From Alphaproteobacteria bacterium (GTDB lineage: Bacteria; Pseudomonadota; Alphaproteobacteria; Bin95), in NCBI GenBank assembly GCA_963665325.3, contig OZ224045.1:1536001-1600000 (forward strand): a DNA stretch of 64,000 nucleotides, given 5' to 3'. The notes beneath the pieces are model-generated. The model made no database searches and was not told the origin of the DNA. It saw nothing but the letters and a program-made list of their open reading frames with translations. Positions 1-64,000 of this stretch are shown here, piece after piece (position 1 is the first letter of the stretch; each line of letters starts with the position of its first letter). A program made the translations under genes and the position numbers.

Positions 1-57
1 GCGAAGCCCCGGATGCGGTTCGCATTCGCGGACGCCGAGCCGGGACAGGCGGCCTGA
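1..57 (+). CDS. 3' end of an upstream gene (possibly the DUF3306-type gene of FDH accessory clusters), partial
   Basis: Open frame AKPRMRFAFADAEPGQAA ends in TGA at 55-57, just before the TorD-family gene; family guessed from context only. Confidence 0.35.
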   Translation, partial: AKPRMRFAFADAEPGQAA

Positions 58-61
58 GGCG

Positions 62-685
62 ATGGGAGAGTCGATGACGGCAGAAGCGGCATACGGCGTG
101 GAGATCGCGGAAGAGGACCGGCTCAGGGCCGACCTCTACGATTTTCTCGGCGCGCTGCTGGCCCGGGCTCCGGAGCGGGCGCTGCTGGACAAGTCGGCTG
201 CACTGGCCGGCGACGACGGCGAGCTCGGCCGCGCCATCCATGCGCTTGCGCGGGTCGCCGGAGCGATGACCGAAAGGGCGGTGGAGAGCGAATACACCGC
301 ATTGTTCATCGGTGTGGGACGCGGCGAACTGCTGCCCTATGCCAGCTACTACCTGACGGGTTTCCTCAACGAAAAACCGCTGGCGACGCTGCGCAACGAC
401 ATGGCCGGTCTCGGCATACAGCGCGCATTCGCCGTGTATGAACCCGAGGACCATATCGCCAGCCTGATGGAGATGATGGCGGGCATGATCTCCGGGCGCT
501 TCGGCGAGCCGGTCACGCTCGAGGAGACCAGGCGGTTCTTCAACAGGCACATCGCCCCTTGGGCGGGGCATTTCTTCACGGATTTGGAAAGCGCACGGAA
601 CTCGGTCTTCTACGCGCCCGTCGGTTCTGCGGGACGGGCGTTCATGGAGATCGAGAAAGAAGCTTTTCGAATGATGGCGGGCTAG
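62..685 (+). CDS. TorD/DmsD-family molybdoenzyme maturation chaperone
   Basis: PYASYY and EPEDH motifs; directly upstream of the formate dehydrogenase genes; start could be ATG 74. Confidence 0.9.
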   Translation: MGESMTAEAAYGVEIAEEDRLRADLYDFLGALLARAPERALLDKSAALAGDDGELGRAIHALARVAGAMTERAVESEYTALFIGVGRGELLPYASYYLTGFLNEKPLATLRNDMAGLGIQRAFAVYEPEDHIASLMEMMAGMISGRFGEPVTLEETRRFFNRHIAPWAGHFFTDLESARNSVFYAPVGSAGRAFMEIEKEAFRMMAG

Positions 686-742
686 CCCGCAACAAGACGA
701 CCCGTCGCGCAGACGGGCCGAACGAAGAGGAGGAGCAGACGC

Positions 743-934
743 ATGAGCAGCAGAACGGACGGCGAGAAGGCCAATCGCCGGGACTTTCTGAAGCTCGCAT
801 CGGTATCGGTGCCCGCAGCCGCGGTGGCGGTAGTGGCGGGCGGCGCGGCCGAAGCGGCGGTCCCGGACGAGAAGGGCGAGCGGATGCAGGATACCCCGCA
901 TACGCGCGCCTATTACGAAAGCGCCCGTTTCTGA
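743..934 (+). CDS. small twin-arginine (Tat) signal protein of the formate dehydrogenase cluster
   Basis: NRRDFLK Tat motif, C-terminal HTRAYYESARF, strong GAGGAGGAG RBS. Confidence 0.85.
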   Translation: MSSRTDGEKANRRDFLKLASVSVPAAAVAVVAGGAAEAAVPDEKGERMQDTPHTRAYYESARF

Positions 935-1044
935 CGGACGTGTCTCGCCGAGGCATGGCCAAAGGTTGCGAGACGCCCGGCGGCCATCGGCATGACGAAC
1001 CCGGCGGACCGGCCAGCGGCCGGAACGCCTGACGGAGGAACAAG

Positions 1045-3939
1045 ATGCTCAGGAAAAAGACCAACGGGGTTGCGAGACGCCCCCAGCGGACTTCGATCCT
1101 GCCCAACATTTCGGAGGCATCGGTCGACCGGCGGACCTTCCTGCGGGGCTCGGGCCTCGCGATCGGAGGCCTGGCCGCCATCGGTGCTGCCGGCGGCATG
1201 GTGACGAGGGCCGAAGCGCAACAGGCGGCAATGGGCGCAAGCGCGACCGCGAAGTCCGTCTGCACGCACTGCTCGGTCGGTTGCACCGTGATCGCCGAAG
1301 TCGATAACGGCGTGTGGGTCGGACAGGAACCCGGGTGGGACAGCCCGTTCAACCTCGGCGCGCATTGCGCCAAGGGCGCGGCCGTGCGCGAGCATGCGAA
1401 TGGCGAACGCCGCCTCAAATACCCCATGAAGAAAGAGGGCGGCGAGTGGAAGCGCATCAGCTGGGACCAGGCGATCGACGAGATCGGCGACGGCATGATG
1501 TCCATTCGCGAACAGAGCGGCCCGGACAGCGTCTACTGGCTGGGATCGGCGAAGTTCAGCAATGAGCAGGCCTACCTGTTCCGCAAGTTCGCGGCCTACT
1601 GGGGCACGAACAATGTGGACCACCAGGCCCGCATCTGCCACTCGACCACGGTTGCAGGCGTTGCGAACACATGGGGCTACGGCGCCATGACCAACTCCTA
1701 CAACGACATCCACAAGAGCCGTGCGATCTTCCTCATCGGCGGCAACCCCGCGGAGGCGCATCCGGTATCGCTGCTGCATGTGCTCCGGGCCAAGGAGCAG
1801 AACAACGCTCCGTTGATCGTGTGCGACCCGCGCTTCACGCGCACCGCCGCCCACGCCGACGAGTATGTCCGCTTCCGGCCTGGCACCGACGTGGCGCTCA
1901 TCTGGGGCATTCTCTGGCACATCTTCGAGAACGGGTGGGAGGACAAGGAGTTCATCCGCACCCGCGTCTGGGGCATGGACCAGATCCGCGAAGAGGTCGC
2001 CAAGTGGACGCCTGAGGAAGTGGAGCGCGTGACCGGCACGCCCGGCTCGCAGCTTCGCCGCGTCGCCCGCACGATGGCGAACAACCGTCCCGGCACCGTG
2101 ATCTGGTGCATGGGCGGCACCCAGCACACCCAAGGCAACAACAACACGCGCGCCTACTGCGTGTTGCAGCTCGCGCTGGGCAACATGGGCACCTCCGGCG
2201 GCGGCACCAACATCTTCCGCGGCCACGACAATGTGCAGGGCGCCACCGACCTCGGCATCCTGTCGCACACGCTGCCCGGCTATTACGGCCTTTCGGGCGG
2301 CGCCTGGGCCCACTGGGCGCGTGTCTGGGAAGAGGAGCTCGACTGGCTGAAGGGCCAGTTCGCGATGCTCGAAGGCGCTGACGGCAAGAAGAAGCCGCTG
2401 ATGAACCTGAAGGGCATCCCGGTGTCCCGCTGGATCGACGGCGTGCTCGAAGACAAGGCGAACATGGACCAGCCGGACAATGTCCGGGCCATGGTGCTTT
2501 GGGGCCATGCGCCGAACTCGCAGACCCGCGGCAAGGAAATGAAGACCGCGATGGAGAAGCTGGACATGCTGGTCGTGATCGACCCGTATCCCACCGTCTC
2601 CGCCGTGCTTCACGACCGCACCGACGGCGTCTATCTGCTGCCGGCCTCGACGCAGTTCGAGACCTACGGGTCCGTTACCGCATCGAACCGCTCGATCCAG
2701 TGGCGCGACAAGGTGGTGGATCCCGTGTTCGAGAGCCTGCCCGACCAGAACATCATGGCGAAGTTCGCCAAGAAGTTCGGCTGGGCGGACCGCTTCTTCC
2801 GCAACATCAAGGTGGAAGAGGGCGACGCTCCGCTGGTCGAGGACATCACGGGCGAGATCAACCGCGGCATGTGGACGATCGGCTACACCGGCCAGTCGCC
2901 GGAGCGGATCAAGCTGCATATGGCCAACCAGCACACCTTCGACAGGACGACGTTGCAGGCGGTTGGCGGTCCCGCCGACGGTGACTATTACGGCATGCCC
3001 TGGCCTTCCTGGGGTCCGCCGGAAATGGGCCACCCCGGCACGCCCAACCTCTACGACATGTCAAAGCCGGTGGCAGAAGGCGGTCTGACCTTCCGCGCCC
3101 GGTTCGGCGTGGAGCGCAACGGCGAGAACCTGCTGGCGGAAGGTGTCTATTCGGTCGGCTCCGAGATCCAGGACGGCTATCCCGAGTTCACCATGCAGAT
3201 GCTGATGGACCTCGGGTGGGACGGGGATCTGACGGACGCCGAGCGGGCGGCCATCGACGCCGTGGCAGGGCCGAAGACCAACTGGAAGACCGACCTCTCG
3301 GGCGGCATCCAGCGGGTCGCGATCAAGCATGGCTGTGCGCCGTTCGGCAACGCCAAGGCGCGGACCGTGGTGTGGAACTTCCCGGATCCGGTGCCTCTGC
3401 ACCGCGAGCCGCTCTACACCCCGCGGCGCGACCTGGTGGCGGACTATCCGACCTATGAGGACCGGAAGTTCTACCGCTTGCCGACCATGTATGCCTCGAT
3501 CCAGAAGCAGGATTTCTCGAAGGACTACCCGATGATCCTGACTTCGGGCCGCCTCGTGGAATATGAGGGCGGTGGCGAGGAATCGCGGTCGAACAAGTGG
3601 CTCGCCGAGCTCCAGCAGGACATGTTCGTGGAGGTCAACCCGAAGGACGCCAACGATCTCGGGCTGCGCAACGGCGCGCAGGTCTGGGTCGAGGGCGCGG
3701 AGGGCGCCAGGGTCAAGGTCATGGCCATGGTCACCAACCGTGTCGGTGTCGGTGTCGCCTTCATGCCCTTCCACTTCGGCGGGCATTTCGAAGGTGCGGA
3801 CCTGAGGCACAAATATCCCGAAGGTGCCGATCCCTTCGTGCTGGGCGAAAGCTCCAACACGGCGCAGACCTACGGCTATGACTCAGTCACGCAGATGCAG
3901 GAGACCAAGACCACTCTCTGCAAGATCTACGCGGCCTGA
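1045..3939 (+). CDS. fdhA: formate dehydrogenase alpha (catalytic Mo/W-bisPGD) subunit, Cys-type
   Basis: Tat motif DRRTFLR; 4Fe-4S motif CTHCSVGC...CAKG; active-site QARICHSTT; RGHDNVQG. Confidence 0.95.
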   Translation: MLRKKTNGVARRPQRTSILPNISEASVDRRTFLRGSGLAIGGLAAIGAAGGMVTRAEAQQAAMGASATAKSVCTHCSVGCTVIAEVDNGVWVGQEPGWDSPFNLGAHCAKGAAVREHANGERRLKYPMKKEGGEWKRISWDQAIDEIGDGMMSIREQSGPDSVYWLGSAKFSNEQAYLFRKFAAYWGTNNVDHQARICHSTTVAGVANTWGYGAMTNSYNDIHKSRAIFLIGGNPAEAHPVSLLHVLRAKEQNNAPLIVCDPRFTRTAAHADEYVRFRPGTDVALIWGILWHIFENGWEDKEFIRTRVWGMDQIREEVAKWTPEEVERVTGTPGSQLRRVARTMANNRPGTVIWCMGGTQHTQGNNNTRAYCVLQLALGNMGTSGGGTNIFRGHDNVQGATDLGILSHTLPGYYGLSGGAWAHWARVWEEELDWLKGQFAMLEGADGKKKPLMNLKGIPVSRWIDGVLEDKANMDQPDNVRAMVLWGHAPNSQTRGKEMKTAMEKLDMLVVIDPYPTVSAVLHDRTDGVYLLPASTQFETYGSVTASNRSIQWRDKVVDPVFESLPDQNIMAKFAKKFGWADRFFRNIKVEEGDAPLVEDITGEINRGMWTIGYTGQSPERIKLHMANQHTFDRTTLQAVGGPADGDYYGMPWPSWGPPEMGHPGTPNLYDMSKPVAEGGLTFRARFGVERNGENLLAEGVYSVGSEIQDGYPEFTMQMLMDLGWDGDLTDAERAAIDAVAGPKTNWKTDLSGGIQRVAIKHGCAPFGNAKARTVVWNFPDPVPLHREPLYTPRRDLVADYPTYEDRKFYRLPTMYASIQKQDFSKDYPMILTSGRLVEYEGGGEESRSNKWLAELQQDMFVEVNPKDANDLGLRNGAQVWVEGAEGARVKVMAMVTNRVGVGVAFMPFHFGGHFEGADLRHKYPEGADPFVLGESSNTAQTYGYDSVTQMQETKTTLCKIYAA

Positions 3940-3953
3940 GGGAGGAGAAGGAG

Positions 3954-4547
3954 ATGGCAAGAGCTAAATTTCTCTGCGACGCCGAACGTTGCATTGAATG
4001 CAACGCCTGCGTCACCGCGTGCAAGAACGAGCACGAGGTGCCGTGGGGGATCAATCGGCGCCGGGTTGTAACCATCAACGATGGCAACCCGGGCGAGCGG
4101 TCGATCTCCGTGGCGTGCATGCACTGTTCGGATGCGCCCTGCATGGCCGTGTGCCCGGTGGACTGCTTCTACCAGAACGAGGAAGGGGTGGTCCTGCACT
4201 CCAAGGACCTCTGCATCGGTTGCGGCTACTGCTTCTATGCGTGCCCGTTCGGCGCGCCGCAGTTCCCGCAGGCGGGCAATTTCGGGTCCCGGGGCAAGAT
4301 GGACAAATGCACCTTCTGCGCCGGCGGACCGGAAGAGACCCACTCGACCGCCGAGTTCGCCAAGTACGGGCGTAACCGGATCGCGGAAGGCAAGCTGCCG
4401 CTCTGCGCCGAGATGTGCTCGACCAAGGCGCTGCTGGCGGGCGACGGCGACGTCGTCTCGGGCATCTACCGCGAGCGCGTGGTGGCCCGGGGCTTCGGTT
4501 CCGGCGCCTGGGGCTGGGGCACGGCCTACGGCCAGAAGGGCTCCTGA
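3954..4547 (+). CDS. fdhB: formate dehydrogenase beta (4Fe-4S) subunit
   Basis: Four ferredoxin-type Cys clusters (CIECNACVTAC, CMHCSDAPC, CIGCGYCFYAC, KCTFC). Confidence 0.95.
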   Translation: MARAKFLCDAERCIECNACVTACKNEHEVPWGINRRRVVTINDGNPGERSISVACMHCSDAPCMAVCPVDCFYQNEEGVVLHSKDLCIGCGYCFYACPFGAPQFPQAGNFGSRGKMDKCTFCAGGPEETHSTAEFAKYGRNRIAEGKLPLCAEMCSTKALLAGDGDVVSGIYRERVVARGFGSGAWGWGTAYGQKGS

Positions 4548-4560
4548 GGCCCTGAAGCGC

Positions 4561-4608
4561 GGCCGGTCCCGCCAGATCGGGGGACCGGCCCGCCTCCTTG
4601 TTTTTGTT
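4561..4608 (+). terminator. stem-loop plus T-rich tail between fdhB and fdhC (possible internal terminator or stabiliser)
   Basis: GGCCGGTCCC-N10-GGGACCGGCC perfect 10-bp stem followed by CGCCTCCTTGTTTTTGTT. Confidence 0.55.
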
Positions 4609-4671
4609 GCGGAAGGGGCATTGCCCCTGGCCGCCGTCGCGTCCGGTCGATTTCGTCGGGAGTCCTGGAAC

Positions 4672-5886
4672 ATGACGCTGCTGCGCCTGCCGATGTTCAC
4701 GATCTTCGCCGCGTTGCTGTTCATGGCAACGCCGTCTGCAGCCCAGCAGGCGGGCGATAACAGTCCCCGGGCAACGACAGGCGGGGCGCAGACGCTTGAG
4801 GACATTCTTGCCCGGCAACGGGGAGAGCCTATCGACGACCGCTTCCGCCGCGAGGCCGTCGGAGACCCGGCGCGCGCCGCCGGCATCCGAATGCAGCTCG
4901 GCACGCTGGGCGGCGCCTCGGATTCGGAAGTCTTCCGCGCGCTCCGCTACGGCGGCGCCGATGTGACGGTTTCAGCCAGGGGGCCCGCCTCCGAGGTGGT
5001 CATACAGGACGGCGGCATGCGCTGGCTCGAGTGGCGCAAAGGGCCGCTGCGCGAGTGGGGCGGCTGGCTCCTTGCGGGCATGGTCGGGCTGCTGGCGCTT
5101 TTCCTGCTGCTGCGCGGGCCGATCCGCATCGACGGCGGCCGGTCCGGAGAGACCATTCTGCGCTTCAACGCGCTGGAACGGTTCGGGCACTGGCTGCTTG
5201 CCGGCTCGTTCATCCTGCTGGCGATCAGCGGGCTCATCACGCTGTTCGGGCGTCCGCTGCTGATACCGCTGCTCGGCAAGGACGCCTTCGCGCCCATCGC
5301 GCTCGCGTCCAAGTGGGTCCACAACAATGTCGCCTGGGCGTTCATGCTGGCGCTGGTGTGGGTGTTCGTGTTCTGGATCGTCCACAACATCCCGAACCGC
5401 GCCGACCTCGTCTGGATGGCGAAGGGCGGCGGACTCTTCATGCGCGGCAGCCACCCGCCGGCGCGCAAGTTCAATGCCGGCCAGAAAGTCATCTTCTGGG
5501 CGGTGGTCATCCTCGGCCTCTCGATCTCGGCGTCCGGTCTGTCGCTGCTGTTCCCGTTCGAAATGCCGATGTTCGCCAAGACCTTCGACATATTGAACAC
5601 GCTCGGCCTGTCACAGGCATTGGGCTTTGGCGAGTTGCCGACGGAGCTCGCCCCGCATGCGGAGATGCAATACGCGCAGCTCTGGCACTCGATCGTCGCC
5701 TTCGTCTTCATCGCGATCATCATCGCGCACATCTATCTGGGCTCGATCGGGATGGAAGGCGCGTTCGACGCCATGGAATCGGGTCAGGTGGACCGGCAGT
5801 GGGCGAGGGAACACCATTCGATCTGGTTCGAGGAGGAGACCGGAGAGCCGGCTCATCCTGCCCATGAGGCTCCGCCGGCGGAATGA
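4672..5886 (+). CDS. fdhC: formate dehydrogenase gamma (cytochrome b) subunit
   Basis: Signal peptide, RFNALERFGHW, KFNAGQK, IIAHIYLG, WAREHH; start re-set to ATG 4672 within track ORF 4081..5886. Confidence 0.92.
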   Translation: MTLLRLPMFTIFAALLFMATPSAAQQAGDNSPRATTGGAQTLEDILARQRGEPIDDRFRREAVGDPARAAGIRMQLGTLGGASDSEVFRALRYGGADVTVSARGPASEVVIQDGGMRWLEWRKGPLREWGGWLLAGMVGLLALFLLLRGPIRIDGGRSGETILRFNALERFGHWLLAGSFILLAISGLITLFGRPLLIPLLGKDAFAPIALASKWVHNNVAWAFMLALVWVFVFWIVHNIPNRADLVWMAKGGGLFMRGSHPPARKFNAGQKVIFWAVVILGLSISASGLSLLFPFEMPMFAKTFDILNTLGLSQALGFGELPTELAPHAEMQYAQLWHSIVAFVFIAIIIAHIYLGSIGMEGAFDAMESGQVDRQWAREHHSIWFEEETGEPAHPAHEAPPAE

Positions 5887-5901
5887 CGCCGGACGCCTGA
5901 C

Positions 5902-7212
5902 ATGCGGCTCCGGGCGCTTCTGACGGCCTTGGCCCTGCTGCCCTGCGCCGCCGCCCCGGCCGGGGACTTCTTCAAGCTGACGGGGCATGGCGGTCCTGTC
6001 CGGGGGATCGACGTGTCGCCGGACGGCCGGCAGGTGCTCACGGCGAGTTTCGACTATTCGGTGGGGCTGTGGCGGTCGGGGTCGCCGGTCTGGCTCGAGG
6101 CGCACGATGCGGCGGTGAACGCCGTGCGCTTCATCGACGACAGGCGCGCGGTCTCCGCCGGCGACGACAACGACGTCCGACTCTGGAACCTGGAGCGGGG
6201 CGCGCCGCGACGCCTCGGCAGCCACAAGGCGAAGGTGGTGTCGCTGGCGCTCTCGCCGGACCGGGGCCTGATTGCCTCGGCAAGCTGGGACGGACGCATC
6301 GGCCTCTGGCCCGTAGGCAGTGGCGCGACGCGGTTTCTCAAGGGCCATACCGCCGGCGTCAACGACGTGGTCTTCTCCGAGGACGGTACACGCCTCTATT
6401 CCGCCTCGACCGACGGGACGATCCGTGTCTGGGACCATGCGCGCGGCGTGCAGACGCGGCACATCCTGGAAGGGCGGTTCGGCATCAACACGCTGGCGCT
6501 GGACGAGGCCGAAGGCTGGCTCGCCTATGGCGGGGTGGACGGCGCGACCCGCATCCTGGACCTGGAGACGGGCCGCGAGATCGCAGACTTCACGCTCCAG
6601 CGCCGCCCGATCCTGGCGATGGCCTTCGACCGGGAAGGCGGCACGCTGGCGGTCGGCGACGGCGAGGGCTTCATCAAGGTGATCGACAGCCGGCGGTGGA
6701 CGGTGCTGCGCGACTTCCGCGCGGCTCTGCGCGGGCCGGTCTGGGCGCTCGCCTTCTCGGCCGACGGCGAGGACATCCTCGCGGGCGGCATCGACGATGC
6801 GCTTTACAGCTGGCCGATAGCGGCGCTGGGCGCGGGCGGCCTGATGGCCGGCGGCGACCGCAGCTTCCTGCGCGACCCGGCGAGCATGGGCAATGGAGAG
6901 CGGCAGTTCCAGCGCAAGTGCTCGATCTGCCATACGCTGGGGCCCGAGGGCCTCAGGCGCGCGGGCCCGACGCTCTTCGGCGTTTTCGGGCGCCCGGCGG
7001 GGGGCGTTCCGGGCTATAAGTATTCGCGAACCTTGCGCGAGGCGGAGTTCGTGTGGAACGAGGACACCATCGACGCGCTGTTCGACGAGGGGCCGGACCG
7101 GTTCGTGCCCGGCACCAAGATGCCGATGCAGCGTATCGCCAGGCCGGCCGACCGCAGCGACCTGATTGCGTTCCTGAAGCACGCGACGAGGGAAGGAGGA
7201 CGCCAGAGATGA
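5902..7212 (+). CDS. exported WD40 beta-propeller fused to a C-terminal class I cytochrome c
   Basis: Signal peptide, repeated GH...WD-type units, CSICH heme motif, GPTLFGV and PGTKMP. Confidence 0.88.
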   Translation: MRLRALLTALALLPCAAAPAGDFFKLTGHGGPVRGIDVSPDGRQVLTASFDYSVGLWRSGSPVWLEAHDAAVNAVRFIDDRRAVSAGDDNDVRLWNLERGAPRRLGSHKAKVVSLALSPDRGLIASASWDGRIGLWPVGSGATRFLKGHTAGVNDVVFSEDGTRLYSASTDGTIRVWDHARGVQTRHILEGRFGINTLALDEAEGWLAYGGVDGATRILDLETGREIADFTLQRRPILAMAFDREGGTLAVGDGEGFIKVIDSRRWTVLRDFRAALRGPVWALAFSADGEDILAGGIDDALYSWPIAALGAGGLMAGGDRSFLRDPASMGNGERQFQRKCSICHTLGPEGLRRAGPTLFGVFGRPAGGVPGYKYSRTLREAEFVWNEDTIDALFDEGPDRFVPGTKMPMQRIARPADRSDLIAFLKHATREGGRQR

Positions 7213-7331
7213 GAGCCATGCTGATCGCATTCCTGGCCATGGCGGTCATTGCCGTGGTCGCCGATCTGGCGCTGGACTATTCCGGCTTTGCCACAGCCGA
7301 GGTCACCGCCGGCCCCGCCGTCCGGAATTAG
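7209..7331 (+). CDS. 40-aa membrane-anchored hypothetical protein
   Basis: ATGA overlap with the previous gene, GGAGGA RBS, MRAMLIAFLAMAVIAVVADLALD hydrophobic helix. Confidence 0.7.
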   Translation: MRAMLIAFLAMAVIAVVADLALDYSGFATAEVTAGPAVRN

Positions 7332-7418
7332 CGAAAACCGGGCGTATGCGGGTTTCCCGCTCCGCCCGTGCGTCGGATCGGGTGACAGCTTCTTCCCTCT
7401 CTGCTAGACCCGTGCCCC

Positions 7419-7706
7419 ATGAGTCCTGAGTTGATCGCTATTCTCGCAGTCGGCGTCGCGCTGGCCGGCCTTATCCTGCAAGGCCAAAGCGGCCTCGGCA
7501 GGCGCATGGATCGTCTGGACGGCCGCATGGACCGTCTTGAAGGCCGCATGGACCGCCTGGAAGCGCGCATGGACGGTTTGGACGAGCGACTGCGGGCGGT
7601 CGAGGCCGCCATTGCCGAGATCAAGGGCCAGCTCACCATCGTCCGGGACTATATCGCCGGCCGCAACATGAGGCCGGACGACCCCCCGATAGCCCCCGCG
7701 GAGTAG
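7419..7706 (+). CDS. small membrane-anchored coiled-coil protein
   Basis: N-terminal TM helix followed by heptad repeats RMDRL[DE]G. Confidence 0.75.
   Translation: MSPELIAILAVGVALAGLILQGQSGLGRRMDRLDGRMDRLEGRMDRLEARMDGLDERLRAVEAAIAEIKGQLTIVRDYIAGRNMRPDDPPIAPAE
7503..7586 (+). repeat. 4 x 21-bp coding tandem repeat
   Basis: CGCATGGAY... units with 21-bp period encoding heptads. Confidence 0.85.
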
Positions 7707-7714
7707 TGCCCCGC

Positions 7715-8578
7715 CTACCCGTGCTTCGCCTGCTGGTCGAAGAAGGACGCGGTTGTCGGCAGTTGCGGTAGCTGGAGTTCGAAGGCGGTGGAGCGGATGC
7801 GGCCGCTGCGTTCGCCGCGGACCATCAGGCCCTCATAGCGGTTCGGGACAGGGTTGGGCGAACTCGGCACGGCGTCCTCGGCGCTATAGACCGAGATGTG
7901 CAATGTCCGCGGCCGGGCGGAGCGGTTGGGCGCTGAGCCGTGCAGCAGCCGCGTGTGCATGAGGCAGACGGCGCCGGCCGGCCCCGTGCAGATCACTGCG
8001 GCCTTCTCGCTTTCAGCGGCCACTTCGTCCGCGACCGCGCCGGTGAACGCGCCGCCGTGCCAGAGGCCGTGGATCGGGCCGCGATGCGAGCCGCGCAGCA
8101 CCTTGAGCGGGCCGTTCTCCTCCGTTACCTCGTCCACCATCAGCAGCGCGGTCACGATGTCGTCATTGCTGTGGGGGGTGAACGGGAAGTCCTGGTGCCA
8201 CTTCACTTCCGTGTGCCCGCCGGGCAGCTTGGAGTTGATCTTGGTGTGGTGCAGCTTGACCGCGGGCCCGATCAGGTCGGCGACGCACTCGGTCATCCGG
8301 CTGTCGGCGGTCGCACGGAAATAGGCGTCCGATACCTCGATCGGGGCGTTGACGCGCCGCAGGCCCGGCCGGTCGGCCGAATGGCCCGGCTCCAGGTCGA
8401 ACCGGGGCCGGCCGTCGGCGGTGTCGCCGTAAGGGTCGGCGTGCCGCCGGCTTTCCTCTACCCAGCCGTCGAAATCGCGCCTGAGTTCGGCCAGCAGGGA
8501 GGCGTCCACCGCGTCCTCCACCACGACATAGCCATGCTCCCAAAAGAATTCGCGCTGTCCGGCTTCCAGTTCGGCCAT
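7715..8578 (-). CDS. phytanoyl-CoA dioxygenase (PhyH) family Fe(II)/2-oxoglutarate dioxygenase
   Basis: WHQD, ENGPL, LLHGSAPNRS...R motifs. Confidence 0.9.
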   Translation of the reverse strand: MAELEAGQREFFWEHGYVVVEDAVDASLLAELRRDFDGWVEESRRHADPYGDTADGRPRFDLEPGHSADRPGLRRVNAPIEVSDAYFRATADSRMTECVADLIGPAVKLHHTKINSKLPGGHTEVKWHQDFPFTPHSNDDIVTALLMVDEVTEENGPLKVLRGSHRGPIHGLWHGGAFTGAVADEVAAESEKAAVICTGPAGAVCLMHTRLLHGSAPNRSARPRTLHISVYSAEDAVPSSPNPVPNRYEGLMVRGERSGRIRSTAFELQLPQLPTTASFFDQQAKHG

Positions 8579-8673
8579 GCCCGCCTCCCGGTTTCGGCGG
8601 GGCCGAGTTTAGGCCGTCCGCATTGCCCGCGGAAAGGCTTTCGTCTATCCCGGCTCTCAGGGGAGATCTGAGG

Positions 8674-9960
8674 ATGATGGAGTTCGGACTGCCCGTCCTG
8701 TGCGCGCTCGCCGGTGCCGCGCTGGTCTGGTTTGTCTTCGCGGTCCCGGCGCGTAGCCGGGCCGCCGGGGCGGAGGCGGGACTCGAGGCCGAGAAGAAGG
8801 CCTATGCGGCGCGTCTGGACGAGATCGAGAAGGCGCGCAGCGAGGCGGAGACGCGCTTTGCGGTGCTTGCAAACGAGGCGCTCAGCAAGAACAGCGCCTC
8901 TTTCCTGCAACTGGTTAGTGAGCGCTTCCAGTCTCACAAGGTCGAGGCGGAGAAGGACCTGAAGGCGCGCGAAGAGGCAGTCGCGTCGCTCGTCAAGCCG
9001 CTCAGCGAAGGGCTGGAGAAGTTCCGCACTCATGTGCAACAGATCGAGAAGGACCGTGCAGGCGCCTACACCGCCATTACCGAACAGGTGAAGGCGCTGG
9101 CTGCCAGCCAGACGCAATTGCAGTCCGAGACAGGCCGGCTGGTCCAGGCGCTCCGCCGACCGCAGACGCGCGGCAGATGGGGCGAACACCAGCTTCGCAA
9201 CGTGCTCGAAATGGCGGGCATGACAAAGCATGTCGATTTCGTCGAACAGGACACGCTGGAGGGCGGCGAAGGAGGAGCGCTCCGCCCGGATGTGATCGTC
9301 CGCCTGCCGGGCGGCAAGTCGATCATCGTCGATGCCAAAACGCCGCTGCAGGCTTATCTCGATGCCATCGAGGCGGAAGACGAGGAGACCCGCGCTACCC
9401 ATATCCAGGCGCATGTGCGCCATGTCCGAAGCCATGTCCGCGCGCTGTCCTCGAAGGAATACTGGAGTGCGCTGTCCGGAACGCCGGACTTCGTCGTCAT
9501 GTTCATTCCGGGCGAATCGTTTTTCGCGGCCGCCCTGGAGAACGATCCGCAGCTCTTCGACGATGCTGTGGGGAGAAAGGTGCTCATCAGCACGCCGACC
9601 ACCTTCATCGCGCTCGTCAAGGCCATTGCCTATGGCTGGCAGCAGGAGAAGCTGGCCGAGAACGCCCAGGCGATTTCCGAAGCGGGCCGCGAACTCTATG
9701 AGCGCGTTCGGGTATTCGGTGGGCATATGGCGGGTGTCGGCCGGTCGTTGAAGCAGGCCGTGGAGCGCTACAACAACAGTGTGGGCTCGCTCGAACGGCG
9801 GGTTTTGCCCTCGGCGCGCCGTTTGGAGTCGCTGGAAGCCGCGCCACCGGGTTCCAACCTGCCCGAAATGCCGTCCGTCGATATCGAGCCGAGTGGCTTG
9901 CAGGCCCCGGAACTGGCGGGTTCGTCGGAAGAACCGGGCACCGAAAAGGAGTTGGCGTAG
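8674..9960 (+). CDS. rmuC: DNA recombination protein RmuC
   Basis: N-terminal TM, coiled coil, RGRWGE, LRPDVIVRLPGG, IIVDAKTP, DFVVMFIPGE. Confidence 0.93.
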   Translation: MMEFGLPVLCALAGAALVWFVFAVPARSRAAGAEAGLEAEKKAYAARLDEIEKARSEAETRFAVLANEALSKNSASFLQLVSERFQSHKVEAEKDLKAREEAVASLVKPLSEGLEKFRTHVQQIEKDRAGAYTAITEQVKALAASQTQLQSETGRLVQALRRPQTRGRWGEHQLRNVLEMAGMTKHVDFVEQDTLEGGEGGALRPDVIVRLPGGKSIIVDAKTPLQAYLDAIEAEDEETRATHIQAHVRHVRSHVRALSSKEYWSALSGTPDFVVMFIPGESFFAAALENDPQLFDDAVGRKVLISTPTTFIALVKAIAYGWQQEKLAENAQAISEAGRELYERVRVFGGHMAGVGRSLKQAVERYNNSVGSLERRVLPSARRLESLEAAPPGSNLPEMPSVDIEPSGLQAPELAGSSEEPGTEKELA

Positions 9961-9963
9961 CGG

Positions 9964-10596
9964 TCAGCCTGCTGCGCGGTCAGCCTGCAATCCCTGGCCG
10001 AAGCTCTCGCCGCCCGCCGCCATATGCGCTTGTTCGTCCGGTGTGCTGGCGCGGCCGAGCACGGCGTTGCGATGCGGGAAGCGGCCGAAGCGGGCGACGA
10101 TGTCGCGGTGGCGGGTCCAGCCCTGGATGCTCCGGTCCACATAAGCCCGCCATGCCGGATCGGCCTCCTGCCTCATCGCCCGCAGGAGGTCGATGCCCCG
10201 GTCCTGTTCGTCTACCGCTTCGGAATGGTGGAACGGGTGGTAGAGCCAGATGCGCGCAACCGGATGGAGCGCCCGGTCCAGTCCCCGGTCGATGGCATGA
10301 TTCACGATCTCGAAAGCTGAAGCGTCGCCTGCATACGCACCGATCGTGCCGCGATAGAGGTTCCGCGTGAACTGGTCGAGCAGCAGGATGAGCGCCAGCG
10401 CGCCGTCCGGCGTGTCCCGCCAACCCGTCAATTCCGGTTCCCGCGCACAGGCGCGCCGCACCAGGCTGCCGAAGCGCGCGCGGATCTCTTCATCGACGGC
10501 CGGTCCGCCCCTGTACCACCATTCGCGGCGAGCCGAGGCGCGCTCCGGACTGTCGAGGCTGTCGGCCAGCCAGAAGGCAACGATTTCGGCGATCAT
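9964..10596 (-). CDS. DUF924 family protein
   Basis: LALILLLDQFTRNLYR, PFHHSE, RFGRFPHRNAVLGRAST; start re-set to ATG 10596. Confidence 0.9.
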   Translation of the reverse strand: MIAEIVAFWLADSLDSPERASARREWWYRGGPAVDEEIRARFGSLVRRACAREPELTGWRDTPDGALALILLLDQFTRNLYRGTIGAYAGDASAFEIVNHAIDRGLDRALHPVARIWLYHPFHHSEAVDEQDRGIDLLRAMRQEADPAWRAYVDRSIQGWTRHRDIVARFGRFPHRNAVLGRASTPDEQAHMAAGGESFGQGLQADRAAG

Positions 10597-10613
10597 GCGG
10601 GGACGGAACCGTT

Positions 10614-12335
10614 TCAGACTATAGGAATGCGGCCGGCGGCGATGTCGGCCGGGGAAAGCACGTCCGGGTCCAGCGCCGTCTGCCATCGCTCCGTGAGGCG
10701 CACCCGGGGCGGTTCCGGGGAGCGAGCGTCCAGAACGAAACCCTCGAAGCCTGCCGCCATCACCTCGTTGCATTTCTGCACATAGACCGGGAAACCGCCG
10801 ATATAGGGCATGAAGACGCGCGGCCGGCCGGGAATATTGGCGCCGACATACCAGCTCGAACAGGTCGAACGCAGCGAGATCGACGCCACATCGGCCACAT
10901 GGCCTACCCAGTCGGCCTCATGGCTTTCCTGGGCGTCGATGGTCTGCGCGCCGATATCGCGCATATGCGCCATGCAGTCGGCGATCCAGTCCACATGCTG
11001 CTCGATGGAAGGGAGCATGTTCGCAAGCACGGACGGGCTGCCCGGCCCGGTGACGGTGAAGAAGTTGGGGAAGCCGGCGACGGCGAGCCCCAGGTAATTC
11101 TGCGGGCCGGCCCGCCACTTCTCCGCGAGCGTCAACCCGTCCCTGCCGGTAATGCGGATGCGGTCGAACGAGCCGGTCATCGCCGCAAAGCCGGTCGCGA
11201 AGATGAGCGTGTCCGCGGGATATTCCACGCCGTGCGCAACGACGCCGCTCGCGGTGAAGCCCTCGATGGGCCGCTCGGACACATCCACCAGCTTCACATG
11301 GTCCCGATTGTAGGTCTCGTAATAGCCGGTATCGACGCAGAGCCGCTTGCATCCGAACACATTGTCCGGGCAGAGCAGTTCGGCCGTTTCGGGGTCGTCC
11401 ACCCGCTCGCGGATCTTCTCGCGGGCGAACTCGGCCGCCGTGTCGTTCGCCGCCTTGTCGAACAGCAGGTCGCCGAAAGCGCCGAGGAAGGGCAGGCCGC
11501 CTCGCTCCCAGGACTCCTCATACTGCCGGCGGCGCTCCTCCGGCGTCGAGTCGAGCGCCGGGCGGGTGTTGTAGGGGAAGTAGAAACCGGTAGGGCGCGA
11601 CCGGGCCTTGGCGCGGAAACCCGGATAGTCCGCCTTGAAGGCGCGCACGCGCTCCGGGTCGAGCGGCGCGTTCCAGGCGGGCACGGCGTAGTTGGGCGTG
11701 CGCTGGAAGACGGTGAGCGCCGCGGCCTGCCCGGCGATGACGGGAATCGACTGGATCGCCGAGGAGCCGGTGCCGATGATCGCCACCCGTTTGCCGGAGA
11801 AGTCCACCGGTTCGTGCGGCCACTCGCCCGTATGCAGCACTTCGCCGCGATAGTTCTCGAAGCCCTCGAAACGGGGGTGGTTGGCCGCCGAGAGGCACCC
11901 CACCGCCATGATGCAGAACCGGGCCGAACAGCGGTCGTCCCGGTCGGTCTCGACATTCCAGCGTTTCGCGGCTTCGTCGAAGGCAAGCGTTGTCACCCTT
12001 GTGTCGAAGCGGATGTCTCGCCGGAGGTCGAACCGATCAGTCACATGGTTGGCATAGGCCAGGATTTCCGGCTGCGGCGCGTATTTCTCCGTCCACTCCC
12101 ACTCCTGGTCCAGTTCCTCGGAGAAGGAATAGGAATATTGCAGGCTCTCGATATCGCAGCGCGCGCCGGGGTAGCGGTTCCAGTACCAGGTCCCGCCGAC
12201 ATCGCTGCCGGCTTCCAGGACCCGCGCCGAGAAGCCGAGTTTGCGCAGGCAATGCAGCATGTACATACCGGCGAAGCCCGCCCCGACGATGACGGCATCG
12301 AAATGTTCGCTCGGGGTCGGGGTGGTTGCGGTCAT
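10614..12335 (-). CDS. type I Baeyer-Villiger monooxygenase
   Basis: GAGFAG, GGTWYWNRYPGARCD, fingerprint YRGEVLHTGEWP, GTGSS. Confidence 0.93.
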   Translation of the reverse strand: MTATTPTPSEHFDAVIVGAGFAGMYMLHCLRKLGFSARVLEAGSDVGGTWYWNRYPGARCDIESLQYSYSFSEELDQEWEWTEKYAPQPEILAYANHVTDRFDLRRDIRFDTRVTTLAFDEAAKRWNVETDRDDRCSARFCIMAVGCLSAANHPRFEGFENYRGEVLHTGEWPHEPVDFSGKRVAIIGTGSSAIQSIPVIAGQAAALTVFQRTPNYAVPAWNAPLDPERVRAFKADYPGFRAKARSRPTGFYFPYNTRPALDSTPEERRRQYEESWERGGLPFLGAFGDLLFDKAANDTAAEFAREKIRERVDDPETAELLCPDNVFGCKRLCVDTGYYETYNRDHVKLVDVSERPIEGFTASGVVAHGVEYPADTLIFATGFAAMTGSFDRIRITGRDGLTLAEKWRAGPQNYLGLAVAGFPNFFTVTGPGSPSVLANMLPSIEQHVDWIADCMAHMRDIGAQTIDAQESHEADWVGHVADVASISLRSTCSSWYVGANIPGRPRVFMPYIGGFPVYVQKCNEVMAAGFEGFVLDARSPEPPRVRLTERWQTALDPDVLSPADIAAGRIPIV

Positions 12336-12414
12336 GGGAAGCGTGGTGTCTCGGAGTTCGGGAAGGCGCCCCTGTCTATTCCGAATCGTGCGGTCTCCGC
12401 AACGGCAGACGGAC

Positions 12415-14730
12415 TTACCCGCCGTTCAGCGCCCGCCAGACCTTCTCCGAGGTGATCGGCATGTCGATATGGGAAATGCCGAGCGCATCCGCCACGGCGG
12501 CGGTGATCGCGGGCGGTGCGCCGCAGGCTCCGCCCTCGCCGATGCCCTTGACGCCGAGCTCGTTGGACGGATTCGGCACCGGGTTGAATCCGACGTCGAT
12601 CTCCGGAAAATCGCTTGCCCGCGGCATGCAGTAGTCCATGAAGGAGCCGGCGAGAAACTGGCCACTCTCCGCCTCGTACGCTGTGTTCTCCAGAAGCGCC
12701 TGCCCCAGCCCCTGTCCGACGCCGCCATGCACCTGGCCCGCCGCCAGCAATGGGTTGATGACGATGCCGCAATCGTCCACGGCGGTGTATTTGACAACCT
12801 GCACCTGCCCGGTGTCCGGGTCCACCTCGACCTCGCAGATATGGCAGCCGTTCGGGAAGTTGCACTCGGTCGGGCGCTGGTAGCGGCAGGTCTCGTCGAG
12901 GCCGGGCTCCTCGCCCTCGGGCAGGGCCGCAGGGTCGCGGGCGATCCGGGCGACCTCCGAAAGGGTAACGGCGAGATCGGTGCCGGCGACCCGGAATGTC
13001 CCGTCGGAGAACTCGATATCGGCCGGCGCCGCTTCCAGCCGGTGCGCGGCGATGCGCGATGCCTTCTCGACGATTTGTGCGCTTGCGCGCGAGACGGAGA
13101 CGCCGCCCATCTGCGAGGAACGCGAGCCCCCGGTGCCGTTGCCGAAAGAGACGAATGCCGTGTCGCCCTGGAGGAGCTGGATATCGTCCAGGGCGATGCC
13201 GAGTTTCTGGTGGACGATCTGGGCGAAGGCGGTCTCGTGTCCCTGGCCGTGGCTGAACGTGCCCATGATGAGCGAGACGCGCCCGTCCTCCTCGAAACGT
13301 ACCTGGGCCTGTTCCACCGGCGCCCCGCCCGACGCTTCGATATAGTAGCCGAGGCCGAGGCCGCGGCGCTTGCCGGCGGCTTCCGACCCCGCCCGGCGCT
13401 TGTCGAAGCCGGAGACATCGGCGCGCTCCAGCGCCTGCTCCTGTGTGTCGGCAAAGGCGCCGGAATCGATGACCATGCCGACCCGGTTGGTATAGGGCAG
13501 GGCTTCGGGCGCGATGAAGTTGCGCCGGCGGATTTCCGCGGTGGAGAGGCCGAACGCCTCGGCGCCCGCGTCCAGCAGGCGCTCCATCTGGTAGCAGATT
13601 TCCGGCCGCCCGGCGCCGCGATAGGCGTCCGTCGGCACCGTGTTGGTGAAGACACAGCGCACGGAGAGCTGCATGGCCGGCACATGATAGACCGAGCCGG
13701 CGATGCGGGCGCCGGCCACGGTCGGAATCCTTGGCCCGAAGTCGGAGAGATAGCCGCCGAGATTGGCGAGCGTCGCCGCCTTCATGCCGAGGATGCGTCC
13801 CTCGCCGTCGAACGCCATTTCCGCCACCGTCAGGTGGTCGCGGCCATGCGGGTCGGCGAGCATCGTCTCCTGTCGGTCGGCGCACCACTTGACGGGCCGG
13901 CCAAGCCGCCGGGCCGCCCACAGCACCATTATCGTTTCCGGAAACAGCTTCCCGCGCAGCCCGAACCCGCCGCCGACATCGGGAGATACCACGCGCACCC
14001 GGTCCTTGGGGACCTGGAAGGCGATGTCCGCAAGTCCGTTACGCACGCGCACGGCGCCCTGGGTCGGCGAATGCAGGAGATACCGTTCGGCTTCGCCTTC
14101 CCATTGCCCGATGGCGACGCGCGGTTCCATCGGATTGCCGACGACGCGGTTGTTCGTCAGCTCTACCCGCACCGTCTTCGCCGCCCGGGCAAAGGCGGCC
14201 TCGGCCTCGGAACCGTCATGACTGAGCCAATGCACGCAGAGATTGGAGCCGACCGACTCATGCAGGACAGGCGCGCCCGACGCTTCCGCCTCGGCGGCGG
14301 TGCTGACGGCCGGCAGCACCTCGTATTCCACCTCGACGAGCTCAGCGGCGTCCCGGGCCTGTTCCGGTGTTTCGGCCACCACGAACGCAACAGGGTCGCC
14401 GACATAGCGCACCCGGTCGGTCTGGAGCACCGCGCGGCCGGGATCGGCCATGCGCGCCCCTTTCGCACCCGGTACATCGACCTGGCAGGGCAGCAGCGGC
14501 AGACCGTCCGTCGCCGCATCGCGCCCGGTCAGTACTGCCAGCACGCCCGGTGCGGCCTCTGCAGCTCTGGTGGCCAGCGCCCGGATATGCGCATGGGCGT
14601 GCGGGCTCCGGAGCACGACAGCATGGGCCTGCCCCGCGATGTCGATATCGTCGGTATAGCGTCCAGCGCCGGTCACGAAGCGCGCGTCTTCCCTGCGCCG
14701 CACCGGCTGGCCGATGCCGAATTGTTCCAT
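12415..14730 (-). CDS. xanthine dehydrogenase family / CoxL-like (form II motif) molybdopterin-binding subunit
   Basis: RRREDARFVTG, VGGGFG, AYRGAGR, GQGHET, KGIGE. Confidence 0.9.
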   Translation of the reverse strand: MEQFGIGQPVRRREDARFVTGAGRYTDDIDIAGQAHAVVLRSPHAHAHIRALATRAAEAAPGVLAVLTGRDAATDGLPLLPCQVDVPGAKGARMADPGRAVLQTDRVRYVGDPVAFVVAETPEQARDAAELVEVEYEVLPAVSTAAEAEASGAPVLHESVGSNLCVHWLSHDGSEAEAAFARAAKTVRVELTNNRVVGNPMEPRVAIGQWEGEAERYLLHSPTQGAVRVRNGLADIAFQVPKDRVRVVSPDVGGGFGLRGKLFPETIMVLWAARRLGRPVKWCADRQETMLADPHGRDHLTVAEMAFDGEGRILGMKAATLANLGGYLSDFGPRIPTVAGARIAGSVYHVPAMQLSVRCVFTNTVPTDAYRGAGRPEICYQMERLLDAGAEAFGLSTAEIRRRNFIAPEALPYTNRVGMVIDSGAFADTQEQALERADVSGFDKRRAGSEAAGKRRGLGLGYYIEASGGAPVEQAQVRFEEDGRVSLIMGTFSHGQGHETAFAQIVHQKLGIALDDIQLLQGDTAFVSFGNGTGGSRSSQMGGVSVSRASAQIVEKASRIAAHRLEAAPADIEFSDGTFRVAGTDLAVTLSEVARIARDPAALPEGEEPGLDETCRYQRPTECNFPNGCHICEVEVDPDTGQVQVVKYTAVDDCGIVINPLLAAGQVHGGVGQGLGQALLENTAYEAESGQFLAGSFMDYCMPRASDFPEIDVGFNPVPNPSNELGVKGIGEGGACGAPPAITAAVADALGISHIDMPITSEKVWRALNGG

Positions 14731-14766
14731 TGGAAGGCCTTTCCTGGAGAGCGCCGGAATCCGGGT

Positions 14767-19553
<4,787 letters not shown>

Positions 19554-19620
19554 GCGGCGCGCCGGGACGGGTTGACCGCAGGGCCGGCCGGGCCGATAAC
19601 GGCTGCGTTGCAGCAAGGCG

Positions 19621-19935
19621 ATGGAGCAACGGAAAGCCATGCATGCATTCATCTTCAGCCCAGCCCGCACGGCGATGCAGCAGGGTCGGGGCCGAACCGG
19701 CATGTGGGTGGTCGAGTTCGAGCAGCAGTCGGCCCGCCGGCCGGACCCGCTGATGGGCTGGACGAGTTCCAGCGATACCCGCCAGCAGGTCAGACTGGAA
19801 TTCGAGTCGCGCGAGGCGGCGGTGGCCTATTGCGAGAAGCGCGGCTTCGAATACAGCGTGCGCGCAGCGCAGCGGCGACAGGTGAGACCCAAGGCCTATG
19901 CGGACAATTTTCGCTGGAACAGGGTCTCCGGGTGA
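19621..19935 (+). CDS. ETC complex I subunit (NDUFS4-like) protein
   Basis: PARTAMQQG, DPLMGWTSSSD, YADNF; start may be ATG 19639. Confidence 0.88.
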   Translation: MEQRKAMHAFIFSPARTAMQQGRGRTGMWVVEFEQQSARRPDPLMGWTSSSDTRQQVRLEFESREAAVAYCEKRGFEYSVRAAQRRQVRPKAYADNFRWNRVSG

Positions 19936-19945
19936 GCGGACATGC

Positions 19946-20022
19946 GCGCCCTTAGCTCAGCCGGATAGAGCAGCGGACTTCTAATCCGCAGGTCGGAGGT
20001 TCGAGTCCTCCAGGGCGCGCCA
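19946..20022 (+). tRNA. tRNA-Arg (anticodon TCT)
   Basis: Acceptor GCGCCCT/AGGGCGC, anticodon arm GCGGA-CTTCTAA-TCCGC, T-loop GGTTCGAGTCC, encoded CCA. Confidence 0.97.
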
Positions 20023-20130
20023 GTCATTCTCAATAAGTTAGAGGGCATTATTCAGCCGCCGTTAACACGTCCCGATGAGGGCGTTCCGTAGCCGTCCCGG
20101 GGGCAAGACCCATGCACATCGCTCTCGGGG

Positions 20131-21027
20131 TCAAGAGCAGCACTCTCGATATGCGCCCGGCGTGGTGCCGATAATCCGCTTGAAGCACCTGATGAACTGG
20201 GTCTGAGAAGAAAATCCGCACAGATGGGCGATGCCGGCGAGCGGGAGCCGCCCTTCCGCAATCAAGGATTTCCCGCGCTCGATCCGGCGGTACGTGACGT
20301 AGCGATGCGGCGCACTCCCGGTTGCCGCCTTGAAGGCGCGGGCGAAGTGGAACGGACTGAGGCAGGCCTCGTTCGCAAGCGACTCGATGGTCAGGTCTTC
20401 GCCGAGATGGGCGTCGATAAATTCCATGACCCGTTTCAGACGTCGCGGATCGAGCGCACCGCGGGCAGCCGGCAGCGACCTGGATGCCGGCGCCAGGCTG
20501 GAATGGCGCCGCAGGATGTGAACGCCGAGCGCCGAGGCCAGCGTCTCCGCCAGGATCTTTCCCGCAGGCGCAGGGTCGACCATCTCGCTGTGGATCGCCC
20601 GCGCGATCCGCTCGATCAGAGGATCGTGGAAGCCGCCGTCATAGTGCAGGTCGAGTTTGTCTGGATCGATGTCGAGTTCCCGCAGGGCTGTTTCCGACAG
20701 CGGGGAGGCGGGGAGGAAGAGATGGATGCTCTCCTCGACCTCGCCGTAAAGATGGATCATGTCTTCGTAAACGCCTTTGGGGCAGAGCCAGACCGTGCCC
20801 GGCACCGCGTCGCAACGCTGCAGCCGCCCGTCACCTCGCCGTCGGACATGGAGACGGCCCTGAAGCATGACGATGACTTCGGTGTCGCGAACCTGGACCT
20901 CGCCGAGGTCGCCCTCCGCATGCTGCCAGCGTTCCGCAAGCAGCCCCTTCCAGCCCCGGTCGGCGCTGGATCCGAGCCGGGTCCCGGTGGTGAATTTCGC
21001 CCGCCCGTGTCCGTTTGAGCCCGCCAT
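20131..21027 (-). CDS. AraC family transcriptional regulator
   Basis: C-terminal double HTH: LSPFHFARAFK...IAHLCGFSSQTQF...FKRIIGTTPGAYR. Confidence 0.92.
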   Translation of the reverse strand: MAGSNGHGRAKFTTGTRLGSSADRGWKGLLAERWQHAEGDLGEVQVRDTEVIVMLQGRLHVRRRGDGRLQRCDAVPGTVWLCPKGVYEDMIHLYGEVEESIHLFLPASPLSETALRELDIDPDKLDLHYDGGFHDPLIERIARAIHSEMVDPAPAGKILAETLASALGVHILRRHSSLAPASRSLPAARGALDPRRLKRVMEFIDAHLGEDLTIESLANEACLSPFHFARAFKAATGSAPHRYVTYRRIERGKSLIAEGRLPLAGIAHLCGFSSQTQFIRCFKRIIGTTPGAYRECCS

Positions 21028-21330
21028 GGCGCTCCTCGTCCAAAACGGATCGATCGGATGACACCGTGTGCATGGTCACCCTGGTGTTCCGAGCGATCCT
21101 GATTTGGCCCTGTCGTGACCATGCATGCGGTCGGATGGACTAGCGCCTTGTTGCCCGGAACTAGAATACATTCTTGCGCCTTCTTTATGTCGAGTCGGTA
21201 TACCGGGCGGGAAACACATATGACCGACCATGGGCAGATATAATAATTGATAGTTCCTTAGTAAAATTCTTATGGGAGGTACACATTAGAGAGTAGATCA
21301 TCGCGAAATAAAGGTCCGTTACCTCCGATA

Positions 21331-21366
21331 GCAAGAGAGAGCGATGCAACCGCAAGATCCCGCGAT
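21331..21366 (+). promoter_or_regulatory. putative AraC-type tandem operator
   Basis: GCAAGA-N4-GCGAT twice with 21-bp period, between araC and the divergent adhesin gene. Confidence 0.5.
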
Positions 21367-21423
21367 ACGGACTGCCCTGCCGTGCATTAGGACTGCCTCC
21401 AAGCTCTTTAGGAGGCTCGAGTC

Positions 21424-24400
21424 ATGCAAGCGGACAACCGTCGTGGTGGTCGTCATGTCGCGGGAGTATCGAAGAAAACCGCCGACTGCTTCGTCGTAAG
21501 CGCCAGACGTCGAGGGGTCTTATTTCATTCTTGGCGGTGCCTGATACCGATGATTGCCGGAGTTTGGACCTGTTTTGCGGGGTCCCTGGCGTACGCGCAG
21601 ACCCCGATAACGCTGGTATCCAACCTCGCGCAGACTATCGACGCGCCGCAGTTCGATGGAGAAATATTAAGGGCTTGGGAAAATCAGGATCTCGGCATCG
21701 TATTCAGGACGGGTCCGTCCCAGTCTGGCACGCTACTGAGTGCCGTTGCTCTGGACGTCAACCGATGGCCGCGCGGAACCACGCCGACCGTCTCGATATA
21801 CAGGGCCGAGCTCGTTGGCGACCCCGGCCTGCCGGCGCCCACCACGAGGATCGCGACCCTGGACAATCCGTGGGCGGCCAAGGGATGGCGGACCTTTACC
21901 GTGTCGAGCCGGGTGCAACTCAAGCCCAACAGGTTCTACGCCATCGTTGTGGAAAGCACAGCGACGACCGTGGAACGGGCATTCGAACTCAGAGGCACGC
22001 AGTCCTACGAAGAAGACGCGAGCAGTCAGGCCGGCTGGGACATCGAACGCATAACGAATGTCAACCTAGGCATGGGATGGGAGGGAACCGACGCATCGGC
22101 CTCCACGCAGAAAGTGAGGTTTGCCGCCCACGGATATGACGCAGGCGAGGTGTGGCGAGAAGGCGCGAAGCTGGAGAGCTTCACGGTGACTCCCGTCAGC
22201 GGCAGCCTTGTCCAGTTCACTCCGTCGTTCAAGTCGGGCAGGCGAGGCCCCTACACCGTCTGGGTGACCCATGACACGACGCAGGTGACGCTCGCGGCGA
22301 TGGCGGAATCGTCGAGCGCCTGGGTGGAATTGCCGGACGACGTGAATCCGAGTCTCGAGGGCACGCAGATCAATCTCCCGGCGGGCACGACGACAACCAG
22401 AGAGATCCGGGTCATCGACGGACCCAGCGGCATCTTCCGGACCTTCTATCGGCTGAACATCAAGCGCCCCGGCAGCATGCTGACGGGAAAGCCCAACGAA
22501 CTGGAGCCAATATCGAGCGACGGGTCTCTCCAGTACCGCTTCGCTGTCAAGCTGAGCGCCCCTGTCGAACTCTCGCTCGCGCACTGGAGGAGTTATGTGT
22601 TCCACGTCGCCAACGGCGCCATCGCCGAGGTAAAGCGCGTAGGCGGGAGTGCAGCGGGTCCGGGTGGCGATCCCATCAGCCGTACGTGGCACGTGACGGT
22701 GAACCCCGCCGATCCGGCCAGCGACACGGATGTCACGTTTCGGACCAAGCCGGGTTGCACCTCGACCGGGGCCGTATGCACGGTGGGCGGGCTCAAACTC
22801 GATAGCTTCGACCCAGTCAACTTCAGTCCTTCGGACGTGCGCAGCGTCTCCATCGAGGACGCGAGCGCGGACGAGCAGGACGGGGAGATCGTGTTCACCG
22901 TCAGTCTGTCCAAGCGCGCACAGCGGTATGTGTACGTCGACTTCGAAACCATCGACTCTGGATCCGACAAGGGCACTGCCACTCCAGGCGCGGACTACCG
23001 GCCGCAGTTTACCCGGCTCGTCATCCCGCCGGGAATCGCCTCCGTCGAGGCAGGCGTGGCACTCATCGACGACTCGATCGACGACGACGGCGAGACCGTG
23101 AAGGTCCGTCTCAGCAACGCCCGGCAGGTCAACGACGTCGGCGGCTTTCTGAAGCCGATCAGGATCGGGGCCGCCGAGGCGACGGGCACGATCCGCAACT
23201 CCGATGCGATACCGCAGGCGTGGCTCGCGCGCTTCGGGCGCACGGTGGCGGACCAGGTGCTGGATGCGGTGGAGAGCCGGATGCAGGCGCCGCGAACGCC
23301 GGGAGTAGAGCTGAGCGTGGCCGGACAGCGGGTTGGGGGCGGCCGGGCGCCGGCGCTGAACGAGGCGCGCGACGCGGAGGCCGGTCTCGAGACGGTGTTG
23401 AACCGGCTGCGCCCTGGCATCGATGAGGAGAACGCCAGCGGCTTCGCATCGCGTGCGGTGACAAGCCATGACCTGCTCGCCGGCTCGTCCTTCGCGTTCA
23501 CGGGCGGGACGCCCGAGAGCGGCGTTGGCACGCTCTGGGGCCGGGGCGCGGTCTCGCGCTTCCACGGGCGCGAGGGGGCGGTGTCGCTCGACGGCGACGT
23601 GGCAAGCGCGCTGGTAGGCTTGGATTGGACGCGCGGGCGCACCACCGCCGGTCTCGTGGTATCGCATTCGCGCGGGGACGGCGGCTTTGGCTCACCGGCC
23701 GACGCCGGCACGGTCGAGAGCACGCTCACGGGGTTTTATCCTTGGGGCCGGTATGCATTGAACGACCGCCTTTCGGTATGGGGCGTCGCGGGCTACGGCG
23801 CCGGCGAGCTCGTGCTGACGCCGAAGGAGAAGCCGCCGATCGAGACCGACATGGACCTCAGGATGGCAGCGGCAGGCCTGCGCGGCGTGCTGATGGAGGC
23901 GCCTGCCAACGACGGCTTCGAGCTCGCGGTCACGTCTAACGGCCTGATGGTAAGCACGTCATCGGACGAGGTGCGCGGAAGCGCCGGCAGTCTCGCGGCT
24001 TCCGAGGCCGACGTGACGCGACTTCGTGTCGGCCTTGAGGGGCTGTGGCGCGGGCTCGATGCGGGCGGCGGCTCGTTCGTACCCAGCTTCGAGATCGGCA
24101 TGCGCCAAGACGGAGGCGACGCGGAGACCGGGCTCGGCGTCGATGCGGGTGTCGGTCTTGCCTGGGCAGACCCGACGAGCGGGGTGAAGGCCGAGCTTCG
24201 CGCGCGCGCGCTGCTGACCCATGAGGAGGACGGATTCCGGGAGCGGGGTCTGGCGGGTACGCTCGCCTGGGACCCAGACCCGGAGTCCGACCGGGGTCCG
24301 GCGCTCTCGCTGAGCCAGGCGGCTGGCGCATCCGCGTCGGGAGGAATGGAGAGCTTATTCGGGCCCGGTACGGCGGGTGCGCTCGGCGCATCCGATGATG

Positions 24401-24786
24401 ATCGAGGCGAGCTCGATCGGCGTCGCCTGGAAGCGAAGTTCGGCTACGGGTTCGCCCTCTTCGACGGGCGGTACACGGGCACGCCGCGGCTCGGGTTCGG
24501 ATTGTCGGATGCCGAGAGAGAAATCACGCTCGGGTGGCGTATCGCCGAGGTCCGGCGTGGAGGCCTTGGGTTTGCGCTCGACGTAGAAGGGGCGCGGCAG
24601 GCGAGCCCGGCCGGGAACGGCAAACCCGGACACCGTCTTGCGCTCGGCCTAGGCTGGAGCCTGGAAGGCGCGCAGACCCGTGATATTGCCTTCGAGCTTT
24701 GGCTCGAGGGTTCGCGCCATGTCGCCGCCGCAGCCGACGGAGAGCCCGAGAACCGCGTGGGGCTGCGGATGACGGCGCGTTGGTAG
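21424..24786 (+). CDS. large surface protein: beta-sandwich passenger, Calx-beta domain, autotransporter-like beta-barrel
   Basis: Extended signal peptide; VSIEDASADE...FTVSLS...ATPGADY...DDSIDDDGETVKVRLSN (Calx-beta); AWLARFGRTVA linker; amphipathic strands ending in Trp. Confidence 0.8.
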   Translation: MQADNRRGGRHVAGVSKKTADCFVVSARRRGVLFHSWRCLIPMIAGVWTCFAGSLAYAQTPITLVSNLAQTIDAPQFDGEILRAWENQDLGIVFRTGPSQSGTLLSAVALDVNRWPRGTTPTVSIYRAELVGDPGLPAPTTRIATLDNPWAAKGWRTFTVSSRVQLKPNRFYAIVVESTATTVERAFELRGTQSYEEDASSQAGWDIERITNVNLGMGWEGTDASASTQKVRFAAHGYDAGEVWREGAKLESFTVTPVSGSLVQFTPSFKSGRRGPYTVWVTHDTTQVTLAAMAESSSAWVELPDDVNPSLEGTQINLPAGTTTTREIRVIDGPSGIFRTFYRLNIKRPGSMLTGKPNELEPISSDGSLQYRFAVKLSAPVELSLAHWRSYVFHVANGAIAEVKRVGGSAAGPGGDPISRTWHVTVNPADPASDTDVTFRTKPGCTSTGAVCTVGGLKLDSFDPVNFSPSDVRSVSIEDASADEQDGEIVFTVSLSKRAQRYVYVDFETIDSGSDKGTATPGADYRPQFTRLVIPPGIASVEAGVALIDDSIDDDGETVKVRLSNARQVNDVGGFLKPIRIGAAEATGTIRNSDAIPQAWLARFGRTVADQVLDAVESRMQAPRTPGVELSVAGQRVGGGRAPALNEARDAEAGLETVLNRLRPGIDEENASGFASRAVTSHDLLAGSSFAFTGGTPESGVGTLWGRGAVSRFHGREGAVSLDGDVASALVGLDWTRGRTTAGLVVSHSRGDGGFGSPADAGTVESTLTGFYPWGRYALNDRLSVWGVAGYGAGELVLTPKEKPPIETDMDLRMAAAGLRGVLMEAPANDGFELAVTSNGLMVSTSSDEVRGSAGSLAASEADVTRLRVGLEGLWRGLDAGGGSFVPSFEIGMRQDGGDAETGLGVDAGVGLAWADPTSGVKAELRARALLTHEEDGFRERGLAGTLAWDPDPESDRGPALSLSQAAGASASGGMESLFGPGTAGALGASDDDRGELDRRRLEAKFGYGFALFDGRYTGTPRLGFGLSDAEREITLGWRIAEVRRGGLGFALDVEGARQASPAGNGKPGHRLALGLGWSLEGAQTRDIAFELWLEGSRHVAAAADGEPENRVGLRMTARW

Positions 24787-24795
24787 ATGGCCGCT

Positions 24796-24823
24796 TGTCA
24801 ACGGCGGCACAAGAATGTACCGG
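24796..24823. mobile_element. isolated IS21-like terminal sequence
   Basis: TGTCAACGGCGGCACAAGAATGTACCGG resembles IS21-family ends (recalled pattern); no istA/istB nearby. Confidence 0.4.
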
Positions 24824-24827
24824 TGCG

Positions 24828-24928
24828 TGGAGTGGGCCCCTGGGGTCGGACAGTCTCATGCGGCCGATTTGACCGGTGTGCGGGACTGTTCCTCCTCGAA
24901 ACGGTCGGGGCTCAGATATCCGAGCGCC
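24828..24928 (-). mobile_element. IS3-family remnant (transposase C-terminus plus right end)
   Basis: Minus strand reads ALGYLSPDRFEEEQSRTPVKSAA* then TGTCCGACCCCAGGGGCCCACTCCA ending in CA. Confidence 0.7.
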
Positions 24929-25203
24929 GTAAGCGGTTCGAACGCGGCACGTGGATTTCAGCTTGACGAGCTGACGAAGTTCCACGGGAGCAAGTCGTCG
25001 ATACGGTCGTTGGGATGGCCGGCCGCGATGGCTTCGAGGGTGGCCTTGAGCCAGGCGTAGGGCTCGATCCCGTTCAACCTGGCGGTCTGGGTGAGTGAAG
25101 CGATCCGGCCCCAAGCGGCCGTGCCTTCGTCGTGACCCGCGAAGAGTGCATTTTTCCTTGTAAGGGCAGTCGGACGGGCGAGATTCTCGACGGCATTGCT
25201 GTC
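24929..25203 (-). mobile_element. IS66-family remnant (TnpC C-terminus plus right end)
   Basis: DSNAVENLARPTALTRKNALFAGHDEG...LNGIEPYAWL...IDDLLPW* (24958-25203); terminal GTAAGCG at 24929. Confidence 0.85.
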
Positions 25204-25229
25204 TGTCCAGATAAATCGGGAACGCAGAG

Positions 25230-26492
25230 CTATTCCGCTGCGTCGGGCATCTTTCGCCTGCCATCATCTCCGGCGACCCGGACCGAGGCTTTCACCACCG
25301 GCACATCGGCTTCCGCAAGCGGCTGCATGTAGGTCTTGCGCGCGAGCGCCGCCTCGATGAACGGTGCAAGCTCGGCGGCCTTGGCTGCTTCGCGCGCTTC
25401 GGCATCGCGAGCGAATTCCGGCATCACCGTGCCCGCAAACAGCTCCAGCGATTCGCAGATATTCGCATGGCTGTTGTGGCCGGCCTGTTGCAGGAAGATC
25501 ACCTGGTCCACGCCGGCCTCCTGCATGCCGGCGAGGTGGCGGGCCATGTCTTCCGGCGTGCCGATCCCGGCGCCATCGTATTCCGCGCGCGCCAGCGCCG
25601 CCTGGATCAGTGCGTCGGTCGCGGCCCCGCGCTTGGCCGTAAACTCGCCCCAGATGTCGGAATAGCCGGGCGTGAAGTCCTCGGCCACGAGCTTCTGCTG
25701 TGCATAGCGGAAGAACTCGAAATGGTCCTGTCCGCGCCGGATCGCCTCGGCCCGGTCCTCATGCATCGAGAAGGCGGAGACCATGGCGAGGTTGGCGTTG
25801 ACCGACCAGCCGAGCGGCACGCATTCCTCGCTCCTGATCGTGTCGTAATAGATGCCGGACCAGGTGTGCGCCTCCTCGGGGTCAAGGAAGGAGAAGGCGA
25901 GCGCGCCGATGCCGTTCTGCGCTGCGACGCGAATGGTGTCGCGGTTGGTGCAAGCCATCCAGAGCGGCGGATGCGGCTGTTGCAGCGGCTTCGGCAGCAC
26001 ATTGCGGCAGGGCATGGAAAAGCCCTCGCCCTCGAAACCCGGATAGGGCGTGAGCACCATCATGTTGCAGACCTGCTCTGCGGCCTCCAGCGCGAGCGCG
26101 CGCTTGCGCCGGGCAGAGATGCCGAAGGCGCCGAGCTCCAGCCGCGTGGCACCCTCGCCGATACCGAATTCGACCCGCCCGTCGGAGATAAGGTCGAGCG
26201 TGGCAAGACCCTCAGCGGTGCGCGCCGGGTGGTTGTAGGCGGGGATGACCTGGCGGATGCCGTGGCCGAGCCGGATGCGCTTCGTCCGGGCCGCGGCCGC
26301 GGCGAGAAAGACTTCCGGCGCGGAGGCGTGGCTGTATTCGTCGAGGAAATGGTGCTCGACCTCCCATGCATAATCGAAGCCCAGCCGGTCGGCGAGCTCG
26401 ACCTGGTCCAGCGCCTCCTTCATCAGGCGGTGCTCGGCGCCTTCGGCCCAGGGCCGCGGCAGCTGCAGTTCGTAGAAAACACCGAAGCGCAT
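25230..26492 (-). CDS. luciferase-like (LLM class) flavin-dependent oxidoreductase
   Basis: MRFGVFYELQ, WEVEHHF, ATLDLISDGRVEFGIG, PKPLQQPHPPLW; start re-set. Confidence 0.9.
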   Translation of the reverse strand: MRFGVFYELQLPRPWAEGAEHRLMKEALDQVELADRLGFDYAWEVEHHFLDEYSHASAPEVFLAAAAARTKRIRLGHGIRQVIPAYNHPARTAEGLATLDLISDGRVEFGIGEGATRLELGAFGISARRKRALALEAAEQVCNMMVLTPYPGFEGEGFSMPCRNVLPKPLQQPHPPLWMACTNRDTIRVAAQNGIGALAFSFLDPEEAHTWSGIYYDTIRSEECVPLGWSVNANLAMVSAFSMHEDRAEAIRRGQDHFEFFRYAQQKLVAEDFTPGYSDIWGEFTAKRGAATDALIQAALARAEYDGAGIGTPEDMARHLAGMQEAGVDQVIFLQQAGHNSHANICESLELFAGTVMPEFARDAEAREAAKAAELAPFIEAALARKTYMQPLAEADVPVVKASVRVAGDDGRRKMPDAAE

Positions 26493-26601
26493 GGGACGGC
26501 ATGCCTCCATTGAGACCGGATACGGAAATCGGGCGCCAGCCTCGCCGCAATGAACGCCCGTGTAAACTGTGCCATAGTCGCGAGGGCAAGCCGCAGAGGG
26601 A

Positions 26602-27795
26602 ATGACGGGGGCGAAGCGGATGAAGATACGGGGATTCGAAAACCTGCATGTGGACGCCGGCTGGCGGAACATCTCCTTTCTGAAGGTCGTGACGGACGAG
26701 GGGCTGGTCGGTTGGTCGGAATATAATGAGAGCTATGGCAGCCGGGGCCTGAGCACCGTCATCGCCGCGCTCGCGGAGACGCTGGTCGGCGTCGATCCTC
26801 GACCGGTCGAGCGGATAAGCGCCATGCTCTACGCGCAGACCCGCCAGGCCCCGGGCGGCATGAACGCGCAGGCTATAGCCGCAATCGAGAACGCGCTGCT
26901 CGATATCAAGGCCAAGGCGCTTGGCGTGCCGGTCTATGAGCTGTTCGGTGGGCCGGTGCGGGACCGCTTCCGCCTCTACTGGTCCCATTGCGGCACCTAT
27001 CTGGTGAACCATGCGGACGTCATCGGCGAGCAGCCGCTGCGCAGCCTCGACGATGTGGAGGCGCTCGGCGCGCGCGTGCGCGAGCGCGGCTTCACGGCGC
27101 TCAAATGCAACATGTACCGCTTCGATGGTGGCGAGCCCTACGTCTATATGCCGGGCTTCTCCCGCTCCTCCGGCGACCGGCCGGAACTCAACCTCTCCCG
27201 CGAAACGGTGCGTGCGCTCCGCAACCAGATCTCGGCCTTCCAGGAGGGCAGCGGCGGCCGGGTGGATGTCCTGGTGGACCTCAACTTCAACTTCCGCACC
27301 GATGGCTATATGGCGCTCGCCCGCGCGCTCGACGATCTCGGCCTCTACTGGATCGAGATAGACAATTACGACCCCGAAGGGCTGGCCATGATCCGCCGGT
27401 CGGTCGAAACGCCCATCGCGTCCTGCGAGTCGCTATACGGGCGGCGCCAGTTCCGGCCCTTCCTCGAGCGTTATTCCATGGATGCCGCCATCATCGACGT
27501 GCCTTGGAACGGATTCAGCGAAAGCCTCAAGATCGCTGCCATGTGCGACGCCTGGGAGGTCAACATTGCGCCGCACAACTTCTACGGCCATCTCTCGACT
27601 CTGATGAGCGCGCATCTCTGCGCAACCGTGCCGAACTTCCGCATCATGGAGATCGACATCGACGATGTGCCGTGGAAGGACGATCTCGTGACCGTGCCGC
27701 CGCAGATCGAGAACGGCGAACTCATCCTGCCGACGGGTCCCGGTTGGGGCGCGGACGTCAACGAAGAGGCCGTTCGCGCCCACTCGCCGAAGTAG
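26602..27795 (+). CDS. mandelate racemase/muconate lactonizing enzyme family protein
   Basis: ENALLDIKAKALGVPVYELFGG, metal ligands D/E/E, APHN, PTGPGWG; start may be 26620. Confidence 0.9.
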   Translation: MTGAKRMKIRGFENLHVDAGWRNISFLKVVTDEGLVGWSEYNESYGSRGLSTVIAALAETLVGVDPRPVERISAMLYAQTRQAPGGMNAQAIAAIENALLDIKAKALGVPVYELFGGPVRDRFRLYWSHCGTYLVNHADVIGEQPLRSLDDVEALGARVRERGFTALKCNMYRFDGGEPYVYMPGFSRSSGDRPELNLSRETVRALRNQISAFQEGSGGRVDVLVDLNFNFRTDGYMALARALDDLGLYWIEIDNYDPEGLAMIRRSVETPIASCESLYGRRQFRPFLERYSMDAAIIDVPWNGFSESLKIAAMCDAWEVNIAPHNFYGHLSTLMSAHLCATVPNFRIMEIDIDDVPWKDDLVTVPPQIENGELILPTGPGWGADVNEEAVRAHSPK

Positions 27796-27803
27796 TTTGG
27801 GCG

Positions 27804-29405
27804 TCAAGCTCGGTCGCGGAGGAAGTCGGCGCAGCGCTCGCCGATCATGATTGAGGGCGCATTGGTGTTGCCCGACGGCATGGTCGGGAAGATCGAGGCG
27901 TCCGCGATCCGCAGGCCCCCCAGCCCGTGGACCCTGAGCCGGTCATCGACAACGGCCTCCGGCCCCGGCCCCATACGGCAGGTGCCGATGGGGTGATAGG
28001 CTGTCTGCGAGTTGTTGCGGATCCAGTCCAGGATCTCATCGTCGCTCGCCACGTCCTCTCCCGGCGAGTATTCCGCGCCCCGAAGCGGCGCCATGGCCTC
28101 GGCCGCCATGAGTTCGCGCATCATGCGAAAGCCGCCGGTCATGGCGCGCTGGTCGATCTCGTCCTGCAGGAAGTTGAACCGGATCGCTGGCTGCGCCTCC
28201 GGCTCGGCCGAGCGGATGTGGATCGATCCCAGGCTCTCGGGCCGTAGCTGGTAGCAGGAGATGGTCATGCTCGGGAAGGGCTGCAGCAGCCGGCGCTTGG
28301 GGTCCTTCACCGCATAGGGGACGAGGTGCATTTGCACGTCCGGCGTGTCCATCTCCGGCCGGGTGCGCAGGAAGGCGAGCAGCGGCGCGGAAGGCAGGCT
28401 CATGAAGCCGCCGCGCGTGAAGGCGTATCTGAGTACCTGGCCGGTCTTGCCGAACAGGGTGCCCATGCGCTCATTGTAGGAGGCGCCCCTGGCCGTCACC
28501 CGCCACTGGATGCGGGCATTGATATGGTCCCGGAAGTTCTCGCCGACACCGGCCAGTTCGTGCTGCACCTCGATGCCGTGGGCACCCAGCACGTCCGGGC
28601 GGCCGATGCCCGAAAGCTCCAGGATTTGCGGGGAGCAGACCGCGCCGGCGGTCAGCACGGTCTCGCGCCCGGCGCGCGCCTCGACCGTGCGCCCCCCCTT
28701 CTCGTAGGCGACGCCGACGCAGCGCTTGCCCTCCAGCAGCACGCGGCGCGTATGGGCCTCCGTCTCGATTCGGAGGTTCGGACGGTTCCGGGCGGGCTGC
28801 AGGTAGCAATGGGCGGTGGACATGCGCCGCCCGTTCTTGATCGTCACCTGCGTCTTGACCACGCCTTCTTGGTCGGGGCTGTTGTAGTCGGGGTTCAGCT
28901 TGTGCCCGACCTCGGCGGCGGCGGCGAAGAGCGCGTCGTAAAGCGGGTTCCGGTCCGGCACCTCGGTGACTTGCAGCGGGCCGTCCTCGCCTCTGATGCC
29001 GTCGCCGGCCTTCTCGTAGCTCTCCATGCGTTTGAAGACGGGCGCCACGTCCTCCCAGGTCCAGCCGCGATTGCCCATCTGCGCCCAGCTGTTGTAGTCG
29101 AGCGGCTGGCCGCGCACATAGACGAGGCCGTTGATGCTGCTCGACCCGCCGAGCAGCTTGCCGCGCGGCACCGGGATCTCGCGGTTGGCGGTGTTCGACT
29201 CCGGCTCGGACATGAAGCACCAATTGGCAGCCGGGTTGTCGATCAGGAGGCCGAAGCTGATCGGGAAGCGCGAATAAGGATGGCTTGCCTTGCCGGCTTC
29301 CAGCAGCAGCACCTTGCAGTTCGGGTCCTCGGTCAATCGGCTGGCGAGCGCCGCCCCCGCAGACCCCGCCCCCACGACGATATAATCGAACTCTGCTTCC
29401 GCCAT
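27804..29405 (-). CDS. GMC family oxidoreductase (choline dehydrogenase-like)
   Basis: DYIVVGAGSAG, GGSSSING, YHPIGTCRMG, GNTNAP. Confidence 0.93.
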   Translation of the reverse strand: MAEAEFDYIVVGAGSAGAALASRLTEDPNCKVLLLEAGKASHPYSRFPISFGLLIDNPAANWCFMSEPESNTANREIPVPRGKLLGGSSSINGLVYVRGQPLDYNSWAQMGNRGWTWEDVAPVFKRMESYEKAGDGIRGEDGPLQVTEVPDRNPLYDALFAAAAEVGHKLNPDYNSPDQEGVVKTQVTIKNGRRMSTAHCYLQPARNRPNLRIETEAHTRRVLLEGKRCVGVAYEKGGRTVEARAGRETVLTAGAVCSPQILELSGIGRPDVLGAHGIEVQHELAGVGENFRDHINARIQWRVTARGASYNERMGTLFGKTGQVLRYAFTRGGFMSLPSAPLLAFLRTRPEMDTPDVQMHLVPYAVKDPKRRLLQPFPSMTISCYQLRPESLGSIHIRSAEPEAQPAIRFNFLQDEIDQRAMTGGFRMMRELMAAEAMAPLRGAEYSPGEDVASDDEILDWIRNNSQTAYHPIGTCRMGPGPEAVVDDRLRVHGLGGLRIADASIFPTMPSGNTNAPSIMIGERCADFLRDRA

Positions 29406-29487
29406 TGCCCCGCTTCCTTCTGTCCCTGCCGTATTCCGGAAGCGGGAGCGTAAGCGGTTTCGGGCGGCAGGGGAATTCGAGGCTGCT

Positions 29488-32400
29488 TCACCGGAAGTCC
29501 CGGGACTTGGGGATCGTGCGGAGGTTGCGCGGGTGGCTTGAGGGGAAGGCGACGGGTCCGGGAGACGGCTCGCCGGCCTTGTCGGGCGTCAGCAGATCGA
29601 GCCAGCCGGTCAGGTCCTCCAGACGGTCAGCGACGACATGGACGATATCGGCGGTGCGCTGGACGCGGCCCCGGACCATCGCGACCCGCGCGCCCAGCAC
29701 CGCCTTGCGGAAGCTCTCCAGCACGCTCGGCCAGACCACGATGTTCACGACGCCGGTTTCGTCCTCCAGCGTCATGAAGATGACGCCGCTGGCGCTGCCG
29801 GGGCGTTGGCGGACCAGCACGAGGCCGGCGGCGGCCGCGCGCTGCCCGTCCCGGGCGCGGGCGATTGCCTCGGCCGCAAGCGCCCCCCGCTTGGCCAGGC
29901 GCGTGCGCAGGAAGGCAAGCGGATGCGCCCGGAGCGAGAGCCTGAGCGTGCGGTAGTCCTCGACGACCTGCTCGCCCGGCGCCATGGCGGGCAGGGCGGC
30001 CGGCGGCTCCGCCCCCTCGGCGGGACGGTCTGCGGCCTCGAAGAGGGGCAGCGACGCCGATTTCTCCAGGGCGCCCGCCTGCCAGAGCGCCCGGCGCCGG
30101 TCGAGCCCCAGGGAGCCGAAGGTGTCGGCCGCGGCCAGCATCTCGATGGCAGCGGCGCCGAGCCCGGTCCCGCGCCGAAGCGCGGCGATATCCGCCCAGG
30201 GTTCGCCGCGGGCGTCGAGGATGCGCTTCGCGTCCTCCTTGCGCAGGCCGGTGACCTGGCGCAGGCCGAGCCTGAGTGCATGGCCCCCGTCCGCCCTGCG
30301 CTCCAGGTTGTTGTCCCAGCCGCTCGCATGGACATCGACCGGGCGGACCTCGACCCCGTGCTCGCAGGCGTCCTGCACGATCTGGGCGGGGGCGTAAAAG
30401 CCCATCGGCTGCGCGTTCAGGAGCGCGCAGGCGAACACGTCGGGATGGTGGCATTTGAGCCAGGACGAGACATAGGCGAGAAGGGCGAAACTCGCGGCAT
30501 GGGATTCCGGGAAGCCGTAATCCCCGAAGCCTTCGATCTGGCGGAAGCAGCGCGCCGCGAGTTCCGGGTCGTAGCCGCGCGCAACCATGCGGCCCACCAT
30601 CCGGTCCCGGAGCCGGCCGAGCGTGCCGCGCTTGCGGAAGGTGGCCATGGCGTGGCGCAGCGCGTCGGCTTCGTCCGGGGTGAACCGGGCTGCCTCCATG
30701 GCGACGCGCATCGCCTGCTCCTGGAAGAGCGGCACGCCGAGCGTCTTCTCCAGCACCTTGCGCAGTTCGTCCGGAGGCCCGTGCTCCGGCGCCGGTGCGG
30801 GATAGATCACCTCCTCCAGCCCGTCGCGCCGGCGAAGGTAAGGATGCACCATGTCGCCCTGGATCGGACCCGGCCGCACGATGGCTACCTCGATCACCAG
30901 GTCGTAGAAAGTGCGCGGCTTGAGTCGCGGCAGCATGTTCATCTGCGCCCGGCTCTCGATCTGGAAGACACCCACCGTGTCGGCCCGGCACAGCATGTCA
31001 TAGACTTCCCTGTCTTCCGCCGGCACGGTGGCGAGCGTGAGGTCCAGGCTCTTGTGCGCGGCCAGCAGCTCGAAGGCCTTGCGGATGCAGGTCAGCATGC
31101 CGAGCCCCAGCACATCGACCTTCATCAGGCCGAGCGCTTCGAGGTCGTCTTTGTCCCACTCGATGAAGGTGCGGTCCTTCATCGCTCCGTTGCCGATGGG
31201 CACGGTCTCGTCGAGCGGGCCCCGGGTCAGCACGAAGCCGCCGACATGCTGGGAGAGGTGGCGGGGGAAGCCCTGGAGTTCGGTGGCGAGCATGACGGTC
31301 CGGCGCAGCAGCGGATCGGCAGGATCGAGCCCGGCCTCACGCAGGCGTTTTTCGGGCACTCCCTCGCGGTGCATGTCGCGGACGGCGGCGGCGAGCGCGG
31401 CGGCGGTGTCCTCCGAGAGCCCCATCGCCTTGCCCACATCGCGCACCGCGCTCCGGGCGCGGTAGGAGATGACGGTGGCCGCGATCCCGGCGCGCTCGCG
31501 CCCGTAGCGCCCGTAAATGTACTGGATCACCTCCTCGCGCCGTTCATGCTCGAAATCGACATCGATATCGGGCGGCTCGCGGCGCTCGCGGGAGACGAAG
31601 CGCTCGAACAGCAGGTCGATCCGGGCCGGATCGACAGCGGTGATGCCGAGGCAGTAGCAGACCGCCGAGTTTGCCGCGGAACCCCGCCCCTGGCAGAGGA
31701 TGCCCTCGCTGTTGGCGTAGCGCACGATGTCGTGGACGGTAAGGAAATAAGGCGCGTAGTCGAGTTCGCCGATCAGCCCGAGCTCGTGGCGGAGCGCGGC
31801 GGCGACCTTCTCCGGGATGCCTCCCGGATAGCGCCAGGCCGCGCCCTTCCAGGCGAGCGCCTCCAGATGCTGCTGCGGTGTGCTGCCGGCCGGCACAGGC
31901 TCGTCGGGATACTCGTAGGCAAGCTCATTCAGATTGAAGCTGCAAAGGGACGCCGCTTCGAGGGTGCGCGTAACGGCGTCCTCATGGCCGCGGAAGAGCC
32001 GGGCGATCTCGGCTCCGTCCTTGAGGTGGTGCTCGGCATTGGCTGCCAGAAGCAGGCCCGCTTCGGCCACGGTGACATGCTCGCGGATGGCGGTCAGCAC
32101 GTCTTGCAGCGGTCGGCGTTCGGGACGGTGGTAATGGACGTCGTTAGTGGCGAGGAGCGGCGCGCCGGCGCGCCGGGCGAGCGCCGCCAGGCGGCCCAGG
32201 CGGGCGCGGTCGCCGCCCCGGTAGAGCATGTGCGCGGCGAGGTAGAGGGGGCCGTCATGCACCCGGCGAAGCCCGGCAAGCTCCGCCTCGAATTCCTCGC
32301 GCCATGGGTCCGGCGGCAGCGCGATCAGCAGCTGTCCCTCGGCATGGGCGAGCACGTCCTCCCGGTGCAGCACGCATTCGCCCTTGGCCGCGCGCCGCTG

Positions 32401-32706
32401 GCCGAGGGTGAGCAGCCGGCAGAGGCGGCCGTAGGCGGCCCGGTCGCGGGGGTAGCAGAGCAGCGAGGCGCCATCTGCGAGGTCGAGCCGGGCCCCGGTC
32501 AGGAGGCGGATGTCGGCCCGCTTCGCCGCCATATGGGCGCGCACCGCGCCGGCGAGCGTGTTGCGGTCGGCGATGCCGATGGCCGCGAGCCCGAGCCGAG
32601 CGGCCTCTTCTACCAGCTCCTCCGCATGGGAGGCGCCTCTGAGGAAGCTGAAATTGCTGACCGCCTGCAATTCCGCATAAGGAATTTTGTCCGACATGCG
32701 GCTCAT
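29488..32706 (-). CDS. dnaE2: error-prone DNA polymerase DnaE2
   Basis: [13 protein letters not shown] domain, [27 protein letters not shown]-terminal SRDFR; start overlaps the imuB stop. Confidence 0.96.
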
Positions 32707-34253
32707 CCGTAAAGCCCGTGGATATACCAGCGGGGCGGCTTCTTGCCATCGGTGTCCCGGTAGAGCCCGGCGCGAAAGAGCCAGTAGCGCCGGCCTTCCG
32801 TGTCCTCGACGCGGTAATAGTCGCGCGGCCTGTCTTCGGGGCCGCCGGCCCACCATTCCGGTTCGATGCGCTCGGGGCCTTCGGCGCGGGCGATGCGGCG
32901 GCGCAGCCGGCGCCAGGCAAACAGCGCCGGCGGCCCGTCCGGCAGCTCGGCGATGACGTCCACCGGCTCGGGCCGGTCGAACAGGCGGAAGGGCCGTTGC
33001 GGCAGGCCCGGCCGCACAGGCCATGCCGCGCCCTCCCGGCCGGGCGCCGCCCGCCGCTCGGCGCGCTCCGGCAGATGGCTCTCGACCGCTTCGAGGCGGG
33101 AGACCGACCCTTCGCCCAGGCGGGCTTGCAAGCGGTCGATCAGGGGGCCGAGTTCGTTGCTACCGCGCCCGCCCTCCGCCAGCCGAAATTGCTCATGCGC
33201 GAGCGGCTCGGCGCGGACGGCGTGGAGCGCCATTGCGTCGATCCCGAAGCCGGGGCCCACGGTCTCGATCTTCCCCTCGAAAAGGCGCAGCAGATGCGCA
33301 CCGTCGCGGGTGGCGCGCGCCGTCGAGACGCGGCGCTGCGCCGTGCCGCCATCCACCCGGCAGAACAGGAGCGAGAGTTCCCGCGCGCCGAGCCCGTCGC
33401 GTTCCAGCGAGGCGCAGAGGCCTTCCATCAGCCGGGTGAGCGCCGCCTCCAGCCCGGCGAGGTCGATCAGCGGTTCCGGGAAGGCGAGGCGCGCGAGGCA
33501 GGCGGGCGGCGGCGGCAAAGACGCGACCGGATCGGGGCGGCGGCCGAGCGCCCGGTCGAGGCGTTCCAGAACGGCGCCGCTCTGCCGGCCGAACCGGCGT
33601 GCGAGCGACGGGCGGGGCAGGGCGTCCACCGCACCGATTGTCGTCAGCCCGAGACGGCGCAGCAGGCGGGCGTCCTCGGGCGCGATCCGAAGCGCCTCGG
33701 CCGGCAGCGCCTTAAGCGCCGCGAGGGTGCCGCCGGGCGCGGCGATGCACCGGCCTTCCCCGCCGAAGCGGGCGAGTGCCCAGGCGGCGCCCGGCATATC
33801 GGCAAGGCCGGTCCGGACCTCGAAGCCGAGCCCTGCAAGGCGCGCCTCGACCTCTGCCGCCATCGCCGCCTCGCCGCCGAAAAGATGGGCGGCTCCCGCA
33901 ATGTCGAGCAACAGGCCGTCCTCGCCATCGACCGCGCAGCAGGGCGTAAAGCGGTTGCACCAGAGCGCCAGGCGTTCGAGCCCGCGCCGGTCCTCTGCCG
34001 GCCGGGCTTCGGCGGCGGCGAGGCGGGGCAGCAGGGCGCGGGCGTCGGCGAGGCGCATGCCGGGCGCGAGCCCCTCGGCTTCCGCCTGCCGGTTGACCGC
34101 CGTCAGCACCGTCCCGTGGCGGCCGGGCGCGGTAAGCGCAAACGGCACCGGCTCAGCCGGCGGCTTGCGCGAGGGCAGGGCGGCGGGCCGCCGTGCGCGG
34201 CGCAGCCGGTCGATCGGCCAGCGCGGCAGCCACACCGAAATCACCCGTCTCAC
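32703..34253 (-). CDS. imuB: Y-family polymerase-like ImuB
   Basis: [38 protein letters not shown]. Confidence 0.93.
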
Positions 34254-34965
34254 GGTTCCACTCCACAGTACAGGTCACGGGCCGTCCGCCCCGGCAACGC
34301 AGCAGTTCGAGGCGCCAGCGCGGCAGGCCGGGCGCGGCGGCGTCGATCGGGTCGGCGCCTCCCGGCAGTGCCGCAATCCGCCAGCGCGAAAAGGCGGCAC
34401 TCGCCGGCCCGAGGCTGTCGCGGCGCAGCAGCAGGGCGGGGGTCAGGCTCTCGCGGGCGGCGAGCGCAAGCCGGCGGCTCAGGGTGAAATCGAGGCTTTC
34501 GACCTCGCCCAGTACCGCCGCCAGGCTGGCGCTGCGCAGGCCTTCCTCTATGGCCCAGGAAACATCCCGATCGCGGCGGGCGGAGAGCAACAGCAGGTCG
34601 GCCGGTTCGAGGCCGAGGTCCCGCCAGCCCGGCCCGTAGAGCCGGCCGAAGGGGCTCGCCCGGCTCTGGCAGACCAGCACGGCGCGCCGCCCGTCCCGGC
34701 GTTCGAGCCGGGTAATGAGCGCGGCAAGAAAGGCAGCGGCCGCCGGTCCGTCTCCCGGTGCGCTGCTGCCTGCCTCATGTAGCCCGCCCATTGCCAGTCC
34801 CCGCTCCGGCAAGGCCGCATCCAGGGCGCCGAGGCCGAACCGCCAGGCCTCCGCCGCCCCGTCCCCCGCCGGCTCCGCAACGGCTGTCCGACGCTCCAGC
34901 AGCGCTATCTGTCGGCGCAGCGCGGCAAGCTTGGCGGGGTTCTTGCGGGGGAAAACAGACAACAT
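34153..34965 (-). CDS. imuA: ImuA (RecA-like) mutagenesis protein
   Basis: LDAALP..GL..GGLHE, WAIEEGLRS, RRLALAA, LLRCRGG; start re-set to ATG 34965. Confidence 0.9.
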   Translation of the reverse strand: MLSVFPRKNPAKLAALRRQIALLERRTAVAEPAGDGAAEAWRFGLGALDAALPERGLAMGGLHEAGSSAPGDGPAAAAFLAALITRLERRDGRRAVLVCQSRASPFGRLYGPGWRDLGLEPADLLLLSARRDRDVSWAIEEGLRSASLAAVLGEVESLDFTLSRRLALAARESLTPALLLRRDSLGPASAAFSRWRIAALPGGADPIDAAAPGLPRWRLELLRCRGGRPVTCTVEWNRETGDFGVAAALADRPAAPRTAARRPALAQAAG

Positions 34966-34967
34966 AA

Positions 34968-35000
34968 GTTCATTATTTGTTCCAGTTACGGATGAGTCAA
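34968..35000 (-). promoter_or_regulatory. sigma70 promoter with overlapping alphaproteobacterial LexA (SOS) box
   Basis: GTTC-ATTATTT-GTTC at 34968-34982; minus strand TTGACT-17nt-AATAAT, 6 nt before the imuA ATG. Confidence 0.88.
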
Positions 35001-35094
35001 TAGGGAGGAGAGCCCTCTGCCCCTTGACCGGCCCGGCCGTCTGGCGCACAGAATTGCCGGCAGCGTCGCCGAACGAACCGACTGGGCCCGGCCG

Positions 35095-35625
35095 ATGACC
35101 GCTATCGACACGATGCAGGACAGTGACTGGCCCGAGGTCCGCGCCATCTACCGTGCGGGCTTGAAGACCGGCATTGCCGCCTTCATGAAAAATCCGCCGA
35201 GCTGGAAGGCATGGAACAAAGGTCATCTGGCCGTCGGCCGGCTCGTCGTCCGGGGCAGCGACGGCCGCACGGTCGGCTGGGCGGCGCTCACGCCCGCGCC
35301 GGATACGTGAGGCGCTCCCGGCGTCGCTGAGGTCAGCGTCTATGTCGGCGAAGGTGCGCAGGGGTCGGGCGCCGGAACCGCCCTGCTGGAGGGCTTGGTC
35401 GCAGCCTCCGAGGCGGAGGGCTACTGGACCCTGCAGGCGCAGATCATGGCCGCGAACCTGCCCAGCATCGCGCTCCACCGGAAATGCGGCTTCCGCGAGG
35501 TCGGTTTCCGCGAGCGCTACGGGCATCTCGACGGCGTGTGGCACGATGTCTTCCTGTTCGAGCGCCGCAGCGTCCGCGCCGGCGGGCCGGGTCTGCCGAC
35601 AAGGAGCTGCGACGAGGCGGGCTGA
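35095..35625 (+). CDS. GNAT N-acetyltransferase (phosphinothricin-acetyltransferase-like) with in-frame TGA at codon 72; candidate selenoprotein, alternatively a pseudogene
   Basis: Track ORFs 35095..35310 and 35395..35625 share a frame; read-through gives GWAALTPAPDT-U-GAPGVAEVSVYV...AQGSGAG...NLPSIALHRKCGFREVG; hairpin follows the TGA. Confidence 0.8.
35318..35348 (+). promoter_or_regulatory. putative bacterial SECIS element
   Basis: CCGGCGT-CGCTG-AGGT-CAGCG-TCT-ATGTCGG two-part stem, GGT-containing loop about 20 nt after the TGA. Confidence 0.6.
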
Positions 35626-35643
35626 CGACGGATCGGGGCCGGG

Positions 35644-35997
35644 TCAGGGCTCGCGCGAGAGGCCGCTCGCTTCCAGCGCCTTCAGATAGGCGTCCCAGAG
35701 TTCTGACCGGCGTTCGCCGAGTTCGCGCAGATAGGCCCAGCTGTAGATGCCGGTGTCGTGCAGGTCGTCGAACACCAGACGGACGGCGTAATTGCCTTCG
35801 GGCAGGATTTCGATGATGCCGACATGGGCGCGACCCGAAACCAGCGTCTTGCGCCCAGGGCCGTGGCCCTGCACTTCGGCGGAGGGGCTCTCGACGCGCA
35901 GGAGCTCGGCCGGCAGGGCGAAATTCGCGCCGTCGTCGAAGGCGACATGCAACACACGCCCAGCTTTGGAATAGCGCAACTCCGTCGGGAGGCTCAA
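35644..35997 (-). CDS. DUF971 (gamma-butyrobetaine hydroxylase-like N-terminal domain) protein
   Basis: [32 protein letters not shown]. Confidence 0.9.
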
Positions 35998-36188
35998 CGT
36001 CCTTCCTCGTCGAGTTCCCGCGCCTCCTCGACCAGCATGATCGGGATGCCGTCGCGGATCGGGAAGGCCAGTCCCGCCGAACGGCTGACCAGCTCCCCCG
36101 CCTCGCGGTCGTATTCCAGCGGCCCCTTGGTCACCGGGCAGACCAGCAATTGCAGCAGCAGCCGATCGACCTCTCCCGAACCCGTCAT
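35994..36188 (-). CDS. Trm112 family protein
   Basis: [11 protein letters not shown]...[12 protein letters not shown]. Confidence 0.92.
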
Positions 36189-36196
36189 CGCTCGCC

Positions 36197-36850
36197 TCAA
36201 TTCATCCGCGTCGGGTCGTCGTCATTCGCAGCCTCGAAGCCCGACATCGCGAACAGCGCCTCCAGCATCTGGGCGCGCTCGCCCGTGTCGCGGCATTCGA
36301 GCAGTCCCTGCTTCTCATTGGGTGCGAAGGGGCAGCCCATGGAGAGCGCATTGACCAGCATTTCGTCGTCGGCCTTCGCCACGGCGTCCCAGTCTGCGCT
36401 GAGCCCGCGCCGCGCCAGAAATTCCCTGAGCGCTTCCAGCAGGCTCTCGCGGTCCACCGGGCTGCTGCGGCGCGCATCGAGATCGGCCCCGAAGCCCTCG
36501 AATTCCGCGTGGACGGTGCGGTAGCCCTCGGGATGGAGTGCAAGCTCCCGGCCGATGCGGAAGCGCGCGATGCCTTGCAGTGCGATCATGTAGCGGCCGT
36601 CGTCGAGCTTTTCCGAGCTCTGGATCTTGCCGGCGCAGCCGATCTCGTAAATCGGCGGGTTCGTCGGGTCGGCTCCCTCGGCGCGCGGCTGCACCATGCC
36701 GACGATCCCCTCGTCGTCCAGCGCATCGCGGACCATGGCCCGATAGCGGGGTTCGAAAATGTGCAGCGGCAGCATCGCGCGCGGCAGCAACAGCACGCCG
36801 GCCAGCGGAAAGACCGGGAACACTTCCGGCAATGACCGCCTGAGGGACAC
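36197..36850 (-). CDS. LON peptidase substrate-binding domain protein
   Basis: PVFPL...[17 protein letters not shown]; conserved cnoX-LON-Trm112 order. Confidence 0.9.
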
Positions 36851-36862
36851 AGGGATCGCTCC

Positions 36863-37753
36863 CTAGCTGAACATCAGTGTCGAGAGGCGTCGCCGGATGC
36901 CGGTCGTGAGTTCGTGCGTCGGCCCCCACGCCTCGAAGAATTTGACGAGTTGGCCACGCGCCGCTCCGTCGTTCCAATCGCGGTCGCGGCGATAGAGTTC
37001 CAGCAGTTCCTCCGCCGCCTCTTTGTGGCGTCCGCCGCCGAACAACGCCATCGCGAGATCGAAACGCGACTGGTGGTCGTCCGGATTGCCGTCTACCGCG
37101 CGGCGCAGTTCGGCCGTGTCGCCCGCATCCGCGCTCTGCTCGGCAAGTTCCACCGCGCTCACCGCGGCCGCCACTGCCGGGTCGCGGTCCGAACCCTCCG
37201 GCAGCCGCCCCAGCATGGCGCGCGCCTGCTCGACCTCGTCTACGGCGAGGAGTACCTGGGCAAGGCCGGCAATCGCAGCGGCGTTCTCAGGCTCCTGCTT
37301 GAGCACTTCGTTGAAGATCGCGCCGGCGGTCTGCGCATCGCCGCCCTCCAGCGCCGAACGGGCCTGTTCGACGGCGACCTCGATGGCGGACTCCACGGGT
37401 TCACCCACCAGTCGCTCGACGAACGCCTTGATCTGGCTCTCCGGCACCGCGCCCATGAACGCATCGACGGGGCGCCCCTGATCGAAGGCATAGACCGCCG
37501 GGATGGACTGGATGCGCATCTGCTGCGCGACCACGGGGCTCTGGTCGATATCGACCTTGACCAGGCTGACCTTGCCGCCGGCATTGGAGACGACCTTTTC
37601 CAGCACCGGTCCCAATTGCTTGCAGGGCCCGCACCAGGGCGCCCAGAAATCGACGATCACCGGCGCCGTCATCGATGCCTCGATGACATCCGCCATGAAG
37701 GTCTGGTCGGTGGCGTCCTTCACGACGCCGGGTTCGCTTGCCGCAATCTCCAT
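36863..37753 (-). CDS. cnoX: thioredoxin-TPR chaperedoxin (YbbN/CnoX)
   Basis: DFWAPWCGPCK plus TPR region, C-terminal RRRLSTLMFS; start re-set. Confidence 0.9.
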   Translation of the reverse strand: MEIAASEPGVVKDATDQTFMADVIEASMTAPVIVDFWAPWCGPCKQLGPVLEKVVSNAGGKVSLVKVDIDQSPVVAQQMRIQSIPAVYAFDQGRPVDAFMGAVPESQIKAFVERLVGEPVESAIEVAVEQARSALEGGDAQTAGAIFNEVLKQEPENAAAIAGLAQVLLAVDEVEQARAMLGRLPEGSDRDPAVAAAVSAVELAEQSADAGDTAELRRAVDGNPDDHQSRFDLAMALFGGGRHKEAAEELLELYRRDRDWNDGAARGQLVKFFEAWGPTHELTTGIRRRLSTLMFS

Positions 37754-37831
37754 CTTTCTACCCCGGTTTCGGGACGGCTTCTGCAAGATGGCGGCAGAGC
37801 CGCCCGGCGGCAACCCCTGCGCCATTCGGCG

Positions 37832-39505
37832 TCAGAACAGGCCGACGACCTCCCCGCCCTCATCGAGACCGATGGCTTCGGCAGCCGGCACGCGCGGCAG
37901 GCCCGGCATGGTCATGATGTCGCCGCAGACCGCGACCACGAACTCCGCGCCGGCTGCAAGCCGTACCTCCCGGACCGGGATGCTGTAGCCCTCCGGCGCA
38001 CCCCTGAGCGTGGGATCGGAAGAGAAACTGTATTGCGTCTTCGCCATGCAGACCGGCACATGGCCGAACCCGCCGGCCTCGAAGCGCTCGAGCTGGTCCT
38101 TGACCCGCGCCGGCGCCTCCGCTCCGTCGGCGCGGTAGATCTCCAGCGCGACGGTCTCGATCTTCTCCCAGAGCGGCAGCCCATCCGGATAGACCGGGGT
38201 GAATTCGGCGTCGCCGCTGTCGGCGAGCGCGGCGACCGCCTGCGCCAGGCTCTCCGTGCCCGCACCGCCGTCGGCCCAGTGGGTGCAGACATGCGCCGAT
38301 GCGCCGCGCTCGGCCGCAAGGCCCTGCACCGCCGCGATCTCCGCATCGGTGTCGGCGGTGAAGCGGTTGACGGCCACGACCGCTGGCACGCCGAACTTGG
38401 CGAGATTGTCGAGATGGCGGCCGAGATTGGCGAAGCCCCTCTCGACGGCGGCGACATCCTCTTCGCCCAGCGCACCCCGCGCAATGCCGCCATGCATCTT
38501 GAGCGCACGCACCGTTGCGACCAGCACCACCGCGTCGGGCTTGAGCTCCGCCTTGCGGCATTTGATGTCGAAGAATTTCTCCGCGCCGAGATCCGCTCCG
38601 AAGCCAGCCTCGGTAACGACATAATCGGCGAGCTTGAGCGCAGCCCGGGTCGCGACCACGCTATTGCAGCCATGCGCGATATTGGCGAACGGACCGCCGT
38701 GCACGAAGGCCGGGTTGCCTTCCAGCGTCTGCACAAGGTTCGGCTGCAGCGCATCCTTCAGCAGCACGGTCATCGCGCCGTCGGCTTTCAGGTCGCTCGC
38801 CGAGACCGGCGACTGGTCGCGGCGTCCGCCGACGACGATCTGGCCGAGCCGGCGCTGGAGGTCCGCCCGGTCAGAGGCGAGGCAGAGGATCGCCATGATC
38901 TCCGAGGCCACGGTGATGTCGTAGCCGGTCTGGCGCGGGAAGCCGTTGGCGACGCCACCGAGCGAGACCGCGATGTCGCGGAGCGCCCGGTCGTTCATGT
39001 CCACCACGCGCCGCCAGGTAACGCGCCGCGCATCCAGTTCCAGCCCGTTGCCCCAGTAAATGTGGTTGTCCGCCATGGCCGAAAGCAGGTTGTGCGCGGC
39101 GCCGATGGCGTGCATGTCGCCGGTGAAATGGAGATTGATGTCCTCCATCGGCACGACCTGGGCGTAGCCGCCGCCGGCCGCACCGCCCTTCATGCCGAAA
39201 CAGGGGCCGAGCGAGGGCTCGCGCAGGCAGATCGCCGTGTTCCGGCCGATTCGGTTCAGGCCGTCTCCGAGGCCGACCGTGGTGGTCGTCTTGCCTTCGC
39301 CTGCGGGCGTCGGCGTCATGGCGGTCACCAGGATGAGCTTGCCGTCGGGCCGATCTGCCAGGCCGTCGATGAAATCCGCCGTCACCTTGGCCTTGTCGTG
39401 GCCGTAAGGCACCAGCGCGCTTTCGGGAATTCCGAGCCGCGCGGCGATCTCGCCGATCGGCCGCAGCCGCGCTTCGCGGGCAATTTGGATGTCGCTCTTG
39501 GCCAT
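37832..39505 (-). CDS. fhs: formate--tetrahydrofolate ligase
   Basis: [45 protein letters not shown]. Confidence 0.97.
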
Positions 39506-39611
39506 GGGGACGCCTTCTCCTCGCCGGACGGAAGGGGCGCAGAATGACAAGCCCGCGCGCTTGGCGCAAACGCCTAATACGCACGCCCGGAAGAACCTGC
39601 TGCGGCTGGAT

Positions 39612-40409
39612 TCAGCCCGGTCTGCGCCGGAGTGCGCCGAGGGAACATGAGACGGCGAAAAACAGCACGGCCAGCGTCACGATGGTGGGGCCGGTCGGCG
39701 TGTCCCAGTGCCAGGAAGCGGCAAGGCCGGCGAAGACGGATGCGACGGCGACGAACGCGGCTGCTACCGCCATGCGCTCCGGCGTACTGGAGAACGGCCG
39801 GGCGGCGGCGGCGGGAATAATCAGCATGGCGGTAATCAGCAGGGCGCCGACTACCTTGATCGAGACGGCGACGAGCACCGCGATCGCTATGGTCAAGACA
39901 AGCTGCTCGCGCTCCGGGTCGATGCCACCGCCGCGCGCCAGTTCGGGGCTGAGCGTCGCGGTAAGAAGCGCCGACCAGCGCCAGATGACCAGGCCCAGCA
40001 CTACCGCCGCCCCGCCCCAGATCACCGCGAGGTCCCCGCGTGTCACGGCCAGGATTTCACCGAACAGATAGGCTTCGACATCGATGGCGCGCGGCGATGC
40101 GACTGCGACCGCCACCAGGCCCACGGCAAGGCTGCCATGCGAAGCGACGCCCAGCAGCGTATCCATGGCGAGGCCCCGCCCGGAGAGTGTCGAGACAGCG
40201 ACCGCCATCGCGACTGCAGCGGCGAGCACGCCGATAACGGTGGACATCGAAAAGGCGAGCGCAATGGCAACGCCCAGAATCGCGGCGTGAGCAGTTGCGT
40301 CGCCGAAATAGGCGATGCGCCGCCAGACGACGAAGCAGCCGAGCGGGCCCGCCGCGAGCGCCACACCGATGCCGGCAAGGCAGGCCCGTGTCAGGAAGTC
40401 GTCGAGCAC
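39612..40409 (-). CDS. znuB: zinc ABC transporter permease
   Basis: [41 protein letters not shown]; GTG start. Confidence 0.92.
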
Positions 40410-41128
40410 CCGTCCTCCGGCGTGTGCTGGTGGCCCGGCGCGTGGCGGTTCAGGGCGAGCGCGCCCGGCTCCGCCTCTCCGAACAGCATGCGGTATTCGG
40501 AGGCCGAGGACACGGCCACGGGCGGCCCCTCGCACCAGATGACGCCGTTGAGCGCGATCACACGGTCGGTCGCGCCCATCACTACATGCAGGTCGTGGCT
40601 GACCATCAATACGCCGCAGCCCAGCCGGTCGCGTACCGCGCCCACCAGCCGGTAGAGAGAGGCAATTCCCGGCTGGTCCAGGCCCTGCGCCGGCTCGTCT
40701 AGCAGCAGCAGATCGGGCTCGGCGAGGAGCGCGCGCGCGAGCAGCACGCGCTGGAACTGCCCGCCGGAAAGCGCCGTCATCTGTCGTTTGGCGAGGTCCG
40801 GCACGCCGGTTTCCTCCAGTGCGCGCGCGATGCTGCCGTTCCGCCGCCGGGCCCCAAGCCGGAGGAAGCGCGCGACCGTCATCGGCAGGGTCGAGTCGAG
40901 ATGCAGGCGCTGCGGCACATAGCCAACGCGCAGCCCGGGCGCCTGTTCGACGCGGCCGGCGGCCGGCGCCACGGCGCCGACCAGCGCGCGCAGCAGCGTG
41001 GTCTTGCCCGAACCGTTGGGGCCGACGACGGTCACGATCTCGCCGCGCTCCACAGCGAGGTCGATATCGTGCAGCGCCAATTGCGTTCCCAGACGGACCG
41101 TGAGGCCGTGCGCTGCGATCAGCGGCAA
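40391..41128 (-). CDS. znuC: zinc ABC transporter ATP-binding protein
   Basis: GPNGSGKT, LSGGQFQR, LLLDEP, VSHDLHVVM; TTG start. Confidence 0.92.
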   Translation of the reverse strand: MPLIAAHGLTVRLGTQLALHDIDLAVERGEIVTVVGPNGSGKTTLLRALVGAVAPAAGRVEQAPGLRVGYVPQRLHLDSTLPMTVARFLRLGARRRNGSIARALEETGVPDLAKRQMTALSGGQFQRVLLARALLAEPDLLLLDEPAQGLDQPGIASLYRLVGAVRDRLGCGVLMVSHDLHVVMGATDRVIALNGVIWCEGPPVAVSSASEYRMLFGEAEPGALALNRHAPGHQHTPEDGCSTTS

Positions 41129-41640
41129 GGCGCGCCACCTTCCGCGGCGCAGGCGCGGCAGAGCCCTTCCGCTTCCACTACCGAGCGTTCGATGGCGAAA
41201 CCCGCCGCCCGCGCCTCCCGCAGCAACGCGGCCGGCGACGGCGACACGCAGGTCTCGGCCACCGAGCGGCAATGGCGGCATACCAGGAAGGCCGGCGTAT
41301 GCGTTTCATGCGGATACATGCAGGCGACGAAGGCGTTCAGCCGCTCCACCTTGTGGACGAAGCCCTGCTCCATGAGGAAATCGAGCGCCCGGTAAGCCAC
41401 CGGCGGCTGTGAGCCGAAGCCGTCCTTATCCAGACGCTTCAGCAGGCCGTATGCGGGCATGGCGGCGTGGCTTTCCAGCAGAATTTCGAGAGCGTGCCGG
41501 CGGACGGGCGTGAAGTTGACCCGGTCCTCCGACGCCCGGCGTTCGGCCTCGTCGAGCACGCGGCGGATGCAGTCCCCGTGGTCGTGCGGGCGCATGGCCT
41601 CCGCAGCCGCTGTCCGCTCCGTCTGTCTTGCTGTCGCCAT
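41119..41640 (-). CDS. zur: zinc uptake regulator (Fur family)
   Basis: HDHGDC, PPVAYRALDFL, CRHC...CRAC. Confidence 0.92.
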   Translation of the reverse strand: MATARQTERTAAAEAMRPHDHGDCIRRVLDEAERRASEDRVNFTPVRRHALEILLESHAAMPAYGLLKRLDKDGFGSQPPVAYRALDFLMEQGFVHKVERLNAFVACMYPHETHTPAFLVCRHCRSVAETCVSPSPAALLREARAAGFAIERSVVEAEGLCRACAAEGGAPCR

Positions 41641-41658
41641 CCGCCTTCCCGTCGCCTT

Positions 41659-41681
41659 GAGATGTTATAGTATAATGTCTC
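41659..41681. promoter_or_regulatory. Zur box
   Basis: GAGATGTTATA-G-TATAATGTCTC, near-palindrome matching the proteobacterial Zur consensus, between zur and znuA. Confidence 0.88.
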
Positions 41682-41717
41682 GTAGATCGATCCATCCCCA
41701 GGATACAGGATGCCAGC

Positions 41718-42779
41718 ATGAAACGCCGCTTCTTTGGACTCCCGCTAGTCGCCGCGTTCGCCTCGTTCGCCACGCTGCCGGCCGCGGCGGCGCCCGAGGT
41801 CGTGACCGACATTCCTCCCGTCCAGTCGCTTGCGGCCCGCGTTATGCAGGGCGTGGGCGCGCCGGCGTCGATCCTGCCGCCGGGCGCCACGCCGCACGGC
41901 TATTCGATGCGGCCCTCCGAGGCGGCCCGACTGGAAGCGGCCGATATCGTGTTCTGGGTGGGCGAGGGGCTGACGCCCTGGCTCGAAAACGCGATCGGGA
42001 GCCTCGCCGCGGACGCGGTGTCGGTCGAGTTGATGGAGGCGCCGGGGGTGGCGCTGCTGGAGTTCGGCGAAGAGGGGCATGCGGACCATGACGACGACCA
42101 CGGCCGCAAGGACGAGCATGCCCACGAGGACGACGACCGCAAGGACGAGCATGCGCACAAGGACGACGACCACAAGGACGAACACGCACACAAGGAGGAC
42201 GACGACCACAAGGACGAGCATGCCCACAAGGAAGAGGACGGCCACGAGCACCATGGCGACATGGACCCGCATATCTGGCTCGACCCCGCCAACGGCAAGG
42301 CCATGCTCGCGGAAATGGCCGCGCGCCTGGCCGAGATCGACCCAGCCAATGCAGACGCCTACAAGGCGAATGCCGCGGCCGGGGCGGCGGAGCTCGATGC
42401 GCTGGCGGCGCGGGTGGAAGCCATCGTGGCGCCCGTGCGCGGCAAGGCGTTTTTCACCGCCCACGACGCCTACCACTACTTCGAGCACCGCTTCGAGATC
42501 GAGTCGGAGGGTTCGGTGGCGCTCTCGGACGCCGCGCCGCCGGGTCCGGCGCGGCTCCACGATATCCGCAGCGAGATGCGCGAACACGGCGCCCTTTGCG
42601 TGTTCATCGAACCGCAGCTCGATCCGAAGCTGGCGCAGACGGCGGCCGAGGGCACGGGCGCGCGCGTCGCCGCGCTCGACCCGTTGGGTGCGGATCTCGA
42701 AGCCGGCCCGGGGCTCTATCCTGCGCTGATCGAGAACCTGGCCCGCAGCCTCGCAGACTGCCTCGGCGGCGTTCAGTAG
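41718..42779 (+). CDS. znuA: zinc ABC transporter substrate-binding protein
   Basis: PGATPHGY, His/Asp-rich loop, DPHIWLDP, HDAYHYFE. Confidence 0.94.
   Translation: MKRRFFGLPLVAAFASFATLPAAAAPEVVTDIPPVQSLAARVMQGVGAPASILPPGATPHGYSMRPSEAARLEAADIVFWVGEGLTPWLENAIGSLAADAVSVELMEAPGVALLEFGEEGHADHDDDHGRKDEHAHEDDDRKDEHAHKDDDHKDEHAHKEDDDHKDEHAHKEEDGHEHHGDMDPHIWLDPANGKAMLAEMAARLAEIDPANADAYKANAAAGAAELDALAARVEAIVAPVRGKAFFTAHDAYHYFEHRFEIESEGSVALSDAAPPGPARLHDIRSEMREHGALCVFIEPQLDPKLAQTAAEGTGARVAALDPLGADLEAGPGLYPALIENLARSLADCLGGVQ
42108..42245 (+). repeat. 4 x 33-36 bp coding repeat (KDEHAH[KE]..DD[HR])
   Basis: Tandem AAGGACGARCAYGCNCAC... units in the ZnuA His-rich loop. Confidence 0.85.
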
Positions 42780-43840
42780 GAGAAGGGCCAGGTGCGGAGC
42801 CAGTTGCGCGCGCGGCGCCAGAGCGCGGCAAGGCCCTCGGGCTCCAGCACCAGGAAGACGAGGATCAGGAGGCCGAAGGTCATCTGTCTCACTTGGGCGA
42901 CCGCCTGCGCCATGTAGGCGAGGTCCACGAACCAGGCGCCGACGGTGGTCATGGCGAGGAACACGAAGCGCGGCACGAGGCTGAGGAAGGCGAGCCCCAG
43001 CAGCGCGCCCCACACGCTGCCGAGCCCGCCGATGATGTTGATGGCGAGGTAGTAGATGGAAATCGCAAAGGTATATTGCTGGTAGTTGGCGACGCCCAGA
43101 TAGTAGGTGAACAGCACGCCTGCCACGCCGCCATAGGCCGCCGAGAGCGCGAAGGCGGCGAGCTTCACACGGGCGACGTCCACGCCCATGAGGGAAGCCG
43201 CAGTCTCGTGTTCGCGCACCGCGACCATGGCACGGCCGAGGCGCGAGCGGCCGAGATTGAGCGCCGCCAGCAGCCCGGCAACCGCGACCGCCATGACGAA
43301 CAGGTAGAGCTCCGCCGCGCTGTCGAGCCGGATGCCGAAGAGTTCCGGGCGCGGCACATGGATCGAGGCCTGGATGCCGCCGCTGATCGCCGGCGTGCGG
43401 TTGATGATCCATTCGATGACCAGCTGGGCTGCGAGGGTGGAGATCGCCAGGTAGAAGCCGCGGATGCGCAGCGAGGGCAGGCCGACGACGATGCCGATCA
43501 GCGCCGCCATCGCCGCGCCTGCCGGCAGGGTAAGCCAGAACGGCAGGTCGAACCGCACGGCAAGATTGGCGGCCGTGTAGGCGCCGACGGACATGAACGC
43601 GCCGTGGCCGAGCGAGATCTGCCCCGCATAGCCGAGCAGGACGGTAAGCCCAAGGGCGCCCACCAGGTTGATCGCATTGAGCGTGAGCACCGCCAGCAGG
43701 TGCTCGCTGCCGAGGAGCGGCACGGGCACGAACAGGAGGAACAGCGAAGCCCACACGGTCCGGCGTACGGCCGGATGCGGGAAGAGCGCCATGTCGGCGC
43801 GGTAACTGGTCTTGTAATGGCCGGATTCGCGGAGGAACAT
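42773..43840 (-). CDS. branched-chain amino acid ABC transporter permease (LivM-like)
   Basis: GYAGQISLGH, LRIRGFYLAISTL, GRAMVAVRE, IIGGLGS; start re-set. Confidence 0.9.
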   Translation of the reverse strand: MFLRESGHYKTSYRADMALFPHPAVRRTVWASLFLLFVPVPLLGSEHLLAVLTLNAINLVGALGLTVLLGYAGQISLGHGAFMSVGAYTAANLAVRFDLPFWLTLPAGAAMAALIGIVVGLPSLRIRGFYLAISTLAAQLVIEWIINRTPAISGGIQASIHVPRPELFGIRLDSAAELYLFVMAVAVAGLLAALNLGRSRLGRAMVAVREHETAASLMGVDVARVKLAAFALSAAYGGVAGVLFTYYLGVANYQQYTFAISIYYLAINIIGGLGSVWGALLGLAFLSLVPRFVFLAMTTVGAWFVDLAYMAQAVAQVRQMTFGLLILVFLVLEPEGLAALWRRARNWLRTWPFSY

Positions 43841-43880
43841 GCCCGCCCGATGGGACAACGAAGCAACAGGTGAGCAAAGC

Positions 43881-44288
43881 ATGAAACTCAAGCGCGTGGA
43901 ACATGTCGCCGTAGCAGTGCACGACATGCAGGCATCGATGAAGATGCTGGAGGAGACGCTCGGTCTTGAACTCGACTATGAGGAGCGTATCGGCGACACG
44001 CGGCTCGCCATGTATCCGGTGGGCGAGACCAGCATCGAACTGCTTCAGGCCGAAGGCCCGGCCTCGCAGGTGAACGAGTGGATCGAGGGCAACGGCCAGA
44101 GCATCTACCATCTCTGCTTCGAGGTGGACGATATCGACGCCGCGCTTGCGGAGCTAAAGGAGAAGGGTGTCAAGCTCATCGACGAGACGCCGCGCACCGG
44201 CCATGGCGGCAGCCGCATCGCCTTCCTCGATCCGGCGTCGACCGGGAATATCGTGATCGAACTGGCCGAACTGCCGGCGGGGCACTAA
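43881..44288 (+). CDS. mce: methylmalonyl-CoA epimerase-like VOC protein
   Basis: HVAVAV, IELLQ, HLCFEVDDI, IAFLDP...IELAE. Confidence 0.75.
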   Translation: MKLKRVEHVAVAVHDMQASMKMLEETLGLELDYEERIGDTRLAMYPVGETSIELLQAEGPASQVNEWIEGNGQSIYHLCFEVDDIDAALAELKEKGVKLIDETPRTGHGGSRIAFLDPASTGNIVIELAELPAGH

Positions 44289-45883
44289 CCCAGCACGCCC
44301 TCGCGGCGGCGGAGGAGTTGGCCGGGGAGGGCGCCGGTGTGCTCGCCGCGGTGGATCGCGACCCGGCCGTTGACGATCACCGTCTCCACGCCCGCCGGAT
44401 AGGTGTGCGGCTCGTCGAAGGTGGCTTCGTCCCGGATCGTCTCCGCGTCGAACAGCACGACATCGGCGGCCCAGCCTTCGCGCAGCAGGCCGCGGTCCGC
44501 CATCCCCAGCGCCGCGGCGGCGTTGCCGGTCATCTTGGCGACGGCCTGCGGCAGGCTCAGCAGCCCCTGCTCGCGGGCATAGCGTCCGAGCACGCGCGGG
44601 AAGGTGCCGTAGAGCCTCGGATGCGGCTTGCCCTGCGAGGTGACGCCATAGGGCGCGACGCAGGGGCCGTCCGAGCCGACCGTCATGGAAGGCTCGGCTG
44701 CGATGCGCCGCACGTCCTCCTCCGACATGCTGCGCACCAGGATGCGCGTCCCGCCCCGGTCCTCGACGACGATGTCGAACACCGCCTCCAGCGGGTCGCA
44801 ATCGCGCTCGGCCGCAATCTCGGCGATCGTCTTGCCGGGCTCGACGGCGCCGGGTGAGTTGGCGATGCGGATGTCGTCCCAGCTTTCGATATGGCCGAAA
44901 TTGTTGAAGCCGACCTCGGCGATCTTCTGGCGCACGCGCGAGCGGGTCTCGGGATCGACAAGCCGCTCCAGCATCGCGTCGATGCCGCCTTCCTGCAGCC
45001 AGACCGGCAGCAGGAAGCGCAGCGGGTTGGTCGCCCAGTCATAGGGATACTGGTCGCAGTGCACGTCCACTCCCCGCGCGCGCGCCTCGGTAAACTGTGA
45101 GAGCAGCTTGTCCGCCTCGCCCCAGCGGCCGGTGCCGGACAGCTTGAGGTGCGCCACCTGGACATGGATGCCGCATTGCTCGCCGACGTCTATGGCTTCC
45201 GCTACCGCCTCATGCACCTCGTGGCTCTCGTCGCGCACATGGCTCGAATAGCGCCCGCCATACGCCTTCACCACGCGGGCGAGGGCCAGCACTTCCTCCG
45301 GCTTCGCGTAGCAGCCGGGCGCGGTGAACAGGCCGGAGGAAAGCCCGAGCGCGCCGGCCTCCAGCGCCTCGGCCAGCATCTCCTGCATGTGCCGGAGCTC
45401 CCCGTCGGAGGGGTCGCGGTCCTCCATGCCCATCGCCATGAGCCGCAGCGTGTTGTGCCCGGCCTGCATGACCGTGTTCAGCGAGAGGTCCGGCCAGGTC
45501 TCCATGTAGCTGGCGAAGTCCGTCTCCTCGAAGGGCAACCAGGGGGCGCTTGCAGCGAGGTAGTCCCGCAGCATCTCCACCTTGCCGGGCAGGACGGGGG
45601 CGACGGAGAAGCCGCAATTGCCCACTACCTCGGTCGTCACGCCCTGACGGATCTTGCATTCCGCCTTCGGGTTGAGCGGCAGGGTGAAGTCCGAGTGGGT
45701 GTGGATGTCGATGAAGCCGGGCGCGACGATGCGGCCCTCTGCGTCGATCACCGTCTCCGCGCTGCCGGAGTAGTCCTTCTCGATGGCCGCGATGCGCCCG
45801 TCGCGGATCGCCACATCGGCCGTGCGTCCCGGCGCTCCGGTCCCGTCCACGACCTCGCCGCCCCTGATGAGAATATCGTCCAT
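44285..45883 (-). CDS. N-acyl-D-amino-acid deacylase (D-aminoacylase)
   Basis: APGFIDIHTHSD, GNCG, GSDG, PHPRLYGTFPR. Confidence 0.92.
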   Translation of the reverse strand: MDDILIRGGEVVDGTGAPGRTADVAIRDGRIAAIEKDYSGSAETVIDAEGRIVAPGFIDIHTHSDFTLPLNPKAECKIRQGVTTEVVGNCGFSVAPVLPGKVEMLRDYLAASAPWLPFEETDFASYMETWPDLSLNTVMQAGHNTLRLMAMGMEDRDPSDGELRHMQEMLAEALEAGALGLSSGLFTAPGCYAKPEEVLALARVVKAYGGRYSSHVRDESHEVHEAVAEAIDVGEQCGIHVQVAHLKLSGTGRWGEADKLLSQFTEARARGVDVHCDQYPYDWATNPLRFLLPVWLQEGGIDAMLERLVDPETRSRVRQKIAEVGFNNFGHIESWDDIRIANSPGAVEPGKTIAEIAAERDCDPLEAVFDIVVEDRGGTRILVRSMSEEDVRRIAAEPSMTVGSDGPCVAPYGVTSQGKPHPRLYGTFPRVLGRYAREQGLLSLPQAVAKMTGNAAAALGMADRGLLREGWAADVVLFDAETIRDEATFDEPHTYPAGVETVIVNGRVAIHRGEHTGALPGQLLRRREGVLG

Positions 45884-45941
45884 CGCGGCGTCCTCCCGAA
45901 ATCGCAAGCGTCAAGCGGTAGAGTAGCGCAATTAGGTGCGG

Positions 45942-46700
45942 TCAGGCGGCCGCCAGGTGGAGCCAGCCGGAACAGGCCATGTAGGCTCCGACGAGCAGGA
46001 TCAGCGCGCCGGACACATAGGGGGCCGAAGCGAGCAACCGGTCCGGCGCCGAAAACCGCTTCGATGCGTAGCGGAGCCCGAAGACGGCGGCCATGCCGAC
46101 GCAGACCAGCGTCGCTGCCAGGCCGACCGAAAACGATGCGACCATGCCGACGCCGAGCCAGAACTGCCCGATCCCGAGACAGAGCAGCAGCACGGTGATC
46201 GCCGCAGGACACGGAATAAGGCCGCCGACCAGCCCGAAGCCGACGGTCTGCAGACCGGTTGCCCTGCCGCCCGCGAACCGGGCCTCGATCTCGCGGGCAT
46301 GGCCGCGGGCATGGGCGTCCTCGTCGCGATCGTGGCCGCGATGCCTCCGGCGTGCGCGGGCGCGCCGGAACGCCTGCCAGAGCATGAAGACGCCGACGGC
46401 GATGACGACCGCTCCGGAGCCCGCGACGAACCAGGGCTCCAGCGTCTCACCGATCGCCTCGTCCCCCCAGGTGAGCGCCAGCACGGCCAGCACCCACACG
46501 ATAATGCTGTGCGAGAACGCGGCGGAGACCCCGAGCAGGACGGCCTGAGCCGGCGTCCCGCGCACGGCGACGATGAAGGCGGCCATCATGGTCTTGGAAT
46601 GGCCCGGCTCGAGGCCGTGAAGCGAGCCCAGCACCAGGCCGATGGCGGCCAGATACAGGAACGATGTCGAACCTTCCTGGATCAGGGAAATGAGGTCCAT
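45942..46700 (-). CDS. rcnA: nickel/cobalt efflux transporter RcnA
   Basis: LHGLEPGHSKTMMAAF, EDAHAR.HA, GGLIPCPAA. Confidence 0.88.
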   Translation of the reverse strand: MDLISLIQEGSTSFLYLAAIGLVLGSLHGLEPGHSKTMMAAFIVAVRGTPAQAVLLGVSAAFSHSIIVWVLAVLALTWGDEAIGETLEPWFVAGSGAVVIAVGVFMLWQAFRRARARRRHRGHDRDEDAHARGHAREIEARFAGGRATGLQTVGFGLVGGLIPCPAAITVLLLCLGIGQFWLGVGMVASFSVGLAATLVCVGMAAVFGLRYASKRFSAPDRLLASAPYVSGALILLVGAYMACSGWLHLAAA

Positions 46701-46772
46701 GGGGCCGGCTCCTCGGCCCCGAAATAGTCGGCAATCCGTCCGGAATGCGCAAGAACGGCGGTCGGCGCCGAT

Positions 46773-48215
46773 TCAGGCGGTCTCGCGAACCAGCGCAGGT
46801 TTCCGGTCGAACCAGGGCCGCGCGGCTTCTAGCTGGGCGGAAAACCGGAAGAGCGTCGCCTCGTCCCCGTATGGCGCGACCGCCTGCACCGCGACCGGCA
46901 GGCCGTCGGCGTTCGTGCCTATGGGCAGCATGACCGCCGGCTGGCCGGTGATGTTGAACCAGACCGTGAAGGGCGAGAAGTGGAAGACGCGGCGCCAGTA
47001 TTCGTCCACATCGTCCATCGTCATGTCGAGCCAGCCGAGCTTCACTGCCGTGCCGGTCGCCAGCCCCGGCGTCAGCAGGATGTCGTAGTCCGAGTGGAAG
47101 GCGGCCATCTGCCGGCCGAGCCGGTGCATGGTCTGCGTTGCGCGCACATAGTCGGCGCCGCTGACCTGCTCGGCCATTTTCGCCGAGAGCCAGGTGATGC
47201 GCTCGACCTCGTCCTCGCGGGCCGCGCGGCCGGCGGTCGGGTGGCTCGCGAGGTTGACCGCGGTGTTGGCCGCCATGAGGGTGAGGAAGGTCGGCACCAC
47301 CGCCTCGCCGTCGATGGCGGGGTCGGCCTCCTCCACCCGGTGCCCCAGGTCGGCAGCCAGGCTTGCCGTTTCCTCCAGCACGCGGAGCGCGTCCGCCCCG
47401 ACCTCGGCACCGTTCGGCGTCCGGGTGGTAAAGGCGATGCGCAGGCTGCCCGGATCGGCGCCGGCCTCGTCCAGGAACGGACGGGCCGGCGGGGCGGCGC
47501 TGTAGGGGTCGCCGGCGCCCGGTCCGCATGTGGCGTCCAGGAGGGCGGCACTGTCGCGGACGGTGAGCGTGACGGCGTGTTCGGTGGAAAGGCCGCCCAG
47601 CCCCTCGCCCATGAAGGGCGCCATGGTGTTGCGGTTGCGGGTGGGCTTCAGGCCGACAAGGCCGCAGCAGGCCGCCGGGGCGCGGATCGAGCCGAAGCCG
47701 TCCGAGGCGTGCGCCGCCGGCAGCATGCGCGCGCCGACGGCCGCGGCCGCCCCGCCGCTGGAGCCGCCGGATATGCGTGTCGTGTCCCAGGGGTTCTTCG
47801 TGGCCCCGTGCAATTGCGGCTCGCAGGTGAGGCTGAGCCCGAGTTCGCAGGTGTTGGTCCGCCCGAAGACCACCACGCCCGCGCGCTTCAGCCGCCTGAC
47901 GAGCTCACTGTCCTCCGCCGGCACGACGTCCTCGAAGAATTTGCAGCCCCGCGTGGTCGGGCAACCCGCCAGCGAGGCGCTCAAATCCTTCAGCAGATAG
48001 GGCACGCCTTTGAGCGGCCCGTCGGGCAGGCCCTCGGCGATGGCTTGGCGGCCGTAGTCGTAGAGCCGGTTGGTGACCGCATTGACAGCCCCGTTGCGCG
48101 CCTCGACCCGCTCGATAGCGGCCTCCAGCAGCTCATCCGGCGCGGTCTCGCCGCTTGCGACGAGCGCAGCCAGCCCGACCGCATCGTGGTCTTCGTAATC
48201 CGCAAAAGCCGTCAT
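46773..48215 (-). CDS. amidase (amidase signature family)
   Basis: GVPYLLKDL, GGSSGG, SDGFGSIR. Confidence 0.93.
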   Translation of the reverse strand: MTAFADYEDHDAVGLAALVASGETAPDELLEAAIERVEARNGAVNAVTNRLYDYGRQAIAEGLPDGPLKGVPYLLKDLSASLAGCPTTRGCKFFEDVVPAEDSELVRRLKRAGVVVFGRTNTCELGLSLTCEPQLHGATKNPWDTTRISGGSSGGAAAAVGARMLPAAHASDGFGSIRAPAACCGLVGLKPTRNRNTMAPFMGEGLGGLSTEHAVTLTVRDSAALLDATCGPGAGDPYSAAPPARPFLDEAGADPGSLRIAFTTRTPNGAEVGADALRVLEETASLAADLGHRVEEADPAIDGEAVVPTFLTLMAANTAVNLASHPTAGRAAREDEVERITWLSAKMAEQVSGADYVRATQTMHRLGRQMAAFHSDYDILLTPGLATGTAVKLGWLDMTMDDVDEYWRRVFHFSPFTVWFNITGQPAVMLPIGTNADGLPVAVQAVAPYGDEATLFRFSAQLEAARPWFDRKPALVRETA

Positions 48216-48289
48216 TGCGACCTCCCTCCGATATGTGTCCGATCCCCGGTTCTGGCAGAAGCTGGATAGCGCGGCTGCCGGGACCCCTG

Positions 48290-48720
48290 CAAAGTGTCAT
48301 GATATGTCATGTTCTGTCATGGTTCCCATGCGGATGCCGCTTGCACGACCGCCCGTTCGGGCCTGGAGCCGCCGTTCCGGGCAGGGGTTCCGGGTATTCC
48401 GTCCGGTTTCCCCGGCTTCGCGTCTTCGGCATGGGTCCCTCCCTCCAATCCCTCTTCGTTCCGTTCGTCCCGCCGGCTCGCCCAAGCGGCGGGACCCTGT
48501 ATCGCGCGTATCGCGCGCGCGCCGGCCCGCGTTTGCGCCGGCGCGGTTCGCGCGCCTGATTGCGCCTGCGCGCGCGTGAACCAGGCAAGTGCAAGACACA
48601 CGTCTCCCGTCAGCTTCTCGGGTGTCTTTTCGCGACGGCGCCGGCGCGAACGGCGGAGCGGCTCCCGGGATGCCGCTGCCTCCGGTCCCATTCTAGCACA
48701 GGTATTTCAGGGTCAAGCCA
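48290..48720 (-). other. unclassified structured intergenic element (promoter, hairpin-rich leader, 41-aa ORF, phased repeats)
   Basis: TTGACC...TGcTAGAAT promoter-like motif at 48716-48690; at least five adjacent hairpins; GGAGGGAGGG RBS before ATG 48432; TGTCATG x3. Confidence 0.5.
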
Positions 48721-48788
48721 GATTCGGGAATTATTTCAAATTTCAGTGAACAAATTCTCGATTCCGGCTATACCTCGGCCCGGCACGG

Positions 48789-49046
48789 TCATCGCCGGCG
48801 CTGCGCCTGCACATAGCTTTCGAGCACGCGGTTGATCCGGGTCTGGTACCCTTTGCCGGGCGCGCGAAAATAGTCCAGCACCGAACGCCTGATGCGCATG
48901 GTGACCTGCTCCGTGCGGTCAGGCGGGGCGAATTCGGCTTCGCGCCAGAAGTCCGCGTCCAGTTCCGGGATGTCGTCGAAGTCGATCTCCGCATCCTTGA
49001 CGGACGCGATCTCAGCCGGCGTCAGGGGTCTTGTGTAACCGCTCAT
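48789..49046 (-). CDS. BrnA-family antitoxin (orphan)
   Basis: IDFDDIPEL, VTMRIRRSVLDYFR..GKGYQTRINRVL. Confidence 0.85.
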   Translation of the reverse strand: MSGYTRPLTPAEIASVKDAEIDFDDIPELDADFWREAEFAPPDRTEQVTMRIRRSVLDYFRAPGKGYQTRINRVLESYVQAQRRR

Positions 49047-49070
49047 CGTAAGCCTGCCTTTCATTCCGCA

Positions 49071-49254
49071 TTACGCCCCCGCCAGGATCATCTCCGCGGC
49101 TTTCTCGCCGATCATGATGGAGGGGGCGTTGGTGTTGCCGGAGGTGAGGGTGGGCATGATCGAGGCGTCGGCGACCCGCAGGCCCTCCATGCCGTGGACG
49201 CGGAGCCGGTCATCGACCATGGCCATCGGGTCCGGGCCCATCTTGCAGGTGCCG
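49071..49254 (-). repeat. duplicated 3' end of the GMC oxidoreductase gene (copy of 50438-50621)
   Basis: 184-bp direct repeat, 8 mismatches by manual alignment, identical core 49076-49199; still reads GTCKMG...EMILAGA*. Confidence 0.95.
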
Positions 49255-49416
49255 CCCCATGACGGCCGGAGGGCGTTCGTGGAATGGAGCGTCGACAGAG
49301 GAGCATGCCCAGCTCAGCCTAGGTTGAACGCAGCTCGAACTATTGCCTTGACACTGCCCTTCCCAAGAGAAGAGAATATATATGTGATTTATTGAGAAAG
49401 AAAGAGGAAGTATTCA

Positions 49417-50157
49417 ATGGCACTTTCTCCGGTCACTGTTGGCTCGGCGCTTGCGGCACTAGCGCCTTTTGTGGAATATCTCCGACCGGCACGATCACCT
49501 TACCTTCTTGTAGTAATTTTCGGCATAATCGGCTTGGTCTCCTCAGCTGGTTTGTTTCATGAGAAATTTTGGAATCGGACAGAATATTATTTTCTGTTTG
49601 TTCCTTTAGCAATCGTGCTGGTTCTCCTCACCGTTTTCAGTTTCATGCATAGAATACAAACTGGAGCCAATCTATCCGATGAAGATGTAGATGAACAACT
49701 TAAGTTTTCTCGATCAATTTGCATTTCTTCAGCAATATTGTGTTTAGTGTTTGGTTGCTGGAGAGTTGCGGAATCGCTTTCATATTGGGTCTTTTACTTT
49801 CACTATATCGTTTGCACGGTGCAAATAATCGTGTTTACCATTTACTCTGCTGCTAGACTTCGATATGAGGAGCTTGTAACGTCTCTAAATCACTTCCAAA
49901 TAGCATTAGTTACTTCCGCTTATCTGGTAGCAGCTACGGTTTGTGTCGGTCTTGTAGAGCATGCGCGAGGATTCGAGAATGATGTATTTTACGTTGTACG
50001 TAACGTAGAAACCGGTGATGTGACCAGAAAATTGAACTATTTGAATTTGTTTTCATTAACTGCTTCTTTCTTTTATGGTCTCTGGCTTTGGTGTCAGATA
50101 TATTGGATAAGACGACTGGCAAAAATTGTGAACATTACGGTCAATCCTCCAGAGTAG
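49417..50157 (+). CDS. AT-rich multi-pass membrane protein of unknown function
   Basis: 246-aa ORF, GAGGAAG RBS, about 7 hydrophobic segments, composition very unlike its flanks. Confidence 0.75.
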   Translation: MALSPVTVGSALAALAPFVEYLRPARSPYLLVVIFGIIGLVSSAGLFHEKFWNRTEYYFLFVPLAIVLVLLTVFSFMHRIQTGANLSDEDVDEQLKFSRSICISSAILCLVFGCWRVAESLSYWVFYFHYIVCTVQIIVFTIYSAARLRYEELVTSLNHFQIALVTSAYLVAATVCVGLVEHARGFENDVFYVVRNVETGDVTRKLNYLNLFSLTASFFYGLWLWCQIYWIRRLAKIVNITVNPPE

Positions 50158-50437
50158 CGAGACTATACATATATGTCTGCTTGAAATTTTGACGGAGTAT
50201 GCAGGCCGTCAAGCAATGCTTCGCTCGAAATTGGTCGAGCACGGCGACTCTTGCATTGCATCCTTCCTTCGGAGTCCACATCCGGTGATATGTGGCGTGG
50301 TCCAAGGTCCAAACATCGCCTGATATCTTCGCGACGTCTTTGGTGGAACCGGCAGGTCGAGACCGCCGGGAGTAGCGGCGGAACAGTAGTGGGAAGGACT
50401 GTAGAGCCTTTGATGCAACCGGGCGGAGCTGCTCCCC

Positions 50438-52030
50438 TCACACCCCCGCCAGGATCATCTCCGCGGCTTTCTCGCCGATCATGATGGAGGGGGCGTTGGT
50501 GTTGCCGGAGGTGAGGGTGGGCATGATCGAGGCGTCGGCGACCCGCAGGCCCTCCATGCCGTGGACCCGGAGCTGGTCATCGACCACGGCCATCGGGTCG
50601 GAGCCCATCTTACAGGTGCCGACCGGGTGGTAGGTCGTCTCGGCATTCTCCATCACCCAGGCGAGCAGCTCATCGTCGCTTTCCAGCTTCTCTCCGGGCG
50701 CCGTTTCCTCGCCGACGATTCCGGCGAGCGCCGGCGCACTCATCAGATCGCGCGTCATGCGCATGCCGCCCAGCGTGATGACCCGGTCGATCTCGGCCGA
50801 GAGGAAGTTGAAGCGGATTTCCGGCGGCGCTGCGGGATCGGCGGACGCCGCATGGATGCTGCCCGTGCTCTCCGAGCGCAGCGGATGGGTGATGACGGTC
50901 ACGCCCGATTCCGTCGCCAGCTTGAAATTCGGGGTGGCGACGAACGGGATGAACGACATCATGGCGTCCGGGCTCGCCAGCCCCGGCCGGGTGCGGATAT
51001 AGGCGCGGACCGGCGAGGCGGGAAGGCTGAGCAGACCGGTCTGGGCAGCCACGAATTTCAGCGCCTGCCAGACGAGGCCGAGGCCGCGGGCCCTGTCATT
51101 GTAGGTAAGGCCCTTTGCAGGGACGCGCCATTTCATGCGCGGCGCGTAATGGTCACGCAGGTTCTCGCCGACGCCCGGCAGGTCGTGGACGACGGACAAG
51201 CCGAGCGCCTTCAGCCGGTCCGGCTGGCCGATGCCCGACAGCTCCAGCAATTGCGGCGAGGCGACGGAGCCCGCGCTCACCACCACCTCGGCGTCGGCAT
51301 GGGCCTCATGGACCTCGCCGCCGCGCCGGTAGCGCACGCCGGTGCAGCGCCGGCCCTCGAACAGCAGCGCCTCCGTCGGCGCATTGGCGCGGATATCGAG
51401 GTTGGGCCGCGAGCGCACCGGGTCCAGGTAGCAGCGCGCCGTGCTCATGCGCCGCCCGCCGGAGATCGACGCCTGCGTCATGCCGATGCCGTCCTGCGAG
51501 GCGCCGTTATAGTCGGCGTTGTAGTCGAGGCCGATCTCCCGCCCCGCGCCGATGATCGCGTCGTAGAGCGGGCCGCTCTCGGCGAGGTCGCTTACCTTCA
51601 GCGGGCCGTTCCGCCCCCGGTATTCGTCTTCGCCGCCGGCATAGCTCTCCATCTTCCGGAACACGGGCAGCACGTCGCGGTAGGACCAACCGCGATTGCC
51701 GAGCTGTGCCCAGCCGTCGAAATCCTCCGTCTGGCCGCGCACGAACACCATGCCGTTGATGGCCGACGAGCCGCCCAGCAGCCGCCCGCGCGGCACGGGG
51801 ATGCGCCGCCCGCCCGTGCTTTCCTCGGGCTCGGAGGAGTAGAGCCAGTTGGCGGCGGGATTGTCGATCAGCCGCGCAAAGCCGACGGGAATTTGCGACC
51901 AGGGATGGCTCGGTCGGCCGGCTTCCAGCAGCAGAACGCGGTTCGCCGGGTCGGCCGAGAGCCGGTTCGCCAGCGCCGCCCCCGCAGAGCCCGCCCCCAC
52001 CACGATATAGTCGAAACGCTCTTCCGCCAT
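50438..52030 (-). CDS. GMC family oxidoreductase (second paralogue)
   Basis: DYIVVGAGSAG, GGSSAING, YHPVGTCKMG, GNTNAP; start re-set. Confidence 0.93.
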   Translation of the reverse strand: MAEERFDYIVVGAGSAGAALANRLSADPANRVLLLEAGRPSHPWSQIPVGFARLIDNPAANWLYSSEPEESTGGRRIPVPRGRLLGGSSAINGMVFVRGQTEDFDGWAQLGNRGWSYRDVLPVFRKMESYAGGEDEYRGRNGPLKVSDLAESGPLYDAIIGAGREIGLDYNADYNGASQDGIGMTQASISGGRRMSTARCYLDPVRSRPNLDIRANAPTEALLFEGRRCTGVRYRRGGEVHEAHADAEVVVSAGSVASPQLLELSGIGQPDRLKALGLSVVHDLPGVGENLRDHYAPRMKWRVPAKGLTYNDRARGLGLVWQALKFVAAQTGLLSLPASPVRAYIRTRPGLASPDAMMSFIPFVATPNFKLATESGVTVITHPLRSESTGSIHAASADPAAPPEIRFNFLSAEIDRVITLGGMRMTRDLMSAPALAGIVGEETAPGEKLESDDELLAWVMENAETTYHPVGTCKMGSDPMAVVDDQLRVHGMEGLRVADASIMPTLTSGNTNAPSIMIGEKAAEMILAGV

Positions 52031-52073
52031 GCTGCATTCCCCCCGGCAACCGGCCCCGACCGGTTCTCCGTCT

Positions 52074-52316
52074 CTAGCCGAATACGCGCCACGCAATGGC
52101 GACGACGAAGGCGAGAGTGAATCCGGTCATCCACTTCAACAGGAGAGTGGTCCCCTTGATCTCGGCAACCGCCCTGTCGAGAACGGATTTGGTCGCCAGA
52201 TTCTCTACGAGCTCCAAGCCGGTTGCGTCGGCCATGGCCTCCGCCTGCTCGGGAGGAACGCCTGCGTCGCGAAGGCGCCGTACGTAGCGCAAGGTGTCGA
52301 TTACGGTCGTTGCCAT
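52074..52316 (-). CDS. small DUF1640/CCDC90-like coiled-coil membrane protein
   Basis: DTLRYVRRLRDAGVPPEQAEA, LATK, LLKWM plus C-terminal TM; GAGG RBS. Confidence 0.8.
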   Translation of the reverse strand: MATTVIDTLRYVRRLRDAGVPPEQAEAMADATGLELVENLATKSVLDRAVAEIKGTTLLLKWMTGFTLAFVVAIAWRVFG

Positions 52317-52397
52317 CGCCTTACCTCACCGGAATCGATTTATGCACGACTTTCGGGCACCTGACCACCTTCGGCGGTCGCCATTGGCCTCATGCCA

Positions 52398-53234
52398 TCA
52401 ATCGTAGCCCGCGGCGCGGTCGCGGTGCTTCGAGAGGAAGGAGAGCAAAGGCGCGTTGAACGCTTCGGGGCGTTCGATGTTGGTCAGGTGGCCCGCGCCC
52501 TCGATCTCCACGAATTCCGAGCCGGCGATGCGTTCGTGCAGCGCCCTCCCGATGGCGGGCGGGGTCAATGTGTCGTGCTCGCCGTAGATGAGGAGCGTCG
52601 GGACCCGGATGCGGTCGATTTCGGCGGAGCGGTCGAAGGAGAGCGAGGCCTCGATGGTCTTCAGGTAGGAGTCCTTGTGGAGGGCGGCGATACTGCTCCA
52701 CAGTCGCTGACGAGCCGACTCGTCGGCGCCGGGCGCTACCAGGCTTTCGACCAGCGCATCGGCGATGTCGCGCGGCTCCTTTCCCGCCTTGAGCGGCGCC
52801 TGACGCAGGCGGATGAACTCGGCGCGTTTCTCGGGCGTCATGGACTCCTGGAAATCCGCTCTCGTGTCGCACAGCACCAGGGTGGCGACCCGCTCCGGGA
52901 AGCGGGCATGGAAGTCCTGCGCGATCCGCCCGCCCATCGAGAGCCCGACGAAATGCGCCCGCTTGGCCCCGAAACGGTCGAGGACCCGGAGCGCGTCCTC
53001 TGCGAAATGCCCGAAATCAAGCGGACCGTCATAGTCGTCGGAATCGCCGTAGCCGCGCGCGTCCCAGGCGACGGCGTGGAAGCTGTCGCTGAGCGCCTCG
53101 ATCTGCCCGGTCCAATTCTTCCGGTTGCCGCCGATCCCGTGCAGGAAGAACACGAGAGGACCCGACCCGGCCCGATCCACGGCAAGGCGCGGCGTACCCT
53201 CGATGAAGACCGTCTCGATGTCCGTCATCCGCAT
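52398..53234 (-). CDS. alpha/beta hydrolase
   Basis: FLHGIGG, WDARGYGDS, GLSMGG nucleophile elbow, GEHD, AGH. Confidence 0.92.
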   Translation of the reverse strand: MRMTDIETVFIEGTPRLAVDRAGSGPLVFFLHGIGGNRKNWTGQIEALSDSFHAVAWDARGYGDSDDYDGPLDFGHFAEDALRVLDRFGAKRAHFVGLSMGGRIAQDFHARFPERVATLVLCDTRADFQESMTPEKRAEFIRLRQAPLKAGKEPRDIADALVESLVAPGADESARQRLWSSIAALHKDSYLKTIEASLSFDRSAEIDRIRVPTLLIYGEHDTLTPPAIGRALHERIAGSEFVEIEGAGHLTNIERPEAFNAPLLSFLSKHRDRAAGYD

Positions 53235-53240
53235 CCTCCG

Positions 53241-53322
53241 TCAGATGAAAAAGCCGCCGAGCTTCGTCTCCAGATATTCGGCGATGCCCTCATGGCCGCC
53301 CTCGCGCCCGAGGCCGCTCTCC
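53241..53322 (-). repeat. duplicated 3' end of the aldehyde dehydrogenase gene (copy of 55654-55735)
   Basis: 82-bp direct repeat, 5 mismatches; reads ESGLGREGGHEGIAEYLETKLGGFFI*. Confidence 0.95.
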
Positions 53323-53409
53323 GTACGAGCCGCCGTTCGAAGCGCCCACCGTAATCGCGCCCATATAGTTTCGCCTTTGGCAACCAACCTCACCGAGGGC
53401 GACTCTTCG

Positions 53410-55380
53410 TCACTCCGTCGCACCGCTCTCCTCGCCGGGAACCACGTTGGACAAAAACCTTTGATATCTTTCTTGAAGATGTCTTAGGGCAGCTTCATCA
53501 TCAACCTGATGCTCTAGCCTTTCCTGGAAGAACTGGAGCCGCGCCTTGTTTTCCTCAATTATCTGCCCCCAAGTCTTGATGCCAACCGAAATATTGTCTT
53601 TCGTAGAAATTACGCCCCTGTCGTCCATCCGGTAAGCGGCGTACTTCTCAACGTCGTCAGATATTGCCCAAAACGTCCATCTCACACCGTTTACCGAGCG
53701 AAACCTCTCGTCGTCCGCGACACTGATCGCATACTTCTCGATTTGAGTTACCTCTTTGTCACCAATCTTGACTTTCGGCCTCTTGAGCTCCACTATCAGA
53801 TGCTCCATTTCGTCCGCCCGATGTCGACGTAGTGCTCGGGACAACATCAGGTCTATAATTCCTGTTTTCTGGGTGATATGCTTAACCGGTTCATCAATTA
53901 TCACATCGTCCCCGAGAAGTCTCTGGTGCTTTCGCAAAACCGCCGTTAATCCTTTGTCACTCACAGATAAGCTATATTCTTCGCCAAATAACCAGGTGTT
54001 ATCTTCGATTATTTTGTGAAGTTGTGATCTCTCCTTAAGACGACTTTTTATATCATCATCAAATAGTATTTGTTCTAAACCTGCTATAAACTTGAGTCTG
54101 TCTGCGACAATCTTTGCTGCGCTGATAATTGCTGACAATGATGCTTCCTGTAGCAAACTTGCTAGCTCCTGTTGTTTTCGTTTTGGCAACTCTAAAACTT
54201 CATTCATTATGATTTGAAGCTCGTCCGGACTTTTTTCAATCGCTGCTCTCAGCATCCGAAGGTCATATGCTTTCTTTTTCGCTGACGCGCTCCCGAAGTC
54301 TGGCATGTAATCGCTGGCGGTGACTGCCAATATGTCAAACACCTTTCGCTCCACGTCCTCCAGTGGTGTTTGAGCCTCTCCTCTAAAGGGGTAAACGTCC
54401 TCTGCCTTCCACTCATCGACAACCGTTCGCGCACGTTCAGCAGCACGCTCGCGAAAATATTCCTTGATAGTCTGTTGCGCCTCTTCGACACATATATTGA
54501 GTTTCGGATTCATCTCAGCAAGATCAAGCTGTGCCTCCCCATGTAGCTTGGTAACTAACGATGACTTGAGGTAGGCTGAGAAGTGAAACTCGCCCACATG
54601 GAACCGCGTCGCTACCTTTGAGAGTGGGAAACCTTGCTCCGTACACAAATAGAGGCCACGAGTCGTCGCGCTACGCCACTCTATGATCTCCAATTCCACC
54701 GTATAAACGGATTCATCTTCGATAATATCGTTCAATGATGAAGAGAACGAACTGGCGATCGTAGCGTTAGGATCAACCTGTGTTCCTTCATACAAGATTG
54801 AGACGTCGCGGTAATCCTTGAGGTATAAAGCGAATATCTCGGCAAGCTCCTGAGCAGCTGTGTCGGAAGCAAGCGACCGATAGTCCCGGTGTAATTCTGA
54901 CACCTCAATGTCAGTTCCAGTAGTTGTAGAAGCAACCACCCGCTCATCTGTGATCCGAATTTCGCGGATGTTGTCTGCAAGCATAGTGATGTCATAGGCG
55001 CGTATTTCGCCTAGGTTCGTGACGTATGTAACCGTCCAATCTGCAACACGGCCGAGCGCGAATACCTTGAAGCGACCTCGACCTTCATAGCCGTGAAGTA
55101 CCCTTCCCTTCGTTTTAGTTCGACCTCCAGATCTTTTCCACGAGCCGCCAAGCCGCGTGAACAAGTGGGGCGCATCTTGACGGGGAAATCCGTGCCCATT
55201 ATCTTTGACGCGGATCTTAGTCATCGCCAGTTCGCCGTAATCAAGTGCAACGTCAATGCGGGTTGCATCAGCATCAAGGCTGTTCCAGATAAGCTCGGCG
55301 ACGGCTTGGATGGGCTTAGCTTTTGATTGCCGTTCAAGAAAGTCAGGCTGCACTTCGACTGTATAGCTGCGTTCAGCCAC
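53410..55380 (-). CDS. GHKL (HATPase) ATPase fused to a C-terminal PD-(D/E)XK nuclease-like domain; defence candidate
   Basis: ELIWNSLDA, DNGHG, GYEGRGRF; C-terminal IDLML...IVELKRP...QIEKYA; AT-rich; GTG start chosen. Confidence 0.8.
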   Translation of the reverse strand: MAERSYTVEVQPDFLERQSKAKPIQAVAELIWNSLDADATRIDVALDYGELAMTKIRVKDNGHGFPRQDAPHLFTRLGGSWKRSGGRTKTKGRVLHGYEGRGRFKVFALGRVADWTVTYVTNLGEIRAYDITMLADNIREIRITDERVVASTTTGTDIEVSELHRDYRSLASDTAAQELAEIFALYLKDYRDVSILYEGTQVDPNATIASSFSSSLNDIIEDESVYTVELEIIEWRSATTRGLYLCTEQGFPLSKVATRFHVGEFHFSAYLKSSLVTKLHGEAQLDLAEMNPKLNICVEEAQQTIKEYFRERAAERARTVVDEWKAEDVYPFRGEAQTPLEDVERKVFDILAVTASDYMPDFGSASAKKKAYDLRMLRAAIEKSPDELQIIMNEVLELPKRKQQELASLLQEASLSAIISAAKIVADRLKFIAGLEQILFDDDIKSRLKERSQLHKIIEDNTWLFGEEYSLSVSDKGLTAVLRKHQRLLGDDVIIDEPVKHITQKTGIIDLMLSRALRRHRADEMEHLIVELKRPKVKIGDKEVTQIEKYAISVADDERFRSVNGVRWTFWAISDDVEKYAAYRMDDRGVISTKDNISVGIKTWGQIIEENKARLQFFQERLEHQVDDEAALRHLQERYQRFLSNVVPGEESGATE

Positions 55381-55653
55381 CGGGTTGGCACCTTTTTCGG
55401 TTCGTCGGCGGGTCTCGTCACTGTGCAAGGAGGATACCACGCTTCTTGGTCGGCAGAGACTTCAAATACTCGCGCCGAGTGTCCGCTTGCACTAGGGGAT
55501 GCGCTGCGTGTTGCCCACGGGTTCGGCGCGTGCGTTCACCGATTGGCGGCAAGCCTTATAGTTCTCGCCCCTAAGGGAGCAAGCCGAAAGCGCTAGGTCC
55601 GGAATTGCCTCGAAAACTGGCGTGGCTCCGAAATTCAACATTCCGCCCGCCGG

Positions 55654-57081
55654 TCAGATGGAGAAGCCGCCGAGCTTCGTCTCCAGATATTCGGCGATAC
55701 CCTCGTGGCCGCCCTCGCGCCCGAGGCCGCTTTCCTTGGAGCCGCCGAACGGGGCGGCGGCCGCGGTCGGGTTGATGTCGTTGATGCCGACGATACCGAA
55801 TTTGAGGTCCTCGAACATCCGGAAGGCCTTGGCCATATCGCGGGTATAGACATAGGAGGCGAGGCCGTAGTGGGTGTCGTTGGCCATGGCGAGTGCCTCG
55901 CCCTCGTCGCGGAAGGGAATGATCGGCGCGACCGGCCCGAAGGTCTCCTCGCGGTAGATCTGCATGTCGGGCGCAACGCCGGAGAGCACGGTTGGCGCGT
56001 AGAAGGTGCCCTTCGCGAGCGCGCCGTCCGTCATGCGGTGCCCGCCGCAGAGCACTTCGGCTCCACGACCGGCCGCGTCCGCCACCTGGCGCTCGACCTT
56101 CTCGACGGCCGCTTCATCCACGAGCGGGCCAATCTGTACGCCTTCCTCCAGGCCGTTGCCTGCCCGCATCCTGCCGACGCGCGAGACGAACTCCTCGGTA
56201 AAGGCATCGACGGCGTCCTCATGCACGAAAATCCGATTCGGGCAGATGCAGGCCTGGCCCGTGTTCAGGAACTTGACCAGTGCCGCGCCCTTGGCGGCAT
56301 GGACGGGATCGGCGTCCTTCAGCACAAGGAAGGGCGCATGGCCGCCGAGCTCCAGCGAAACGCGCTTCATGCTGGCGGCGGCGCGCGCGGCGATCATCTT
56401 GCCGATCTCGGTCGAGCCGGTGAAGGTGATCTTGCGCACGCGGGGATCGGTCAGGAAGGCGTCGCCGACGGGGGCGGGGTCCTCGGCCGTCACGAGGTTG
56501 ACGACACCCGCCGGCACGCCCGCCGCCTCCAGGCACTCGAACACCTTGACCGCACATAGCGGCGTCGCCTCCGCCGGCTTGAGCACGATGGTGCAGCCGG
56601 CGGCGATGGCGGGCGCCACCTTGCGCGTCACCATGGAGACCGGATAGTTCCAGGGCGTGATCGCGGCGACGACACCGACCGGCTGGCGCATCACCATGAA
56701 GCGCTGGTCACCGCGCGGCGCCGGGATGGTCTCGCCATAGACGCGCTTCGCCTCCTCGGCGTACCAGAGCAGGAAGTCCGCGCCGTAGCGCACCTCGTTG
56801 CGGGCCGCGCGCAACGGCTTGCCCTGTTCGAGCGTCATCGTGCGGGCGAGGTCCTCCGCCCGCTCCGTCATGATCTCCCAGGCGCGGTAGAGGATGCGCG
56901 AGCGCTCATAGGCCGTCTGCCCGGCCCAGCCGGCGAAGGCCCGCTCGGCGGCGTCTATCGCCCGCACGGCATCGGCGCCGCCGCCGTCCGGCGCATCGCC
57001 CACGGTCTCCCCGTTCGCCGGGTTGGTCACCCGGAAGCGCTCGCCGCCGGCCGCCTCGCACCAGACTCCGTCGATGAACAT
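55654..57081 (-). CDS. gabD: NAD(P)-dependent succinate-semialdehyde dehydrogenase-like aldehyde dehydrogenase
   Basis: ITPWNYP, FTGSTEIG, LELGG, GQACIC, EETFGP; start re-set to ATG 57081. Confidence 0.85.
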   Translation of the reverse strand: MFIDGVWCEAAGGERFRVTNPANGETVGDAPDGGGADAVRAIDAAERAFAGWAGQTAYERSRILYRAWEIMTERAEDLARTMTLEQGKPLRAARNEVRYGADFLLWYAEEAKRVYGETIPAPRGDQRFMVMRQPVGVVAAITPWNYPVSMVTRKVAPAIAAGCTIVLKPAEATPLCAVKVFECLEAAGVPAGVVNLVTAEDPAPVGDAFLTDPRVRKITFTGSTEIGKMIAARAAASMKRVSLELGGHAPFLVLKDADPVHAAKGAALVKFLNTGQACICPNRIFVHEDAVDAFTEEFVSRVGRMRAGNGLEEGVQIGPLVDEAAVEKVERQVADAAGRGAEVLCGGHRMTDGALAKGTFYAPTVLSGVAPDMQIYREETFGPVAPIIPFRDEGEALAMANDTHYGLASYVYTRDMAKAFRMFEDLKFGIVGINDINPTAAAAPFGGSKESGLGREGGHEGIAEYLETKLGGFSI

Positions 57082-57248
57082 GGCCCCGCACCCCTCTCCG
57101 TTCCGTTCGGGCAACCGCCCCTTACCCCGCCCGCGCCGTCCGCTCAAGTTCCCGGGCGTCGCGGCGGGCCCGGGGGCAAGCTCGCGCTTGCGTCCCGCCG
57201 TTTCCCGAATCACCATGGCGCGGCAGGACCGACGAAGGAACAGGGACC

Positions 57249-58118
57249 ATGAAATTCGCTCTGCGCTATTGCAATACCGGACGCTACACCGACCCGGCGG
57301 AGGCGGTGGCGTTGCTTCAGGCGGGCGAGGCCGCCGGTTTCGAGTCCGCCTGGACCATCGAGCACACCGTGGTGCCGAAGGGCTACCGGTCCTCCTATCC
57401 CTATGCCGCCGGCGGCAGGATGCCCGGCGACGAGGCCGAGTTCGTCATGCCGGACCCGCTGATCTGGATGTCCTGGGTCGCGGCCAGGACCGAGCGCATC
57501 CGGCTCGGCACGGCCATCCTGATCCTGCCGCAGCACAATCCGGTCGTTACCGCCAAGCAGGTGGCCACGCTGGACGCCATGTCGAACGGACGCATCGAGC
57601 TCGGCATCGGCGTCGGCTGGCTGCGCGAGGAGTTCGACGCACTCGGCGTCCCCTTCGAGGACCGGGGCGCGCGCACCGACGACTATGTGCATGCTATGCG
57701 GGAGCTCTGGAGATCGCCGGCGCCGACCTACAGGGGCCGGTTCGTCTCCTTCGAGAATGCCTATATGCAACCGAAACCGCGCAACGGCACGGTCCCGATC
57801 ACGGTCGGCGGCCACTCGAAGGCTGCGGCCCGGCGGGCGGGCCGGCTGGGCGACGGCTACTTCCCGGCGCGCGGCGCGCCCGAGGACCTGTTCGACCTGG
57901 TGCGCGCGACGGCCCGCGAACACGGGCGCGACCCGGACGCGATCACGCTTACCTGCTCGATCCCGGACGATCTCGACGAACTGCCACGTCTGGCCGCAAT
58001 GGGCGTCGGGCGCGTCACCGTGCCGGTCACGGGCGTCGCCGGCCTCGCCATGCGCGTGGACGGACCCGAAGACGTGATGGCGTGGAAGGAGACCATCGAG
58101 CGCTACGCCGACCTCTAA
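57249..58118 (+). CDS. LLM class (F420-dependent-like) oxidoreductase
   Basis: EHTVVP, DPLIW, ATLDAMSNGRIELGIGVGWLREEF, RAGRLGDG. Confidence 0.88.
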   Translation: MKFALRYCNTGRYTDPAEAVALLQAGEAAGFESAWTIEHTVVPKGYRSSYPYAAGGRMPGDEAEFVMPDPLIWMSWVAARTERIRLGTAILILPQHNPVVTAKQVATLDAMSNGRIELGIGVGWLREEFDALGVPFEDRGARTDDYVHAMRELWRSPAPTYRGRFVSFENAYMQPKPRNGTVPITVGGHSKAAARRAGRLGDGYFPARGAPEDLFDLVRATAREHGRDPDAITLTCSIPDDLDELPRLAAMGVGRVTVPVTGVAGLAMRVDGPEDVMAWKETIERYADL

Positions 58119-58136
58119 GGGCGCAGGAGGGCCCGG

Positions 58137-58871
58137 TCAGGCGCGGGCGGCGGCGATCAGATATTCGACATTGCCTTCCGGGCCGCGCACCGGGCTTTCC
58201 TCCAGGCCCAGCACGGACCAGCCATCGAGGCTTCCCAGCCAGTCCCGGACGGCCTCGCAGACCTCCCGGTGCACTTCCGGGTCGCGCACAACGCCGCCCT
58301 TGCCGACGCGCCCGCGCCCGGCTTCGAATTGCGGCTTGACGAGCGCCACCAGATGGGCGCCGGGGAGGGTGAGCGCGAGCGGCGCGGGCAGGATGGTCGC
58401 GAGCGAGATGAAGGAGGCGTCGCAGACGACCAGGCCGATCGGGTCCGGCACTTCGGCCGCCGTCAGGTAGCGGGCATTGGTACGCTCGAGCACGCGCACG
58501 CGAGCATCGTTGCGCAGCTTCCAGGCGAGTTGGCCGCGCCCGACATCGACGGCCCAGACGCGCGCGGCGCCGTTTGCGAGCAGCACATCGGTGAAACCGC
58601 CCGTAGACGCGCCCACATCGAGGCATGTCCGGTCCCGGACCGGAACGCCGAAGGCGTCGAGGCCGTGCGCGAGCTTCAGCCCACCGCGCGAGACCCAGGG
58701 ATGCGCCCGTCCGCGCACCTCCAGCGGCGTGTCCGCGCCGATGGCATGGCCGGCCTTGTCGAGCCTTTGCGCGCCGGAATAGACCTTGCCCGCGAGGACA
58801 AGCGCCTGCGCCTGCGTCCGGTTTTCCGAGAGGCCGCGCGCGACCAGGACCCGGTCGAGGCGGTCCTTCAC
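58137..58871 (-). CDS. tlyA: TlyA family RNA methyltransferase
   Basis: S4 domain [33 protein letters not shown]. Confidence 0.95.
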
Positions 58872-60787
58872 CCCACTGCCGCGACCGGCGTAGGGCGGAA
58901 GGCAGCAAACACCGACCGGAAAATGGCGTACGTGTCCAGCCCCGCCTGGGCCACCTGCGCTTCCGGCTTGTCATGGTCGATGAAGATGTCCGGCATGACC
59001 AGGGAACGGACCTTCAGGCGGCCGTCCAGAAGGCCCTGGCCGGCCAGGAACTGGAGCACGAAGGCCCCGAAGCCGCCGACAGAGCCTTCCTCGACCGTGA
59101 CCACGAGCTCATGGTTCTCCGCCAGCTGGCGCACAAGGCCCTCGTCGAGCGGCTTGGCGAAGCGCGCGTCCGCGACCGTCGTCGAGATTCCTTCCCCGTC
59201 CAGCCTTTCCGCCGCCGCCAGCGCATCGTGGAGCCGCGCGCCATAGGAAAGAATGGCGGCTTTCGTTCCTTCGCGTACGATCCGCCCCCTGCCGATTTCG
59301 AGCGCCTCGCCGCGCTCCGGCATGGGCACCCCGACGCCCTCCCCGCGCGCATAGCGCAGCGCCGTGGGTCCGTCGTCGATGCCGACCGCCGTCGCGACCA
59401 TGTGCACGAGGTCGGCTTCATCGGCGGCCGCCATCAGTACGAAATTCGGCAGGCAGCCGAGATAGGCGATGTCGAAGGCGCCGCAATGGGTTGCGCCGTC
59501 GGCGCCGACATAACCGGCCCGGTCTATGGCGAAGCGCACCGGCAGCGACTGGATCGCGACGTCGTGGACGACCTGGTCGTAACCGCGCTGGAGGAAGGTC
59601 GAATAGATCGTGGCGAAAGGTTTCATGCCTTCGCAGGCCAGTCCCGCGGCGAAGGTCACCGCATGCTGCTCGGCGATGCCCACATCGAAAGCGCGGTCCG
59701 GGAAGCGCGCACCGAACGCGTCCACGCCCGTGCCTGAGGGCATGGCGGCGGTAATGGCGCAGACCGCCGGGTCCCTCTCCGCCTCGGCGATCAGGCTCTT
59801 CGCGAACACCGAGGTATAGGAAGGCGCGGCGGGTTTCGACTTCGCCTGCACGCCCGTATCGAGGTCGAACTTGGAAACGCCGTGATACTTGTCGCCGGAG
59901 GTCTCGGCCGGCTCGTAGCCCTTGCCCTTTTGCGTGACCGCGTGGATCAGCACCGGTCCGCGGCCGTCCGTGTCGCGCACATTGCGCAGGATGGGCAGCA
60001 GGTGGTCAAGATTGTGGCCGTCGATCGGCCCCACATAGTAGAAGCCCATCTCCTCGAACAGCGTGCCGCCCGTGACGAGGCCGCGCGCATATTCCTCTGC
60101 CCTGAGCGCCGCGATCTCGAACGGCTTGGGGAAGCGGCGCGCCACTTCCTTCGCCACCTGCCGGAGCGAGCGGTAGGAGCGCGAGGAGATCAGCCGGGCG
60201 AGATAGTTGCTCATCGCGCCGACATTGGGGGCGATCGACATGTCGTTGTCGTTCAGCACCACCACCAGGGGAAGCTCCATCGCGCCGGCATTGTTCATCG
60301 CCTCATAGGCCATACCGGCGGTCATCGCCCCGTCCCCGATCACGGCGATGCAACGCCGTTCTTCGCCGCGAAGCTTGGCGCCCGCCGCCATACCGAGCGC
60401 CGCCGAGATCGAGGTCGAGCTGTGCGCGGCGCCGAAGGGGTCGTAGGGGCTCTCGACGCGCCGGGTGAAGCCCGAGAGGCCGCCGCCCTGGCGCAGCGTT
60501 CGCATTCCCGACCGGCGCCCGGTCAGGATCTTGTGCGGATAGGCCTGGTGGCTGACATCCCAGATCAGGCGGTCATGCGGGGTCTCGAACACCGCGTGCA
60601 GCGCCACGGTAAGTTCGATGACGCCGAGACTCGCGCCCAGGTGGCCGCCCGTCTGCGAGACCGTATCGACCGTCTCGAACCGCAATTCGGCGGCAAGCTG
60701 CTTCAGATCGTTGTCGGAAAGCTCACGCACGTCCGCTGGAGAGTCGATACGGTCCAGCAGGGGCGTCGTTCGGTTGGACAGGTACAT
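58868..60787 (-). CDS. dxs: 1-deoxy-D-xylulose-5-phosphate synthase
   Basis: [30 protein letters not shown]; start re-set to ATG 60787. Confidence 0.97.
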
Positions 60788-60797
60788 TGGATACCTC

Positions 60798-61685
60798 TCA
60801 ACTACTGCGTTCGATGGCAAACCGGGCTGCATCCCTCAAGGGATCGGCACGGGTTCCGAAACAATCGAGATGCGAGGCCGCCTGCTCGCTCAGCATGGCC
60901 GCCCGCGCGCGGGCCGACTCGATGCCCAGAAGCGAAACCACCGTGGCCTTGCCCTGCCCGGCGTCCTTGCGCAGGCGCTTGCCCGCCTCTTCTTCCGAGC
61001 CGTCGGCGTCGATCAGGTCGTCAGCGATCTGGAATGCGAAACCGAGGTCCTGGGCATAGGCGGTGAGGGCACGCTCGGCGTCTCGCGGCGCTCCGCCCAG
61101 AAGCGCGCCGGCCCTGCAGCAGAAGGCGATCAGCGCGCCGGTTTTCATGCGCTCCAGACGGGCGATCTCGCCATATTCGAATTCGGTGCGTTCGGCGAGC
61201 ATGTCGAGCATCTGGCCGCCGCACATGCCCTCGGCTCCGGCTGCGCGCGCCAGTCCGCCGACCAGCTTGAGGCGGACGGCCGCACTCGGGTGCGTCTCGG
61301 CGTCTGCCAGCACTTCGAAGGCAAGCGTCAGCAGCGCGTCGCCCGCCAGGATGGCGGTGGCTTCGTCCCAGGCGGCGTGGACGGTCGGCCGGCCGCGCCT
61401 GAGGTCGTCATCGTCCATCGCGGGCAGATCGTCATGGACCAGCGAATAGCAATGCACCAATTCGACCGCGGCGCCGCAGCGCAGCGAGAACCGTTCCTCG
61501 ACGCCGAACAGGTCGGCGGAGGCCACCACCAGAAACGGCCTGAGCCGTTTGCCGGGACCGAGCGCCGCGTAGCGCATGGCGTCGAACAGCCGCCCTTCCG
61601 CGCGTCCGGTCTCGGGCAGCAGCCCAGCCAGGATTCGGTCAACCTTGGCGCGGACCCGTCCGAGGCGGTCGGGGAAGCCCGTCAC
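60798..61685 (-). CDS. ispA: farnesyl diphosphate synthase
   Basis: [27 protein letters not shown]. Confidence 0.95.
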
Positions 61686-61936
61686 CCGTCGGCTTCCGGA
61701 TCGAGCGGTTCGGCGGCAGGGATGCCGGCGCGGTCCAAAGCGATCTTCTCGACCTTCTCCTGCGCCAGACGCAGCTTGTCCTCGCAGTGGCGCTTGAGCG
61801 CCGCCCCGCGTTCATAGGCGGCGATAGCGTCTTCGAGCGGCGTCCGGCCCTGCTCCAGCCGCTGGACGATCTGCTCCAGTTCCGCCATGGCGTCCTCGAA
61901 GCTCATCGCCGAAATTTCAGTCGTTTCAACCGCCAC
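61682..61936 (-). CDS. xseB: exodeoxyribonuclease VII small subunit
   Basis: SFEDAMAELEQIVQRLE...YERG. Confidence 0.95.
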   Translation of the reverse strand: MAVETTEISAMSFEDAMAELEQIVQRLEQGRTPLEDAIAAYERGAALKRHCEDKLRLAQEKVEKIALDRAGIPAAEPLDPEADG

Positions 61937-62030
61937 CGGCCAGCCTCTGCCGTAATCTTGTAAGTCTTGCAGTCTACCATTTTTCGCGGCCCGCCTTCAA
62001 ACGCGGCAGCGGCCGGCGACCGGAAGCGGC

Positions 62031-63005
62031 TCAGACCGTGAGCACGATCTTTCCGGCGACCTTGCGAGACAGCAGGCGGCGGAGCGCGTCGCCCGCCTGC
62101 TCAAGCGGCCGAGTCTCGGCGATGCGGGGCTTGAGCGCGCCCGCCTCGTAGAGCTTGAAGAGGTCCGCGAAGCTCCGTTGCAGCCGCTCCGGCTCGCGTT
62201 CCCGGTGCGAGCTCCAGTAAACGCCGATAGCCGCCGCATTCTTGACCAGGAGCAGGTTGGCCGGGGCCTGCGGAATGCGCCCGGCCGCGAAACCGACCAC
62301 CAGCAATCTGCCGCCCCAGGCGATGGAGCGCATGGAAGCGTCAAAGACATCGCCGCCCACGGGATCGTAGATCACATCCGCGCCGCGCCCCTCCGTGAGT
62401 TCCCTGACGCGCGCCCGGATATCCTCGCTCCTGTAGTCGATGCCGTGGTCCGCGCCGTGCTCCATGGCGACCGCCAGCTTTTCCGGCCCGCCAGCCGTGG
62501 CGATGACGGTCGCGCCCATTGCCTTGCCAATCTCGACCGCGGTAAGCCCGACGCCGCCGGCCGCACCGTGCACGAGCAGCGTTTCCCCCGCCTTGAGGGC
62601 GCCGCGGTGGTCGAGGCCGATATGGCTTGTGCCGTAAGTCACCGGGAAGCCTGCAGCCGTGACGAAATCCATGCTCTCCGGCAGGCGGTAAACATGCACG
62701 GCGGGAACGCATACACGTTCGCGGTACGCGCCGTAGTCCATCACCGCCATCACGCGCTCGCCGATCTCGAAGCCTTCGACGCCGGGCCCGAGCGCATCGA
62801 CACGGCCCGCGCATTCGAAACCGGGGCTGAAGGGGAAGTCGGGGCGGGTCTGGTACTGGCCGGCCGCCACCAGCGAGTCGGCGAAATTCACACCGACGGC
62901 CGCGGCGCGCACCCGGACCTCGCCGGGGCCGGGCTCGTCCGGTTCGATGTCCTCGACGGTAAACGCGTCGATTCCGTCGAAGGACCGGCAGAGAACCGCG
63001 CGCAT
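62031..63005 (-). CDS. NADPH:quinone oxidoreductase family (MDR) protein
   Basis: GVNFAD, PGFE, HGAAGGVG, DPVGG, GKIVL; start re-set. Confidence 0.92.
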   Translation of the reverse strand: MRAVLCRSFDGIDAFTVEDIEPDEPGPGEVRVRAAAVGVNFADSLVAAGQYQTRPDFPFSPGFECAGRVDALGPGVEGFEIGERVMAVMDYGAYRERVCVPAVHVYRLPESMDFVTAAGFPVTYGTSHIGLDHRGALKAGETLLVHGAAGGVGLTAVEIGKAMGATVIATAGGPEKLAVAMEHGADHGIDYRSEDIRARVRELTEGRGADVIYDPVGGDVFDASMRSIAWGGRLLVVGFAAGRIPQAPANLLLVKNAAAIGVYWSSHREREPERLQRSFADLFKLYEAGALKPRIAETRPLEQAGDALRRLLSRKVAGKIVLTV

Positions 63006-63703
63006 CAGCGCAGCACCCGGTTGAACATCGCTTCGGAGCGCCCGTTGGCGAGTTCCTTCATGGCCGTCACTTCCGTCGAGGCGCGTTCGCGCGCGAAGGC
63101 GTGGTCCGTGTCGGGGTAGGTGTAGATTTCGGCAGCCGCGTGGCCCGCCAGCGCCGCTGCGGTCGCATCGCGGACCGGGGCCGGGGTCCAGGCGTCCGCC
63201 TCGCCGATATGGAGCATGACGGGGCGCGTTATCTGCGCCGCCTCGCCCAGATAGTCCTCGATGCCGACGCCGTAATAGGAAATGTCGCAGTCCGCTTCGC
63301 CGCGCGCGGCATGCAGGAAGGCGAGCAGCCCGCCCAGGCAATAGCCCTGCGTTGCGACCTTGCCGCTGCATTCGGGCATGTCCCGGAGCCGCGCGACCGC
63401 TGCCGCCGTATCCGAGACGGCGAGATCGACATCGAATTGGGAGCGCGTCGCGAGCGCCCGCTCCCGGTGGCCGGGAGTCTCCGGATCGAGTTCGAAATCC
63501 GGATCGATCCGCCAGTAGAGCTTCGGGCAGACTGCGAGGAAGCCCCTGCCGGCCCAGTAGTCGGCGATGGCGCGCATGAAGCGGTTGACGCCGAATACCT
63601 CGTTCAGCAGCAGCAGGCCGGGCGCGGGCCCGCCGGCGTCGGGTAACGCCGCATAGGCGCCGAAGGTTTCGCCGGCGGGGGTCGTGATCGTAAGCTCGGG
63701 CAT
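63005..63703 (-). CDS. dienelactone hydrolase family protein
   Basis: EVFGVN, GYCLGG, YYG, HAF; start re-set to ATG 63703. Confidence 0.92.
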   Translation of the reverse strand: MPELTITTPAGETFGAYAALPDAGGPAPGLLLLNEVFGVNRFMRAIADYWAGRGFLAVCPKLYWRIDPDFELDPETPGHRERALATRSQFDVDLAVSDTAAAVARLRDMPECSGKVATQGYCLGGLLAFLHAARGEADCDISYYGVGIEDYLGEAAQITRPVMLHIGEADAWTPAPVRDATAAALAGHAAAEIYTYPDTDHAFARERASTEVTAMKELANGRSEAMFNRVLR

Positions 63704-63824
63704 GGGATGAGGCGTCTCGTTTCGGGGAGTATTGCCCATTGTAGCAGGCAGTTCCGGCAAGGCGGACATCCGGAGCGATATGCGTGACAATGGGCGCACC
63801 GGTGAAACAGGGGGAGCCGAACGC

Positions 63825-64000
63825 ATGGCCGAGCTGGAAGGAAAGACCGCCGTCATTACGGGGGGCGCGAGCGGCATCGGCGAGGCGACGGCGCGGCTGT
63901 TCGTCGCCGAGGGCGCCCGCGTCGTGATCGCCGACATGCAGCGCGAGCGTGGAGAGGCGCTGGCCGACGAGCTCGGAGAGGCGGCCTTGTTCGCTCCCTG
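63825..64000 (+). CDS. short-chain dehydrogenase/reductase, partial (runs off the window)
   Basis: [26 protein letters not shown]; GGGGAG RBS; absent from the ORF track. Confidence 0.9.

Follow-up and report, generated by a model that had tools for sequence, protein, structure and literature searches.

The question raised by this locus is whether two short open reading frames separated by a single TGA are the fragments of a disrupted acetyltransferase gene or the two parts of one gene in which the TGA is read as selenocysteine (Sec). Comparison of the locus with its relatives makes it very probable that the region contains one intact gene whose product is a GNAT-superfamily selenoprotein of 176 residues, with the TGA encoding Sec. 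All coordinates refer to the window, i.e. the whole stretch of DNA that was analysed (64,000 nucleotides). The argument starts from two features:

35095..35625, forward strand: predicted coding sequence of the GNAT selenoprotein (176 residues), from the ATG to the terminal TGA
35308..35310, forward strand: in-frame UGA (codon 72), candidate Sec codon, located at the same column in orthologues and aligned to the Cys of homologues

The frame opens with an ATG at 35095 and closes with a TGA at 35623-35625, and the sole in-frame TGA (35308-35310) corresponds to codon 72, in line with the preliminary description, which had reported one frame split by a single TGA. As anticipated there for standard pipelines, the gene is misread in public databases, which hold the protein either as separate halves (71-72 aa and 79-99 aa) or as a form of 173 aa with W at the TGA (contigs <1.1 kb). 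When compared with Pfam, the read-through product of 176 residues matched the GNAT family (PF00583) with 51.6 bits, above the gathering cut-off of 20.7; the C-terminal half on its own scored 37.7 bits, and the N-terminal half on its own gave no Pfam match. An AF2 monomer model of the 176-residue product reached a mean pLDDT of 92, and the best 46 ranks shown by Foldseek were all GNATs, mostly of the PAT type. A second GNAT match in the genome that had been flagged as containing one TGA (C1:2513602-2514117) proved to be an ordinary paralogue of 169 residues with Pro at the corresponding column, the TGA being its own stop codon. Three further features of the product are relevant to its function:

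35329..35331, forward strand: codon of Glu79, at the junction of the SECIS stem and loop; near-invariant in 44 family members
35359..35376, forward strand: Q89-G-S-G-A-G94, presumed acetyl-CoA pyrophosphate loop; G92 and G94 invariant in alignments A1 and A3
35581..35610, forward strand: tail G163-G-P-G-L-P-T-R-S-C172, under purifying selection; Cys172 at 35608-35610

Glu79, which we take to be the general base of PAT-type GNATs, was aligned with a Glu in PDB entries 9igk and 2bl1 that lies on their ...VEDSVYV / ...VEHSVYV strand, and the segment from Q89 to G94 presumably represents the acetyl-CoA pyrophosphate loop that is formed in GNATs by the Q/RxxGxG/A motif. The extra tail with a Cys (TRSCDEAG) that had been recognised initially ends the list, with the Cys in question being Cys172.

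The TGA was found at one column in 20/20 orthologues from four genera (62-95% identity), at the same column in 30 intact loci among 68 loci of named MAGs, and again in 17 of 80 metagenome loci, giving a total of 67 intact loci from distant taxa in which it is kept. Carriers of the TGA gene include Alphaproteobacteria, SAR324 and one MAG labelled as Deltaproteobacteria, and since the identities among TGA loci range from 49% to 95%, these are not copies of one contaminant sequence. No other letter was present at the TGA in the contigs of three covering runs (DNA runs of two studies and one RNA library); the contigs from the RNA library lie at 35258-35346 and 35317-35479 and are no proof of transcription, since DNA may be present in RNA libraries. 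Together, the 67 intact loci and the unchanged TGA in the runs of two studies rule out a TGA that is unique to this strain or due to a sequencing error, both of which had been considered at the outset. The Nei-Gojobori median dN/dS was 0.19 upstream of the TGA (61 codons) and 0.156 downstream of it (101 codons), with medians taken over 140/171 pairs, those with finite dS. Both sides of the TGA, including the C-terminal tail, are under purifying selection, and the downstream half, for which relaxed selection had been envisaged as a possible outcome, shows none.

These conservation and selection results refute, close to certainty, the idea that a PAT-like GNAT gene became a pseudogene when a nonsense mutation split it, its downstream half now being in decay: although standard gene callers report two short ORFs, the halves stand in databases and one relative (L120) is truly decayed (TGA kept, motif substitutions, a further stop and loss of frame about 30 codons on), such decay is absent from the other loci, and the start ATG (at the equivalent position) and the tail Cys are both retained in 36/36 distinct orthologues.

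Almost as hard to credit is a two-piece enzyme, in which an N-terminal part of 71 residues would assemble into one GNAT fold with a C-terminal peptide that has a translation start of its own. Split GNAT halves do exist as separate database records, but the stretch from the TGA to the conserved GVAEVSVYV strand contains no in-frame ATG, GTG or TTG, and the first in-frame start is a TTG at 35395, located 29 codons past the TGA and beyond both Glu79 and the CoA loop. Moreover, the residues just 3' of the TGA are kept at the protein level in all orthologues, which indicates that the codons following the TGA are translated.

The segment downstream of the TGA contains the following elements of a predicted SECIS hairpin:

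35318..35348, forward strand: whole bipartite hairpin (MFE fold), with the lower stem CCGGCGU (35318-24) paired with AUGUCGG (35342-48) and a UCU bulge
35324..35339, forward strand: invariant 16-nt SECIS core, identical in 34/34 distinct 48-nt segments and beginning 14 nt after the TGA
35325-29 paired with 35334-38, forward strand: upper stem CGCUG/CAGCG, with the apical loop AGGU at 35330-33

When the 45 nt that follow the TGA are folded, the bipartite hairpin is the MFE structure (-18.7 kcal/mol). In 25/25 TGA genes, the codons GCT for Ala, GAG for Glu, GTC for Val and AGC for Ser are fixed, whereas 14 non-TGA genes encoding this peptide never use GCT (0/14), have GAA in 9/14 cases and employ three Val codons as well as both AGT and AGC. 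The 16-nt core thus freezes synonymous sites in TGA genes that vary in non-TGA homologues. According to the published bSECIS model, an element of this kind has an apical loop of 3-9 nt with a G among its first two nucleotides, an upper stem of 4-16 bp, an MFE of ≤ -7.5 kcal/mol and a UGA-to-loop distance of 16-37 nt (PMC13188914, Fig. 2 legend). The hairpin described here has a 4-nt loop with a G at position 2 followed by another G, a 5-bp upper stem and a UGA-to-loop spacing of 19 nt, and MFE values of ≤ -9.4 kcal/mol were obtained for 34/34 sequences. Its proposed fit to the geometry of bacterial SECIS elements is thus borne out by the published constraints.

The unconstrained MFE fold contained the hairpin in 27/34 sequences. 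The upper stem is invariant and therefore offers no covariation; a C-A mismatch was observed in this stem in one metagenome copy (L137). In the lower stem, 80% of the cells were paired and 20% unpaired (34 sequences), with 99/500 shuffles reaching the observed covariation score, and RNAalifold retained the upper stem and two pairs only. The bipartite hairpin of the preliminary description is present as drawn, and its upper part is backed by relatives, but the covariation of its lower stem is not significant. An Rfam scan of positions 35000-35700 (E up to 10) returned no SECIS family, and its three matches were all at chance level.

The Sec machinery for which a check of the genome had been proposed was found, comprising selA and selB (adjacent), selD and tRNA-Sec (selC). 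Among 61 genomes sampled for co-occurrence, SelA was present in 20/20 genomes carrying the TGA gene, and the gene was present in 0/20 SelA-negative genomes. A scan of the same genome identified four UGSC proteins, two Prx-type proteins and one UPVC protein. No Sec-type formate dehydrogenase was detected, with 0/11 molybdopterin oxidoreductase matches in the genome containing an in-frame stop, so the GNAT gene is among the few that keep the Sec trait there. With catalogued bSECIS-decoded selenoproteins, such as the UGSC and Prx-like proteins of this genome, the gene shares a UGA in the coding region followed by a small stem-loop, a G in the apical loop at a distance of 16-37 nt, Cys homologues at the Sec column and a predicted dependence on selABCD. 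Unlike them, it has no UxxC or CxxU motif, and its candidate partner Cys is 100 residues off, on the tail.

The consensus of 20 database homologues (GWAALSPVSxRCVYAGVAEVSVYVG) places the TGA without gaps on its Cys, in agreement with the family pattern on which the placement of the TGA had originally been based (ALSPVSxRCVYAGVAEVSVYV). Among full-length homologues that contain the motif, Cys occupies the TGA column in 112/119 of the closest ones; it also does so in 30/113 cluster representatives. Database entries with W (P0003, P0004 and P0122), L (P0002) or G (the fragment P0218) at this column also exist; a locus that is 97% identical to the W form (L057) reads TGA. For most selenoprotein families, a Cys-for-Sec orthologue exists; homologue searches found none in the tail-bearing clade. 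In two Firmicutes-type proteins that were considered as its Cys form (P0007 and P0013), the column does read Cys but the tail differs (GGPxxCGKERVL), and the tree places both with ordinary Bacillota.

Since the case for Sec is made from sequence, and the hairpin is invariant and its pairing has no proof from covariation, a selenium-free read-through has to be weighed, in which the hairpin would help a near-cognate tRNA to insert Trp, Cys or a different residue at the UGA, or would serve another RNA function. This reading is very improbable, given that the hairpin conforms to all four bSECIS constraints and that the gene is distributed with SelA as described above. In addition, the nearest relatives have Cys at the column, which is the usual mark of Sec sites. 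TGG or TGC would also be cheaper, yet neither is used in any of the examined tail-clade loci. The selenoprotein reading, as first put forward from the TGA and the hairpin, is thus supported by the conserved TGA, the selection on both halves, the hairpin and the machinery.

The TGA-containing GNATs are a clade of their own that nests within the PAT/ArsN1a/YncA-like amino-acid N-acetyltransferases. In the tree, all 22 Sec rows fell on one side of a branch with an SH-aLRT value of 96, and the clade nests among Cys-bearing members. Structures of PAT/BAR/ArsN1/YncA-type GNATs (PDB 9igk/9igl, 5dwn, 5t7d/e, 5jtf/5wph/6m7g, 2bl1 and 3dr6) gave the top PDB sequence matches (E 2.7e-15) and share the fold of the AF2 model, with TM scores of 0.80-0.86 determined by Foldseek against the PAT, BAR and ArsN1 structures. 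Conservation with PAT/ArsN1-type enzymes extends to the Glu strand and the CoA loop, and also to the W-H-D...ERRS strand at the C-terminus. By contrast, instead of their S-x-R-C-V-Y segment, alphaproteobacterial copies have P-D-[TN]-U-G-A and SAR324-type ones S-S-T-U-G-Y, with Sec predicted in place of Cys, and the tail GGxxLPTxxC is gained. The top NCBIfam match, ArsN1 family A (NF040503), scored 111.3 bits, below its curated cut-off of 170, and phosphinothricin N-acetyltransferase (NF040502) scored 53.8 bits, below its cut-off of 300; no selenoprotein model of NCBIfam release 20 matched the 176-residue product. The gene neighbourhoods of 12 divergent loci contained no shared partner gene and no ars or phosphinothricin context; not being conserved, they provide no clue to the substrate.

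The loop P69-D-T-U-G-A74 was aligned with R-P-R-A-A-Y of 9igk. In PpArsN1, according to the structural study, Arg75, Ala76, Arg77 and Tyr80 of the loop enter the substrate site of the partner subunit and gate it (PMC6465285). When the numbering is mapped by motif spacing, the Arg-x-Arg...Tyr substrate loop (Arg75, Arg77 and Tyr80) appears to be absent from the protein described here, in which these positions would read P-D-T-U-G-A. A dimer is expected by homology.

On the selenoprotein reading, a ribosome arriving at UGA72 would encounter the hairpin CGCUG-AGGU-CAGCG 14 nt downstream, which would recruit SelB with Sec-tRNA(Sec), so that Sec is inserted and termination avoided, as in standard bacterial Sec decoding. 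Judging from the alignment, Sec72 would then take the place of the Cys in S-x-R-C-V-Y-A-G, in the loop just ahead of the Glu79 strand. The acetyl-CoA motifs are retained. Acetyl transfer from acetyl-CoA probably continues, and the acceptor is probably a molecule other than phosphinothricin or arsinothricin.

The tail offers a possible partner for Sec72. Every intact TGA locus has the motif GGxxLPTxxC and no non-TGA locus does, with G163, G164, L167, P168 and C172 being invariant in alignment A4, and each intact orthologue examined combines the TGA with the upper hairpin and the tail Cys, which is more than chance would give. This strict linkage of tail Cys and TGA is compatible with the Sec-Cys switch or metalloid-related substrate that had been suggested initially as a possibility. 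In the AF2 monomer model, the confidence decreased to a mean pLDDT of 73 at residues 161-170 and 52 at residues 171-176. Thioredoxin reductase and methionine sulfoxide reductases are examples of selenoenzymes whose resolving Cys is distant or C-terminal. The present protein resembles them in that its predicted Sec and a Cys located on a flexible terminal segment are both invariant, suggesting a selenenylsulfide cycle, but its fold and chemistry are unrelated, as it is an acyltransferase host with no reductase partner nearby. It is a serious possibility, though somewhat less likely than not, that Cys172 pairs with Sec72 as a selenenylsulfide that acts as a redox gate or as the holder of a thiol-reactive or metalloid substrate. 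More doubtful is the proposal that Sec72 takes part in the active site of the acyltransferase and that, with Cys172, it captures a substrate covalently through a Se-S or Se-As bond (for example a thiol, selenol or trivalent-arsenic amino acid), or that Sec72 carries the acetyl group as a selenoester.

A narrower version, in which a true selenoprotein uses Sec72 as the acyl acceptor, passing the acetyl group from the selenoester to the substrate, with Cys172 merely protecting or recycling Sec, is improbable. It would account for the position of Sec seven residues ahead of Glu79, within a loop lining the acceptor site of PpArsN1, and for the loss of the canonical Arg and Tyr binding residues. 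On the other hand, GNATs of the PAT/ArsN1 type are known for direct transfer in a ternary complex, and the loop of PpArsN1 serves the substrate site of the partner subunit rather than a thioester (PMC6465285).

The Sec-GNAT family is widespread and is missing from the 2026 selenoprotein catalogue, whose 119 families and subfamilies contain no GNAT or acetyltransferase entry (PMC13188914, Table 1). To our knowledge, almost every selenoprotein is an oxidoreductase. A catalogued example outside this class is the Sec form of arsenite methyltransferase (PMC13188914, Table 1). If the present reading is true, Sec in the substrate loop of a GNAT adds an enzyme class to the selenoproteins and provides a small, tractable protein for probing selenium outside classical redox sites; if the reading of covalent capture or a selenoester is also true, selenium chemistry would operate in acyl transfer and not in redox catalysis. 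The family is not rare, as it occurs in many Alphaproteobacteria and SAR324-type marine bacteria, with 322 members of the marine form in one 90%-identity cluster. Since database records contain only truncated or mistranslated forms, selenoproteome counts and GNAT annotations are wrong for these organisms, and the invariant 16-nt hairpin is a usable search key for annotation pipelines.

The candidate selenocysteine (Sec) gene was read as one frame of 176 codons that is interrupted by a single TGA at codon 72. The preliminary description, which had joined two short ORFs across this TGA and proposed a bipartite hairpin behind it, was confirmed on both points: the frame runs through 35095-35625, and the 45 nt that follow the TGA take this hairpin as their minimum-free-energy (MFE) fold (-18.7 kcal/mol). 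The positions below are those of the window, with the hairpin parts taken from the MFE fold.

35095-35625, + strand: single reading frame, 176 codons, from ATG 35095 to terminal TGA 35623-35625
35308-35310, + strand: sole in-frame internal TGA, codon 72 (Sec72), from frame reading
35318-35324, + strand: lower stem, 5' arm CCGGCGT
35325-35329, + strand: upper stem, 5' arm CGCTG
35330-35333, + strand: apical loop AGGT
35334-35338, + strand: upper stem, 3' arm CAGCG
between CAGCG (35334-35338) and ATGTCGG (35342-35348), + strand: bulge TCT
35342-35348, + strand: lower stem, 3' arm ATGTCGG

A gene caller would instead report two ORFs here, one of 71 aa and a short one behind it with TTG 35395 as its start. 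The read-through product matched the Pfam GNAT family PF00583 with 51.6 bits (cut-off 20.7). Its top NCBIfam model was ArsN1 family A (111 bits, under the cut-off of 170), and no model in NCBIfam release 20 claims the 176-aa protein. Since both the gene itself and a paralogue at C1:2513602-2514117 (C1 to C5 denote contigs of the same genome) end in TGA, the organism also uses this codon as a normal stop.

The read-through protein was searched against the genome of the window and those of 60 relatives, 61 in all. An orthologue with one TGA was found in the window's genome and in 13 of 16 other genomes of the genus (82-95% identity), as well as in six genomes of three further genera (62-70% identity). 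The alignment was free of gaps, and the TGA occupied the identical column in all 20 orthologues, within the motif PD[T]-U-GA[PA]GVAEVSVY; it is thus not unique to the strain. When one-genome-per-species contigs were scanned with a marine relative as query, 68 loci were obtained, three of them partial matches (L122-L124); among the other 65, 30 had TGA at the column and 34 a different codon. The records of the 30 TGA loci are labelled Alphaproteobacteria (Rhodospirillaceae, Hyphomicrobiaceae and others), SAR324, one Deltaproteobacteria MAG and one Pseudohongiella MAG. One of the 68 loci was a decayed relative that retained the TGA but had motif substitutions, an additional stop and frame loss (L120:2001-2511, in a Beijerinckiaceae-labelled MAG, with GAAEVAEVCVY in place of the motif and the extra stop and frame loss about 30 codons further on). 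A metagenome scan, from which 80 loci were kept, gave 17 with TGA and 63 without. Positions 35308-35310 showed no other letter in DNA-run contigs of two studies, one run of which may be the source sample. Contigs from one RNA library spanned the TGA (35258-35346) and reached downstream to 35479, which is weak support for transcription, as RNA libraries can hold DNA.

Selection was compared on both sides of the TGA by pairwise Nei-Gojobori estimates on 19 orthologues, with 140 of 171 pairs giving a finite dS in both parts. The median dN/dS was 0.19 upstream (61 codons) and 0.156 downstream (101 codons, C-terminal tail included), so that the downstream half is not under relaxed selection but constrained like the upstream half. 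The stretch from the TGA to the conserved strand GVAEVSVYV contains no in-frame ATG, GTG or TTG, and the downstream part can therefore be reached only by reading the TGA.

The gene lies next to - strand genes, as listed here.

32703-34253, - strand: ImuB-like Y-family polymerase gene (Pfam IMS, IMS_C), upstream of the GNAT gene
34153-34950, - strand: ORF without Pfam match, overlapping the ImuB-like gene by about 100 bases
downstream, - strand: genes for a GBBH-like_N (DUF971) protein, a Trm112-like protein, a LON substrate-binding domain protein and a thioredoxin-TPR protein

The first two may form an imuA-imuB mutagenesis cassette. Within 34850-35750, neither a promoter-like nor a terminator-like site could be assigned to the GNAT gene; the sole sigma-70-like promoter match (34972-35000, - strand, 10 of 12 positions) faces the upstream - strand genes. 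No gene neighbourhood was shared among 12 divergent loci, which gave no hint on function.

The segment TCGCTGAGGTCAGCGT (window 35324-35339, positions 17-32 after the T of the TGA) was identical in 34 of 34 distinct 48-nt segments. Its synonymous sites were frozen in all 25 distinct TGA genes (Ala GCT, Glu GAG, Val GTC, Ser AGC), whereas 14 non-TGA homologues with the same peptide, G[VI]AEVS[VI], never used GCT for Ala (0/14), mostly had GAA for Glu (9/14), employed three Val codons and encoded Ser by both AGT and AGC. Outside this segment, invariant degenerate residues were mostly encoded by several codons per column. This fixation in TGA genes of codons that are free in non-TGA homologues and elsewhere in the gene argues for a constraint on TCGCTGAGGTCAGCGT at the RNA level that is restricted to TGA genes. 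Compared with the bacterial SECIS model (loop 3-9 nt, stem 4-16 bp, UGA-to-loop distance 16-37 nt; PMC13188914), the 4-nt AGGU loop with G at position 2 followed by a second G, the 5-bp stem and the distance of 19 nt all fell within range. With the hairpin enforced, the MFE was at or below -9.4 kcal/mol in 34/34 sequences, and the unconstrained fold included it in 27. Several results speak against the structure. The upper stem is invariant across sequences and hence without covariation; a metagenome copy, L137, carries a C-A mismatch within it. In the lower stem, 80% of cells were paired and two pairs had double changes, with a covariation score that was reached by 99 of 500 shuffles. RNAalifold retained no more than the upper stem plus two additional pairs, and no Rfam family matched the hairpin.

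The genome was found to encode the Sec machinery.

C1:746606-747682: selA
C1:744702-746570: selB, adjoining selA
C1:979117-980004: selD
contig C5: tRNA-Sec gene, anticodon TCA

The selD match sits inside a 730-aa open frame (model length 311 positions), either a fusion or merely a long open frame in G+C-rich DNA. SelA was matched in 41 of the 61 genomes, including all 20 carriers of the TGA gene, which was present in none of the 20 SelA-negative genomes; as the sampled genomes are kin, this co-occurrence does not amount to a statistical test. A non-exhaustive scan of the window's genome for in-frame TGA codons that are flanked on either side by coding-like GC3 and followed by a hairpin yielded 26 candidates, the GNAT gene among them. 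Seven others, all outside the window (C1:260225, C1:697660, C1:963829 on the - strand, C3:671079, C3:64481, C5:230482 and C4:442847), comprise four with ...D-U-GSC-[TS] and one each with W-U-PYC, T-R-G-U-T and V-U-PVC; by motif, these look like known selenoprotein types, namely four UGSC proteins, a Prx-like protein (UxxC), a Prx (TxxU) and a UPVC protein (GrdB/PrdB-like). The 11 molybdopterin-oxidoreductase matches are all free of internal stops; a Sec formate dehydrogenase is therefore absent and cannot be what keeps the Sec trait in this genome. One of the window's genes (1123-3927, + strand; C1:1537123-1539927) encodes a 968-aa molybdopterin oxidoreductase, without in-frame stop, that scores highest against the formate dehydrogenase alpha model (207 bits, which is under the cut-off).

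The closest full-length database proteins were at most 59% identical to the Sec-GNAT. Their consensus, GWAALSPVSxRCVYAGVAEVSVYVG, agrees with the family pattern given in the preliminary description and places the TGA opposite Cys. This residue stood at the column in 112 of the 119 listed closest proteins with a locatable motif and was the commonest one among the more diverse 50%-cluster representatives (30/113). A tree of 106 proteins combined 22 Sec forms and nine paralogues with homologues (70 drawn at random, five chosen); it used 165 of 272 columns, with the tail mostly trimmed and the loop kept. The Sec forms all fell to the same side of one branch (SH-aLRT 96, a value that may be partly owed to the loop columns themselves) and were nested among Cys-bearing members. 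Trp was read at the column in P0003, P0004 and P0122 (173-aa calls on contigs below 1.1 kb); because TGA stands there in locus L057, which is 97% identical to P0004, this Trp was taken as mistranslation. Leu in P0002 and Gly in the fragment P0218 were read from protein records only.

The C-terminal tail with a Cys, likewise noted earlier, was present: GG[PAHLQ][GND]LP[TV]xxC, followed by 0-16 residues, closes the protein in 36 of 36 distinct orthologues, with G163, G164, L167, P168 and C172 invariant in an alignment of orthologues (A4). Among the contig and metagenome loci, it occurred in every intact TGA locus and in no non-TGA locus, and no tail-bearing member with Cys in place of Sec was found among the loci and proteins searched. 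Two Firmicutes-labelled, ordinary Cys-type family members (P0007, P0013) have another short Cys-bearing tail, GGPxxCGKERVL, which may represent a Cys-Cys counterpart that arose independently.

Given the conserved and selected full-length frame, the RNA constraint, the Sec machinery and the Cys homologues at the column, the gene very probably encodes a selenoprotein. The family looks uncatalogued. A full-text literature search combining selenoprotein with GNAT or acetyltransferase terms returned nothing relevant, and Table 1 of a 2026 review (119 families/subfamilies) contains no GNAT or acetyltransferase domain (PMC13188914). The terms acetyltransferase, GNAT and acyltransferase had no true match in the main texts of BSepDB (PMC13326102), a 2022 review (PMC9312934), deep-Sep (PMC12013277) and the GOS paper (PMC2398784). 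Where database records carry a name, the fragments are entered as 'phosphinothricin acetyltransferase' or as 'GNAT family N-acetyltransferase'.

An AF2 model (44 aligned sequences; mean pLDDT 92, pTM 0.88) superposed on structures of PAT, BAR, PA4866, YncA and ArsN1 with TM 0.80-0.86. It places Sec72 in a loop (68-76) between strands 59-67 and 77-84, the latter starting the Glu79-bearing GVAEVSVYV; P69-D-T-U-G-A74 lies opposite R-P-R-A-A-Y in the alignment with PDB 9igk. In the ArsN1 enzyme PpArsN1, Arg75, Ala76 and Arg77 of one chain are described as entering the substrate site of the other, as does Tyr80 in one ligand pose; Arg75 and Arg77 apparently gate access, and the lining of the site includes Val158, also from the first chain (PMC6465285). 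By motif spacing rather than direct alignment, Sec72 would be the residue after Arg77. On the same basis, the alphaproteobacterial Sec forms have lost both Arg and the Tyr, whereas SAR324-type forms (S-S-T-U-G-Y) retain the latter. The protein keeps Glu79 as well as the acetyl-CoA loop Q89-G-S-G-A-G94, suggesting that acetyl-CoA is still used. The lost Arg-x-Arg and Tyr, together with equivalog scores below cut-off, suggest that the acceptor is neither phosphinothricin nor arsinothricin bound in the canonical mode.

The same spacing would set V152 against Val158, so that the tail would exit the protein beside the substrate pocket. Cys172, 20 residues further on, looks far enough along to reach back to it; in the monomer model, the pLDDT of the tail drops to 73 and then 52. 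Following established bacterial Sec decoding, SelB would bind the hairpin and bring Sec-tRNA(Sec) to UGA72. A selenenylsulfide between Sec72 and Cys172 might gate the site or bind a soft, thiol-reactive substrate, a tentative proposal to which we give somewhat less than an even chance. The gene would join two known kinds in one, a PAT-like GNAT acetyltransferase and a selenoprotein decoded through a bacterial SECIS element.
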